From Eledone cirrhosa (taxonomy: Eukaryota), in contig OZ024743.1 in assembly GCA_964016885.1 (NCBI GenBank), positions 192,262,001-192,326,000 of the forward strand: DNA of 64,000 bases. Direction: 5' to 3'. Below are positions 1 through 64,000 of this stretch, in pieces (positions within the stretch are counted from its first letter, which is position 1; each line of letters opens with the position of its first letter). The notes beneath the pieces are model-generated. The model saw only the letters and a program-made list of their open reading frames with translations. It searched no databases and was not told the origin of the DNA. The position numbers and the translations under genes were made by a program.

Positions 1-59
1 CTTCTAGAAAAGGAGCGAGATAGTGATAAAGAGGAAGTGAGAAAGAAATATAGATGAAG

Positions 60-150
60 AATTAATGCCAGTACTAGACTGGTACATTTTTATCAACCCC
101 AAAATGATAAAAGACCAAGTTGACCTCAGTGGGATTTAAGCACAGAGAAC
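60..150 (-). mobile_element. Degenerate tRNA-derived SINE fragment (same family as 43680-43881)
   Basis: ctggtacatttttatcaaccccaaaatgataaaag...gttgacctcagtgggatttaa matches the reverse complement of the SINE core and B box. Confidence 0.6.
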
Positions 151-204
151 CAGAATGAATACTACATTCTAATAACTAACAATTTGCCATCTAGAAGCAT
201 ATTT

Positions 205-420
205 ATTGTATTCTAGATTTTACGGGCAAAACCAACAAGCAGGAGGCCCAGAAGTAAACCCTGAGCAAGATGATTGGATAACATCCATGAGCTTGGCTGA
301 TCTCACCTGGGGATCCAGCAAGAACAATTTGAGACAGTTGCTTCTGAAAGGACCTGCTGGAAGGTGTGTTTGAGTACACTGCTCCTACAACCCTCCCAGG
401 AATAATTGGCCGAAGAAGTA
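205..420 (+). mobile_element. 3' end of an RTE-clade LINE (family C)
   Basis: Aligns by eye with 29715-29870 (ggataacatccatga...ggggatccagc...tgctggaagg...ccctcccaggaataa, followed by gaagaag). Confidence 0.65.
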
Positions 421-759
421 TTCTAAATAATTTTTGTTTATTTTCTATTACATGATTAATATATATGCATATGCAGTAAATGATAGGCAAGAAAAAAATG
501 CACTTGTTTCTATCTTTAGAACAGTTTTAGTGTGTTACTTGGATATCTTTGGGAAACCACGATATATATGACAGATGTCTGAGGAATTAAACATACTCCT
601 AATATTGGATTATCTCTTTTTTCAATTACTCATGCCTTCAGTATACTCAACCAAATTAATTCATTAGTTACCTGCTTACATATTATTATAGATTTATTTA
701 ACTATTTCAAATACAACAAACTGATGATGAAAATTTGCAAATTTAACAATATAGTTAGC

Positions 760-1320
760 AGATCAGACAGAGTTTATCAGAACTCAGTTCCCAGCCCCTT
801 CCTGCTTATTATAGTCCGCCAGGCCATAACAAAGGGGTTTAAGGCAGCTTATCCATGGGAACTCCTGTATACTGATGATCTATCCCTTATAGCAGAATCT
901 GTAGAAGAATTAGCAAATTCCTGATATGGAAGCAAAATCTGGAATCAAAAGGCCTCACAGCAAATGTAGCAAAGAATAAAGACTTAATAAATAGGAAAGA
1001 AGACAGTGTCATGTTAACATCAGAGAAAAAATTGTGAGTAATAAGTAAAAAAGGAGTAGGTAACAACTCCATATGGTATTCCAAATGTATAAAATAGATG
1101 CACAAGAAGTGTAGTGGTATAACAAGGAGGCTGACATAGAAAGGAGTATATGATATGCTTAAAGAGTCGTCAACAGTGAGAGAAAATGTGAGAAAAAACT
1201 CCAACAAAGACTCAGGCTCACTAGAAGTAGGTGATAGCCTTTAATACACAGTGGAGGATGGTGCACAAAAAGCATAATAGCCAAAGTGAGAACAGAGTTG
1301 AAAAAGTTCAGTGAATTGTT
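760..1320 (+). pseudogene. Old degenerate RTE RT fragment
   Basis: Translates to SPFLLIIVRQAITKGFKAAYPWELLYTDDL, the degenerate LLYADDL region; frameshifted. Confidence 0.8.
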
Positions 1321-1330
1321 ACCGCTACCA

Positions 1331-2439
1331 CTTAGAAAACAGAACTCAGATCCCCTCAGGGAAATGGCCTTGCTCAGTATGTAGGAAAGGTGTAGGTAGG
1401 AACTCCATTCTCTGCCCCAAATGCAAACAATGGGTACACAAGAGATGTAGCGGGATCTCAGGAAGCTTAATTAAGAATGTAGGCTTCACATGCAGCAGCT
1501 GTGCTGGGACAGCAAACAGCCACAGGAAACAAGTACCACCAATCTCTGGGAGGGCTCTGTAGAAACAGTAGACAGCTTCTGCTACCTAGGTGACCGAATT
1601 AGCAGCAGAGGTGGGTGTTCAGAAAGTACAATAACTAGGGTAAGAATGGGATGGAAGAAGTTTAGGGAACTACTACCACTGCTAGCTGCAAAAGGCTTCT
1701 CCCTCAGAATGAAAGGCAGACTGTATGATGCGTGTATCCGAACAGCAATGCTATATGGTAGTGAGCCCTGGGCACTGTGTGTAGAAGACTTGCATAGATT
1801 AGAAAGAAACGAAGCTTGCTTACTCTGATGGATGTGTAATAGTAATATACGTGAACGGCAAAGCATAAATGAATTGAGAGAGAGACTGAGCATAAGAGGA
1901 ATCAAATGCTGTGTTGCAGGAGAGGCGGTTGCGCTGGTATGGACATGTGATGCGTATGAAGGATGACAGCTGCATAAAAAGGTGCAGAGTACTAGAAGTT
2001 GATGGAAACCGCGGAGTGGGGAGACCCAAGATGACCTGGGATGAAGTGATAAAAGCCGACCTTACCCAATTACACCTCTCAAAGGCAATGACACACGACC
2101 GTGACCTCTCGCGTCATGCAGTAATACAGAGTACCCGACCTCCCATCGGTACAAGCTGAAGCATATAGACAATATGCCCCCACACCCCACAGCAAAAAAG
2201 CACCCAGCCCACACTGTAAAGTGGACGTGTAGGTGCCACGAAAAAGCACCCAGCACTCACTGTAAATGAGGTTGGTGTTAGGAAGGGCATCCAGCTGTAG
2301 AAATCAAGCCAAATCAGTTCCTGTATGAGCAAGGCATGGTCAGCCGACCAGACACTGCCCACAACAGGACAACTCGTCTAACCCATGCTAGCGTGGAAGA
2401 ACGGACGTAAAACGGTGATGATGATGATGATGATGATGA
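1331..2439 (+). mobile_element. 5'-truncated RTE LINE, family A (PHD-like finger, RT C-terminus, 3' UTR, (GAT)n tail)
   Basis: ORFs give WPCSVCRKGVGRNSILCPKCKQWVHKRC, VDSFCYLGD, AMLYGSEPW, RRLRWYGHV and GRPKMTW; 3' UTR has ~47-bp repeats, aggaagggcatccag and a gatgatgat tail. Confidence 0.95.
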
Positions 2440-2770
2440 CCACCCTTGCAAGCAGGGAAAAGCAGACATAATGATGATGATGATGACTAGCAACGTTTCT
2501 CTGTCAGAGTGAAAGTCAGATTGCATGGTGTTTGTGTAAGAATTGTCATAATGCATGATTGTGAGATGTGGGCTATAAATACAGAGGATTTGTGAAGACT
2601 GAAAAGAAACAAAGCAATCATGTTCTGTTGAATGTGTAACATTAGTGTGCATGAACAACAGAGCACAATTGAAAGAGAGAAAAGCTGTATATATGAGGAA
2701 TCAGATAAAGCATGCAAGAGAGATACAGATGTGTGATACATATGATGGGTACTAGTTGTATTAATAGTGC
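2440..2770 (+). mobile_element. Further degenerate RTE pieces (tail plus RT C-terminal fragment)
   Basis: cttgcaagcagggaaaag...gatgatg tail, then decayed homology to the LYGSETW/RLERNE region. Confidence 0.65.
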
Positions 2771-2915
2771 CAAGCACTTAAAGTATAAGGAACATCTGGA
2801 TGACTTAATGCCTGGCAATGCACTGTGCAGGAGACCCACCTACTGAAGCAAGCATGGTGAAATCATTAAGATTGTGGAAATGGAAGTTGGATGTATCAGG
2901 CCTTTCACCCACTAC

Positions 2916-3494
2916 TCAGACTCAGACGCTCCCGCGTCTTGCACGCATGAGGCAATCATAGTGTTCCATCGCGTTCGGTACGCAGCCAGTTGCACAGCGT
3001 CCCGCCATTGTCTGTTTGTCGCTCGCAGGTCCCTCTCAACTGTCTGGCGCCAGTTCATTTTGGGTCACCCTCTCCGTCTGCTTCCCTGCGGGCTCCATTT
3101 AAGTACTTGGTTCGCCAGTCTCTCCGGGGGAAGTCTCAAAGCATGTACAAACCAGCCCAGGCGTCGCTTGCAGATGGTAGAAGAGACTAGCTGCTGGTTG
3201 GTGCAGTTCCTGACTTCCTGGTTTGTTACATGGTCACTCCATTTAATCCCCAGGATCTTTCGCAGACACCTGGAATCGAATGCGTCCAACTTCTTCTCTT
3301 GGCTGGTCTTAAGGTGCCATGTTTCACTTCCGTACAAGAGTGTGGACAGCACGTTGCTGTTGTAGAATCTCATCTTTGTTTTGAGGGTGAACTTCCTGCT
3401 CTTCCAGATCTTGTCAAGCTGGTTAACAATGAGGGCACCATGGACAGTGAACTGCAATGTAGAATGGGAAAGGCTTCAGCAGCATTTAACCAGC
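2916..3494 (-). mobile_element. 5'-truncated, 5'-inverted RTE LINE (family B) with 12-bp TSD
   Basis: Minus ORF: STLLYGSETW...RCLRKILGIKWSDHVTNQEV...RRLGWFVH. Segment ~3424-3496 is inverted. TSD ttcacccactac at 2904-2915 and 3495-3506. Confidence 0.9.
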
Positions 3495-4269
3495 TTCACC
3501 CACTACACTTCTGTTAAATTCTCATCTATGGTTCTATGTGCTAACCACCCATCTCTCGTTCTCCGCTCTAGAGAGGATACCTGCTTTGTCTGTATTCAAC
3601 TAGTCCTCATCTCTATCTTACTATTTATCTTTAACACTACACTGCGTCTACCTAAATCTCGCTACCACAACTATCACTACACCCTTACCATTATCACATC
3701 CATTAACATTAACATCACTACCTCTCTTACCTTCACCTTCTACCACGACACTGGTACTAATTATGATGGATGGAAAAAGTACCCAGTCCACCCTGTAATA
3801 AATGTTAAATGGTGATAATGATGATTCTGCCTTTCATCACCAACCTTTTGCCACTACACCAAATTCCCATCATGACACCTATATACTGAAAGAAGGCATA
3901 TCTCTTCATATTCGGTATCATCACTCTCCCTCTACTGCCAGCTATCATTATCTCTCTCTCCCTCAATAACATTGAGCCTGAGCCTCTTCATTTAACCCAT
4001 CACAATACCAACCATTATCATCATCATCATCATCATGTGTTTTAGATGTCATCCAAAACTATCACCATAACGCTTTTCTGACAGAGTTGCTAAAGTGTCA
4101 GATAGAATGCTGTGCAGTATTTCTTCTGGCTCTCTGCACTCTAACTTCAAATCCTGCAGAGGCCAACTTTGCAGTTCATCATTTTGGGGTGGTTTCTTCT
4201 CCTCAGGTTTTCCTGTTAGTGGATATTGCAGGTAGTTGTTGGATATTGCTGGGATACCATACTTCTGCA

Positions 4270-4790
4270 GCTGTGAAACAACTGCAGGAGTACTTAGCTA
4301 AGAGTAGGCCCCTTTGCCTCACATCTGTTGATCTGAAGAAAGCATTTGACAGGATACCTCACTCTGTAATCTGGAGAGTTCTTAGGAAATTAAGAGTGGA
4401 TGAATGACTTGTTATGGCCATACATTCTTTGAACAAACATGCTGTCAGCAGCATTTGAATTTACAATGAATATTACAATAAATTTAGAATGCAAGTGGAG
4501 GTTTATTATAGTCTTCTAGACTAATGGAGGATGTTAAGATGGGTTGCCTGTGGAAACTTCTATCTGCTGATGACTTAGTTCTTATAGCAGACTCTCCATC
4601 AGAATTAGAAAAGAAATTCCAGATATGGAAGCAAAACCTGGAATCAGGGAAATGAATGGGTATGATCAATATGCAGAAAAACAAAAAAAGGTAGCAGGAT
4701 CTTGTGTAAGCTAACAAAGAATGTAGGCTTTGTATATGGCAGATGCACAGGAGAAGTAAGCAATGCAGATGCACAGAAGTAAATAGCAAG
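4270..4790 (+). pseudogene. Degenerate RTE RT fragment
   Basis: QLQEYLAKSRPL..VDLKKAFDRIPHSVIWRVLRKL and LLSADDLVLIA motifs. Confidence 0.8.
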
Positions 4791-4799
4791 AGTACACGT

Positions 4800-5110
4800 G
4801 AAAAGGAAAGACCTAGGAAAATATGGCGAGCGAAGGCTAACTTCACAAAGGAAATGATATAAGGTCGAGGTGACTGGCGATTGGCCATACGGCAAAAGGA
4901 TGGAATGAATTTGGGGGAGGATCATGGTGTAAACGTTGAGATACACCCTCTCACTTCTGTTGGCGTTAGGAAGGGCATCAGCTATAGAAACCATGCCAAC
5001 ATGGAATGTATGAGCAGGATGTGATCATCTGACCTCTCTAGTCTCTGAACGTGACAACTTGTCTAACCAATTCCAGCATGAAAAACGGGCGTGAAACGTT
5101 GATGATGATG
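4800..5110 (+). mobile_element. RTE-type 3' end with (GAT)n tail
   Basis: GRPRKIW-like codons, ggcgttaggaagggcatca motif, then aaacgttgatgatgatg. Confidence 0.7.
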
Positions 5111-5127
5111 ATTATATGTGTGTTACA

Positions 5128-5285
5128 AATAATGGTTTCTGATTTAGGCAAAATGCCAACAATTTGCGAGAGACAGAGTCGATTAAATCAATCCAGTGCA
5201 TTACTGGTACTCTATTTTATCGACCCCGTAAGGATGAAAGGCAAAGCTAACCTCGGCGGGGTTTGAACTCAGAATGTAAAGGACC
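5128..5285 (-). mobile_element. tRNA-derived SINE (Meta/MESC-like core)
   Basis: ctggtactctattttatcgaccccgtaaggatgaaaggcaaag core plus B box tttgaactc (reverse complement). Confidence 0.85.
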
Positions 5286-5358
5286 GTGTGTAAAAAATAA
5301 TGACATTATAAGGAGTACACAGAACTCCAGAGTAACAACACTCAAACTTGGCTTTAAT

Positions 5359-5359
<1 letters not shown>

Positions 5360-5421
<62 letters not shown>

Positions 5422-5475
5422 TGAAGATATAAACATATATACTACGTTTATAAATAATAAACATGACTACCGCCG

Positions 5476-5571
<96 letters not shown>
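5360..5571. repeat. Compound microsatellites (TG)n/(TA)n/(GA)n and long (TA)n
   Basis: Read directly from the sequence. Confidence 0.95.
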
Positions 5572-5574
<3 letters not shown>

Positions 5575-7097
5575 CGAGTCTATAACCTATAAGTCGATGG
5601 ACCTGTTGCTATGTTTTTAAAAAATCAATAATTTATCTTCACCACCCCACAGTGTATAGTTAGCTCCCTTTGCTTCTATTTTGCATATATTTGTAAGCAG
5701 GTTATGCTTTCGAGTATCGATAAAATAAATATAAATAATATAATTAAGCCACAATTGAACCGACCATTTTCCTTATATGTAATTTAAGCAGTGAAACAAT
5801 TATAGAAATTAATATTTTCTCTAGAACTATACAGAAATGATAGAAATAAAAAAAAGCAGAAAGTAGCATGAACTTATTTATATACAGTACGTCCGTCGAA
5901 ACATATTTCAATGAGAAGTGTTCAATTTGTAAACAAACTTTCGTAGCAACCCTATCTCTATTTATCTACCTCTTTAACATACTCTCATTCATTTTTCCTC
6001 GTAAATGAGTAAAAGTGGTGTATAGGAAAGAATTATAGTCACATATACTTTTTTTTTTTAATTGCTAAGTTTTCAAAAAAGAAATGAACAAAAAATACTG
6101 GAAACAAAAATATTGTTGAAAGAAGATTATTATTAATCATGTCTGAAACTCCGCCAAAATAATATAGAATATTAACAAGGTGTTTTACCTGTCTTGGTGT
6201 TGAATATCCCATAAACAAATTGGTCTCATTTTTGTGACTTGCCAAGAACTAACTGTTAGGCTTAGTTACCACGCATGCGCATTAACATTTTTTTAACTCT
6301 AGCCGCTAGAAGTTGCTGTATAGTTAAAAAAAAAATTTAAAAAAAGGTGATTGTTGAGTTATCGTCAAGCCAACAAAGTGAAGCTTCGTATGATTGTTCA
6401 ACCTGCTACACATAAGGCCAAATTCCCTCAAATATCATTCAATGACAACAATAATTATCGTGCTAATGCTAGAGCCTCCCCGCAGCCACTCAACCTGCTA
6501 GAAATAGCAGCAAAATCTCCCTTAAGTCACACTCCACCGTTTAATAAAATTAAGCACGCATAAGATAATGTAATTATACAAACACAGTGTCAAAAACAAT
6601 TACGGGGTGTTCACAGTCAAGATATCGTTAATCGTAGGTCTGTTGGCATTGAAATGAACATTAAAAATTCTACCATGTCACTACAAGCCACCATTTACGT
6701 TTTCAACCACACAAGTTCAAAATATTAACAGTGTTACTCGAAGATAAGCATTTTCCGTTGACGGCGTGTTTAAATAGGAGAAAGGTTGTTTAATTACGTT
6801 AGTTTTAATATGTACAAAAGAGAGTTGCCTCCCCTAGTGTAAAGAAAGTTTACCAGTATGAATAAATTTCTTTCAGAAAGGCAATCATCAGCATCATTAT
6901 CATCATCATCGTCCGCTTTTCCCTGCTTGCAATATAGTTCAATTTTAAGATTTAATTACAATTCATTTTAAATTAAATTTTTATATTATAAATCTTCTAT
7001 TTATCAAAATATCAGTCACTGCCAATTATAGTAGATTGAAGATATTAGGTTTATTGCACCTAATATTCATTTTATTAATTTGTATAAAAAAGGAATA

Positions 7098-7285
7098 TAA
7101 TTGTTTCTACTTTTGGCACAAGGCCAGCAATTATTCCAGTGTATTACTGATACTTTATTTTATCGACCCCATAAGGATGAAAGGCAAAGTTAACCTCGGT
7201 GGGATTTGAACTCAGATAATAAAGGGACGTAACTCTTTGCTGCAAAGCATGGCGTCCGACCCTCTACCAATACAGCCAATCAATC
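7098..7285 (-). mobile_element. tRNA-derived SINE, full length
   Basis: Complete head (A and B boxes), core and tgtgccaaaagtagaaacaatt end on the minus strand. Confidence 0.9.
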
Positions 7286-7304
7286 CAAAGAAATATAATG
7301 ATAC

Positions 7305-8026
7305 AATACGACCAGCACCGCCTTGCTTGTTTTCGTGCGGCCTCCAAACCCCACAGTGGTGCCTGGCTCCATGCCCTGCCCTCCTCCACTGGCACGCAGC
7401 TAGACAACCATAGCCTGCGAATTGACGTCCGGGTCTGCCAGCCACACCAATGTCGCTGCGGTTCCACCGTGGACTCTTTCGGCCTCCACCCGCTTTCCTG
7501 TCTCCACAGTGCCGGCCGCATTCCACGCCATGTTGCCCTCCACGAGGTCATTAAGCATGGCTTGGACGCTGCAGGCTTCTCTTCCTAGCTCGAGCCGGTG
7601 GGGCTGAATCGAGGGGACGGCAAAAGGCCAGATGGCATGACCATCTTCCCATTCCGCGGTGGCAAACCCGTCGTCTGGGATACCACTTGCACCGACACTT
7701 TCTGCAGCTGCAACCTGGCGCAGTCTGCGACTGACCCAGGTTCTGCTGCACGTCGGGCTGAAGGGGACAAACTCCTCAAATACCGGTTGCTCTCCGACAG
7801 GTTTGCGGTCGTACCCTTGGCAGTGGAGACTTCTGGTGTCCTCGGCCCCAGGGCTACCTCCTTACTCACCACCATAGGCGCTGAGCTGGCCAGCCGCAGG
7901 TGTGAGCCCCGCGAGTTGGAGTGGCTTTTCCAGCGCGTCTCCCTTGCGTCCTCCGGGGAAACGTCTTCTCCATTTTGCCCGCCGGAGCTGTGGGTGGGCC
8001 CCATCGTGTACCAATACATTAGTTAA
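7305..8026 (+). mobile_element. CRE-clade non-LTR retrotransposon 3' fragment (zinc knuckle plus restriction-like endonuclease)
   Basis: SGAWLHALP, CRCGSTVDSFGLHPLSC, RH, KRPDGMTIFPFRGGKPVVWDTTC, KLLKY, VPLAVETSG and WLFQRVS. Confidence 0.88.
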
Positions 8027-8059
8027 ATACCATTCTTTTATCTGATATAACACCAATAT

Positions 8060-8690
8060 ATATTTTTAGACATTACAAATCGTTTGCAATTCTTTCAGAA
8101 TGAAAATATAAACAGAGCATATAAATAAATCTACAGTAGAATAACATATTAAATATATACATAAATAACATTACAAATGCTTCGATAAGATTATAAATAG
8201 CTCGCGATTCTTTCAGAAAGATATATTCTTTTAATGTTGCAATATTAAAGAAAATGTAAAGGAAGGAGTGAACAACCGAGCCAACACCAGAGCAAAAGAC
8301 AGCAGCGTCGCGAGGAGTACTGGGCAACCTCTCTAATGATTTTTGAGGCAAGCCAGCACACTCGCAGCGTTGCCTTGGTTTATGGCGAGGCTGATGCGCT
8401 GGAACAGCCAAACGCCCTCGCGAGATTCGCCAGTTACCTCTATTAGACGAGCCGCCAGTGAAGAGAGGAACCTCGCAGTCAGCGGCCCGACTCCCCCAAA
8501 CGTCTCGAAAGCCACAAACTGAAAAATGTAGCTGGCCGACAGATCAGAGTATTTGAGGTTCTTACTCCGCTGGGCTGCGGAAGCTGTGGCTCTCGTCCTA
8601 ACCGCAGCATCTAGGATGTGGGAAAGAGCAAAAGAGTCACTAACTGTGACGTCCCAGACAAGGCACCTGCTTCTCGACCAGGGGCACAGG
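8060..8690 (-). mobile_element. CRE-clade 3' fragment (second subfamily), convergent with the previous one
   Basis: CLVWDVTVSD...KNLKYSDL..FVAFETFGGVG...WLFQRISLAINQGNAASVL followed by an AT-rich 3' UTR. Confidence 0.85.
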
Positions 8691-11472
8691 CAATGGTGGA
8701 TTAACAATATAAGCAAAGTAAACACGTGCTTAGGGCATCAAAGGAAAAAGGGGCACCTCAAAAAAATTTTATATGATGAATTTACAGTTTAAATTATTAA
8801 ATTAATTAATTGTATAGCAATTTTCAAAATGAAATAAGAAATGAATAAATTCGATATAAACATAGTTGTTCATTTCAGTTTATTTGTTAATCTCAGTTTT
8901 TCAGACGTTTATCTTTAGAAATTTTTCTGAAACTCCAATGTATTCTTGTTCAATTTTAAAATGGCTACATGCTTGTTGAAATGATGTTTTTTAAGGTTTA
9001 TGAATATAGCACCAGCTGAAAGATTTTTGAGACTCCCAATCCCAACTAACCAAGGTTTATTTTCTGCTTCTTTTTATTAACAATTCTGTTCATTAGGGTT
9101 TTTTAGTTTTTTACAAATTTTTTTTTTAACTTGAACCTTTTAATATTGTAGATTCTATATAAAAAATAATTGTCATTTGTGTTCTAGATTATCTGCTATA
9201 TAGTATAACTTATTTATTTCTACATAATTTTTTTTTTTTTTTTAAAGTTTTTATCTGAACAAACTCAAGCTTTAATTTTATAATTGTATTTGCTGATTGT
9301 TTATTTGGGTTCACACCGTCCTTTTTCAAATCTAACCATTCAAATCTAATTAACAGATCCCAAAATCCAAGATAAAACGCATTCAGTTAAATGGGGCACA
9401 AAAACGAAAACTTTCAAACAAGAAACAAGAAAAAGCTTCGGAATTAGATTGCAAGACAGCAAAGCTGACTAATTTTTTCTCACATGTTCCACAACATGAT
9501 TTACAGATTCCAGGTCAAAACCGATATACGTTATTAGAAGTAGACATGAATACGGCAAATACAACTTTGATTACTTCAGAATCAAAATATGATGACATTA
9601 GAAGTACCGAGATGTCGCAAGCATGTCATCCAGCACATGTCTCACAACTGATCTTACTTTGCCTGTGAATTATCTTTATTCGGATACCTCTACTGCAAAT
9701 GATGATAGGGCTCAAATAATTGCTGAAAATGGAAGTTTAGAGCACTGTGACAATGGCGGTGAAATTAATTTGCCTGTAAAAAATGAAGAAAATTACAATT
9801 TAGCGAACGATCCAGGAATGTGGCTTGATTTCTCTACTCGTGATATAGCTTATTGGATTACTTGTGAACCGGTATTTGTCAACACCACAACGGGCCATTT
9901 GAAAAGTCTTACCGTCATTTTAGTAGTGGCAAACCAGTAAGGTATTGCTCACAGAAACTTTTTATTGGGACAAAAGCTAATGGTGAAAAATACAAGAGAG
10001 TGGTTACTCTATTCACCATCAAGAGGATCAGTTTATTGTTTTGTTTGTAAACTGTTTGCTCGTGAAAAAAATTCAATTTTTGTTTCAAGAGAAGGGTTCA
10101 GTGATTGGCGCAATACTATTGTAATTGAAAAGCATGAGAAAAGCATTATTCACCGAGACTCTTTGCTGGCATATTTAACTCGCAGGCAAGATGCGGGGTT
10201 AAAGTCAGATTTGGAGAAACAAATTCATGAAGAGTGCAATTACTGGGAACACGTTTTGAGGCGTGTCGTAGCTGTTATTTGTACGTTAGCTGAACGTGGC
10301 TTGCCTTTTCGAGGAAGTGAAGAGATGTTTGGATCGTTGCAAATGGGAATTTTTTAGGGCTGCTTGAACTCATAAGCCAGTTTGATTTAATTTTAGCAGG
10401 CCACATTTCTAAATATGGAAACTCTGGAAAAGGAAATCCTTCTTACATGTCAAAAACCACTACCGAGGAAATTATTCAACTAATGGCACAAAAGGTCCGT
10501 GAATTCATTATTAACGAAGTTAAATCTTCTGGTTATTTTAGTTTATCCGTTGATTCAACACCAGATTTATCACATAGCGATCAATTGAGTGTTGTATTTA
10601 CAAGATGGACAGCCTATTGAACGATTTTTAACCTTCATCATAATAGAAAACCACACTGGCGAGAATATGGCGAACCAGGTGCTGCTGCATTTACGTGAAG
10701 CTTGTGGGTTAAAGGTTTCAAAATGTAAGGGTCAGACTTATGACAATGCTGCTAACATGTCTGAGCGTTATAAGGAAATGCAGCAAAAAATGTTAGAAAC
10801 AAACAAGTTTGCTATATATGTGCCCTGTGCAGCTCATTCATTAAATCTTGTTGGCCGGAGTGTTGTTGACTGCTGTCAAGAGGCTGTTAATTTTTTCTCT
10901 ACAGTACAGTTACTCTGTAATTTCTTTTCCGCTTCCACTAACCGTTGGAAAATTCTCAAAGATTTTATTAAGAATGAATGTGTCTTGAAATCCCTCTCTG
11001 ATACAAGATGGGAAGCACATGCTATGGCAACAGCAGCAATCTTGAAATCGTTCCCTAAGATTTCTGAGGCATTAGAATTTATAGCCGAAGATCAATCACA
11101 AAAGGGAGACGCTAGAAGAGAGGCAAATAATATTGTTGATAAGATGCAAGAGCTAGAATTCGTTTTTATGTTGATTTTTTGGAATGAGATTTTGCAGAAT
11201 TTTCTCAGAGTAAGCAAAGTTCTACAAAATGAGGATGCGAACTTAAAGACATGTGCAGATCTCTATGTATCATTAGCTGACCAACTGAACACCCCACGAG
11301 ATGAATTTGAAAGATATGAAAAAGAGGCCAAGGAAATTCTTCCAGATGTTGATTACAGGACAACTGCAACTCGCAAACGTATTAGAAAAAAAGTACCCAA
11401 TGACGGAGATACAGCAGAAGTTTATTTAGATGCCAGAGATAAGTTTCGTATCACCACATTTTACACAATTGT
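8691..11472 (+). mobile_element. hAT DNA transposon: left end plus frameshifted transposase (TTF-type zinc finger/DUF4371-like); right part missing
   Basis: Left terminus caatggtggattaac...gtgcttagggc. Coding ~9360-11472: GAQKRK, WLLYSPSRGSVYCFVCKLF, GLPFRG, DSTPD, GQTYDNAANM, YVPCAAHSLNL, SDTRW. Ends at an RTE insertion. Confidence 0.9.
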
Positions 11473-12185
11473 TTAACGTCCATCTTCCACGATTGCATGG
11501 GTTTGGACGGCAATTTTCCCACTTGAGGCAAGATTGGTTGTCTTGCTCGTATAGGACTGTCTGGCGGGTTTTCTACGGCTGGGTGCCCTTCCTAACACCA
11601 ACCACGTTTACAGTGTGGACTGGGAGGTTTTTACCGTGTTACCTATACGGCCACATTACAGCGTGGACTGTGTTTTTTTTTGTCGTGACACCTACACGAC
11701 CTCATTTGTTTCGGACTGGATGTTGTGGTACCAACATAACTTTACATTGAAAGGGGTGGTGTGGATGGGGTGGGGGTAGTGGGACGGGGGTAGACGTGCC
11801 TACTGACTGTAGGTTTCGCTTTGTACTTAGGCAAGACAGGTCTTCTGTATTACTGTGTAGCGCCAAAGATCTCGGTCCAGTGACATTGTCTTGGAGAGGT
11901 GTAAGTGTGTGAGGTTGGAATTTATCAAGTCGTCCCAGGTTTTTCTGGGTCTCCCTACTCCGTGGCTACCGTCTATTTTTATCGCCCTGCACTTTTTTAT
12001 ACAGCTGTCGTCTTTCATGCGCATCACGTGACCGTACTAACGTAGTCTTCTCTCGAACATCTGATCCCTCTTATTCCTAATTTCTCCCTTAGTCGTTTAT
12101 GCTTTGCCGTTCACGTATATTACTATTACACATCCAGCGTCGCATGCAAGCTTCGTTCCTCTCCAGTCTGCGTATATCCTCTGCA
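11470..12185 (-). mobile_element. 5'-truncated RTE LINE (family A relative)
   Basis: Minus ORF MKDDSCIKKC...GRPRKTW, RTE 3' UTR; 5' end abuts (TA)n. Confidence 0.9.
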
Positions 12186-12400
12186 TATATATATATATAT
12201 ATTGTGTTGACTCTGGATAGAAAATATATTAACTTTTCGCACCTTTGAGTGCTTTGAGACACCCTTAAACAATTCGGTAGTATCTGCTATATTGCGGCTA
12301 CAACTTCGATTTATACCTATAATTATTGTTAATCTCTTAGTTTCATGTATTTGATTGATAACGTGTTAATTATTTTTTGTTCATAAACGCTAGTTGAGAG

Positions 12401-12816
12401 TATAACTAGGGGCACTGGGTTGTATGAATATAACAAAACACTCAGTTGTATGTATAAAGTTTATTTAACAAGGTTGAGTTATGTAGAACAGAATAGTTGA
12501 CATGCCAAGAGTTGATGAAAGAATGAATTAAAGTTATTTGTATTACCGTTTTGAAGTCATCTCGCAAGAGACCAAGTGGTCTTTACATTACCATGTTCAG
12601 GTTGCCAGAGCCTATAGCCTCGGCGAAAGCGAGCCTGGCCGAAGGGCCAGGCAGGTTAGAAGAGAGGGAGATAGCTCTGAGCTATCCCTTTTATAGGGTC
12701 CCAGGACGGAAGTGACAAAGAAGGTTCTGCCACCCCAACGGGAAGTAACTCCAGCTACTTCCTGTCTAGAGAGCGGTGATGTGATTGTCATAACAAGGGA
12801 AGCAACTCTTGCTACA
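12401..12816 (-). mobile_element. Solo LTR (416 bp) with 4-bp TSD agag
   Basis: Homologous to LTRs 19627-19975 and 21298-21660; plus-strand ends tataac...gctaca; agag at 12397-12400 and 12817-12820. Confidence 0.9.
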
Positions 12817-13320
12817 AGAGCTTTATTGTGTTAGCAGATGTTGGATGAGAATCTTCACCAATAAAAATATTTGTATTTGAATTAATTTTTCCGTGTTTTC
12901 TTAGTCTTTTGGTTGTAAATGCAACCCACGTGTTGTAAGGGTGGTTGAGTTACTGCAGTGTTAATGCTTCAGTGTGTGGAAGCCAGGTTAACAGAGCAGA
13001 AATCTTGTTGAGGGATGTACTAGCACCAACCACATAATTATGGAGATAACGTTCAGATGAATAATAAATTGTGGAATTTCCTAGCTTTCGTCCGGGTAAG
13101 GCTAAATAGGCTTTTTGCTGTGTTACCTTAAGTTTGTAAGGACTATTTAAGTAAATATTTCAGTGATTGATTTCTTGTTCTTTGTGGTTAGTCGCACATG
13201 TTTGTATGTGTTGACTTAAGCGGAGCCCTAAAAAAAACCCGTCCGGCAGGGACGGCTACCGGATTTTAAAACATGTTTTCAAAATAGAAGAAAAAGTAGG
13301 AAACAAATCACAACCATAGC

Positions 13321-13483
13321 CAGACCTGTCAACCTGTAAAAATCCAAACAAGGAGTACTATGAAAAAAGTGCCCCAAAATGGAGCGAAATGATGCAAACT
13401 GGGGTGATTTTACATAATGAAAGCTATACCTATTTTTACTAGAGAAGATATCTCTCACCTTACAGGGAGAGTTGACAGGTCTG
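13321..13483. mobile_element. 163-bp MITE with hAT-like TIRs
   Basis: TIR cagacctgtcaac / gttgacaggtctg; flanks catagc / cgtagc. Confidence 0.75.
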
Positions 13484-13577
13484 CGTAGCTCTCCCATATT
13501 TTGTACACAAATACTCTGCCTCTAACATCGTCCCAACTTATATAAACACAATATTTTAAGAAAGTGTTTGTGGAGTA

Positions 13578-13770
13578 ATAATTGTTTCTACTTTTGGCAC
13601 AAGGCCAGCAATTATCTCAGTGCATTACTGGTACTTTATTTTATCGACCCCGTAAGGATGAAAGGCAAAGTTAACCTTGGCAGGATTTGAACTCGGACCG
13701 TAAAGGGCCGTAACTCTATGCTGCAAAGCATGCCGTCTGACCCTCCACCGATACTGCCACTCTGCCACCC
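13578..13770 (-). mobile_element. tRNA-derived SINE, full length
   Basis: Same head, core and tail as 43680-43881. Confidence 0.9.
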
Positions 13771-13849
13771 TGTGGGGGTAATAATGAAAGAAAAGGGGGA
13801 AATTAGACCAGTTCACTCAATCACTTGTCATAATTGACATTGGAGTTTC

Positions 13850-14240
13850 CCTCCAATAATTTTTTAGGCAAGCCAACACACCCACAGTATTACTGCACAT
13901 AGTTGCGAGACTACAGTGCTGGAATAACCAAGAACCTTTGCAGGCATCATATGATACCTCTGTAAAGCGTGCTGTCAATAAGAATTGCATTGTCAGGGGA
14001 CCAGCTCAGTGGAAACATCTCAAACACCACAGGTTGAAAAAGTGGCTTGCTGATAATTTCTGGTATTTTAAAATTTTATCCAGGATTTGGGAAGGAGCAA
14101 AAGAGTCACTAACTGTGGCATCCCAAATGAGACATCTGCTTCATACTCAGGGGCAAATGGTAAGACCATCTGGTCTCTTCCCATCAACCCTGAAAATTCC
14201 AACTGGCTCCAGAAATGAAAAGGTCTGGCTAAGGCCTACT
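13850..14240 (-). mobile_element. Degenerate CRE-clade 3' fragment
   Basis: Homologous to 8330-8690 (aggcaagccaacac...gagcaaaagagtcactaactgtggcatccca); RPDGLT-coding segment on the minus strand. Confidence 0.8.
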
Positions 14241-14954
14241 TGTTAATTAGAATCAGCTCCAGATGGTGAGTGATGTCACCTGCATTCAAAAAAGTATAAT
14301 ATTTTTATTGACAATTATACTAGCATATGTTACACATTTTCCTATATGCAAAGTAGAGGGCAGGCCATGTATAATTGTATTTATAGATATCATCATCATC
14401 ATCATCATTTTACGTCTGTTGTATCTCCACTTACATCCATGTCTTCTTTGGTCTTCCACTACTGCAGCTTCCTTCCACTGGGATTACTTGACACTTCTTA
14501 TATATGTACACACATCGTTTTTGGAATTGTTTTACAAGATTCTTGATTTGAAATCGCGTAATAAAACAGATAGGTTTCAGTTCAGTTTAATATTAGTTAG
14601 GTAGCTAATCCATCACTGGTTAGTTTATTAACTGAGTGGCTGCTTAATTCTTAATTGTCAAAGCTTTTTCATCACACATCCTCTGACCTTCTCAATGACT
14701 GTTCTTGCTCCTCTGCGTCTCCTCTTCTTATCTAATTACTCCATCTTCTTTTTTTTAGGTGAGTATGTGGTTAGTACATGCCTGTTCATTTGTGTCTATA
14801 TGTGTATATCTGTGTGCTGCTGCTTCTATGAGTGTTTGTTTGGCATCTATGTATGTCTGTCTTTATATCGCATTTCTCCTCCAAGTTTTTGTACATGTGT
14901 GTGTCTTCCTTTTTTTATTTTTTATGTTTCCCTGATTCATCACTATAATAATAA

Positions 14955-15142
14955 TCATTGTTTCTACTTTGGCACAAGGCCAGCAATTATTCCCAGTGTA
15001 TTACTGGTACTTTATTTTATCGACCGCGTAAGGATGAAATGCAAAGTTAACCTCGGCGGGATTTGAACTCAGACCGTAAAGAGACGTAACTCTTTGCTGC
15101 AAAGCATGGCATCTGACCCTCTACCGATACTGCCAATCCACC

Positions 15143-15220
<78 letters not shown>
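14955..15220 (-). mobile_element. tRNA-derived SINE (14955-15144) followed by (TAA)~25 tract
   Basis: SINE core and head; microsatellite 15145-15220. Confidence 0.9.
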
Positions 15221-15222
<2 letters not shown>

Positions 15223-15257
15223 AAATTATTATGTACAGTACAAAAAATTATTCTACT

Positions 15258-15337
15258 ACCTCAGCTAGAGATTGAACCTCTAACTACACCATGTAAGATA
15301 CAAGAAGCAACACTCTTACCAACTGAGCTATTGGGAC
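15258..15337 (-). pseudogene. tRNA-like Pol III unit (tRNA pseudogene or SINE head)
   Basis: Minus strand gtcccaatagctcagttggtaagagt (A box) ... ggttcaatct (B box), then a T6 run at 15242-15247; anticodon arm not canonical. Confidence 0.55.
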
Positions 15338-15769
15338 AGTTGTAGGTAGTTGTTATTCTATTTTTTTTTTATTATTCTAAATGATGATGATGGTTAAGGT
15401 CAAGATGGTGGCCTGTTACTCTGGAGTTTCTTCTGTGTGTCATCAGAAAGTACTAACTAACCCTGTCAGTACTGTTTGTAAAACCTTGGTAAAACTACAA
15501 AGTAACATATCACTTCCTCAACCTTAATAAACTATTAATCTTTGCTATGGCAATGAGTACTCATTCTCACATTCATCAATACTAAATAGGTATGTATATG
15601 CAAATTTTTCCACCTATACGGGGTTATTACCCAATTGCCTAATCTACTTATAGCAACCAGCTTTGTTTACAGTTATTTTACTGCGTCTAAGTATACTACA
15701 TTTCTTTTAGGAAATACATAATCCCTCAACACTTCAAAAGATTGAAATTTATATATATATATATATATG

Positions 15770-16090
15770 TCAGATTCTTCATTCTCAGTGTATACTGATT
15801 AATGAGAGCTGTACGGGAGCCTCCCAAAAGTCAGCTCGAAAGTAACACAGAGAAGACTGAGGTTAGCTGGACATGCTCACCGACATTCAGAGTTGACACT
15901 GCATTCAGTGCTCCTGTGGGAGCCCCTACACGGACACACTAGAATAGGGAGACCGAGAGATTGACACATGTTGATACCCTAAGAATAGACACAGGTCTCT
16001 TGGAGACGCAGAACATGGCGGTGATGATGAAGGACAAAGACCGCTGGAGAGAACTCATCCATGGATCTCTGGAATTTTACCCGCCCTAGA
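15770..16090 (+). mobile_element. RTE-clade 3' fragment (family D)
   Basis: Translates to RRLRLAGHAHRH..VLLWEPLHG...GRPR; 5' end abuts (TA)n. Confidence 0.75.
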
Positions 16091-16109
16091 TTAGAGATAT
16101 ATCAGGTGA

Positions 16110-16535
16110 CTGTGTCTTGCTGCTTCTGGCTAACACCAACCACATTTACAGCAAGACTGGATGCTTTTTATTGTGGCACCAAAATAACCAACTGATAGGT
16201 TGGACTGGGTACTTTTTCATCATCTTACCAGCATGACCATCTCACAGGGTGCTTTTTGTCATGTCACCAACATGTTCACTTTACAGAGTGGGCAGGCTGC
16301 ATACTCAATCCAACCTGTCAGTTTGTCGTTTTGATGTCATGATAAAAAAACACACAGTCTATGTAAATGTAAATGTGGTTGGCATTAGGAAAGGCATCCA
16401 GCTATCAAAACCAAGCTAGAAACAGTTCTGTATGAGCAAGATATGGTCATCTGATCTAACTTGTCTCACAATGGGATAACTCATCTAACCCATACTAGCG
16501 TGGAAAAAATGGATGTTAAATAGTGATGATGATGA
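16110..16535. mobile_element. Two degenerate RTE-A 3' UTR pieces in opposite orientation
   Basis: ctaacaccaaccacatttacag (minus orientation), then attaggaaaggcatccag...gatgatgat (plus orientation). Confidence 0.65.
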
Positions 16536-17364
16536 TAAACACTTTAAAATAAATATAAAACCAGGGTGATTTGATATAAAAAGACAGACTGCTATTAAAA
16601 TGAATATTTAAAACTCTTTGATACTAGAGGTAAATAGTTGATAAAATATTTACTATATAAATGGCAATTTCTGTCTGCCTGTGTATAACCAGTTGGCGCT
16701 TACACTAGTGATCCGATCATGATGAAACTTTATACACATGTTAAGCTGGACTGGCTAATTGGATTTCAATAAAAATCAATAATGGAACCCTTGGGGACAT
16801 CTTTACAATGGAGGAGGAAATAGAAGACGTTTCAGTGAGAGAGAGGGAAGAGGAGATACTACTACTCTATGTTAAACCCTCCCTCCCACTACTCCCCTTC
16901 CTCCTCCCACAACTCAGTCCTCCAAAACGAGGCAACAACTTATTTGATTTTTTGTTCTTCATTCTGTAGAGAAAGAGAGGGGATAAGAAAGAAAAGGGAT
17001 GAAAGAGGATAATAGAGAGAGAGGGGGGAATGAGAAAGAGAGAGAGAGAGAGAGCTAGAGAAAGAGAGCCAAAAAGAGTGAAGGGGGTGATTAGGGAAGA
17101 GAGAGAAAGAAAACAGAAAAATGATAGCATAGTTCTATAACTAACTTTCATTTATTTATTTTTTAAACATTTCTTAACTAACCCCTTTCTTAACGTTACC
17201 TCTCTTTCTCTCACTCTTTCACAAGAGTCGTAATGGGACTGGACTCTGTGTGTATGTGAGTGTTTGTGTGTGCGTGTGCACGCGCACATGTGTGTGTCAG
17301 CGTTCTTAAATTAGAGACAAGTGTGTGTATGTTTATCACCGTACTTAAGTTAGAGACATATATA

Positions 17365-17548
17365 TGTTTGTTTGTAATATATATATCATTAACTTAAGAG
17401 GGAGGAAAAAGTTGAAGAACGTCTACACACACACACATATATCTAACCTAAGAACGGTGACACATATATGTGTGTCTGTGTGTGTGTAGACATTCTTCAA
17501 CAATTCCTCTCTCTAAAGTTAACGATATATACATATTACAAACAAACC
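17365..17548. repeat. Imperfect ~180-bp palindrome
   Basis: gtttgtttgtaat...gttgaagaacgtctacacac / gtgtgtagacattcttcaac...attacaaacaaac. Confidence 0.8.
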
Positions 17549-17559
17549 CTGGGAAAATC

Positions 17560-17950
17560 CATGTATTTGTTTTGCAAAGATTTTGATATGAAATCATATG
17601 TTGAAACACATATTGTTATATTTGGGGAGGGTCATGTTGTCCAAAATAATAATAAAACACACCCACTGTTTGGTTTTGTTTTCACTTCAGTTCAGTATAT
17701 CTATATATAATTTAGCTGGCACCTAAAAGCAAAAAACGTTATAGAAAGACAATGGGAGGAAATCACTGAAGATGTTGCAGAAAAAAATGTGTGTGACAAA
17801 GAAACTTTGAGAAATTATATCTATATCTATAAGTTTAACAGCTGGTCAATCAATGATAATCATTGATTGCCAGCTAAATTATTATTTTGGTAATATTAGG
17901 ACAACATGACCGCACCCAAATATAACAATACCTGGAAAAATCATATTGTT
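17560..17950. mobile_element. Foldback/MITE family F, partial copy
   Basis: Arms tattgttatatttggggagggtcatgttg...tttagctggca / tgccagctaaa...caacatgacc...aaatataacaata; homologous to 37935-38430 and 53385-53627. Confidence 0.7.
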
Positions 17951-17989
17951 AGATAAATTTGTGCATTATTTTTCCAATGTTATTTGACT

Positions 17990-18669
17990 TAGAGCTGACC
18001 CTAGACAATCGGTGGGTAGTCCCACAAAACAAAATGATGTGTCAACTTCTAAGAGCTCATATCAATGTTGAGTATTGCAGCTCTGTCAAAGCAATACTAT
18101 ATATGAAAAAATATATCAACAAGGGCAGTGACATGGCTACCTTTGTTAATAACAAGAAACTCAATGATGGTAGGCTGGTTGAGGTCAAACAGTATTAGAC
18201 AGCTTGATACATCTCCAGCAATGAATCTATCTGGCAATCTTTGGATTTGATATCCACCAACACCATCCAACAGTGGTCAACCTTGCAGTCCATCTAAAAA
18301 ATGGACAGAGAGTGTATTTCACTGAGACCACTGCTCATTAGTTGACACAAGTACCACTTGCTAGAAGTTGCAACCATGTCAGGAAAATTTGCTAGTGACA
18401 ATTGTTTCATTCCCAGAATACCTCTGAAGACAACTGATTTGCTATTTGAATTTCAAAGACTTAAATTTCCTATCAGACTCAGTTTTGCCATGACCATCAA
18501 TAAATCTCAAGGGCAATCATTGACAGTCGTTGGGTTGAACCTGGCAGATCCCATCTTTTCACATGGTCAACTCTATGTTGGTACAAGGGTTGGAAACCCC
18601 GATTGTCTCATCATTGTAGCACCACAGGGCAAAACCAAGAATGTTATTTATCCAGAGGCTTTAGAATGA
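17990..18669 (+). pseudogene. Helitron RepHel remnant (Rep-helicase linker fused to PIF1 helicase C-terminus)
   Basis: DNRWVVP...AHINVEYCSSVKAI.Y..KYINKGSD, LAVHLKNGQRVYF, then FIPRI...FPIRLSFAMTINKSQGQSL...FSHGQLYV...KTKNVIYPEAL. Confidence 0.92.
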
Positions 18670-19119
18670 GCAATATTGTAATTCCTCCTTCAATGACGAT
18701 ACTAATTCCTTAGTTATATAGTTTGCAATTTACTACATAGTGTTACTTTGGAAGAACATACAGACATTCCTGGGTACCTCTGCTATGTACAATAGTATAA
18801 GTGACATCTTTTTATGGTAGCAAGCTCGACCTGTTAGAAATAGCAGCCAAATTTCTTTCAAATCCCAGTCTACTGTCTCATGTATGTATATATGTATGAA
18901 ACAAAAATGAAAGGTTGTGACACCTCGATCTACTAGAAATATTAGCAAATTCCATATACACACAAACACACATGCGCGCACGTGTGCACATGCATGTGTA
19001 TATATGTCATGGAAGCCACTATAACTGTTGGTGTACCTAAAAGAAAACAAATCTCCCTCAAACAAGATCCTACAGCCATAGAAGTAAAAGTTGGTGAAAG
19101 CTACAGTGTAAAAATTTTA

Positions 19120-19410
19120 ATTAACCCAGGCTCTGCTACATTTTGGGCCAAGGAGAGTAAACTCTCCAAATATAGGTCGCTCTCCGACAGGTTTGTTGTT
19201 GAGCCCATAACAATGGAGACTTCTGTCGTCCTTGGCTCTAGGGCTAACCCCCCACCCCACCCCCACTCACTGCCCTCGGCAGAGTCGGCTACCTGCAAGG
19301 GTGAGCCTCGTAAGCCGTCTCCTGTACGTGAGCCCCCATTTGCTCATAATAGTGAGTGATGGGGAGATCAGGAAAGATGGAGGCAGTGACAGTGGGAGTT
19401 TGGTTCCTAG
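19120..19410 (+). mobile_element. CRE-clade 3' fragment (same family as 33090-35690)
   Basis: KLSKYRSLSDRFVVEPITMETS; 3' UTR gaaagatggagg...gacagt shared with ~33115-33150 (reverse complement). Confidence 0.8.
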
Positions 19411-19626
19411 TATATGTATATATTTACCACACTTACACACGTTTAAATAAACTTTCCTGAATTACAGAAATGAGTAAGTAAATTCTTCATTCATTCATAA
19501 ACCAATGGTAAAATTTTTTTTTTATGCTTTTTAAAATACCCTTCACATTTTGTTTGAATTTCAGATATTCTGATTGTGCAAAAAAAAAGGATAAATAAAA
19601 TCTAAATTTATTTTTGGGGTCATGCC

Positions 19627-21660
19627 TATAACAAAATACTGGTGTGTATGAATATAACAAATAAACGTGGTTTGTGTGTATAATATTTAATAAACAATTT
19701 GTGGTTATATAGAACAGTATAGTTGACATGTCAATGAATAGATGAAAGAATGAAGCAAAGTTATTAGTTACCGTTTGGTTGCCAGGCGAATGCGCCTGGC
19801 CGAAAAGGTAAATGAGAGATAGGGAGCTGAAAGTTATTCCCTTTATAGGGTTGGAACGGAAGTGACAGAAAGGGTTCTGCCACCAACGGGAAGTAACTCC
19901 AACTACTTCCTGTCTAGAGAGCGTTAATCTATTGGTGATGTGAGTGTCACAACAAGGGAGGCAACTCCTGCTACATTACATCCCGCCAGATTTTTAAAAT
20001 ATAAAAATCGAATGAAATATGTATGTAGTAAGTTGGCGAGAATGTTGTAACAGGCATGAAAATTACGAAAAAACTAATGTTTGCAATAATAGGAAAACAG
20101 CAAAATATATGCATGCAAAAATCAATGATAGATATCAAGGTAGCCAACCGCTCTTGGCCAGAGAATGACTGGACATCTATCTATCCATCACCCAAAGATA
20201 CAATGTAATCAAAGTAAGAGAAGAGCTCAAAGTTCAAAATACAGTTCACAGGTGTGCAATCACATGACAGCAGGAAAGAAAGTGTGTTCCAGAGAATGAA
20301 TGCAGGTGGTGTCTGTTCTGTGGTATATCGTGAAATTTCCAACCTCCGAATGGATTTTCTCACAGGAAGAGTGCTGCAAAAATAAATTCTCTGGCTTGTT
20401 CTGCTGGTTTTGGTTGTTGATGAAGCTATGTTGCTGTTGATGTCTCGCGGAGTGAGCCTATTCGATGTTTAAATTCACAGTAAAAAATTTTTACAGAAAA
20501 AATGAGTTGCGCAAAGTGCTAGAAATAACAGCCGAAGTTGATGGTCGATGTTGAGAATGCGTTGACCTGGAAGGGTCAAGAGGCCAGCGACCAAAGAAAT
20601 AAGCATTCTGAATAAATGCGCAGTTTTCAACGGCATATTTACGTGGTAAATTTTTAAACCGGCAAATAGGGGAATATAGCTTAAGGCTGGAGAATCCTTG
20701 GCGAGAAACGTTATCTCCGTGAGTCGAGAATTGTGCTGCCTACACGTGCCAAAACAAGGTTAAGTTGAAAAAAAAAAATTTCTATTGCGCGAGAAAATGG
20801 CGTGAAAATGATAGTGCAACAGATCGTTGGCAGCCATTTTGAAAAAATGTGTGTGTGAAAGTGACGATATGATGAAAAAGAAAGAAAGACTTCACTTAGT
20901 ATAACAAATATGGCGAGATCAATTTTTTTTTTTTTTTTTGTGAACGATGAAGAAAACGATAAAAAAAAACAATAGTTGAGATTCATCGAAAATAAATGTT
21001 CATGTTGAAATGTGTTAAAAAAAAACAAATTTCTTTTTTTGTTGTTGTTTTTAAAGTGTTCGTTGTAAGAAGAAATGAAAAACATATATATATACAGTGA
21101 AATGCGACAGTTAGTTGATGTACGACCCGTGCGTGAGAGAAAAAGAGTCTGTCTGAACGAGAATTTCGCATGTGCGTGTGTTCGTTTCTGTGTCTGCGTA
21201 TTTTCCTAGTTTGTCAATAAAATTTGCTGCGTATTCGTAATGTTACTCACACAACACCAGATTCTGCTATTTTTTTTCTTTTTTCGGGATCACCACTTAT
21301 AACAAAATACTGGTGTGTATGAATATAACAAATGAACGTGGTTTGTGTGTATAATATTTAATAAACAATTTGTGGTTATATAGAACAGTATAGTTGACAT
21401 GTCAATGAATAGATGAAAGAATGAAGCCAAGTTATTAGTTACCGTTTGGTTGCCAGGCAAACGCGCCTGGCCGAAGACGTCTGGCCGAAAAGGCAAATGA
21501 GAGATAGGGAGCTGAAAGTTATTCCCTTTATAGGGTTGGAACGGAAGTGACAGAAAGGGTTCTGCCACCAACGGGAAGTAATTCCAACTACTTCCTGTCT
21601 AGAGAGCGTTAATCTATTGGTGATGTGAGTGTCACAACAAGGGAGGCAACTCCTGCTACA
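19627..21660 (-). mobile_element. Complete non-autonomous LTR retroelement (2034 bp; TRIM/LARD-like, Gypsy-type cis signals)
   Basis: LTRs 19627-19975 and 21298-21660 differ by ~6 substitutions and one 14-bp indel; TSD tgcc on both sides; PBS tggtgatcccga (tRNA-Trp-like); PPT-like ctggcgggatgtaa; no gag/pol ORF. Confidence 0.92.
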
Positions 21661-22054
21661 TGCCCTTTTCACTGACAACATACCTAATGATTCTTCCAAG
21701 TGCAAAGCATTATATATGCTGACTGTAATAGGGAGCAGTATTAAAAAAATCACCACTGGACAAAACTAATAATATTTTTATCTACATGATTTGCTTTAAA
21801 CAAACGGCAATAAATATTCTACTATAATTCCTACTTTAATTAAGATTCAGCAATCATATTTCAATGGTCAAATATTTTAACTTTAATAAAATACCCAGGA
21901 ATCATCGGGTAGCTCAGCTAGTTACATATAAAGGTATTCCAATGAAAACTCAAGTTGCTTTACAAACCTTCTGGTCTTTTACAGGCCCACCCACCACTTT
22001 GAGAAAACTTGGCAAGCAACTGACCTACATGTAAAGGGAGATTACTCTAATGAC

Positions 22055-22240
22055 TGATTGGCAGTATCAGTAGAGGGTTGGACGCCATGCTTTGCAGCAT
22101 GGAGTTACGTCCCTTTACGGACTGAGTTCAAATCCCACCAAGGTTAACTTTGCCTTTCATCCTTACGGGGTTGATAAAATAAAGTACCAGTAATGCACTG
22201 CGATAATTGCTGGCCTTGTGCCAAAAGTAGAAACAATTAT
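22055..22240 (+). mobile_element. tRNA-derived SINE, full length
   Basis: tggcagtatcagtagagg (A box), gagttcaaatccc (B box), gcctttcatccttacgggg core. Confidence 0.9.
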
Positions 22241-22339
22241 AACACAATCACTATAAACAATCAGAGTTACAAAACAAGGAGTGGAAACTATTAAATAATA
22301 TAATTTTATAAATGCAATAATAATAAGCATTTGATTTCA

Positions 22340-22960
22340 TCTGTTTTGGCTGGGATTTGTTGGATGCCTTTCCTAACACTGACCACATTTTCAGTGTGAG
22401 ACTGGGTGGTCACACTTATGAGGCAAGTCAGGCCAGCTGGCCATGCCATACCTTGTTCATATGGGACCATTGTTTTGGCTGGCTTTTTACAGGTGCTGGA
22501 TGCCCTTTCTAACAACAACCATGTGTACAGTGTGGAACTGAGTGCTCCCATTATGGGGAGTGTCTAGCCAGTTGCCATGCCAGACCGTGCCCATAGTGGA
22601 TCCGTTCTTGGGTGCCAAGTGGTCACATTATGAGGAAGGTCTGGCTAGTTGGCCATGCCACACCTTGCACATAGTAGAACCTGTGTTTTGGCTTTGTTTT
22701 TATAGCTACTGGATGCCCTTCCTTACACCAACCACATTTACAATGTGAAATTGGTTGGTCACAATTACGAGGCAAGTCTGGCCAGTTGGCTGCACTGTAC
22801 CTTGCTCATATGGAACCGTATTTTAGCTGGATTTATACGGCTGTTCGTTGTCCTTCCTAACATCAACCACGTTTACAGTGTGGGACTGGGTGGTTCCATT
22901 ATGAGGAGGGTCTGGCCAGTTGGCCACGCCATACCCTGCTCATACTGGAACCAGTCCCTA
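22340..22960 (-). repeat. Tandem array (~5 units of ~136 bp) of the RTE 3'-end module
   Basis: (c/t)tggatgcc motif at 22360, 22496, 22709 and ~22846; ccttgctca-like motif occurs five times. Confidence 0.85.
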
Positions 22961-23617
22961 TAATTTTGTGAAAGTCATTGGACAAACAACACGATTATAA
23001 GTGAATCAAGCAATAGCAATCTCTAAGAGTTAAAGCACTTCAACAATTCTTCAACATCAATTGATTGCTCTGAAACCTTTAGATAATGCAAAGATGTTTT
23101 TATAGCTCTATTACTATTCTAACCTAATTTTACTCCATTGCTCAAAAACAAACATTTGACTGGTGTATATGTTTGTATTTATGGTATAAAATGGTTAGTT
23201 TACAACATCTATAACCACTTTCTTACTTGAACAAAGGTGTCCAAAACCAAGGCATAGATTAAGGATAGTGAGGTAGGGACAGACAAGGGCAATCCTGGTC
23301 CAACAATTTCAAGGGTTGGCCTGGTCATAATACAGAGCCTTCTGCACATGATGGAAAATAGAGACTAGTGGCAACTGCTAACTATGGAAATGTCTAGAGT
23401 GGTACCCCAGTATCTGTCTGCACCAGTTATGAGAACATGATGATGATTGAGATCTGATTTCATTACTGCAAGATAATGAAATACCTTTTAAGTATACTGT
23501 TCCATTTCTGTTAAAGTTGTAATGTCAGTCATACATATTTACAGAAATAAAAATAATACCTATAATTTCATCACAGGTCCAAACCCATCCACTGCATTTG
23601 GCAATTATTCCTAATCA

Positions 23618-23945
23618 GCATCATCGTTTAACGTCTATCTTCCATGCTAGCATGGGTTAGACGGGAATTGTCCCACTTGAGGCAAGATTGGTCGGGTGAC
23701 CGTGTCTCGCTCATATATCTGGCAGGTTTTCTACGGCTGGATGCCCTTCCTAACACCAACCACATTTACAGTGTGGACTGGGAGCTTTTTACCATGTTAC
23801 CTACACAACCACATGACAGCATGGACTGTGTGTTTTTTTTGTTTTGTTTTTTTGTTGTGACACCTACACAACCTCATTAGTTTGGACTGGATGCTGTGGT
23901 ACCAACATAACTTTACAGAGAAAGGGTGGTGTTGGTGGGAGGGGA
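23618..23945 (-). mobile_element. RTE 3' UTR-only copy (close to 11470-11790)
   Basis: catcatcgtttaacgtc tail; cccacttgaggcaagattgg and the ~47-bp repeats. Confidence 0.85.
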
Positions 23946-24304
23946 AGGATAATTTCTAAGTGATAATAAAAGTAAAATGTATTGACAATATAATTATTTA
24001 TAGATACATACTTCTAGAAATCAATTCTCAATGTCTACAAGAGAAAAGTATCAGAAATCATTATTACCATCTGTTACAAATTTAAATAAACCTTTTAATG
24101 AAATAATGATTATGTCATTTTCTATGAAATACATGTTAACTGAAGTAGTTTTATCACACATATTTATATTTAAACACCAATATAAACACACATGCATGCA
24201 CACACACACACAACACACTTACACACACAAACACCCACACACAAAACCCACACACCTACACACACCTACCCACACACACTCACATGCATACACATATATA
24301 TACA

Positions 24305-24624
24305 AAGGCATATGGCTTAGTGGTTAGAGTATTGGGCTTACAATCATGAGGTTGTGAGTTCACCACACAGACCAGGTAGTGCAAGACACTTTATTTCACA
24401 GCTCCAGTTTACTCAGCTGTAGAAATGAGTTGCGACATCACTGGTGCCAAGCTGAATTGGCCATTGCTTTTCCCTTGGACAACATCAGTGGAGTGAAGAG
24501 GGGAGGAGTGGGTGAGTGTTGGTCTTCCACAAACAACCTTACCTGAACTTGTTTGTGCCTTGGAGGAAAGCTTTCTAGGTGCAAATTCTATAGTCATTAG
24601 TGACTGAAGAAGATCTTTATCTTT
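24305..24624 (+). mobile_element. Second tRNA-derived SINE family
   Basis: A box tggcttagtggttagag, B-box-like gttgtgagttca, body gcaagacactttatttcac...ctcagctg. Confidence 0.7.
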
Positions 24625-24632
24625 ATATATAT

Positions 24633-27600
24633 ATCATCATCATCACCATATTACATCCGTTCTTCCACGCTAGTATGGGTTAGACGGGTTATCCTGTTGT
24701 GGGCAGTGTCCAGTCGGCTGACCTTGTCTTGCACACGCTGGAACTGGTTCTGGCTTGATTTCTACAGCTGGATGCCCTTCCTAACACCAACCTCATTTAC
24801 AGTGAGTGCTGGGTGCTTTTTTTCCATGGCACCTACACGTCCACTTTACAGTGTGGACTGGGTGCTTTTTTGCCGTGACACCTCCACGACCACTTTGCAG
24901 TGCAGGGGCATATTGTCTATAGGCTTCAGCTTCAGCTTGTACTCGTGGAAACTCGGGTCTTCTGTATTACTGTGTAACGCCAGAGGTCTCAGTCCTGTGC
25001 CATCGCCTTTGAGAGGTGCAAGATCAGCTTTTATCACTTCATCTCAGGTCTTCTTGGGTCTCCCCACTCCGCGGCTTCCATCAACTTCTAGTGTTCTGCA
25101 CCTTTCTATGCAGCTGTCATCCTTCATACACATCACATGTCCATACCACCGCAACCTCCTCTCCTGCAACACAGCATTTGATTCCTCTTATGCTCAGTCT
25201 CTCTCTCAATTCATTTATGCTTTGCCGTTCACGTATATTACTATTACACATCCATCAGAGTAAGCAAGCTTCGTTTCTTTCTAATCTATGCAAGTCTTCT
25301 ACACACAGTGCCCAGGGCTCACTACCATGTAGCATTGCTGTTCGGATACACGCATCATACAGTCTGCTTTTCATTTTAAGGGAAAAGCCTTTTGCAGCTA
25401 GCAGTGGCAGTAGTTCCCTGAACTTCTTCCACCCCGTTCTTACCCTGGCTACTGTACTTTCCGAACACCCACCTCCGCTGCTAATTCGGTCACCTAGGTA
25501 GCAAAAGCTGTCTACTGTTTCTACAGAGCCCTCCCAGAGTTTGGTGGTGCTTGTTTCTTGTGGCCGTTTGCTGCTTGCCTACATTCTTAGCTAAGCTTCC
25601 TGAAATGCCACTACATCTCTTGTGTACACATTGTTTGCATTTGGGGCAGATGATGGAGTTCCTACCTACACCTTTCCTACATACTGAGCAAGGCCATTTC
25701 CCTGAGGGGATCTGGGTTCTGTTTTCTCATCTACTTATGAAGACTTTAGTCTTTGTCAGGTTGACTTTGAAACCCTTTCTTTCTAGTTCCTGCTTCCATG
25801 ATTGGAATTTCTTCTCTGGTTCCACCATAGATTCAGCTATAAGTGTGAGATCATCCGCATATAGGAGTTCCCATGGGCATCCAGTCTTAAACTCCTCTGT
25901 TATTGCCTGCAATACTATAATGAACAGGAGAGGGCTAAGAACAGAGCCCTGGTGGACACCGACCCGTATGGTAAATTCCTTGCTATAGTCATTGCTAACC
26001 CTAACTTTGCTGACTGCTCCCCTATACATGGCTTGTACAGCTTTCACAAGCCATTCATCTACTCCTAGTTTTCTAAGAGCCCACCAGATTATAGCATGGG
26101 GCAGTCTGTCAAAGGCTTTTTCCAGATCGACAAATGCCAGGTAGACTGGCTTACTTTTAGCTAGGTACTTTTCCTGTGACTGCCTCACAAGGAAGATGGC
26201 ATCAGTGGTGCCTTGTCCTGGCACAAACCCAAATTGCATCTCATCTAGTTTTACCCGGTCCCTAATCAACTGTGCTATAATTCTTTCCGTTACTTTCATG
26301 ACCTGGTCCATCAGCTTTATACCTCTATAGTTTCCTCTATCTAATGCATCACCTTTACCCTTGTAGCAGTTGACAATGGTGCTACTGCACCAATTCTTTG
26401 GTATGACACCTTCTAGTATTACCTGGTTAACAATACGTGTGGTTATGGTGTGATCTACCAACCCAGATGCTTTCAGCATCTTGACAGCTATACCCGATGG
26501 ACCGGTTGTCTTCCCAGTCTTCATATCTTTAATTGCCTTACTTACTATGCTGCTGCTGACTTGTACTGCTGGCCCCTCTATAGTGTCCACTTCTGGTAGG
26601 GTCTCTTTCTCCCATGCATTCTCCTAATGGCTCTTTCTTCTTGAAACTTGTGAGGGCAAGCTCACCTTTATCATTCCGAACACACTTCTCTCCAATGACA
26701 TCACAATTCAATCTAACACACTGCCTTGCAATCCTGAACACCTCCTCTTTCTGGTCCTCATGCTGCAAAACATGCTTGAATTTTCCATCCTCTGCTTCCC
26801 TTCTAGTTAAGTATACTTGTCGCCTAGCTTCCCTCCTGGTCTCTATGCAATGTACCCTGCTTCCCCCCTTCTTCCATTCTTTCCATGCCTGTCTCTTAGC
26901 CTTAACTGCCTCATCTACCTTATTGTTCCACCAATAAGTTACTCTCCTCCTCCCTGTGGTCTTGCTCCAGCCACAGATCTCATCTGTCGACTTTAGTAAG
27001 TTATTCTTTAGGAACTCCCAGTGCTCTTCTAAATTGAATGTCTCTATCTGTTCTTCTTTACTGTCATAGGCATCGAGTAAAATACCTCTAAATCTGTTAC
27101 TGGCTGATGGGTCTTTCAGCTTCCAGATCTTTCTCCTCCAGGTTGCCTTCTGTTTCCAGGTTCATCTAATTCTGACCGTGAGGTTGCTGACAACTAAGTT
27201 ATGTTGGGAGGTACATTCCTCACCAGGGAAAGCTTTTGTGTTTACAACCACCCATCTATCTCGTCCTCTGATGAGGATAAAATCTATCTGACTAGAATGC
27301 TTCCCAGATCTATAGGTGATCAGATGGTTGTCGGGTTTTTGAAGTTTGTGTTACATATCAACGTTATTGGCATCACAGAATTTCTTGTGCCAAACCCGTA
27401 GCCTCCATGGACTCTATAGAAGCTGTCACGGTGTTTCCTAATGTGTCCATTAAAGACTCCTGCAATGATTAGGAAGTCATTTTTGTTTGTTAGGGCAGTG
27501 GTGTGCATTAAGGACTCGTAAAACTTATCCTTAAGTTTGTCTGGCAACACCGATTGTGGTGCGTAAGCTGATATGATTGTAGCAATTGTTTTATTCAGGA

Positions 27601-28556
27601 CTAGTCTGAGTTTAATGATTCTTGCATTCACCTTGTTCACTGAGATTACCTTATCTACCCATTTGTCAGCTAATAGTATACCTATACCATCCATTCCGTT
27701 GTCATTTCCCACCCAGAAAATTTTGGAGCAGTGATTTTTGCCTACAAGGACTCTAGCAGACTCCCCTCTCCATCTAGTCTCTTGCACCCAGCATACATCA
27801 ATTTCCTTTCGGTCTAGCATCTCTAGAATTTCTCTTGCTCTTCCTTTCATTGTGCTTACATTGCTGGTTCCAACTCGGAGTTTTGGGCATTTGCCATCAT
27901 TCGTAGGAGAAGGTGAATTTTTGCGGGAGCGGGGTGTGTATGCTACCTGTCTCTGAATTAAAGTTTCACATGGGTGCTTGGTAACTCGCAGATTCATATT
28001 CATTTATTAATTCGGGGTGTTCCATTTATCCTCAGTTCATCCATAACGGTAAAGGAATTTTTTGGTGCAGGGCTAGAAGGACAGTAATAGTAATGGCAGA
28101 GTTTGTTGGGACTGGTAAGGGCTAGAAGAACAGTAGTAGTAGTAGTAATGGCAGAGTTTGTTGGGGCTGATAATGGGTGGGGACATGTTGCTGAGGTTTT
28201 ATTGGTCGAATAGCCTATGGTGGTGTGACAAGATGGGCGGGAAGGAATTGTGAGATAGGTAGCCATCATGGCATATAACATCACAGGAGATTTGGGTGAA
28301 ATAAAGCAGTACAAGTATACATATTAGACAAAGCGAATATGCAAGGATTTCGAAGATAGTCATCTAGTTTCGTAAACCTCAAAATGAAATATTTAGTAAT
28401 GCATTTTGCCTTTCAGAAATCAAAATTCTGTGTCAGGCTTCGTAAACCTCGAAATGAATGAATGAGAAGGAAGAAGGGAGGTAATGGGTAAAGGATAGGA
28501 TATGACTTTCGTAGGAGAGAGGGAGAGATATAATGACCAACGTGCTTTCCTTCGAA
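24633..28556 (-). mobile_element. Near full-length RTE LINE, family A (APE endonuclease, RT, PHD-like finger), disrupted
   Basis: APE: LRVGTSNVSTM...DVCWVQETRW...ISAYAPQ. RT: QFGFVPGQGTTDAIF, FVDLEKAFD, GVHQGSVLSPLLF, LLYADDL. (GAT)n tail; (TA)n on both flanks. Confidence 0.95.
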
Positions 28557-28577
28557 AATATATATATATATATATAT

Positions 28578-29098
28578 CATCATCACTGTTTAACGTCTAT
28601 TTTCCACACTTACATGGATTAGATGGGTTGTCCACATTATGAGACAATTCTGGCCAAATGGCTGCACCATACCTTGCTCAAACAGAACTGTATTTTGACT
28701 GGGCTATTTTTACAGCTGGATGCCCTTCCTAACACCAACCATGTTTATAGTGTAGGACTGGGTGGTCCTGTTGTGCGGAGGGTCTGGTCAGTTAGCCACA
28801 CCGTCCCTTGCTCATAACAGGACTGCATTTAGGAGGAGAGTTTTATGGCTGCTGGATGCTTTTCCTAACACCAATCATGTTTATAGTGTGGGACTGGATG
28901 GTCCCTCTTTATATGGCAAGTCTGGCCAGTTGGCCACACTGTACTTTGCTCATAATGGAACTGCATTTAAGCTGGGGTTTTATAGCTGCTGTATGCCCTT
29001 CTTAACAGCAACCACGTTTACAGTGTGTGACTGTGTAGTTCCTCTTTATGAGGAAAGTCTGGGTAGTTGGCCATGCCACATCTTGCTCATAACAGGAC
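28578..29098 (-). mobile_element. Non-coding element: RTE tail plus ~4 tandem 136-bp 3'-end modules
   Basis: catcatc...aacgtc tail, then ctggatgc at 28716, 28852 and 28989; (TA)n on both flanks. Confidence 0.85.
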
Positions 29099-29119
29099 TA
29101 TATATATACATGTGCATGT

Positions 29120-29715
29120 GAAGTCTTAAGAATTTGACTTTGTAGAAAAAATGTTTGTAAGATTCAGTTGTACATAATTGTGATGTTGTATTGTGTATTC
29201 TTGGATTTCAAAAACAAGATGTGGCAGGATAAAGATATATCATTTTCTCTGTGTATGTTTTGAACGGTGTGTGTGTTGAAAGGAATTTTTTTAAAGGGGT
29301 TTGCACTTAAACCTATGTAAGCTTGGCTTTGTGCATTGTCAGTGATTGTTAGCAATGTATTTGCTAAACAGTTTCTATTAAGTAGACAGGTTGTGATGTT
29401 AATGTGGTTATAGGTAGGTGGGCTTCCTTGGTTTTGCAGATTATAAGTGTTTTGTGTTTTGATTAACTTACAGTAGTTGGTGAGGCCTATGATTTGTTCA
29501 AAGGTTTTTTGAGGTTCAGTATAAAAGTTTGGTATTATGTTTGTTAATTAGCTTGTGGTACTTATGGTCCTTAGGAAAGTGTTTCTCAAGTAACTTGAAC
29601 ATTTTTACTGTGACTGGTGTGGAAATTTACATATTGGTGTTTTTCTGTTTCTGTTTATATTTTTATACTTTTTGGTTGTTGTATTGTATTTTATTTTTCT
29701 GTTCACTACTTTGTA
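29120..29715 (-). pseudogene. Penelope-like element remnant (Neptune-type linker plus GIY-YIG endonuclease)
   Basis: Minus translation KLLEKHFPKDHKYHKLINKHNTKL, CLLNRNCL, AYIGLSANPFKK, SLSCHILFLK. Confidence 0.8.
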
Positions 29716-29870
29716 GAGTGTTAGATAACATCCATGATCTTGGCTCATGCTTGGGGATCCAGCCGGATCAGTTGGGGATGGTTGCCTCTGACAAGAGCTG
29801 CTGGAAGGAGTGTTTGAGGACTCTGCCTCCACGACCCTCTCAGGAATAAGTGGGTGACGAAAAGAAGAAG
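29715..29870 (+). mobile_element. RTE family C 3' end
   Basis: WKECLRTLPPRPSQE* then gaagaag tail; homologous to 205-420. Confidence 0.7.
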
Positions 29871-30339
29871 TTAATATAGGGAATGTATATTTCTTTTAAT
29901 GCTAATTGACTGGAAGAAAGATCAGATAATTTTGATTGACCCAAATCGACAAGATCCCAGACCTCATTCATTTTTTTCAAGTGAGGTGGAACTCGTCAGA
30001 TCGGAGCAAGGAAACAATGTTTCCATTGGTCTTTCCAATTGCTGATACTATCTACTCATCACAACCCCTGTCATATTTTCTGCTAGTTTGTTTTTAGTAT
30101 GCTCGGAGGGTGGTCTGAGGATTCATGTATATATTTTCTCTATTATAGGGTTTGTGTATCTATATATATATATATATACATATATGTGTGTGTTTATATT
30201 TGCATGCATGGTTTTGAGTATGAATGAAAATATTGGTATGAATATATTGCTTTATATGTATATGCATGGAATATGCCAGCAAGAAAAGCAGACATTAAAC
30301 TATGATAATGATTATGATGATGATGATGATGGTGATGAT

Positions 30340-31365
30340 ATTGATCTTGCTCAGTGCACAGGGAAGGAGTAAGTAAAAACTCCATCCTATGCCTCAAATG
30401 CAAACTATGGGTAGACAAGAGATGTAGTGGGATCTCAGGTAGGCTAGCAAAGAATGCAGGTTTTGTATGTGGTTGTTGCACAGGTGCAGTAAGTAGCAAC
30501 AGCCCACAGAATACTAACTCCTTTAAATGCCCAGAGGGCTCAGTAGATGTAGTTGATTGTTTCCGTTACCTGGGCGACTTAATTAGCAGTTGAGGTGAAT
30601 GTTCCAAAAGTACTGTAGCTGCTAACCACAAAAGATTATTCCCTCAAAATGATGAGCAGATTGTATGATGTATGTATAAGGGCAACAATGTTGTATGACA
30701 GTGAGACCTAGGTGCTGTGTGCAGAGGACCTATAAAGATTGGAAAGTAGTGAAGCTTCCATGCTTTGATGGATGTATAATAGTAATATACATGAATGGCT
30801 AAGCATAAATGAACTGAAAAAGAAACTAGGCATAAGAGGGATTACATGCAGTGTGAAGGAGAGGAGATGTTAGTATGGACATCTAATGCATATGAAGGGA
30901 TAATAGCTGTATAAAAAGGTGCTATGGTGTAGGAAGACGGGATGAGATGATAAAAACAGACCTTGCACAATTGAGCCTCTCGAAGGCATTGACACAGGAT
31001 CGAAATCTCTGGCATTATGAAGTGATACAGAAGATTCGTCTTCTCATGTGCATGGCCTGAAGCATACATCTTGTATGCACTACTTTCTCCCTCCCCTTCC
31101 ATATTCCCCCACGTCCTAATAACTCTCCCCCATCTATGTCCCTCCCACTCTTTCACCCTGAATGTCCTAAAACTCCACCCATGTCTGAACACCCTACCCG
31201 CCACATGCCCATAGATCTACCTCCCCAATCCCCACCAAGTTCCCAGCCCACACTATAAAGTAGTTGGGATGGCGATACAGTGCCTAGCCCACACTGTAAA
31301 GTGGTTGTGTAGGTGTCATGACAAAAAGCACCCAGCCCTCACTATAAAGTGGTCATGTAGGTGTC
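30340..31365 (+). mobile_element. Degenerate RTE family A copy with 3' tail deleted
   Basis: KNSILCLKCKLWVDKRCSG...VDCFRYLGD; 3' UTR repeats stop abruptly at an LTR. Confidence 0.88.
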
Positions 31366-32095
31366 TCCGTGAGTCAAGATGTGTGGCTGTACTTGTTGCC
31401 ATAGCAGTAGCTGAAAGTTGAAAGTCAAAAGTAAAGCTACCATTACAATATCTGATGAACAATAATAAAAAATGTTAAGAAATAACTTATGTCAAAGCTA
31501 TTATTAACAAAATAGGAAAACAATAAGAAACCAAGAGAATTATGTGTTATGTGTGGGTGGTTTGCGTGAATGCCATAGTAGTCTGAGAAGATGCACTGGA
31601 CTAACTTTTAGCGAAGTACCAACCCTGTCGAGAGAGCTGGAGTGATTTTTACTAAGCCCTACATCTCTCTATTGCTTGAGCAACTCAAAGTGATGTCCTT
31701 CTCTTCTGAGAAATGAGAGTAGAATCTTTAAGAAAATCTTATCTCATTTAACTCCAAGTTGGCCAGTTTCTCCAGACTACTGGTGCCAACTCCAGATAAA
31801 GAAAAACAGCACCTCATATCATTTTGGGGTCAGTATGTATGGAGAGATTTTGCTACATTAGTTTCTCACCCAGATCGATGCGGGAGCAGTGATAGATAAC
31901 AGGAGAGGTAGTGAAATGCTAGAATAGGGTTTGAAAAATGTGGGATCGAGATCTATGTTCATTTTAGTTATATGGAGTCTTAAGTCCCTCTACATATCTT
32001 GAAAAAACTAAATGTGCATTCTGGAGGGTGTTGAGAATGCATGACTAGAGTGATGTATATCTAACAGTGTTGTGTGCAATTGCATGTAACATAAT

Positions 32096-32284
32096 TGTTT
32101 CTACTATTGGCACAAGGCGAGCAATTACCCAGTGCATTACTGGTACTTTATTTTATCGACCCCGTAAGGATGAAAGGCAAAGTTAACCTCAGCGGGATTT
32201 GAACTCAGAATGGCAAGGGCCATAACTCCATGCGTCAAAGCATGGCATCCGACTCTCTACCGATACTGCCAATCTACTGCCATA
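32096..32284 (-). mobile_element. tRNA-derived SINE with 19-bp TSD
   Basis: TSD caattgcatgtaacataat at 32077-32095 and 32285-32303. Confidence 0.93.
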
Positions 32285-32547
32285 CAATTGCATGTAACAT
32301 AATGTCTGTTAATTCGTTTTGATTGCAAACCTATTTAAGTCTAGGCTGTTGTGATCCAAAAACTATTCCATTGCTTCAAAATTAGTGGAATATGAAACAG
32401 AAGAAGAGAGAAAGGTTATCTTGTAATACCCAATATAATTCATTTAGTTTACCTGTGTTTGCGCGAAAATTATTTGGAACTGTTTGTGGTATTGTGTGTG
32501 TATGTGTAAACATAAAACAAATTACATGCAAGAGACAGAATGATACA

Positions 32548-32760
32548 TTAACCCTTTAGCATTTAAACCGGCCATATCCAGTCAGAATTCTCTCACATCT
32601 TTCTGTTCAAACTGGCTGTACCTGGCTGCTCATACTGATTTTAAAGTAAGATACTCAAAATAAATAACATCAAAATCTCATAGATTCGATATTATGAGAG
32701 ATAAAGCTTTTACTATGAAAATACAATAGTAAATATAGAGTAATGTAAATACTAAAGAGC
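32548..32760 (+). mobile_element. Small piggyBac-like MITE
   Basis: ttaa-ccctttagcattt start; inverted homologue at 54350-54590. Confidence 0.6.
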
Positions 32761-33089
32761 AGAGTAAAAAACAACAATAAATAATCATATTAAAGAAAAT
32801 CTATAATTGTTATTTTTTTTTAATATCAAAATTCTTGTATTCATGAGTGACTTTCTTTGAATGGGTAGGTTTTGGCCACCACAAATGTTGTTGTTATTGT
32901 TATATAATCTTTTGCTGTAATTGCTGTTGTCACAGATGTTTTTGTTACTACTGCCGACAGCTAAAGCAATATCTATTACTGTGATATATATTCACTGATT
33001 CCCAAAACGAAAAGTATTTTCCTGCTGATATATGTTTATTATGTAAAGCTGTAATTACAGGTAAACACACACCTCCAGCACTTAGCATC

Positions 33090-35690
33090 TTTCATTCCAA
33101 TGTGTCCAAACACGGAAGAGCCAAATTCCTACTGTCATCACCTCCATCTCTCTCACCCTCCCCATCTCTCTGTGTTATGAGCAAATGGGGTCCAACGTGC
33201 TGGCCACCCCACAGCCCGGCAGACAGAATGGAGAAAGCGTTTCCCTGGAGAATGGTAATGAAGATGCGCTGGAAAAGCCATTCCATCTTGCAAGGCTCAC
33301 ATCTGTGGCTGGCCAGCTATGGTGGTAAGTAGAAAGGTAGCCCTAGGGCCAAGGACACCAGAAGTCTCCACTGCCAAGGGCACGACCGTAAACCTGTCGG
33401 AGAGCAACCGGTATTTGGAGAGTTTGCACTCCTCAGCCTGAAGTGCAGCAAAACCTGTGTTAGTTGCAGCTTGCACCACATTATGGCTGGAGAAAGTGTC
33501 ACTGCAAGTGGCATCCCAGACGAGGGGTTTTCCAACGCAGAACGAGAAGATGATCTTACCGTCTGGCCTTTTGCCGTCCCCTCAGACCAGCCTCACTGGC
33601 TTGAGCTGGGGCGGGAAGCCTGCAGTATCCAACCCATGCTTTATGACCTCATTGAGGGCAGAATGGCATGGAAGATGCCCAGTACTGTAGCGACAGGAAA
33701 GTGAGTGGAGGCCGAAAGAATCCATGGTAGATCTGCAACGACATTTGTGTTGCTCGCAGATCCAGGAGCCAAGCCTCAAGGAAATGCCGATGCGCAGGCT
33801 ATCATTGTCCAGCTGCATGCCAGTGGAGAAGGTGAGTAAGGCATGGAGCCAGGCTCCACTGTGGGGTTTGGAGGCTGCGTGAAAACAAGCAAGGTGCTGC
33901 TGGTCGAGTGGGCGTGTTAGCCAGTCTGAGGCCAGGGTGCACTGGATGGCATCCCAAATACTTTGGGGGGACTTGACATCAGCAGGGGAGAAGGAGGAGA
34001 GACGTCTACTGGGCTAAGTTCCAGCTGGTCCCACATCTCACAGGTGGCCTCACATTCCTCGATCACAGAGAGTTCCATTGTGTTTAGGAGAAACCTGCTG
34101 AAAAGGATGCGGCATGAAGAAATGCTGTCAAAGCCAGTGAGATCAGGGACTGGAGACCAAGGCCACCATATCTAACAGGTAAGGTGGCCTGTTGCCATCC
34201 AATTTCATCAAACCTAACGTTGCATATCTCCTCAGCTGCTCCTCGGATACAAGTGTCGAGATCAGCGAGGAGAGATGCGTGGCTGTAGCACAGAGTGCTA
34301 CAAAGGGTATAGAGGAGCTTTGGCATGGCGAAGCAGATCTTCAACAGGAAGAGGGCTGGGTGGCCATCAATCATGCCCAGTCAGCTCGTGAGGGTCTTGA
34401 GTTGCTGGTGCCTGGACATGATATTGGAGCAGATGGCCAGCGGGTGGATTGGTGACCCAAGGATGAGGACATCCTCTTTGGGGGTCACCTGTACCTGGAG
34501 GAGAATGGATCATATGCCCAAGATGGAGGCTGCAAAGCTCTCTGCATCGTGGTTGGCATTCACCACCTCTAACTTGGACAAGTTGACCTGGAGGCTGATT
34601 CTTGCCAGAGCAGGAACCACTGATTGTTGGTCATGGCAGACAGTCTCTACGGGCCCGTCCAACGTAGCATCATCCAGGTACCAAATGTTGTGAGGGGCCA
34701 TAATACTCCAGGCAAAGTGGTCTGTACCAAGAGCAAACACCGAAGGGTAACCCTGTTGGACCCCAGTGGCTGAATGTATGACCGTATCAGCAGCAAGGAG
34801 CATGCTCAGGGCTCCATATGACAGGTGGGCCAGCGAGTAATAGAGAGGGCTCGACCAGATGGTCATGGTGTATGCAGTTGAAGGCATTCCTCATGTCAAA
34901 CTTGGCAATGAGGTGCCTGGAGTCCCTGGATGCCAGTTCTGGTGGGCAGCTATTGAAGAACTGCCCGGTTGTATGTGCAGCCCCCTCGCAGCCACCAGAC
35001 ACGCCGATACCCAGTTGCACTGGACTGAGCTCCTCGTCCAGTTCAGGTGTGATGGACCTGCAGACTACCTTAGCAGCCAGCCTCCAGAAGATATTGCCCA
35101 CAGCGATGGGGCATATGCCACCCTCTTTCTTCCTGAGAGCAGTTAGGCTAGCCGAAAAAAAGAGGCCTTGGGCATGAGGGTTCAGAGCACCATGGATGAG
35201 CCTATTGGTGAGTGCCACAATTGCACTCAGAAGGCGGCGCCTGGCCTCAGCAGAGAGGGGGGATAGCAACTCCTTGAGGTGGCCAGGTTGGAGACGATCA
35301 GCACCTCCGCAGTTGCTGGCTGGGAAAGACTTGATGGCAGACATGATGTCTGCATCAGAAGCCACAAGGAGCAAGTGAAGATCAGGTGGTGGTATGGGTC
35401 TAAGGTCAGCGGGTGGCTCAGGGTACTTGAGTCACAGGGCAGCCAGGACTTCATCGGCAGGTTGGAGGACAATGTCCTCCGAGGCAACCATCCTGACTGC
35501 AGCCAAGACATCACCCATGATTAGTTTGACATTTACATGGTCACGTAAACGCTTAGCACTGGTGTCAAGGGTGGAGGATTGAAGACACCTGAAAGCAGAG
35601 GGTGTGCCGTCCTTCAGCGCACTTGGGATGGGCGCTTGCCCAAAAGTCGAAACATTGGCCTTGACAAAAGCTGCTACCAACAGGCTGCCT
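33090..35690 (-). mobile_element. CRE-clade non-LTR retrotransposon (RT plus RLE), frameshifted
   Basis: GGADRLQPGHLK, PIAVGNIFWRLAAKV, QLGIGVSGGCEGAAH, FDMRNAFN, GVQQG, WYLDDATL, QATLPVRYGGLG, C-x-C..H..C, RPDG and WLFQRI. Confidence 0.92.
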
Positions 35691-37475
35691 CGGTGAAATA
35701 AAAAAAAAGAGGTGCTCCCAGTTGCTCCCAGTGGTCAAAGTTTAAAATTCTGTGAAATAAAATGGAAGTATGGATTGACCTTTCAGTCACACTTGTCTAT
35801 AAATAGATCAGGTTATTTCAAGAGGGAGATGGGGTGGTGCCATGTATTATCTCTTCTTGTGAAGCTAGTGCCAATTTCTCGCCATTTTTATTTATCTATT
35901 TTTATTTTATTTTTGGGGGGTTTATTTTTGAAAAATTGTGAGTGTACATTAAAGAGGTATGTGTAATTGTGTGTGTGATTGCATGACACAATTGCTCCAG
36001 GCTGGTTCGATGCGTTGTCGCCAGTGGAATGTGACAGTGGATTATGGTCCACAACCAATCCTTTTAAATTTTTCTTCTAAAGATCTGTTATTCCTCTCCG
36101 TGGTTTGTAAATAGTGTTGACTGATTGATATCAAGAGCTCGAGTATGTAACAATTTTGTTTTGGGGTCATAGTCCTGTATTTTGATAAAGGTTGAGTTCA
36201 TTAAATGTTGAGACTACATACTTTCTGTGTTGTTCTATTCTGTTTGTAAAAGCTGAATGTTTATTGAGACTATCAGAAATTTCCATGTTTGTAAAACTGT
36301 TCTGACTAATGGAAATTAGGGTTGTAGCATTTGTTGTTTTGTAGATGTTGCAATAAAAGTGTTTGTTTTTTAAAAGAAATTCCATTTCCTTTTTTGAAAG
36401 TTAGTCTTCATTTTCGGAAGTTGTTCTTTTTTGTTGTTATTAATCAGACTACGTGTTAGTAAGTTGGGGATCACTAACTGTGGGGAAATGAAGATTTGTT
36501 ACCATTGTTTTCTTATATTGCTCTCTCTCTCCCATATAAGTGCTGAGGGAAATGTGTGACTTATGGCAAATGAATTGAGTGTATGTTTCTCAGTGAGTCG
36601 AGATATGCAGCTGTACTCATTGCCATAGTCAGTAGTTGAAAGTTGAAGATTGAAAGAAAAGCTGCCATTAACAATATCTGATGGACAATAAAAAAAAATT
36701 GCTATTTTTTAAAGAATTTTAAAGAAATAACTTATGTCAAAGCTATTGTTGACAAAATAGGAAAACAATTAGGAACCAAGTGAATTATGTGTTATGTTTG
36801 TGTGGTTGGTTTGCATGATTGCCATAGTAGTCTGACAAGATGCATTGGACTAACCTTTATTGAAATACCAACCCTGTTAAGAGGGCTGGAGTGTTTTTTA
36901 CTAAGTACTACATCACTCTACTTCTTAAGCAACTAGAAATGATGTCCTTCTCTTCCGAGAAACGAGAGTGGAATCTTTAAGAAAATCCTATCTCATTTAA
37001 CCCTAAGTTGGCCAGTTTCTCCCAACTACTAGCACCAACCTAAGATAAAGAAAAACAGTACCTTGTGTCATTTAGGGGTCGGTATGTGTGGGGAGATTTT
37101 GCTACATAAATAAATATGAAGTGAGAATCTATTGATGTCGTACCTGCAGGAAGACAACATGAGTCAATGTATCAATATTCAATGATACACAAAATGAATT
37201 CATTGTTTCAGAGTGGCAATTAATTATTCAATTTTGAAGGGGCTGTGGAAAGTGTTCAAAGATAACACATGAACTTCATACTATAGGCAACAACAATAAA
37301 TACTCAGTAATAAACATAACCTGGACCATTAGGACTTCTAATATTCCAGGCTGTGACTGTGGTTAAAAGTATAAATGCACTGCCGCAGCTATTGCAATAT
37401 ATATTTAATAAACCTCTTAAACACTTATCAACTGCAAACAAATTCCTAACTGACCAAAAAAGCATACTTTCAAAA

Positions 37476-37929
37476 TCTAAACTATAATAAAGTAAGGAGT
37501 GCGGGACTGCATCCAGAATATATTTTTTTCTCCCGTTTGTAAAATAAGTTTGATTACTTTGAATAAATAATGAATGAATATTACATAATTTATCTACTTA
37601 ATTTCGTTATTCTTGATTAAATAATTTTGTTGCTTATTTTAAGATTCACTTCTTTAAAATGTTCAAATGTCAACACTTCCGGTTAGTGATCATTTAAATA
37701 AACATTCATGTATTTCCATCACTAATTTTCTCCTAATGCAGTTTATATATAATATCGTCTTTTTTTAATGTATCATGGATTACGTTACTGATTACATAAG
37801 ACAGTGTAACGCAGTCTTCATTCAATTTCTGTGTATATTGTCAATTACGATTTTATTTGATGTATCATATCTATATGCATATATACTTGCATATAATATC
37901 AATATGCACACTACACATGCTAGCAGAAA
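37476..37929 (+). mobile_element. Non-autonomous Helitron with 3' hairpin truncated
   Basis: a|TCtaaactataata start; inverted homologue of 53628-54174. Confidence 0.8.
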
Positions 37930-37934
37930 ACACA

Positions 37935-38430
37935 AATATAAATATTGTTATACTTTGAGAGGATCATGCTACCAATAAAAAACACAGGCACCTGTTGGTT
38001 TTCACTTCAATTTATTATAAACTTTCAGTCAGTTAGTTTGATAATTGAATGGTTGTTTATTTGTTTATCATCAAAGCTCTTTCCTCACTATCTGTGACCT
38101 CCTCAGGGATTAATTTGTTATTTTGTGTCACCCCTTTGTTTTCTCCTAGCTCACAAAAACGAGATGGTGTAGGAAAGAACAAAGGAGAGACACAAAATAA
38201 CAAATTAATCACTGATGGGGTCACAGAATGTGTGATGAAAGAGCTTTAACAATAAACAAATAAATAACTATCCAGTTATTAAACTGACTGGAAGTTTATA
38301 ATAATTTGAAGTGAAATGTAACAGGTGCATGTGTTTTTATAGGCAGCATGACCCTCCCAAAATATAACAATATCTGTTTCAACAAACATTTTCAGATAAG
38401 AAACCTTGCAAAACCAATACAAAAACAAGG
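37935..38430. mobile_element. Foldback/MITE family F (long imperfect palindrome centred ~38160)
   Basis: Arms ~210 bp, e.g. aaagctctttc...gattaatttgttattttgtgtc / gacacaaaataacaaattaatc...gaaagagcttt. Confidence 0.85.
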
Positions 38431-38614
38431 TACAAATATAAATATTTAACTTTAATCTAATTATCCATACTTTACCAACACCTGAATGATAAACAAACAC
38501 ATTGAAGTTCTTTCACTAATTACTGTCACCACTCCCTTTACTTTTGTTCTAAACCTGACAATAACTTACCAATATGCCAATTTGTTTATATATAAATTCC
38601 TTTCTTTTTATATA

Positions 38615-39170
38615 CCATATATACTCGAGTAATAGTCAATCTCATGTAAAAGTCGACCCCCTATTTTTGGCCAAAAATTTTGGAATTTTCCATAGACATC
38701 ATATAAAAGTTGACCCTAGTATTTCATGGATAACAGGTCAACATTTGTGGGTCAAGGTATCATCTTGAAAGTAAAAATAACAGTTATAAAATTGTTATAA
38801 ATTGAATGCAAATTTATATTATTGCAAAATACATGATTGAAATTAAAATATTAACCAAATGGATCTGTTAAGTTTGATGGATACGAGTAAAAGAGTATGT
38901 GTAAATATTCATAAGAGCTACTTGGTCTTGTTTATATATTTTGTTATTTACTGGAATGTGTGTTTTGATGCATAGAATCTATAATACTAATGTAATTAAT
39001 TTTTTGTTATTTGTTTAAAGATCAGTTGGGCTTCTGCTACTGATACAGTACTTTTGAATCTAGCTTTAATTTCATACTGTTCGAAAGTAGTATTCATATC
39101 ATAGTAGACCCCAGAAATTTAACCTTAAAATGATTTTTAAAATGTTTGACTTTTACATGAGTATATACGG
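38615..39170. mobile_element. Tc1/mariner-superfamily (Tc2/pogo-like) MITE
   Basis: TIR ccatatatactcgagtaatagtcaa / ttgacttttacatgagtatatacgg; TA on both flanks. Confidence 0.8.
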
Positions 39171-39189
39171 TATATCTATATTCCAACCA

Positions 39190-39430
39190 ATTTATTCAAC
39201 AACATTGCATAAGCTTAAAATACATACATACACACACAATCACCTGCATTTAAGACTCAATATAGATTAATCAACAAACACATCTGGTTCTTCCTCACAA
39301 ATAGATTCTCCAGCCTTCTGATCTCCTACTACTACTCAGCCCTATATAAACTTGTATAAAGAAGCCAGATTCCACCATAAGAAGTAGCCAGATGAAGTGA
39401 TTAAGCTGAAACTTGGAAGTTACTGCTCTG
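39190..39430 (+). mobile_element. Possible Penelope pLTR remnant with degenerate hammerhead
   Basis: tatataaa box followed by agtagc-CAGATGA-agtgattaagct-GAAA-cttggaag-TT-actgct. Confidence 0.4.
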
Positions 39431-40980
39431 TTTCTACACAGCATATGAAATGATATATCAACAGAGTTCTATTATTGTATTGTGAAGAAGAAAACTTCGG
39501 ACGTTAAATGAAGATGATGATAACGAAATCTACCAGAAAAATTAGGTAAATCATTTCCAAATATTGTATGTTGTTGTTTTAGTTTACACATCTTTCAAGA
39601 AACCCTTTTCAAGTATCTTATTCATTTTAAATTTAATAATTCGTGGAATAATTTAAGAAGTTTTATTTTGTCACATTTTTGCCATTGTCATTTCACAAAT
39701 TGTCAGTAAGGTCAAAGACAGTGCTCTTCTCTATTTAGCTACATATTGAGTTCAAACCTTGCCAAGTACGACTTTACCACCAGCTTCTTAGTCATTTTGA
39801 TTGCATTTTCATTGTATAATCGGCATTGCAGCCAGTGGTGTATTGGGGGAGCAGGGGAAGCAGTACCCTTTTCTTTGAACACAATCTTTAAAAGTGGTGC
39901 ATAACAATTATTTAAACTCATTCTTCCCAAGTAAAATAAAAGTTGAGTCCGATTATTTTTTATTAATATTTGGGAATTTTTGGAATTTGATTGCACTTCC
40001 AGTGTTTTGAACTGTGTACTCAGTCTTCTGTGATACATTGGGTGCTGCAGGTAACCAAAATAAACTATGGTACCATAACCTACTCTCTGTCACTTGGTGA
40101 CCTTGCAAAGTTTATCTTTTTCATGTCATAAATCACAAACTCAGGTTTCATACATAATGACACTGTTTATAAAACATAAAATTAATGAATGTAGAAGACG
40201 ATTATATAATATATAATATAGTTAAGGAAATACTTCTCATCATATAAGAGAAATGGGCGTGCACTTACACTACTCATTTGTTGATAACCGAAAGTCAAAG
40301 ATGAACTAAGGATCTTCGCAAGCCTTCCTTCAGTTTGTTCAGAAGATACATTAGGTTATCTTTATTGGTTTGAAGAACCATGAATCACAGGCAGCCGTAG
40401 ATGGGTAAATGGCTTTTTGTGTGGAATTCCAGGCTCTTAAATTCCTAAGTTTTCTTCAGAACATGCACTAAAATGCTTAGATTGTACAAAACATAAACTG
40501 TCATCAATGGATTACAAATGAAAGTTTATACAAAAACTTGCCAAAGATAACAACTACAATTGCTTAAAGATTATTACAATTTGCAGGACATTGCTGGAGA
40601 AGTAAATAGGAAATTATACACAAGCTACTATTGTGGGAACCAACTCACGGGGAGATGCAGTACTGGAAGACTTGCTCAAACCTTCATCACTCAACTCTCA
40701 GACATTACAAACCTTGATACAGAGTAGTTGCCAGGTGCAATGGAAAATCATGAATTATGGAGAGACTTTGTCAGTAATATTCGACAGTGGTCGCAATCAT
40801 GATGGTGATACATTCCTATAGTCTGTAAAGATATTGACAGAATATCTATATAGATAGACATAGATATGTTCCAAAAAATATGTACATTAGGTTCTGTAAA
40901 TATTGTTAGGGAATTCTCACACAGCATTTGTTAACTTTGAACAATTTTAAGCAGCATAAGTTTTACATAATTCTTTTTTA

Positions 40981-40983
<3 letters not shown>

Positions 40984-41015
<32 letters not shown>

Positions 41016-41130
41016 TGTTTCTACTTTAGGCACAAGGCCAGCAATTATCCAGTACATTACTGGTACTCTATTTTATCGACCCCGTAAGGATGAAAGGCAA
41101 AGTTAACCTCGGCAGGAATAATAATAATTA
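40984..41130 (-). mobile_element. (TAA)n tract plus 5'-truncated SINE
   Basis: (aat)n, SINE tail and core, then (aat)n again. Confidence 0.88.
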
Positions 41131-41229
41131 AAAAACAAAAAGGAAAAAAACAAACAAAAAAAACTAAGTCAGACATTCAAACGTTACAATGAAACTTATG
41201 TTTATTTTTTTAAGTTTTTATCTATTTGT

Positions 41230-44200
41230 TTGTTTATTTATTTATGTTCGTCTACAGCGTGATGGTGCCACGCTAAAATCACCGGGGGTGATGAAATCAA
41301 TGGGGGTGATGAAATCACCGGTGATTATGTAACCATACATTCACCAATCCTCGATATGAGTGTTTAAATGTTGAACCTAAACAGTTCGAATAACGGTGAA
41401 GAGGAGACTGGAACGTCATGTGACAGACTCTCACCCAGCAAGTGCTCCCTGGCCCAGCAGCAGGGACCTGGCTGTCATCCAAATACTGCTGATGTTGGAG
41501 GAAGAAGAAGAAGGAAAGGGACAAGAACCAACTGGATGAAAGAATTGAATAGAACTGTCATGGAATGTTACCTGAAGAGTAACCCCATGGGAAAAGGCTA
41601 TAGGAAACGGATGCATAACATCTGGAACGAGATTGGTCTATTTAAATTAGATGAACAAAAATTGGCTGAGCAGGGTCGGGTAATAAGAACTGATGGATGG
41701 TTAAGCGAGTTGGAACTGGAGGAACTGAGCAGAGAGATTAGGTTGGAAATGGAGAGTGGAGTATGTCAGGCATACCAGTGGGAAATGAAGGTGAAGAGGT
41801 TGAGAAACCTGAGGAAGCATCCGAAGCAGACAATGATCTGAATGCTGAAATAAATAACATCTGGAACAAGATACGGCCATTGAGGAAATGAATGCTGACG
41901 GGCTAGGACAAGATTTGGTTGATATCCTGAACTTAGTGGTAGATGAAATGAACAATGATAGTGGAAAACCTATGAACCTAAGATTTGTAGACAGGAAAAA
42001 GTTAAAAGAAACAACAGCTAAGGTAAACAAAGTCATTCCATACCTTGAGGCGAGGAACCTTCACCAATGCAACAATATCCTAAAAGCAACAGCAAATGCG
42101 GTGAGGAAATTACTTGGCATAAAAACGAGAGGAAACAACAAACAAGAAAGATCAGAACCTTGATGGATGAAACAACTGAATGGTCAAATCAAGGAAATGA
42201 GAAAAGACATTGGAAAGCTTGAGTCCCTACTGAATGGGACATTACAAAACATAGACACTAAAAATAGATTGGAAATAAAGTACAAAACTAGGGGGAAAAA
42301 GCTAAATATTATCATAGAGTAACTGAAGCAACGCATTGTAGCAAAAAGTGCAAAGATTAGGCGGTATTAGAGCAGAGTCAGTCAGTATAGACAACAACCA
42401 GAAAATGTTGTTTGGACAGCTTGAAGGGAAAGAAAGAGGCAACGACTTGATCCCTGAGGCGGAACAGACTAAGACATTCTGGAGAGGATATGGGAGCAGG
42501 ATGTTGAACATAATAGTCAGGCAGTGTGGATTGACAAAAGGAAATTAGTAAAAAGGCTCACCAACAACCTGATTTGAGTATCACAGTTGAAACTCTTAAA
42601 GGGCAGGCCAAAAAAATGGAAATCACCAGGCCCAGATGGTGTGCAAGGGTATTGGATCAAAAATATAACATCCCTCCACCCGAAACTGACAACCATGTTC
42701 AATGACTGCTTGATATCGGGTGAGGTACCAGAGTTGTTGACAAAAGGTACCACAGTTATGGTAATGAAAGAGCAAATCAAGGGTAATGATGTTACCAATT
42801 ATAGACCTATAACATGCCTGTCTGTAATGTGGAAACTGTTAACAAGCATTGTGTCTGAGGAAACCATCACCTCCACATAAACAACTTGTTACAGGATGAA
42901 GAGAAAGGATGCCGAAAGAAGTCCCGTAGTACAAAAGACCAGTTACTTATTGATAAGATGGTAATGAGGAATTGCAAGAGGAGACACACTGGTCTTGCCA
43001 TGGGATGGATAGATTACAAAAAGGCATTCGACATGGTACCTCATTCTTGGATAACCAAAAGCCTAGAGATCTTCAACGTGGCAGATAACATCAGACAGTT
43101 GTTGAGCAAAAGTATGAAGTCCTGGAAAACAGAGTTAACATTGGGTGGAGAATCCTTGGGAGGCGTGAAGATCAAGAGAGGTATCTTCCAGGGAGATAGT
43201 TTGTCCCCTCTGCTGTTTGTCCTTGCCCTGATACCCCTAACCATTATATTGCGAAAAGTGAGAGCAGGATACAAGTTGGGAAAAGGAGAGCTTACCATCA
43301 ATCACCTCCTCTTCATGGACGATCTTAAACTCTTTGGGAAGAGTGAGAAGGAGTTGGATGTACTTGTTGACACTGTCCGTATTTTCAGCAATGATATATG
43401 TATGGAATTTGGTATTAATAAGTCCTAGTGATGAAGAGGGGTAAATTGAGCAGAAGCAACGGAATCCAGGTACCAAGAGATGATAAAGGAAATTGACACT
43501 GAAGAAGGATACAAATATTTAGGTGTTCTGGAGGCAGATGACATCAAGAACAAAAAATGAAGTAATTGATAAGATCTGAGTACATTAGGAGAGTAAGGAG
43601 CATATTGAAATCACATCTAAATGTAGGAATGTCATAAGTGCAGTGAATTCCCGAGCTGTGTCTATTATTAGGTACAGTGGAGATTGGTGGAGTACAAAGG
43701 TGGAGATTGGCAGTATCAGTGGAGGGTCGGACGCCCTGCTTTCCAGCATAGTTACGTCCCTTTACGATCTGAGTTCAAATCCCGCTGAGGTTGACTTTGC
43801 CTTTCATCCTTACGGGGTCGATAAAATAAAGTACCAGTAATGCACTGGGTAATTGCTGGCCTTGTGCCAAAAGTAGAAACAATTATTAGGTACAGTGCGG
43901 GAATTCTGAAATGGAATGTTGCTGAACAAAAAGAAATGGATAGGAAGACTAGGAAGCTATTGACTATCTACATGTTCCACAAGAAGAGTGATGTTGATAG
44001 ACTCTACTTAAAGAGATCTGAAGGTGGAAGAGGTCTTATCAGCATAGAGGGCTGTGTTCAGATGGAGAAAAACAACCTGCACAAATACGTGACTGACAGT
44101 AAGGAGCCAATACTCAAAATTGTACTGAAGGAGAAGACAATAGACCAGGGGATGTCCAAGGAGGAAATAACAAGAAGGAGGAAGAGCAACCTTCATGAAA

Positions 44201-45025
44201 AATCCCTTCATAGTACCTTCTTTAAGAAAACTGAATTTAGAGATCCACAGACATGGAACTGGTTAAAAAGTAGAGACCTTAAAAAGGCTACAGAAGGAAT
44301 TCTAATGGCTGCGCAAAAGCAGGCCCTCAGAACAAGTGGGTGAAACACCATATTTACAAGGAGGAGGCTAGCCCACTGTGTAGGATCTGTGGAGAGAGAG
44401 AGGAGACTGTGGCTCACATTGTATCCGAGTGTAAACACCTAACCCAGACTCACTATAAAGGCTGGAGACATGATGTGATAGGCAGAGTGATCCACTGGCA
44501 CCTATGCAAAGCAAACAATTTACCACATTCTGAGAAGTGGTATGAGCATAAGCCAGAGTCGGTGATAGAAAATGATCAGGTGAAGGTACTATGGGATTTT
44601 AGGATACCGACGGACAAGAAATTAGAACACAATAAGCCTGACCTGGTGGTTTTGGACAAGGAAAAAGGATTGTGCCTGATTGTAGATGTAGCCTGCCCAT
44701 TTGACACGAGAGTGCAAGAAAAGGAGAGGGAGAAAATTAACCGATACCAGGACTTAAAGTGGGAGGTAAAAAGGATTTGGAACTGCCATGAAATCAAGGT
44801 CGTCCCGATTGTCATAGGAGCACTAAGTACTATCTCAAAGAGTTTCCAAGGATGGTTAAAGAAAATTATTCCAGCCCCGCTTTTTGGAACACTTCAAAAG
44901 GCATGCTTGCTGGAAACAGCAAGAACCCTCCGATACGTCCTGAATGTCTGAGGCTGCAGGAAGTGGCTTGATATTCATTTCAACAAACTTTCCAGTTAAA
45001 TAACATCAATGACTGAGACTCAAAA
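41230..45025 (+). mobile_element. Near full-length Dong/R4-clade LINE (RT, CCHC, RLE), disrupted
   Basis: [108 protein letters not shown]; ends in (TAA)n. Confidence 0.93.
43680..43881 (+). mobile_element. tRNA-derived SINE inserted in the Dong ORF, 16-bp TSD
   Basis: TSD attattaggtacagtg at 43664-43679 and 43882-43897; A and B boxes and core intact. Confidence 0.95.
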
Positions 45026-45047
45026 AATAATAATAATAATAATGAAA

Positions 45048-45270
45048 TAATGGTTTCTGATTTAGGCTCAAGGCCAACAATTTCAATAGAAAAGGAAAGT
45101 CGATTAAATCGACTCCAGTGCATTACTGGTACTTTATTTTATCGACCCCGTAAGGATGAAAGGCAAAGCTAACCTCAGTGGGTTTTGAATTCAAAATATA
45201 AAGGGCCGTAACTCTATGCCACAAAGCAGAGTGTCCAACTCTCTACCGATACTGCCAATCCACTGCCCTT
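45048..45270 (-). mobile_element. tRNA-derived SINE (longer subfamily)
   Basis: Core and head; flanked by (TAA)n. Confidence 0.9.
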
Positions 45271-45297
45271 TATAATAATAATAATAATAATAATAAT

Positions 45298-46610
45298 GAT
45301 TTCTTTATTAACCACAAGGGTTGACACAAAGTAGACATTAAGGACAGTACAGGACAATACAGGACGGTACAAATGGGCATTTCTGCATGTAAAAAAAACA
45401 AAAAACAGAGGATGTAACAAAAAAAGAACAATGAAAAATTCCCCAATAGGGGGAGACTTCCGAGGGCCATCGTGGAGAAAGTCCATTAAAAAAAGCCACG
45501 GTGACCCTGACCACCAAGGCAAGTGCCCTCTCCCAGTTTTCCACCTTCAATTTACAGGCACATACTCAGAGTAGGTCCATTCACTCGGGCCATTCTTGCC
45601 TCTCTCCCCCATCTTTCAACAAAATGCTGGGAAGAGAGCACCTCCCTCTCTACTCTGAATTTTCTTTTCAAGTGAAATTTGAAAAAGTTAATCAGGGCAT
45701 CACCGAAGAGGTAAGTGCTCGTCTTCAGCCCTTTCAGAGGCATCCACCATACTATCTCTTTCGCCTTGGCCACCAGACAGATAAAAACTGCCTGCCCTTC
45801 CCGGCTAAAGGAAGAGGGCGGGGCAATCCTCACGATGGACTCAGCTGATAGCCGGATCCGTTCTACACGTGACAGCAGGTGTTCAACATAAACCCACAAG
45901 TCAACAATGTTCAGACACTGGACGAGTGCATGCAGGATGGTTTCGTCGCCCTGCGCGCATCTCGGACATGCCCGGCTGACGGCACCTCCATGCCTGTAGA
46001 GTTTATCCCGAACTGGCAAAGCTCCTCGGTAGCCAGGCCAGGGATTTCTGGAAATTGTTCATAGGCCCCGGCCCAAAAGTTCTTCCGAAGAGATTGGCTA
46101 GTTGATTTTCGTTGATGCCTAGAGTTTCCCCAAGTACGTCGTCGCTCTTCCCCTCCACTAATCCTCTATAGAACGCCAAGGTGGAGTTTCCACCAATCAC
46201 ATTGCCCGACTGGTCAAGGGCCGTGAGCGCCTGAAGACATTCCAGTCTCCAAGCGGTCCCTCTTGGTCTTTGCTTGACCCAGGACTGCAGCTACGTCAAG
46301 GAGACGAGCTGGGGAATAACACGTCTAGCAAACGGCGACCACACCTGATCACTGTTGAGGAAGAGGTGGAGATGTCATAGCCTGAGCGCGTGTCTGCGCA
46401 TCATTAGCCACAGCATGCCCAGCCCTCCATGTAGTGGGTGTTGACAGCAGATGGACCGCCTGACCATTGGAGCGCGTCCCTTCCACAAAAAGCGAAAGAG
46501 CAAATGCTCCAGTGCAGTCAGGCGAGGCTTAGGACAAGTCACGACGGTCAGACGGGAGTAGATGACGGACGCGATGTACGCATTTGCCACCTCCGCTCGG
46601 CCTTTCAGGG
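45298..46610 (-). mobile_element. 5'-truncated L1/Tx1-clade LINE
   Basis: FRFLWKG...QHPLHGGLG, PVRDKL, CPRC..DETILHALVQC; minus 3' end aataaa then (TTA)n. Confidence 0.85.
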
Positions 46611-47129
46611 ATAATAATAGCTTCTAATTTTGGCATAAAGCCAGCATTTTTAAGGGGAAGGGAAAGTTAACTATATTAAGCCTAGTATTTCATTCTACTT
46701 TATTTTATCAGTTCTGGAAGGATGAAAGGCAAAGGTAATTTTGGCAGAATGTAAAAAGCTGGAACAAATACTGCAAAGTTTTTGTCTGATATGCTAATGA
46801 TTCTAGAAATCCCCCACCCAAACAATCATAATAATAATGGTTTCTGATTTAGGCACAAGGCCAACAATTTGGGGGAAGGGGAAAGCTGATTAAAATGACC
46901 CCAGTAGCTTACTAACACTTTATTTTGAATAATAATAATAATAATAATTGTTTCTACTTTTGGCACAAGGCCAGCTATTACCCCAGTGCATTACTGGTAC
47001 TTTATTTTATCGACCCCGTAAGGATGAAAGGTAAAGTTAACCTCGGCGGGATTTGAACTCAGAATGGCAAGGGCTGTAACTCTATGTGTCAAAGCATGGC
47101 GTCCGACCCTCTACCGATACTGCCAATCC

Positions 47130-47164
<35 letters not shown>

Positions 47165-47179
47165 TTTTATCGACCCTGA

Positions 47180-47210
<31 letters not shown>

Positions 47211-47225
47211 AAGAAGAAGAAGAAA
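46611..47225 (-). mobile_element. Cluster of three to four SINE copies/fragments separated by (TAA)n, then (GAA)n
   Basis: SINE tails at ~46620, ~46838 and ~46948; core fragment at ~47163; (gaa)n 47181-47224. Confidence 0.85.
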
Positions 47226-49456
47226 AGATACCATCATGACTAGTTAAAGGCATTACACTCCTACTTCCGAAGAATGATGAGACAAACAATCCCAAAAATT
47301 ACAGACTGATAACTTGCTTGACCACAATGTATAAAATTTTAACATCAGTCCTAACTGAATATACATATGATCACCTGATAACAAATGACCTATTTCCCAT
47401 TGAGCAGAAAGGGTGTAAACAAGGCTCATGTGGCTGTAGGGATCAGCTTTTGGTTAACAAAATGATACTGGAAGATTGTCATAATAGACACAAAAATCTA
47501 TCAATTGCTTGGATAAATTACAAAAAAGCATTCGATAGTTTGCCACAGAGTTGGATTGAAAAATGTTTAGAGATTTTCAAAATATCTCCCGTTGTCAGGA
47601 GGTTTTTGTCATTCAGTATGAAGACATGGAAAACGACACTCCTTTTGAATAGTGAAAAAAAAATCACTGGAAGCTGGAGAAGTTAATATTAATTGTGGAA
47701 TTTTTCAGGGTGAATTTTTATCACCGCTTTTATTCTTCATCACACTTATACCATTAAGTAAAATGCTCAATCAAACAAAACATGGATATAAAGTCTATGA
47801 CAAAACCATTAATCACTTGTTCTACATGGATGACCTGAAACTATTTGCAAAAAATGATGAGCAATTGCAAGAGCTATTATCCACTGTGAAGCAGTTCAGT
47901 GATGACATTAAATGGAGTTTGGACTAGATAAATGCGCCAAAGCAACGTTCACCAGAAGAAAGCTGCTGAAAAGTTCAGACATTAATCTTGATTGGGGGAA
48001 TGTGATAAGAGAACTTGATCAAGAGGAAACTTACAAATATCTAGGTGTTTGTGAAGGAGACGGAATCAAGCACTCAACAATGAGGGAAAGGATAAGGAAG
48101 GAATGTTACCGCACCGTAAGAGCAATCTTAGAACGGAATTGAATGCAAGGAATAGGATCGATGCCATAAACACCCTTGCCATACCAGTAGTAACCTACAG
48201 TTACAATGTCATCAACTGATCAAGCACAGAGATCAGTAGACTCGATACAAAAATTAGAAAATTCTTAACCATGCACAGAATACATCACCCTAAGGCAGAT
48301 TCAGATAGAATATATCTCCCTAGGAAAGAAGGAGGACGTGGGTTAATCCAGTTAGATATTGCGTTGAAAACTGCAACAATTGGATTATCTACATATCTAA
48401 GGGAATCACATGATTGGATGATCAAACTCGTTTTGAAACACGAAAGCATCAAAAGATTGAACTCCATTACAAAAGATGCACAAAGATACAGTAATAGACT
48501 GCAAATTTCAGAAGTTCCATTTACTGATGAAATGAAAAACACAGAAAAAGCAAAGCAGGTAAAAGTAACTGGAAAGAAAGAACTGCTACAGAAACTGGCT
48601 AAGAAATGGCAAGAAAAGCCTCTGTATGGAAAATACCCAGAAAGAGCTAACAATCCTGATGTTGACAAAACTTTAATCCATCAGTGGTTGGCATCCTCTG
48701 GACTGAAATCGGAGACTGAAGGACTAATTATATCAGCACAAGATCAGTGTCTGCCAACAAAAAATTGATGCAACCCATTATGCCGTGTATGTAAAAAACA
48801 ACTAGAGACCATTGATCATATAATTTCAATGTTCAGTCCTATAGCTCCAACCAAATACCTAAACAGGCACGACAGAGCTGCACAATACTTACATTGGATA
48901 ATGTGTAAGCATTTTGACCTGCCCCATCAAAAGAATTGGTGGGAGCATCAACCACCTCCCATACTAGAAAAAGATCACATCTCAATCTTGTGGAACTTTA
49001 GCATCCAAACAGACCGAAAAATAGATGCAAATAGACCTGATATAATTGATATGTCCGTTCCAATAGACAAGAATGTATCTATAAAAACATTTGAAAAATT
49101 GAGCAAGTATAAGGACCTGGAGATAGAAATTGGAAAAATGTGGAAATTGAGAACTAAAACAATACCAGTGGTTGAAGGCGCTCTGGGAATGATACCTAAG
49201 GGTTCTAATGATTACTTATCGTAAATCCCAGGAAACCCGCATATAGGAGAAATACAAAAGATAGTACTAATGGGAACTGCCCATATACTAAGGAAGATTC
49301 TGTCAATATAAGTACATCACAAGTCTAAACACCTAAAGATGCATGTGTGAATATGTGTGTTCTTTCTTGAACATGGCAGACCTTGTTGTCTCTTGAGGTC
49401 ACTGGTTGTGACTTGGTGATAACTCATATGAACATAAAGCAAGATAAATGCAACTG
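47226..49456 (+). mobile_element. 5'-truncated Dong/R4 LINE (second family)
   Basis: EQKGC..GCRDQLLVNK, WINYKKAFD, GIFQG..SPLLF, HLFYMDDLKL, GGRGL, ETEGLIISAQDQ, RHD, NRPDI; (TAA)n tail. Confidence 0.92.
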
Positions 49457-49475
49457 TAATAATAATAATAATAAT

Positions 49476-49648
49476 AATTGTTTCTAGTTTTGGCACAAGA
49501 CCAGCAATTATCCCAGTGTATTACTGGTACTTTATTTTATCGACCTCGTAGGGATGAAAGGCAAAGTTAACCTCGGCGGGATTTGAACTCAGACCATAAA
49601 GGGCCGTAACTCTTTGCTGCAAAGCATGGCATCTGACCCTCTACCGAT
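49476..49648 (-). mobile_element. tRNA-derived SINE with clipped head
   Basis: Tail, core and B box present; joins the next Dong copy directly. Confidence 0.9.
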
Positions 49649-50885
49649 AAGCAGATGTGGATCGTCTTTACCTTCCTAGAACTCAAGGAGGGCGTGGCCT
49701 GATCCAATTTGAACTTGCTTACAAGACCACCATCATTGGACTGGCCAAATACCTTGAAACAACTAACGACTGTATACTGAAACTTGTTGAAAAGCATGAG
49801 AGAAGTAAGAAGCTTCATTCTATCTTGAAGGAGAGCAAAAAATATGCTACTGATCTCATGCTTGATACCCAGGCTGGACAGATTAAAGAAACTGTTGCAA
49901 CTGATGCTGCTAGGCACATAAAATCACTGGCAAAAGCAAAAAGGCAAGGACAATTAGCATCAAATTGGGATCAGAAACCTCTGCATAGCAAACAAGCTGA
50001 TGTTGACCAAAAGCACACCCATCAGTGGCTATGTAGTTCAGGGCTAAAGGCCGAGAGTGAAGGCTTCATCTTAGCTGCCCAAGATCAAAGCTTATTGACT
50101 TGTAATTACCAGGCCAATGTGATGAGAAACGGAACAAACCCAAAGTGCCGATTCTGCAATGCTGAAGTTGAAACAGTGGATCACTTAGTCTCTGGATGTA
50201 AAGTTTTAGCACCAGTAGAATACAAATATAGACATGACAGAGTTGGCCAATATCTACACTGGGTAATATGTCGGCATTACAAAATAAAAGCTGAAGACAA
50301 GTGGTACAATCATCATCTCTGGGATTTTCCTGTACATACTAACAGGACCATAAAAGCAAATAGAGACATCATTGTAAAAGATCAACATAACAAGGTCTGT
50401 TTATTGATAGATATGAGCATCCCATGTGATCACAATATCGTGGCAAAAGAATTTGACAAGCTACGAAAATATAAAGATCTGCTTATTGAAATTGAGAAAA
50501 TGTGGCACATCAAGGCCGTTACAATATCAGTGATTGTAGGAGGACTGGGAATGATCAAGAAAGGAACAGAACAATATTTGCGAATGATTCCTGGTTTACC
50601 CTCTCTGCACGAGGTGCAAAAAAAATTGTTTTGACTGGTACTGCACACGTATTGAGAAGAGCACTATCTCTGTAAGATTGACTTCCCTCCTTGTATTTAC
50701 ATATGCATATGCACATGTGTATATATATATATGTATACTGTTTTTGTTTTTGTTTTTTGTTTTTTTTTATTATAATCAATGTGCTGTATTAACTGGCTTA
50801 CCAATGTACACTGTGAATTTATTTGCCCTAGGTGTCAGGAAGACACTCAGCATATATCTCAGAAACAATAATGAAAGAAAATAAA
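49649..50885 (+). mobile_element. 5'-truncated Dong/R4 LINE (third family)
   Basis: 325-aa ORF DRLYLPRTQGGRGL...AAQDQ...CRFC..ETVDHLVSGC...RHD...IDMSIP...KYKDL; (TAA)n tail. Confidence 0.92.
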
Positions 50886-51000
50886 AATAATAATAATAAT
50901 AGTAGTAATAATAATAATAATAATAATGGTTTCTTTATTTTAATAATGGTTTCTTTATTGGCCACAAGGGCTAACATGAAGAAAAAATAATAATAGTAAT

Positions 51001-51200
51001 AAGATAGTACTAATGGGAACTGCCCATATACTAAAGAAGATTATGTCAATATAAGTACATCACAAGTCTTAGCACCTAAAGATGCATGTGTGTGTATGTG
51101 TGTTCTTTCTTGAACATGGTGGACCTTGTCTCTTGAGGTCACTGGTTGTGACTTGGTGATAACTCGTATGAACATAAAGCAAGATAAATGAAAAACAAAA
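51001..51200 (+). mobile_element. Short 3'-end copy of the second Dong family
   Basis: Closely similar to 49258-49450; (TAA)n on both sides. Confidence 0.9.
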
Positions 51201-51241
51201 ATAATAATAATAATAATAATAATTCAATCATTTCCAGGAAG

Positions 51242-51335
51242 ATGTTAATATCCTCAATGAAAAATATAAAATGTTTTTCTAAACTATTTATATTTGGAAC
51301 ATTAACAGCTGCTTGCTTGATTATTTTGGTTTCCT
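51242..51335 (+). CDS. First coding exon of the carbohydrate sulfotransferase (cytoplasmic tail plus type II TM anchor)
   Basis: Acceptor tttccag at 51231-51237, ATG at 51242, MLISSMKNIKCFSKLFIFGTLTAACLIILVS, donor gtaagt at 51336; phase 1 matches the exon at 54913. Confidence 0.75.
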
Positions 51336-52331
51336 GTAAGTATTTATATCTATTTCTTCTACACCAATACCCGCTCTTGTTTTTTTTTGTTTTTTTTTTT
51401 GTTTATAAAGAAAGAGAGATCAACAACAATATAAATTTGCTACCCATTAACTTATTATGTTCTGTACATATATATAAAAAAAAACATAAAATATTTTAGA
51501 AACACCATGTTTTAAGGTGGAATAACTAAAATTCCTGACAGCATTGTTTCATAGATCCTAGAACAATAAATTTTTCTAATGATATATGACTATATGCATA
51601 TATATTTTTTTTATTTGAATTATTGATACTCTAGACAAACATCCATCGAGCTTTTTTACTGAGAAACATATTCATCATACATATATATTTATGATAATTT
51701 AAATGAGTATATATCTGCTCCAAATTCTTAATTGTCACAGTGGGATGGGGGGGGGGGCAAAAATAAAGTCATGGGTGTGTGACAGCTTTTATGTTTCTAC
51801 TGTTCACAGTGTGTACACCCTATGGAGTTTCCACCAATTCCTTTTCAACATATTGAGCAGGGCCATTTAGTTTTACTTTGAGGCACTCTGATTCTAAATT
51901 TTGTTTGCATGCCTGGAACTTTTAGTTGAGTTCTTCTATAGTTTCTGCTATGAAGGCTAGATCATTATCATATAGATGTTCCCACAGTCATCCAGTCTTG
52001 AATGATACTTTACAACCATTCCTAAGCACTTTACCAATTCACCACTAGTATAGCCGTTTTGATTCTGAAGATGGAGCTGTGAAGGCTTAGAAACATTAAT
52101 ACACACATAGATTTAGGAACGCTACTGTTCCAAACTAGACCTAAAAATCTAATAAGGAAATACAAAAAATGCTCAAACTGTAACACAGTCAGGTTTTCAA
52201 TATCATACACATGCACACATACCTATGCATAGAGATAAATAAACAGATTCATAAATAAATACAAAAGAAGCAACATCCGGTGAAAAATACACAAATCACA
52301 CACATAGTAAGATACATAAACATAATCCAAA

Positions 52332-52446
52332 TACAGAATCAATGAATACATCATTTAAAAGAAATTTAGTTACAGAATAAATGAATACATCATTTAAAAG
52401 AAATTTAGTTACACAATAAATGAATACATTATTTAAAAGAAATTTA
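52332..52446. repeat. 39-bp minisatellite, three units (intronic)
   Basis: Unit tacagaataaatgaatacatcatttaaaagaaatttagt. Confidence 0.9.
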
Positions 52447-52569
52447 TATAACCAAACATTTGTATCACATCTAACCACAATTATATAAAATATATTACAA
52501 AAGCATCAAAATGAAAGACCTGAACAACACGTAATCACAAACTTGCAAGCCACAGAACCTACATCAGTC

Positions 52570-52900
52570 AACGAGGTCCTTGCTACTGTTGACAACTTGC
52601 TAAGAGTGGCTTTAAATGTCACTTGGAGAGATCATCAGACCAATGAGCAACTGTATGAAAACCTTCATCCAGTATCATTAAAGAGCATAGAATCAGATTT
52701 TCAGGGCATTGCAGGAGAGTAAAGACGAAATTGTCAGTGAAGTTCGTTTGTAGGAGCCTACACAAGGAAGAGCTAGCAGAAGAGAACAATCTAAGTCCTA
52801 TATCAAGCAAATTTGTGATGACATAAACTGCAACCATTTTGACTTGCCAAATATGACAACAGAGAGTTAAGGGAATCCGTGCAAGTAATGTGACCTATTG
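52570..52900 (+). mobile_element. Degenerate RTE 3' fragment (family D-like)
   Basis: LRVALNVTWRDHQTNEQLY...RFSGHC-like translation. Confidence 0.6.
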
Positions 52901-53384
52901 ATATTGATTGAAATAATGCTTGCAAGAGTGTTTGGTTATTCTAGTGCCTCAGCTTTACAATCACCTGGAGCAATGCCACGGGAGTGTTATCTTTCTTCAA
53001 AAAATATTAGAAGGGAAACTCGAGTGTGTATGTCTTCTCCCATTTTTTTTCTCGTTTTATGTTTTCTTTCTTTTCTTTTCTCTGTTTCGCTGATAATTTT
53101 CTTACAGTCAATTATTTATCTTTTAATGATTTATAACCATATAAGATAGAATATGAATATACACAGATGCAATAACAACACCCACACATAAACACACACT
53201 AGTGACCTAAGGTAGAATATAAACACATAGACACACACAAACTCAGACCCAAACACATGACCACACACCACACAGAATATATGCACACAAACACATGCAT
53301 AAACAGAGACAACAAAAAATGAATAAATAAATAAATAAATAAATAAAATAAAAATATTATAATAACACAATGGGCGGAGACATG

Positions 53385-53627
53385 GAAACATGATAATCAC
53401 TGAGGATGTCACAGATATGTGTGACAAAAGAACTTTGAGAAACTATATTTATATTTATATTTATATTTTTAATTGTTGGTCAATTAATGATAAACATTGA
53501 TTGCCAGCTAAATTATTTATAGAAATATAAAAATATACTGAAGCGAAAACCAAACCAAACAGTGAGTGTGTTTTACTACATTTTTCTGGCAATATTAGGA
53601 CAAAATGACCTTCTCCAATTATAACAA
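53385..53627. mobile_element. Foldback family F, single arm
   Basis: Homologous to 17760-17930 and 38205-38370. Confidence 0.75.
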
Positions 53628-54174
53628 CTAGCAGAAAAACCACCCTTCGGGTGGGTTTCTGCTAGCTTGTGTAGTGTGTATATTGATATTATATGCAAGT
53701 ATATATACATGTAGATATGATACATCAAATAAAATCGTAATTGACAATATAAACAGAAATTGAACGAAGACGTTGTTACACTGTCTTATGTAATCAGTAA
53801 CGTAATCCATGATACATTAAAAAAAGACGATGTTATATATAAACTGCATTAGGAGAAAATTAGTGACAGAAAATGAGTATGTTTATTTAAGTGATCGCCA
53901 CCGGAAGTGTTGACATCACACACTTTCTCTTTCTATATATATGGTAGTTGAAGTGGTGGTGGTGGTGGTGGTAACGATATACCGGAAGTGCAACTTTGAA
54001 AAGAAGTCAATTTTAAATTATTTATTTTTACGAAATTATTTTTGTTCACGAAATTTAGTAGATAAATTATGTAATATTCATTCATTATTTATTCAAAGTA
54101 ATCCAACTTATTTTACTAACGGGATTAAAAAAAACGTACGCAGTCCCGCAGACCTTCCATTATTATAGTTTAGA
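53628..54174 (-). mobile_element. Complete non-autonomous Helitron (547 bp)
   Basis: Minus strand A|TCtaaactataata ... hairpin ccacccgaagggtgg ... CTAG|T; no TSD. Confidence 0.88.
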
Positions 54175-54349
54175 TAGGGAAATAAAAGTTATCTATAGAA
54201 ATAACCCTAGGCTCTAAGTCATGGCTGGACTTTCCCCTAAGCTATATGAAATTGAGGCCCTTCTCTAGAAAAAATATAATCAACTCTAATTATAATTGAT
54301 TATAATCAATACCTAAAGAAATGGAATTAGATTTGTTTAATTGGTATTG

Positions 54350-54590
54350 ATTTAACTCTTTATATTATTCTATATTTACTTTTACATTACTCTATATTTA
54401 CTTTTGTATTTTCGTGGTAAAGGCTTTATCTCACATAATTATCTCAAATAATATCGAATCTATGAGATTTTGATATTATCTATTTTGAGAACAATATCTT
54501 AACATCAGTATGAGTAGCCGGTTACAGTCGGTTTTAACAGAAAATGGTGACAGAATTATGGCCAGATTTGGCTGGTTTAAATGCTAAATT
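54350..54590 (-). mobile_element. piggyBac-like MITE, inverted copy of 32548-32760
   Basis: aatatcgaatctatgagattttgat...ggctggtttaaatgctaaa. Confidence 0.6.
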
Positions 54591-54912
54591 AGAATTTAGA
54601 AATCGGTTTCTTATTTAGACCTAAAATAGAAAGTATTTAATTATGGTGGAATCTGGTAATTTGTTTCTTAAAAAGTATTAGAGAGGGGTTCTGATGCCCC
54701 TTGTTGTATGTAACCAATCAAAACTCTTTGTGTTGAATTGATGGCTTTTTTTTTCGCTTTGATTGTATATTTCTGTGTTATATTTAGAAGGTTCCATGAA
54801 TTCTATTTTTATGTGAAACAACATGATTATAATATCTTACTAATGAATTCTTGTTATAAATGCAAATGAAATAATTAAAATAATTAAAATAGATATATTT
54901 TGATTTTTCCAG

Positions 54913-56021
54913 GTAAAATTATTTTTCGTTGTGATCTGGAGAACCTGTCATATTTAAACAATTCACCTGGGTCCGAATTTCAACAAAGAAATAAACTCTT
55001 GAAAGAAACGTGCAAGAAATATAATTCCAAGGAAAGAAAAAAAACACCTACATTATTAATCTATATACCGTTGAATTTGGGTTACTGTAAAGTTCCTAAA
55101 ATAGCTTCGTCATATTGGACACGATTTTTCAGTGCTCTGGGAGACACATCAAAGGAAAATAATCCTTTTGATCAAATTCGTTTCAAGGTACATCGCATGC
55201 GCCTAGTAAATATTACAAAATCTACAAAAATTAATAAAGCAATAGAAAATAAGCTAATTGTTACTCGCAACCCTTACAGCCGCCTCTTTTCAGCATATGT
55301 TGATAAAATAGTCTTGTCTGAGCAGTGGAAATATTATGGCCGACTTATCATAAAAAATTATAGAGGTAAAGCAAGTCCATATTCTCTGAAATGTGGTAAT
55401 GATGTCCAATTCCATGAATTTCTCGAATTTGTAGTTGATAACCGCTCTGACAATTATAATCCACATTGGCAACCAATTACTAACAAATGCAATCCTTGTG
55501 ATGTCATGTATAATTTTATTCTGAAGCAAGAATCTCTTGAAAAAGACAGAGATAACTTCATTCGTAAACTCGGTATAAAAAGAGATAATATTTTAAATTA
55601 TAATAAACTCTCCCACAAAAACTTCAGCATTCATGCTCTCCGTGATCTAACTATGACATCAATTGTGCATTACAGAAATAAGTCACCTAAAATGTGTTAT
55701 ATAGAGAAATTATTATTCACAAAGCTATTTTTAGCTTTCCAAATTCAAGGGTATATTCACAGAGATACTGACTTCAATGATGAAGACTTTGAAAATGCAA
55801 CAATTTCAGATCCTGAATCTGTAATATCAGCATTCATCAAAATCTATAACAATAAACCAATAGAAAGTCACAAAGAATGGGAAAATCAACGGAAAATGTA
55901 TTTTGTAAAGGCCTACCAAAATATAGATTTAGGAATTTTAAAAAAAATTCAAAATACGTACTTTTTAGATTTCAAAATGTTTGATTACAATCTAGAACCA
56001 GATAGAACTTATAATCTATAA
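54913..56021 (+). CDS. Carbohydrate sulfotransferase catalytic exon (Sulfotransfer_2 family; CHST8-14/HNK-1ST/C4ST-like)
   Basis: Intact 1.1-kb frame; 5'-PSB YCKVPKIASSYW, 3'-PB VTRNPYSRLFSAYVDK, NPHWQP..CNPC, C-terminal YFLDFKMFDY; acceptor ttttccag ends at 54912; stop TAA. Confidence 0.93.
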
Positions 56022-56429
56022 TGATTTTATTTATTTGAATCGAAATGATTTTCTTCATTTGACTGACAATAATTTTTGTACCTACCTTGTGCGGAGATCA
56101 AGGTTGTTTTCCATAAAAAAAAACGTATTGCTGATATAGCAGTAACATCATATAATAATTGATGAGCATTTTAAAGGTTGTGAAATTGGAAGTAAAAGTT
56201 GTGAGTTTAAACCTAGACAGGCTATGTGTTTATACGTAAATAAATGGCACTTGAACTGTTCAAAGTGTAGTGTTGCACACAGCATATGAAAAATGAGGTG
56301 GAAGTTCAAACACTTTCAGTGGTTAGAGTGGTCATTCTTCTAAAATGTACAAGGAACTAATAACCATAAAGAATAAGATACTAACAGTGCTCCAACAATT
56401 TTGTGAATTATGCTCAGATTGAATACTAA

Positions 56430-57653
56430 CAGAAAAATTCCAAACACGGAAGCAGGGACTAGAAAGAAGGGGTCTCAGAGTCAATCTGACAAAGACTAAG
56501 GTCCTTGTAAGTAGACGGAAAAACAGAACCCAGATCCCCTCAGGGAAATGGCCTTGCTCAGTATGCAGGAAAGGTGTAGGTAGGAACTCCATCCTCTGCC
56601 CCAAATGCAAATTATGGGTGCACAAGAGATGTAGTGGTATCTCAGGAAGTCTAGCTAAGAATGTAGGCTTTACAATGTAGCAGTTGCAACGGGACATTAA
56701 GAAGCAAATAGCCACAGGAAACAAGCACTACCAAATTCTGGGAGAGCTCTGTAGATACAGTAGACAGTTTCTGCTATCTAGGTGACTGAATTAGCAGCGA
56801 AGGGGGTGTTCTGAAAGTACAGTAACCAGGGTAAGAACAAGATGAAAGAAATTCAGGGAGTTACTACCACTGCTAGCTGCAAAAAGCTTTTCCCTCAAGA
56901 TGAAAGGCAGACTGTATGATGCATGCACACGAACAGCAATGCTACATGGTAGTGAGACCTGGGCGTTGTGTGCAGAATACTTGCGCAGATTAGAAAGAAA
57001 CGAAGATTGCATGCTCTGATGTGTAATAGTATTATACTCAAATGGCAAAGCATAACCAAATTAAGAGAGAGACTAAGCATAAGAGGAATCAAATGCTGTG
57101 TGCAAGAGAGGAGATTGCGTTGGTATGGACATGTGATGCATATGAAGGATGACAGTTGCATAAAAAGGTGCAGAGCAGTAGAAGTCGATGGAAGCCTTGG
57201 AGTGGGGAGACTCAAGAAGACCTGGGATGAGGTGACAAAAGCTGATCTTGCCCAATTGCACCTCTCAAAGGCAATGACACAGGACCGAGACCTCTGGTGT
57301 TACGCAGTAATACAAAAGACCCGAGTTCTCACGGGTACAAGCCAAAGCTGAAGCATATACACAGTATGCCCCCACACCCCTCCCACTGTAAATTGGTCAT
57401 GTAGGTGTCACGACAAAAAGCATCCAGTCCACACTGTAAAGTGGTCATGTAGGCACCACAGAAAAAAGCACCCAGTACTCACTGTAACTGTGGTTGGTAT
57501 AGGAAGGGCATCCAGCAGTAGAAACCAAGCCCAAACCAGTCCTGTATGAGCAAGACATGGTCACCTGACCTGGCACTGCCCACAACAGGACAACCTGTCT
57601 AATCCATGCAAGTGTGGCAACATTGACGTAAAACGGTGATGATGAGGATGATG
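56430..57653 (+). mobile_element. 5'-truncated RTE family A copy
   Basis: NLTKTKV, PHD-like finger, RRLRWYGHV, 3' UTR repeats and (GAT)n tail. Confidence 0.93.
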
Positions 57654-57670
57654 ATATATATATATATATA

Positions 57671-60600
57671 TCGTCATCATCATCATCATCATTATTTTAT
57701 GTCCGCTTTTCCCTGCTTGCAAGGGTAGGATGGGTCCTATTCAGCACAGCATCTCTCCATTTGTCCCAATCCCTTGTCATCTCCTCTGCGAGCTTCAGCG
57801 ATCTGAGGTCAGCTCTCACCACCTCCGCCCATGATTTTTGTGGTCTTCCTCTACTGCATCTTCCTTCTACTGGCATTTTTTGGCACTTCTTTACCCAGCA
57901 GTCTTCTCTCCCGCACACTACAGTGTATCCTTCTAATACCCAGTTTCTCTCTCAACTCGTCTATGCTTGGTTGTTCAAGCACATTGACGTTGCACATCCA
58001 ATGGAGCATGCTTGCTTCATTTCTCTCCAGCCATCGCATATCCTCCACAGTTGCTGCCCATGTCTCACTACCATGCAGCATCACGCATCTCACACAGGCT
58101 TCATATAACCGGCCTTTCGTTCGTATGGAGAAACCCTTCTTTGTCAACAGAGGAAGCAGCTCCCTAAACTTCTTCCAACCCGTCCTTATCCTAGATACTA
58201 TGGCCTGAGAGCACCCTCCTCCCTTGCTAATCTGATCACCTAGGTACCAGAAGCTATCAACCACCTCTATAGATCCTACCTGCATTTGAAAAATGTGTCT
58301 ATTATTGCAACTTCTACTGTCAAATGTCCCTGAACATCTACTGCATATGTAGTTTTCCCTACCTGTTAGTTTGCGTGCTATCCCACTACATCTCTTGTGT
58401 ACCCAAGATCTACATTGTGTACATTTTATAGAATTTATGCCAACTCCTTTTCTACATAACGAACATGGCCATTTCCCTGATGGAATCAGAGTGTTGTCCT
58501 CTTTTCTACTTATCAACACTTTAGTCTTAGCTAGGTTCACTATCAGTCCTCTTGCTTCCACTTGTTGTTTCCATAGCCAGAATTTATTCTCTAGCTCCTC
58601 TACTGATTCTGCTATAAGTACCAGATCGTCAGCATAGAGAAATTCCCATGGGCAGCCAGTCTTAAACACCTCTGTTATGACTTGGAGAACTATAATGAAC
58701 AAGAGGACCGAACCCGGATGTACTCCTACTTGTATCTGGATTTCCTCACTAAAATCCATTCCTACTCTCACTTTACTGACAGCACCCCTGTACATAGCTT
58801 GCACTGTCCTCACAAGCCATTCCTCTACATCTAGTTTCCTTAGGGACCACCAGATGACAGATGGGGGTACTCTATCAAAGGTCTTCTCTAGGTCAACAAA
58901 ACCTAAGTATAGTGGCTTATTCTTCTCTAAGAACATCTCATATAATTTGACCCTTTCTCTAATTATTTGAGCTAGTATTCTTTCTGCCACTTTCATAATC
59001 TGATCCATCAGTTTTATGCCCCTATAATTGCTCCTCTCCAGAGCAGCCCCTTTACCTTTGTAGCAATTTATAAGAATACTGCTGCACCAATCTTTAGGTA
59101 TGAGTCCACCATATATAGCTTGATGGACGATGCGTGTTTAACAGGGTGGTTTTAAGAGTAGATGTATCACCACGAAGAATTGAGGTTAGGCTGTAAGTCT
59201 CAGGTTCTGTTGCTGCTGTGATAAAACCTCTAGAAGGAATCCTTCCATATCACATTTAAAGGTATTGCTGTGGTAACAGCATCACAAGACTCTACGATGT
59301 TTTTTATGTTAGTCATATCGACAAAGAGTAACATGATAATAATGTCAACAAGGAAGAATGTTCGTGAGATGAAATGTATGTCTATTTTATTGTAGCACAA
59401 AGTAATGTTTGTTAAATTGTATGGTTGAAGTTAAACATAAAATGGTTACAAAAGGAATGTGGCATTGTGCCAGGCCCAAGCGAAAATCTCACCGTTACAT
59501 TGTTTGTGTTGGTCCTTCGGCGTTTAAGCAGCAAGAGAATAAGTGATCTTTACATTAGCATGGTCAGGATGCAAGAGAGAGATTTCTCAAATCGACGCGG
59601 GAATTTTCCCCTTGGGGCGCGTAGAGATACATTCTCTTCCGCTGGCGGTCATTGGCTGGGCTGAGCCAAATAACGCACGGAGAATGTATGTGAGCCCGCG
59701 GAATGTAGGTCACTACAATACCCCCTTCTAGTCGTAAGACGATACAGATTATTGAATCAGCAGAGAAAAATGCTGAAAGTGCACCTCAATGAAAAAAAAA
59801 TTGAATAAAAGAATGTATGCAAGAAGAAAAATGAGGCGCTAAGGGCCGTGTTGAGCCTCTGTGTCAAATGACTAGCTGTTTTGTAGTTTATACGTGACCA
59901 CCAGGGGTCTAACAGAAAACGGATAAAGTCTGACATGGGCGAAGTTGCTGTTCTTGCATTAAATGTTAATGGTAAGTGTTGTACCAGTAGCTGTGGGTGA
60001 AGCTGTTATGGTAGTTTACCAGTGCTGGCAGGAAGATGATATGTAGGCGAGAAAATGTCGGCCTCCCAGATGTATTGCCGAAAGTGCTAGGCAGCCAGGA
60101 AAAAATGGCTGGTTGCTTTGAAAAGAAAAAAGCAAGTTGAATCTGTAGGTGGGTAGTAGAAATGGTGGAAATGCTGACAGGTCCAGTTCCATTTGTTGTT
60201 TTCCCAGTGAGTCGGGTAAAGTAACAAGATGGAGGTTGTTATGGACGATGAGTGTGCAGCGAGATGCGAAACTGTTTGAGTCCAGCTGCGATTAGTATTC
60301 TCGTGTTGCGGTGCAGGTGAGTTAAGCTGCAAAGTGTCGATAGTTTGGTGTCTCCACAAAGTGAGAAGGGATCTCGCAGAATATTACGACGTTTGAATAT
60401 CATACACTAAGGACAACAACATGTTGGTGTGTGCATATGCAGGCATGTAAACAGCAAAGAAAATGTGTGCGTGCAGTCATATATATATAATGATAGAGAG
60501 AGAAAAAAAATGAATTTTCATATAATACAGTTTTTTTTTAAAAATAAATGTCCAAACATTGCCTGTAAAAAAAAAGAAAGAAAGAATTGTTTCTTAACAC

Positions 60601-61690
60601 AAAGTTCGCTTTTTCTTTTCTTTGGGATCGCTCTTACTAGGAAGCTAGTAGAGTTGTTGTTGTTGTTGTTATCGAAACGAAATCCCAGTAATCCTCTGTA
60701 GAATCGAAGTCAAATTCACCATGCGTTGTCTATGATTAGTGGTTAACCAATGTTGTCGCTGCTGCTGATGGCGCCGAAGTTGTCATTGCAGCCGTATCGA
60801 AGCTGTGGTAGTCACCGTAGTGGTAAATGTGTTACCAGAAGCTTTAGGTGACTGCTATTCATTGTGGTGGTAGTCGAGGCGGTATAACCACAAAGGTGAA
60901 CACTATGCTGCGTCAGTTGCTGCTAATGGCTGGTAGTAGAGAAGTACTTGATGGTAGCCATTTTGAAATTTCTTCGTGGCGAAAATTTTTTTGAAATACT
61001 GCTAATTTTTTTAATTTTAAAAGGAATATTTTGTATTTAAAATATTCCTCACGTTAGGTTACCAATTTAGCAGTTAAGTTATATTATAGTTAGTTGCGCC
61101 ACGAGTAATTAGTTTGGTAGTAAGAACATCGACAACGACTTTGGTTTGTTTTACTTTATTTATTAACAAGTTTGAGCTATGTAGAGTTGAGTAGAGCAGG
61201 CATGCCAAGAGAAATAAAACAAACGAATTAAGAATTTCAGAAGGCACGGTCCACTGGCTGAAGTGTTGCCAGGCCGTGGTTAAGTTGTTGTGTTACATAT
61301 TGGCTAGTGATTTCACGGCGAAAGAAAGTTAGTTGTTTACCTTTTCGAGGTCAGGATGCAAGAGAGAGATTTCTCAAATAAACGCGGGAATTTTTCCATC
61401 GGGGCGCGTAGAGATACATTCTCCTCCGCTGGCGGTCATTCGTGGGGCTGAGTCAAATAACTCACGGAGAATGTATGTGAGCCCGTGGAATATAGGTCAC
61501 TACACGTGCAACCAGTTTAGTTCCTACTTCTCCTGATGCCTACAGCTTCTCAGCAACTATCCCTAATGGTCCAGCGGCCTTACCACTTTTCATTTCCTTA
61601 ATTGCTTCTTTGACTCTATAGTCGTCAATCTCAATAGCCGGTCCATCTGTTGGGTCTACTGAGAGTAGTTTCTCCATCTCCCACACACAA
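57671..61690 (-). mobile_element. RTE LINE (family A relative) split by an LTR element
   Basis: 385-aa ORF with FVDLEKTFD, LYADDL and the PHD-like finger; N-terminal KSGKAAGP part resumes at 61505-61690. Confidence 0.93.
59137..61504 (-). mobile_element. Non-autonomous LTR element with dissimilar LTRs and 4-bp TSD cgtg
   Basis: TSD at 59133-59136 and 61505-61508; LTRs 59137-59717 and ~61066-61504; PPT agaagggggtat; PBS-like tggtaacctaacgtga. Confidence 0.85.
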
Positions 61691-61840
61691 CACGCATTTT
61701 TTCACCAGCTAAAAATAAACATAATTTATGTGAAAAACAACTTCTTTCATCATTACTTTATGCTTGCTAACATGGAAAAGTGAACATAAAATTATGGCCC
61801 CTTAATATGTATGTGTGTGACTGTGTGTGAAGGTGCATGG

Positions 61841-62050
<210 letters not shown>

Positions 62051-62434
62051 TAAACAAATAACAATCAAAGAGTGTTTAAGAACATTTAATTACTAACGAT
62101 CATTTCATCCAAGCACAAGACCAGAATCATCGGAGTATAAATCAAAAGTTAGAACACTGATAACTTTTTCAAAGAACATTCTGGGAATACTGCATATGGG
62201 AAGAAAGCAAAAATAATAGATATTAACATTGATATAAGAAAGGAAAGCAAGAAGCATATGAAAAGCATGGTCATATAAATATAATGCTGATTCTTAATTA
62301 TATTTATATGACCATGCTTTTCATATGCTTCTTGCTTTCCTTTCTTATATCAATGTTAATATCTATTATTTTTGCTTTCTTCCCATATGCAGTATTCCCA
62401 GAATGTTCTTTGAAAAAGTTATCAGTGTTCTAAC
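62051..62434 (-). mobile_element. Penelope-like terminal (pLTR) fragment with perfect 138-bp fold-back
   Basis: Arms 62148-62285 and 62297-62434 are exact reverse complements; hammerhead downstream on the minus strand; (TA)n flanks. Confidence 0.7.
62091..62137 (-). ncRNA. Minimal type I hammerhead ribozyme (Penelope-type)
   Basis: Minus strand tact-CCGATGA-ttctggtcttgtgcttggat-GAAA-tgatcg-TT-agta: stem I tact/agta, near-palindromic stem III. Confidence 0.65.
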
Positions 62435-62480
62435 GTATATACGTATATATATATTATAATATATATATATATATATATAT

Positions 62481-62639
62481 AACGAAGGAAATGTGGTAAG
62501 GAACCAGGTGGACCATAAAGCTCCAAAGTACTCAATACTTGGGGTAGTAGAGTGGGTAATAGGAACCAGTAAGACCCCGACGGCTGAGCTCAAGCCGTTT
62601 CGACGGCTTGAGCTCAGCCGTCGGGGTCTTACTGGTTCC

Positions 62640-62644
<5 letters not shown>
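62481..62644 (-). mobile_element. Second Penelope-like terminal fragment: 3' half of a hammerhead inside a perfect 42-bp hairpin
   Basis: Arms 62557-62598 and 62603-62644 with loop ttcg; minus strand reads cGAAAcggcttgagctcagccGTCgggg; (TA)n flanks. Confidence 0.65.
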
Positions 62645-62678
<34 letters not shown>

Positions 62679-62681
62679 CAT

Positions 62682-62713
<32 letters not shown>

Positions 62714-62929
62714 TAGAAAGTGAGATTTTTTTACAAAATGAAAAAAAAACGAGGTGTTCTACACGAGTGAAAGTATAAGGAAAAAAGATGAAATCGAAAA
62801 TGCAACTGGAGTCTTTTTTTTTAAATATATTTATGTGGTTCCTTTACAGGTTTCGCAGTTCTTGTTCTTTTCAAAAGTAGAATTGTGAGATGGAGGTTTT
62901 GTGGTTTTCTCGCATCTGGTTGATGTTCG

Positions 62930-64000
62930 AATGTTACTTCTGTTTTACATGGAAAAAAGTGGTTCGAAATGCTAGATTTTTAGAAAAGTAATTTGGTTGG
63001 TTGATGACTGTCATGTGAATAAGTATAATAAATTTCGCGCCCCAGTTCATGTTACAAAGTTCTTATTATATTTGCCTTCAAAAAAAAAGGGGGGGGGGGG
63101 GGGGCTCAGATTTTTTTTTCATATATGAGTGAAGTTTGGTTGGTTGATGCAGTTACGTGAATAAGCACATCAGCTTTCGTGCCAGTTTGTGTTTGAATTT
63201 CTTTTTACATAAAAAAGTGGCTCACAAAGGCTTTATTTATAAATGTAATTTGATTGGTTATAAATGAAATTATGACTGTCACGTGAACAAGTACATTAAA
63301 TTGCGCGCTGTATTTTGGAACTTTTTTGTAGCCATTTAGAGAATTGTGTGCCAAACAAAAGATAATGGTCAAGAACGGGATGGGGAGAATTGTTCTGGTT
63401 CAGGGATTATGGCTGATGTGCTGAAATGTAATTTGATTGGTTATAAATGAAATTATTACTGTCACGTGAATAAGTACATTAAATTTCGCGCCCGTATTTG
63501 GGAATTTCTTTTGTAGCCATTTAGAGAATTTTGTGCCAAACCAAAGATAATGGTCAAGAACGGGATGGGGAGAATTGTTCTGGTTCAGTGAGTATGGCGG
63601 ATGTGCTGGCGTGTCAAAATTCAGACTTTCTATTGAAATAAAGAAAGTAGAGATATGTATGTTTATTTGTGTGCTGGTGTGTAATTTCATTTATAACCAA
63701 TCAAATTACATTTATAAATAAAGCCTTCATGAGCCACTTTTTTTAAGTAAAAAGAAATTCAAACACAAACTGGCACGAAAGCTGACGTGACTGCATCAAC
63801 CAATCAAACTTCACTCATATATGAAAAATAAATCTGAGTCCCCCTTTTTTTGAAGGCAAATATAATAAGAACTTTGTAACGCGAACTGGCGCGAAATTTA
63901 TTATACTTATTCACATGACAGTCATCAACCAACCAAATTACTTTTCTAAAAATCTAGCATTTCGAGCCACTCTTTTCCATATAAAACAGAAGTAACATTC
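62930..64000. mobile_element. Large foldback element with modular TIRs, running off the window
   Basis: 62930-63272 is the reverse complement of ~63683-64000; internal tandem duplication 63241-63403 / 63424-63587. Confidence 0.85.

What the first reader, a model, noticed from the sequence alone, without database searches (positions are those of the whole stretch)
62051..62434. Hammerhead ribozyme cassette capped by a perfect 138-bp palindrome in (TA)n
Seen: a mismatch-free 138-bp inverted repeat with an 11-nt spacer, in a window where almost everything else is decayed. Ten nt beyond one arm lies a minimal hammerhead (stem I tact/agta, CCGATGA core variant, GAAA, near-palindromic tgatcg stem III, GUU site), and there is no ORF. 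Established: Penelope-like elements carry minimal hammerheads with palindromic stem III in their pLTRs and often leave inverted 5' structures. Inference: a very recent or homogenised fold-back insertion, or a non-autonomous ribozyme-hairpin element whose transcript would be a self-cleaving long dsRNA (possible ADAR/Dicer substrate).
Basis: partly seen in the sequence, partly recalled or inferred. Interest (0 to 1): 0.75.

Follow-up and report, generated by a model that had tools for sequence, protein, structure and literature searches.

The report
Penelope stub with re-copied palindrome arm
This is a back-to-back stub of an old Penelope-like jumping gene with a predicted, untested hammerhead ribozyme, a common structure in this genome; its one oddity is that the two arms are identical and share mutations found in no other copy, likely because one arm was later re-copied from the other.

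Summary
In detail: 138-bp perfect arms, an 11-nt spacer, and a minimal hammerhead-like motif 10 nt away. It is not a new hairpin element. It is a 5'-truncated, head-to-head insertion of the 3' end of a Hydra-type Penelope-like retrotransposon, whose reverse-transcriptase/GIY-YIG parent I traced in longer copies. The spacer is native element sequence.

Head-to-head pairs occur in 28 of 98 family loci, with variable breakpoints. A 1-Mb grid sample holds 11 palindromes with arms of at least 138 bp, 2 of them perfect. The scan has reported this architecture before on other DNA of this genome.

The hammerhead has a U4C core, no G10.1-C11.1 pair, CpG decay and no covariation, so cleavage is doubtful.

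One residue is odd. The family is old (other pairs differ at 332 of 3709 sites), yet these arms differ at 0 of 134 sites and share 5 rare variants, two of them together nowhere else in the genome. The right arm also stops at an unnatural point. The likeliest cause is a later template-switch re-copying of one arm; a young insertion from a lost source or an assembly artefact are rivals. Available reads could not decide.

The parts
62056..62285 (-). Main copy: last ~230 nt (element positions 1-230, my numbering) of a Hydra-type Penelope-like element, short (tail-less) 3' end next to (TA)n
   Evidence: 85-93% identity to 40 scored of 770 candidate copies; 12 of 230 differences from the family majority; colinear with RT/EN-bearing copies
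62148..62285 (-). Left palindrome arm (element 1-138)
62286..62296 (+). 11-nt spacer: the native element sequence immediately upstream of position 1, read in the direction of the right arm
   Evidence: same 11 nt precede position 1 in other copies; right copy aligns from -11
62297..62434 (+). Right palindrome arm (element 1-138), identical to the left arm; stops before the hammerhead, not at a natural element end
   Evidence: 0 differences at 134 scored sites; natural ends cluster at ~238 and 300+
62091..62137 (-). Minimal type I hammerhead-like motif: 4-bp stem I, U4C core, short stem II, palindromic stem III weakened by CpG decay; predicted cut after 62095
   Evidence: cleavage untested
61843..62052 (.). 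(TA)n tract at the left end (target site)
62436..62481 (.). Imperfect (TA)n tract at the right end, followed by an unrelated head-to-head element

Best explanation
This is an old, 5'-truncated head-to-head insertion of the 3' end of a Penelope-like retrotransposon (Hydra-type by protein motifs) in a (TA)n tract, whose arms were likely made identical later by one local re-copying event. Step 1 (structure shown, mechanism inferred): the element's enzyme cut AT-rich DNA and each cut end primed a cDNA on the element RNA, one from the short start (~238) and one from the tail start (~312). Both stopped near position 1 and were joined 5'-to-5', leaving 11 nt of native sequence as the loop. Step 2 (shown): the copy aged about 4-5%, including CpG decay in the hammerhead. 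Step 3 (inferred): a polymerase template switch or hairpin repair rewrote one arm from the other over 138 bp and dropped the rest of the right arm, including its hammerhead. The ribozyme is a passenger of the parent's terminal repeat and is probably weak or dead here. Confidence in the family and structure alone is about 0.95; the score given covers the whole account, including step 3.
For: Parent: copies L031-L033 run colinearly 2.3 kb or more upstream into a broken ORF with DKT, YRDD, a CxCX5C linker, no CCHH, and CxxC..E..N..CxH, matching the Hydra diagnosis in PMC8557442 section 11. Architecture: 30 head-to-head pairs in 28 of 98 family loci, with 5' ends from -532 to +179; an independent copy folds at nearly the same place (L035). 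All 21 pairs with two intact 3' ends have one short and one longer (tail-side) end, fitting the two RT start sites of PMC11167929. Age: best paralog 92-93%; nearest copy shares at most 5 of 13 variants, of 72 compared. Re-copying: arms differ at 0 of 134 sites against 332 of 3709 in the other 29 pairs (about 12 expected, Poisson P about 6e-6). The arms share 5 rare variants; a 23-mer holding two of them matches only these two arms genome-wide, and a 32-mer over the hammerhead variants matches only this copy. Of 79 palindromes with 12 or more paralog hits, this has the most shared rare variants with no arm difference. Template switching is reported to homogenise imperfect inverted repeats (PMC13100816, abstract).
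Against: It is a single case, and arm homogenisation is not general here. Six other short-loop pairs of the family differ at 98 of 935 sites, like long-loop pairs (234 of 2774). A second candidate (L133) was explained by a subfamily with a 95% paralog. At L133's 2.5% arm difference, zero differences in 134 sites has P about 0.035. Two other pairs also show zero differences, but over only 28 and 38 sites. No ancestral imperfect allele was seen. Hydra membership rests on motifs read by eye; Pfam and a protein search gave nothing.
Confidence: 0.62

Rival explanations
1. Young insertion from a diverged source: an aged genomic copy was transcribed and re-inserted in trans by an active Penelope-like enzyme, both arms copied from the same RNA; the source is missing from this assembly.
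For: Very young families exist in this genome (40 of 40 scored copies 100% identical over 114 nt, many as palindromes), and the other perfect palindromes with enough paralogs are nearly all young. Shared variants follow directly from one template.
Against: No source found: exact patterns match only this locus, best paralog 92-93%. The right arm lacks a natural end, whereas 94 of 129 copy pieces reach position 225 or beyond. The left terminus is decayed.
Confidence: 0.17
2. Assembly or library artefact: an imperfect palindrome was rendered perfect, or a second arm was created, by a chimeric read or by polishing.
For: A perfect arm with private variants and an abrupt end is what an in-vitro template switch would also leave. 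No independent read support was obtained.
Against: The loop is native element sequence absent from the left arm, as in other copies. The right flank is not a mirror of the left. The same assembly keeps many imperfect short-loop palindromes (5.5-17.4% arm difference), so there is no systematic smoothing.
Confidence: 0.12
3. A selected, functional ribozyme-capped hairpin RNA (non-autonomous element or regulatory dsRNA) whose arms are kept perfect by selection.
For: A minus-strand transcript would fold into a 138-bp hairpin (-238 kcal/mol, z -31.5) followed by the hammerhead.
Against: No second copy of this cassette. No double-sided compensatory change in stem I across 78-80 copies. The core is no more conserved than the adjacent 3' flank (5.0% in both). 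U4C lowers activity in vitro (PMC3088659 passage). The stem III self-duplex falls from -10.0 to -6.4 kcal/mol in this copy. None of the 13 variants is A-to-G on the sense strand. Selection alone cannot easily fix the same private change in both arms.
Confidence: 0.03

Closest known systems
Hydra clade of C-terminal EN+ Penelope-like elements (Craig et al. 2021, PMC8557442; passages and section 11 read)
   Same: DKT, CxCX5C linker, no CCHH, CxxC/CxH around the conserved E and N, hammerhead near the 3' end, (TA)n targets, inverted 5'-truncated copy, tail at one end only
   Different: The parent here is longer than the '<3 kb' described (about 3.7 kb traced in L032, still 5'-truncated) with a 3' region of about 1.35 kb; the hammerhead core is non-canonical (U4C); this copy's right arm lacks a natural end
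Minimal hammerheads of metazoan PLEs (Cervera and de la Pena 2014, PMC4209133; parts 1-2 of 4 read)
   Same: Type I, 4-bp helix I, short palindromic helix III suited to dimers, mostly single motifs from truncated elements, some pairs on opposite strands 100-700 bp apart
   Different: C at core position 4 in 59 of 84 copies; U or A opposite U at the base of stem II instead of G10.1-C11.1; activity unknown (that paper found none for a monomer and little for dimers)
Poseidon PAc of Anolis (Frangieh et al. 2024, PMC11167929; parts 1-2 of 4 read)
   Same: Two RT start sites bracketing an optional tail, cleavage and extension of both strands, AT-rich targets; hammerhead not needed for insertion in vitro
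   Different: Different clade; tail about 75-80 nt here; no biochemistry for this family
Adineta vaga Penelope head-to-head inverted pLTRs (Arkhipova et al. 2013, PMC3846280; passages read)
   Same: Head-to-head inverted repeats with palindromes at the junction and an optional tail on one repeat
   Different: That paper favours self-priming; here the loop is continuous with the shorter arm in this copy and in L035, which fits two separately primed cDNAs better (inference)
Quasi-palindrome template switching and inverted-repeat homogenisation (PMC13100816, PMC8755829; abstracts read)
   Same: An imperfect inverted repeat becomes perfect by copying one arm from the other
   Different: Here the tract would be 138 bp in an animal transposon stub, coupled to loss of the outer part of one arm; inferred from one allele only
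Metazoan non-LTR retrozymes (bioRxiv 10.64898/2026.07.22.740005; part 1 of 5 read)
   Same: Type I hammerhead, PLE-related, non-coding at the locus
   Different: No tandem monomers; one hammerhead only; it is a truncated piece of a coding element

Membership tests
EN+ Penelope-like element | Single ORF with RT and C-terminal GIY-YIG-type endonuclease upstream of this 3' end | tested here: met
   Broken ORF with RT motifs, thumb, linker and EN colinear with the segment in L031-L033; read by eye, Pfam silent
EN+ Penelope-like element | 5' truncation with adjacent inverted copy | tested here: met
   30 head-to-head pairs in 28 of 98 loci, variable breakpoints
EN+ Penelope-like element | Optional 3' tail, present at one end only | tested here: met
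   41 short ends, 47 tail ends, 6 between, of 94; 21 of 21 intact pairs mixed
EN+ Penelope-like element | Partial-tandem direct pLTR in a full-length copy | not tested
   No full-length copy was recovered
Hydra clade | DKT in place of DKG | tested here: met
   L032 translation
Hydra clade | CxCX5C linker, no CCHH, CxxC and CxH around E and N | tested here: met
   L031 and L033 translations
Hydra clade | RWK motif | tested here: inconclusive
   Not seen in the decayed, 5'-truncated L032 frames
Hydra clade | Insertion into (TA)n | tested here: met
Hydra clade | Phylogenetic placement of the RT | not tested
   No reference sequences were fetched; protein search found no relative
Type I minimal hammerhead | Three-stem topology with 4-5 bp helix I and palindromic helix III | tested here: met
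   same architecture in other repeat families of this genome (found by a scan that demands pairing)
Type I minimal hammerhead | Canonical core CUGANGA..GAAA..UH | tested here: not met
   This copy and the majority read CCGAUGA; 14 of 81 copies canonical, 27 of 81 intact U4C; the canonical ones may be CpG decay (inference)
Type I minimal hammerhead | G10.1-C11.1 pair | tested here: not met
   U/U in 47 and A/U in 29 of 80 copies; U/U here
Type I minimal hammerhead | Covariation among copies | tested here: inconclusive
   None in stem I, 0-2 cells per pair elsewhere; not expected among dead copies of few masters
Type I minimal hammerhead | Self-cleavage | not testable with these tools
   Needs an in-vitro assay
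Non-LTR retrozyme | Tandem monomers each with a hammerhead | tested here: not met
   No such tandem at the locus

The most novel reading that the evidence does not exclude
Active Penelope-like enzymes recycle dead copies: an aged, non-autonomous stub was transcribed and re-inserted recently, with both arms copied from one RNA, so that old hairpin-ribozyme stubs keep moving in trans long after their parent family died.
Probability: 0.15. Interest if true: 0.5.

Novelty: new member of a known kind. Interest (0 to 1): 0.2.

Why it matters
As an object it is ordinary: one of an estimated tens of thousands of Penelope-like and other palindromes in this genome. Two small points have value. First, the family shows a strict one-short-end, one-tail-end rule (21 of 21 pairs), genomic support for priming from both cut ends at the two RT start sites seen in vitro. 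Second, this copy warns that a perfect palindrome does not prove a young insertion. If the re-copying is real, it is a natural 138-bp arm-homogenisation event that can be tested by genotyping one locus.

Tried and rejected
Reads: no RNA holder listed. Three contig sets of one sample held 27-35% of 26 words. No record covered 62255-62279, and the window's letters at 62396 and at 62948 (outside the palindrome) were not seen. That sample may lack this haplotype, or records were filtered, so the result is inconclusive in both directions.

Rfam: only hairpin-driven miRNA-family matches below gathering score, rejected as chance.

Fixed fold-back point: a gapped pattern for a fold at position 1 gave 6 sites against 11 for the control. 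Two are this family (the window and L035); the other four are not. 5' ends in the 25 copies found only by a 3'-end query are spread from -486 to +245. No hotspot shown.

General arm homogenisation: rejected. L133 as a second case: explained by a subfamily. Two searches for paralogs of other near-perfect palindromes (L038, L104) returned nothing, not even the query's own locus, and so are uninformative; L009, L093 and L080 proved young or fairly young.

ADAR fossil marks: none among the 13 variants. Pfam and a protein homology search for the parent gave nothing significant. Probabilities of the hammerhead fold from the nearest-neighbour model were not used, as that model ignores the core. The element at 62773-64154 first looked like a MITE but is another head-to-head repeat with a hammerhead-like motif.

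Literature: five searches; no listed title described this family or this locus. Supplementary files of PMC8557442 (family and hammerhead lists) were not opened and may already list this family.

Full report
OBSERVATION. The inverted repeat is as described: arms 62148-62285 and 62297-62434, 138 nt, no mismatch, 11-nt loop, between (TA)n tracts. The hammerhead-like motif lies on the minus strand at 62137-62091, 10 nt beyond the left arm. A motif of this shape was found once in the window and in none of 40 simulated 64-kb sequences; Rfam does not recognise it. The window is not otherwise free of clean structures: a second perfect palindrome with 42-bp arms lies at 62557-62644.

WHAT IT IS. The segment 62056-62285 (minus strand; I number it 1-230) is the 3' end of a dispersed family: 770 candidates, 40 scored, 85-93% identical. 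Other copies continue upstream, and the 11-nt loop is simply the family sequence that precedes position 1, read in the direction of the right arm. The locus is therefore two copies joined 5'-to-5': positions 230 to 1 on the minus strand, and -11 to 138 on the plus strand. [quoted passage not shown] The motifs DKT, CxCX5C, absent CCHH, and CxxC/CxH around E and N are those given for the Hydra clade (PMC8557442 section 11). This assignment is by eye: Pfam and a protein search gave nothing and no tree was built. An earlier scan note calls the genome octopus; I did not test that.

THE ARCHITECTURE IS COMMON. In 98 family loci (picked by similarity searches, so biased to well-preserved copies) there are 30 overlapping head-to-head pairs in 28 loci, with 5' ends from -532 to +179. 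One independent copy folds almost at the same place, with arms 85% alike (L035). 3' ends fall in two classes, about 238 and 300 or more (41 and 47 of 94, 6 between). All 21 pairs with two intact ends have one short end and one longer end (17 reach 305 or more, 4 stop at 251-294). [quoted passage not shown] That both cut ends prime a cDNA is my inference from these. In a 1.0-Mb grid sample, 53 short-loop palindromes have arms of 35 bp or more (10 perfect) and 11 have arms of 138 bp or more (2 perfect, 5 at 98% or more). That is 0.24-7.2 perfect ones of this size per Mb, or roughly 700-22,000 in 3 Gb. Most are young: one such family has 40 of 40 scored copies 100% identical. The scan has recorded the same architecture on other DNA of this genome; those are unchecked notes, not evidence.

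THE HAMMERHEAD. It has the PLE minimal-hammerhead shape of PMC4209133, and other repeat families in the fetched DNA carry the same shape with different stems (the scan demands pairing, so this is not an independent covariation test). It departs from the canonical core. Position 4 is C in 59 and T in 19 of 84 copies, and the base of stem II is U/U or A/U, not G-C. U4C is reported to lower activity in vitro while still allowing viroid infectivity (PMC3088659 passage). This copy has three further C-to-T changes in the motif, two at CpG sites; one breaks the stem III palindrome and weakens its predicted self-duplex from -10.0 to -6.4 kcal/mol. No compensatory changes were seen in stem I, and the core is no better conserved than the 3' flank. 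A minus-strand transcript would form a very stable hairpin, but nothing here shows transcription, cleavage or editing.

THE REAL ODDITY. The copy is as diverged as its relatives (12 of 230 differences from the majority; nearest copy shares at most 5 of 13 variants). The other 29 pairs differ between arms at 332 of 3709 sites, so about 12 differences are expected in 134 sites; there are none (P about 6e-6). Five rare variants sit in both arms. A 23-mer holding two of them matches only these two arms in the genome, and a 32-mer over the hammerhead variants matches only this copy. Among the 79 of 129 palindromes with enough paralog hits, this one ranks first for shared rare variants without arm differences (5 and 0; next 2 and 0). 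The right arm also ends at 138, not at a natural end; by the family rule it should have run to the tail. Against over-reading: short loops do not homogenise in general (98 of 935 sites differ in six other short-loop pairs); L133 looked similar but belongs to a subfamily; at L133's rate zero differences would have P about 0.035; and two short overlaps (28 and 38 sites) also show none.

MECHANISM AND RIVALS. The simplest account is an old twin-primed insertion followed by one local event that rewrote one arm from the other and dropped the outer part of the right arm (0.62). Template switching is known to perfect imperfect inverted repeats (PMC13100816 and PMC8755829, abstracts). A variant I cannot separate from it is a secondary inverted duplication of a single old copy; perfect palindromes in non-Penelope-looking sequence suggest such events occur here. 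Rivals: a young insertion from a diverged source missing from the assembly (0.17); an artefact (0.12), disfavoured because the loop is native sequence and the assembly keeps many imperfect palindromes; a selected ribozyme-hairpin RNA (0.03). Public reads could not decide.

VERDICT. A real feature and a new member of a known kind. It works like, and by motifs belongs to, the Hydra-type Penelope-like elements; its ribozyme is a non-canonical, decayed passenger. Interest 0.2, resting on the single old-but-perfect arm pair and the 21-of-21 end rule.

Noticed in passing
window 62481-62644: A second, unrelated head-to-head element with perfect 42-bp arms folded at a native short hairpin; very abundant (27 hits in the 1-Mb grid sample, best full-length paralog 97.5%). 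It shows the 3' half of a hammerhead-like motif (GAAA plus palindromic stem); no 5' core was found in the copies printed.
   Followed up: partly
window 62773-64000 and on into L034 (to about 64154): A third head-to-head repeat with ~500-bp arms at 89% identity, a 185-bp internal tandem, and a U3-A8-type hammerhead-like motif; its arms are not homogenised.
   Followed up: partly
L009:2450-2703 and L188-L202: A very young repeat family with a canonical-core hammerhead motif: 40 of 40 scored copies 100% identical over 114 nt, many as palindromes with loops of 2-76 nt; probably active.
   Followed up: partly
L093:7672-8062 and L173-L187: A family whose palindromes fold at a nearly fixed point (loop 1-5 nt in most pairs), unlike the family of this finding.
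   Followed up: partly
L052:1348-1685, L003:2239-2309, L069:1591-1672, L006:672-825, L099:5201-5342: Perfect or near-perfect palindromes in decayed microsatellite, other repeats or internal RT sequence, often with abrupt ends; candidates for DNA-level inverted duplication.
   Followed up: no
fetched loci: At least ten different minimal hammerhead-like families, including U3-A8 cores and several with U/U at the base of stem II.
   Followed up: no
window 25700-28000, 41400-50600, 57850-59140: Long broken ORFs that read like LINE endonuclease/reverse-transcriptase fragments (named by eye, not searched); no host exon was evident near the finding.
   Followed up: no
L033 (minus strand, about 4200-6040): Another Hydra-type RT/endonuclease copy of a different family lies just upstream of the traced parent copy.
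   Followed up: no

What the first reader, a model, noticed from the sequence alone, without database searches (positions are those of the whole stretch)
62481..62644. Second, unrelated hammerhead fragment folding back exactly at the catalytic GAAA
Seen: a perfect 42-bp stem with a ttcg loop. Read on the minus strand the loop is cGAAA, followed by stem III acggc...gccgt enclosing palindromic tgagctca, a GUC site and gggg (stem I 3' side). The CUGANGA half is replaced by the inverted copy. The architecture and orientation match the neighbouring cassette ((TA)n, unique 3' part, fold-back, (TA)n) but the sequence differs. Inference: two Penelope-type families used the same (TA)n and finished integration by cDNA snap-back, here helped by the ribozyme's own self-complementary stem III. 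This may be a direct footprint of the poorly understood PLE second-strand mechanism.
Basis: partly seen in the sequence, partly recalled or inferred. Interest (0 to 1): 0.72.

Follow-up and report, generated by a model that had tools for sequence, protein, structure and literature searches.

The report
Head-to-head stub of Penelope retrotransposon
This hairpin is one of roughly twenty thousand short, back-to-back stubs of a young Penelope-like jumping gene, and comparing the copies shows it was likely made by joining two separately primed DNA copies rather than by one copy folding back on itself, which bears on how these elements finish inserting.

Summary
The 42-bp hairpin is real. It is a stub of a young Hydra-clade Penelope-like element (PLE): 3,543-bp unit, intact RT and GIY-YIG ORF. 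Its hammerhead core is the U3-A8 variant (UUGANAA), not CUGANGA. The family has two fixed 3' ends at (TA)n, with 21,662 and 19,181 exact matches, bracketing a 77-nt tail; 84 of 97 sampled insertions join one arm of each head to head. Joining at GAAA is a minor class (387 copies, about 2%), set by a native 6-bp inverted repeat. Snap-back is not supported: the loop sits on the tail-less arm in 14 of 30 such junctions (snap-back predicts 0), the tail-less arm is the longer one in 38 of 84, and in 6 of 84 the arms share no sequence. Best reading (0.7): both nicked strands prime a cDNA, both run off near the likely capped RNA start just upstream of GAAA, and they are joined. The layout is published, and this scan noted it before on other DNA. 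The family and the orientation test appear new.

The parts
62436..62481 (.). (TA)n target, left flank; shared with the neighbouring cassette
62482..62602 (-). Tail-bearing arm (A arm): element positions +1 to +121 (C of CGAAA = +1 = window 62602), ending at fixed 3' end A
   Evidence: 96.9% identical to a natural full-length unit; end A abuts TA in 21,662 exact matches
62482..62558 (-). 77-nt tail between the two fixed 3' ends (+45 to +121); in full-length elements the RNA continues from here into the ORF
62559..62578 (-). 3' strand of hammerhead stem I (GGGG onward); fixed end B lies at its base (+41 to +44, TAT shared with the target)
   Evidence: predicted fold of a natural intact copy
62579..62581 (-). 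GUC triplet; predicted cleavage between 62579 and 62578 in an intact ribozyme (this stub lacks the first half of the core)
   Evidence: sequence, fold
62580..62598 (-). Hammerhead stem-loop III, 6 bp with palindromic loop
62598..62601 (-). GAAA half of the catalytic core; overlaps the 4-nt hairpin loop 62599-62602
62603..62608 (-). 6-bp junction microhomology: fits both the native stem II 3' strand (-5 to 0) of the A arm and the first six bases of the inverted arm
   Evidence: blastn of the natural unit extends to 62608; same junction shows a 6-nt overlap, row 68
62603..62644 (+). Tail-less inverted arm (B arm), element +5 to +46, ending at fixed end B
   Evidence: end B abuts TA in 19,181 matches
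62643..62713 (.). (TA)n target, right flank
62052..62434 (-). Neighbouring fold-back cassette of an unrelated, older family, likely also a Hydra-type PLE (context, not part of this insertion)

Best explanation
The feature is a dead 163-bp stub of a young Hydra-clade Penelope-like retrotransposon, made of two head-to-head arms that end at the family's two fixed 3' ends, and it was likely formed by two separately primed cDNAs being joined rather than by one cDNA snapping back. SHOWN: two fixed ends A (+121) and B (+41/44), each followed by TAT in the RNA and by (TA)n in the genome; one A arm plus one B arm per insertion as a rule; 5' ends piled at -8 to -20; either arm can be the longer or carry the loop. 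INFERRED: the element's protein nicks both strands of (TA)n; one nick primes reverse transcription at A and the other at B, on the same RNA or on RNAs from the same source; on the normal mRNA these sites lie near the 5' end, so both cDNAs run off at the capped start (mainly A at -16, some to -20); the two minus-strand 3' ends are then trimmed and joined bluntly, by microhomology or with short templated fillers, each serving as the other's second-strand primer or being filled in by host repair. In this copy they likely annealed through the native 6-bp inverted repeat around CGAA. Full-length copies would need uncleaved read-through RNA, because both start sites lie 3' of the ribozyme cut.
For: Ends: 21,662 A and 19,181 B exact matches, controls 0. 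Pairing: 84 of 97 position-ordered B ends have an A arm, 2 a B arm, 11 other; 30 of 30 GAAA junctions are A+B. Loop orientation among the first 30 of 387 GAAA junctions: 16 on the tail arm, 14 on the tail-less arm (binomial p = 0.86 against 50:50); snap-back of the A-primed cDNA gives only the first type. Arm lengths: B longer 38, A longer 25, equal within 1 nt 21, of 84; 6 of 84 share no sequence (row 81 dropped as an internal deletion). Zero-spacer palindromes at non-palindromic sites: 4 of 73 parsed junctions (rows 19, 37, 70, 77). In 3 of 5 long copies whose ORF arm ends at B, the inverted A arm is not nested in the upstream repeat (L107, L110, L120). Run-off: 60 of 84 B arms and 48 of 84 A arms end within -20 to -8; 8 and 7 pass -22. 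Young B arms leaving the element at -16 are followed by C 351, G 293, T 47; the C is not explained by the partner arm in 23 of 29 parsed, whereas most G are the partner's own letters; A arms starting at -16 behind a filler of 2 nt or more are preceded by G in 8 of 9. The only initiator-consensus match in -59 to +10 is at -16 (consensus recalled). In vitro, an anole PLE protein cuts and extends both strands, starts at two sites that bracket the tail, is modelled as a dimer, and prefers uncleaved RNA (PMC11167929).
Against: No RNA or biochemical data for this family. The two arms share subfamily letters in 56 of 60 insertions (about 0.30 expected by hand from haplotype frequencies); this is also what snap-back predicts, and needs the same RNA or subfamilies active at different times. 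Spacers between inverted repeats can flip after insertion, which would mimic the 16:14 and 38:25 symmetry. There is no single 5' end: 1,241 of 1,932 young B arms reaching -16 continue past it, and in the mixed-age sample the letter before -16 was C 11, G 10, A 3 in RNA sense, the C being partly a native variant. Only 15 of 30 A-anchored ends had a B arm within the 1.5 kb held; several are single-arm stubs. The anole study saw no difference in start site between strands, whereas the one-A-one-B rule here implies an asymmetry. That an extra C reflects copying of the cap is recalled knowledge; two paper searches found nothing usable.
Confidence: 0.7

Rival explanations
1. Snap-back (first reader; akin to the self-priming idea in PMC3846280): one cDNA primed at A folds back, copies itself as far as B, and the hairpin is unfolded. 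Later central flips and deletions scramble the junctions.
For: This copy alone fits it perfectly: 6-bp stem, 4-nt loop on the tail arm; the cDNA is predicted to form that hairpin. Arms share subfamily letters in 56 of 60. Published as a hypothesis for head-to-head palindromes. Long palindromes are known to rearrange centrally (recalled).
Against: Needs a flip in about half of all copies, including near-identical young ones (L071, L072, L080 against L063, L065, L083, L086, judged by eye). Needs one-sided deletions for the 6 non-overlapping pairs, and cannot directly give zero-spacer joints or an extra base on both arms (L273). Does not explain non-nested long copies.
Confidence: 0.15
2. Two cDNAs are primed, but they stop at -8 to -20 because the RT stalls at hammerhead stem II or a bound protein on a longer RNA, not because the RNA begins there.
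For: The stop zone coincides with the 3' strand of the predicted stem II and its apical hairpin; ends are spread over a dozen positions; 64% of young B arms reaching -16 go beyond it.
Against: Sharp edge near -20; extra C/G at -16 on both arm types; initiator match at -16.
Confidence: 0.1
3. The 163-bp unit is itself a mobile non-autonomous element (a master copy with this junction, MITE- or retrozyme-like), or an assembly fold-back artefact.
For: 387 copies share the exact junction.
Against: Those copies belong to several subfamily haplotypes and come in both loop orientations, so the junction arose repeatedly; other junctions differ copy by copy. An artefact would not stop at two fixed family-wide ends.
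Confidence: 0.05

Closest known systems
Hydra clade of C-terminal EN+ Penelope-like elements (Craig et al. 2021, PMC8557442), e.g. Hydra-1_Obim
   Same: Single RT-EN ORF; RW[K/R], DKT, CxCX5C linker, no CCHH, CxxC and CxH near the C terminus; (TA)n target; hammerhead near the 3' end.
   Different: A different family: its peptide and DNA motifs are absent from that paper's supplement, and the Hydra-1_Obim protein is similar but not the same by eye. Unit 3.5 kb against 'generally <3 kb'; U3-A8 core, a stem II domain of about 55 nt and a 6-bp stem III, against a compact CUGAAGA ribozyme; 77-nt tail against 30-40 bp.
PLE insertion unit: 5'-truncated copy, adjacent inverted copy, one-sided tail (PMC3846280, PMC8557442)
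   Same: Head-to-head arms, tail on one arm only, partial tandems.
   Different: Self-priming was proposed there; the junction statistics here favour two cDNAs. Most copies here are under 230 bp (74 of 84).
Anole Poseidon element PAc in vitro (Frangieh et al. 2024, PMC11167929)
   Same: Two RT start sites bracketing the tail, near the ORF start and 3' of the ribozyme; both strands cut and extended; uncleaved RNA used.
   Different: Different clade; that paper leaves second-strand synthesis open and reports no strand difference in start site, whereas copies here pair one A with one B.
U3-A8 hammerheads of Schistosoma Cercyon PLEs (Cervera and de la Pena 2014, PMC4209133)
   Same: Same core covariation; pairs of ribozymes on opposite strands 100-700 bp apart were noted.
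   Different: Those are minimal motifs without helix III; this one has a predicted 6-bp helix III.
LINE-1 twin priming (recalled, no call)
   Same: Both target strands prime cDNA; the result has an inversion.
   Different: In L1 the arms do not normally overlap and the second site is variable; here the second site is fixed, the arms usually duplicate the same 60 nt, and it is the rule, not the exception.

Membership tests
EN+ Penelope-like element | Single ORF with RT and GIY-YIG endonuclease linked to this end | tested here: met
   About 720 aa from the first Met, YRDD at 415, VIY/YIG at 658/673; ORF flanked by the same hammerhead end in 17 of 20 long loci by eye. Motifs read directly; Pfam and PDB gave no hit.
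EN+ Penelope-like element | pLTR / partial tandem organisation with an inverted 5'-truncated copy | tested here: met
   3,543-bp tandem units in L112/L113; inverted arms in most long copies.
EN+ Penelope-like element | One-sided tail of 30-40 bp | tested here: inconclusive
   A one-sided tail is present but is 77 nt.
EN+ Penelope-like element | Target-site duplication | not testable with these tools
   Hidden inside (TA)n.
Hydra clade | RWK motif, DKG changed to DKT, GxKF/Y not conserved | tested here: met
   RWR at 104, DKT at 184, no GxKF/Y.
Hydra clade | CxCX5C linker; CCHH absent; CxxC and CxH around the conserved E and N | tested here: met
   CxCX5C at 639, one Cys only between VIY and YIG, CxxC at 737, CxH at 765; 114 of 120 homologues keep CxCX5C.
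Hydra clade | (TA)n insertion preference | tested here: met
Hydra clade | Placement in the Hydra clade on an RT tree | not tested
   No reference proteins were held as usable sequences; likeness to supplement rows judged by eye only.
Neptune / Nematis clades | CX2-5CxxC linker and CCHH motif | tested here: not met
   Neither is found; my first guess of Neptune was dropped.
Type I hammerhead ribozyme (intact family copies) | Three stems around the core, with N3-N8 paired, GAAA and NUH site | tested here: met
   Unconstrained fold gives the three-way junction; U3-A8 in 29 of 32 intact copies. Rfam was run on the window only, which holds half the motif.
Type I hammerhead ribozyme (intact family copies) | Self-cleavage | not testable with these tools
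   Needs an in vitro assay.
Type I hammerhead ribozyme (this window copy) | First half of the core and stem II present | tested here: not met
   Replaced by the inverted arm.

The most novel reading that the evidence does not exclude
Penelope-like elements have no separate second-strand step: a dimer nicks both strands of (TA)n, starts one cDNA on each side of the tail (one at A, one at B), and joins the two minus strands head to head. The 20,000 stubs are strong-stop-like run-offs from the capped mRNA start, which lies inside the hammerhead, so that only read-through RNA carries a whole ribozyme. This would replace the published self-priming idea and explain the inverted copy and the one-sided tail in one step.
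Probability: 0.55. Interest if true: 0.75.

Novelty: new member of a known kind. Interest (0 to 1): 0.5.

Why it matters
How PLEs make their second strand, the inverted 5' copy and the one-sided tail is stated as open in PMC8557442 and PMC11167929. This family offers about 20,000 junctions and many intact, near-identical ORFs, so the question can be tested by counting and by a direct in vitro assay. The loop-orientation test at a recurrent junction separates snap-back from two-cDNA joining. The single window copy is an ordinary dead stub.

Tried and rejected
Rfam on the window: no hammerhead hit. Pfam on ORF pieces and on P0001, and PDB by sequence: no hits. Sequencing runs: no RNA holder listed, so the RNA start could not be mapped; contigs of 4 runs were too fragmented to span this locus, so there is no verdict from reads. 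Neptune clade: rejected on motifs. Stem III palindrome as the main fold point: 2 of 84. Ribozyme-cleaved RNA as a major template: few arms begin near +25 (rows at +24 and +26), so at most a minor class. Master-copy origin of the GAAA junction: rejected. The automatic loop-size column tolerates mismatches and was not used; zero-spacer cases were read. Prior-art searches: (0 papers); no listing or passage seen described two-cDNA joining for PLEs, but subscription journals are not covered. Left open: where the B arms that pass -16 end, and the letter before A arms at -16 in a wider set. Scan look-ups by sequence and by place returned nothing.

Full report
Coordinates. Element positions count from the C of CGAAA on the minus strand (+1 = window 62602; the base before it is 0). 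A is the 3' end at +121, B the 3' end at +41 to +44.

1. Observation. The fold is far beyond chance (z = -14.7, 0 of 200 shuffles). (TA)n flanks both sides. The neighbouring cassette is unrelated in sequence.

2. What it belongs to. A search of the own genome (3.0 Gb) gave 559 candidates, 40 scored, 30 fetched; most showed the same layout with different joints. Two copies ran further 5', one into the C-terminal end of an endonuclease. A protein search then gave the maximum 150 matches, many in open frames of 770-795 aa. I fetched 20 of the longest: they show a 3,543-bp unit, head-to-tail tandems, and the same hammerhead end on both sides of the ORF. The protein has the Hydra-clade motifs listed by Craig et al. 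and 659 relatives at E <= 0.001. It is not Hydra-1_Obim (by eye and by motif search). In intact copies the first half of the core is UUGANAA in 29 of 32, the U3-A8 covariant described for Schistosoma PLEs, and the region folds unconstrained into a three-way junction.

3. Two fixed ends. Exact patterns for end A and end B abutting TA match 21,662 and 19,181 times, controls 0. In the RNA both ends are followed by TAT, a 3-nt match to the target. I took the first 100 listed B ends on contig C1; 97 distinct ones were recovered. Of these 84 are joined head to head to an A arm, 2 to another B arm, and 11 are long, single or unresolved. 74 of the 84 are 230 bp or shorter. From the other side, 15 of 30 A ends had a B arm within the 1.5 kb held; the rest were long, single-arm stubs or, once, A with A.

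4. The joint at GAAA. The exact window junction occurs 387 times, about 2% of B ends (patterns differ in strictness), and in 1 of the 84 sampled. It sits on a native 6-bp inverted repeat: the stem II 3' strand (-5 to 0) against the stem III 5' strand (+5 to +10), with CGAA between. The 30 copies examined belong to several subfamily haplotypes, so the joint arose repeatedly.

5. Snap-back or two cDNAs. If the A-primed cDNA folds back, the loop must lie on the tail arm and the tail-less arm must be nested in it. Found: loop on the tail arm 16, on the tail-less arm 14, of the first 30 of 387 (the script's two 'B|B' labels, L084 and L089, were assigned from their printed ends). The tail-less arm is longer in 38, shorter in 25, equal in 21 of 84; in 6 the arms share nothing (rows 9, 20, 31, 59, 75, 86; row 81 dropped). 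Four of 73 parsed joints are zero-spacer palindromes at sites that are not palindromic in the element. Three of 5 long copies with the ORF on the B arm have a non-nested A arm. These fit two cDNAs. Against this: arms agree in subfamily letters in 56 of 60 (60 of 72 had enough overlap), which snap-back also predicts, and a later flip of the spacer could produce the symmetry, though not the non-overlapping arms; near-identical young copies already show both orientations (by eye).

6. Why the stubs are short. 60 of 84 B arms and 48 of 84 A arms end within -20 to -8; only 8 and 7 pass -22. Among young B arms that reach -16 exactly, the next letter is the native one in 1,241, C in 351, G in 293, T in 47. 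In 30 loci of each non-native class (29 parsed for C), the C was extra in 23 of 29, most G came from the partner arm, and A arms starting at -16 behind a filler of 2 nt or more had G in front in 8 of 9 (single-letter fillers were left out because the search pattern forced them). An extra C in cDNA is what copying a cap gives (recalled; two searches found no usable paper). The only initiator-consensus match nearby is at -16 (consensus recalled). So the mRNA likely starts at about -16 to -20, inside stem II, and both start sites lie within 140 nt of its 5' end. Counter-evidence: 64% pass -16, ends are spread, and the mixed-age tally at -16 was C 11, G 10, A 3. No RNA run was listed, so this step is inferred.

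7. Mechanism. Shown: fixed ends, one-of-each pairing, symmetric joints, a stop zone. Inferred: double nick, two cDNAs, run-off at the cap, joining by blunt ligation, microhomology or short templated fillers. This matches the anole protein, which cuts and extends both strands from two start sites that bracket the tail. Both sites lie 3' of the predicted cut at +24/+25, so full-length copies would need uncleaved read-through RNA.

8. The neighbour. Its family (771 candidates) has a UUGACAA ... GAAA motif in 10 of 19 loci, two recurring 3' ends at (TA)n, and Hydra-type endonuclease homology upstream on the same strand in 1 of 19 (L257, E 1.7e-8). It is likely a second, older Hydra-type family; this is weaker evidence.

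9. What is known. The head-to-head layout, tail and (TA)n preference are published. Self-priming was proposed for it. Seen of each paper: PMC11167929, parts 1-2 of 4 of the text; PMC8557442, passages and searched supplement passages; PMC4209133, part 1 of 4 and passages; PMC3846280 and PMC2377424, passages; bioRxiv 10.64898/2026.07.22.740005, abstract and outline. Supplements of the other papers were not read and may bear on novelty. Searches for a two-cDNA model showed none in the listings. Earlier scan notes reached similar readings on other DNA; my two-cDNA and cap readings were written down before I saw them, while the Hydra assignment came from them and was then tested.

10. Verdict. Real; a new family of a known kind; this copy is a dead stub. 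Interest 0.5, for the population-level handle on an open mechanism.

Noticed in passing
window 62052-62434; L245-L263: The neighbouring family also seems to use a U3-A8 core and two recurring 3' ends about 95 nt apart; its outer end carries a short TTACCCAC-like motif like the ones beside ends A and B of this family. The window copy's second arm stops at a non-standard place.
   Followed up: partly
element -5 to +10 (window 62593-62608): The native 6-bp repeat lets GAAA fold into an alternative hairpin; it is the predicted fold of an RNA starting at -16, and could act as an off-switch for the ribozyme.
   Followed up: partly
L112 and L113 (G000:C1:91470500-91490300): At least four near-identical head-to-tail units with open ORFs, ending in a tandem array of about 20 copies of a 55-bp ORF piece; a candidate source locus or a record of RT stuttering.
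   Followed up: no
L238, L228: Stubs made of short tandem run-offs: repeated units from -19 through the tail and about 115 nt into the ORF side, suggesting repeated template jumps.
   Followed up: no
L108, L110, L118, L121: Fresh stubs pile up in the (TA)n left at the ends of earlier insertions, giving stacks like the one in the window.
   Followed up: no
L326-L351 (G class): A recurrent joint with the B arm ending at -16 and the A arm starting at -10 (11 of 30 G-class loci) has no obvious microhomology; unexplained.
   Followed up: no
window 62929-64000: Another inverted-repeat element follows: arms of at least 113 bp, 97% complementary, 846 nt apart, with internal 185-bp repeats; it runs off the window end.
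   Followed up: no
runs X5, X6: Contigs from two further organisms hold part of this end (83-116 nt, 2-4 differences), so close relatives of the family exist in other species.
   Followed up: no
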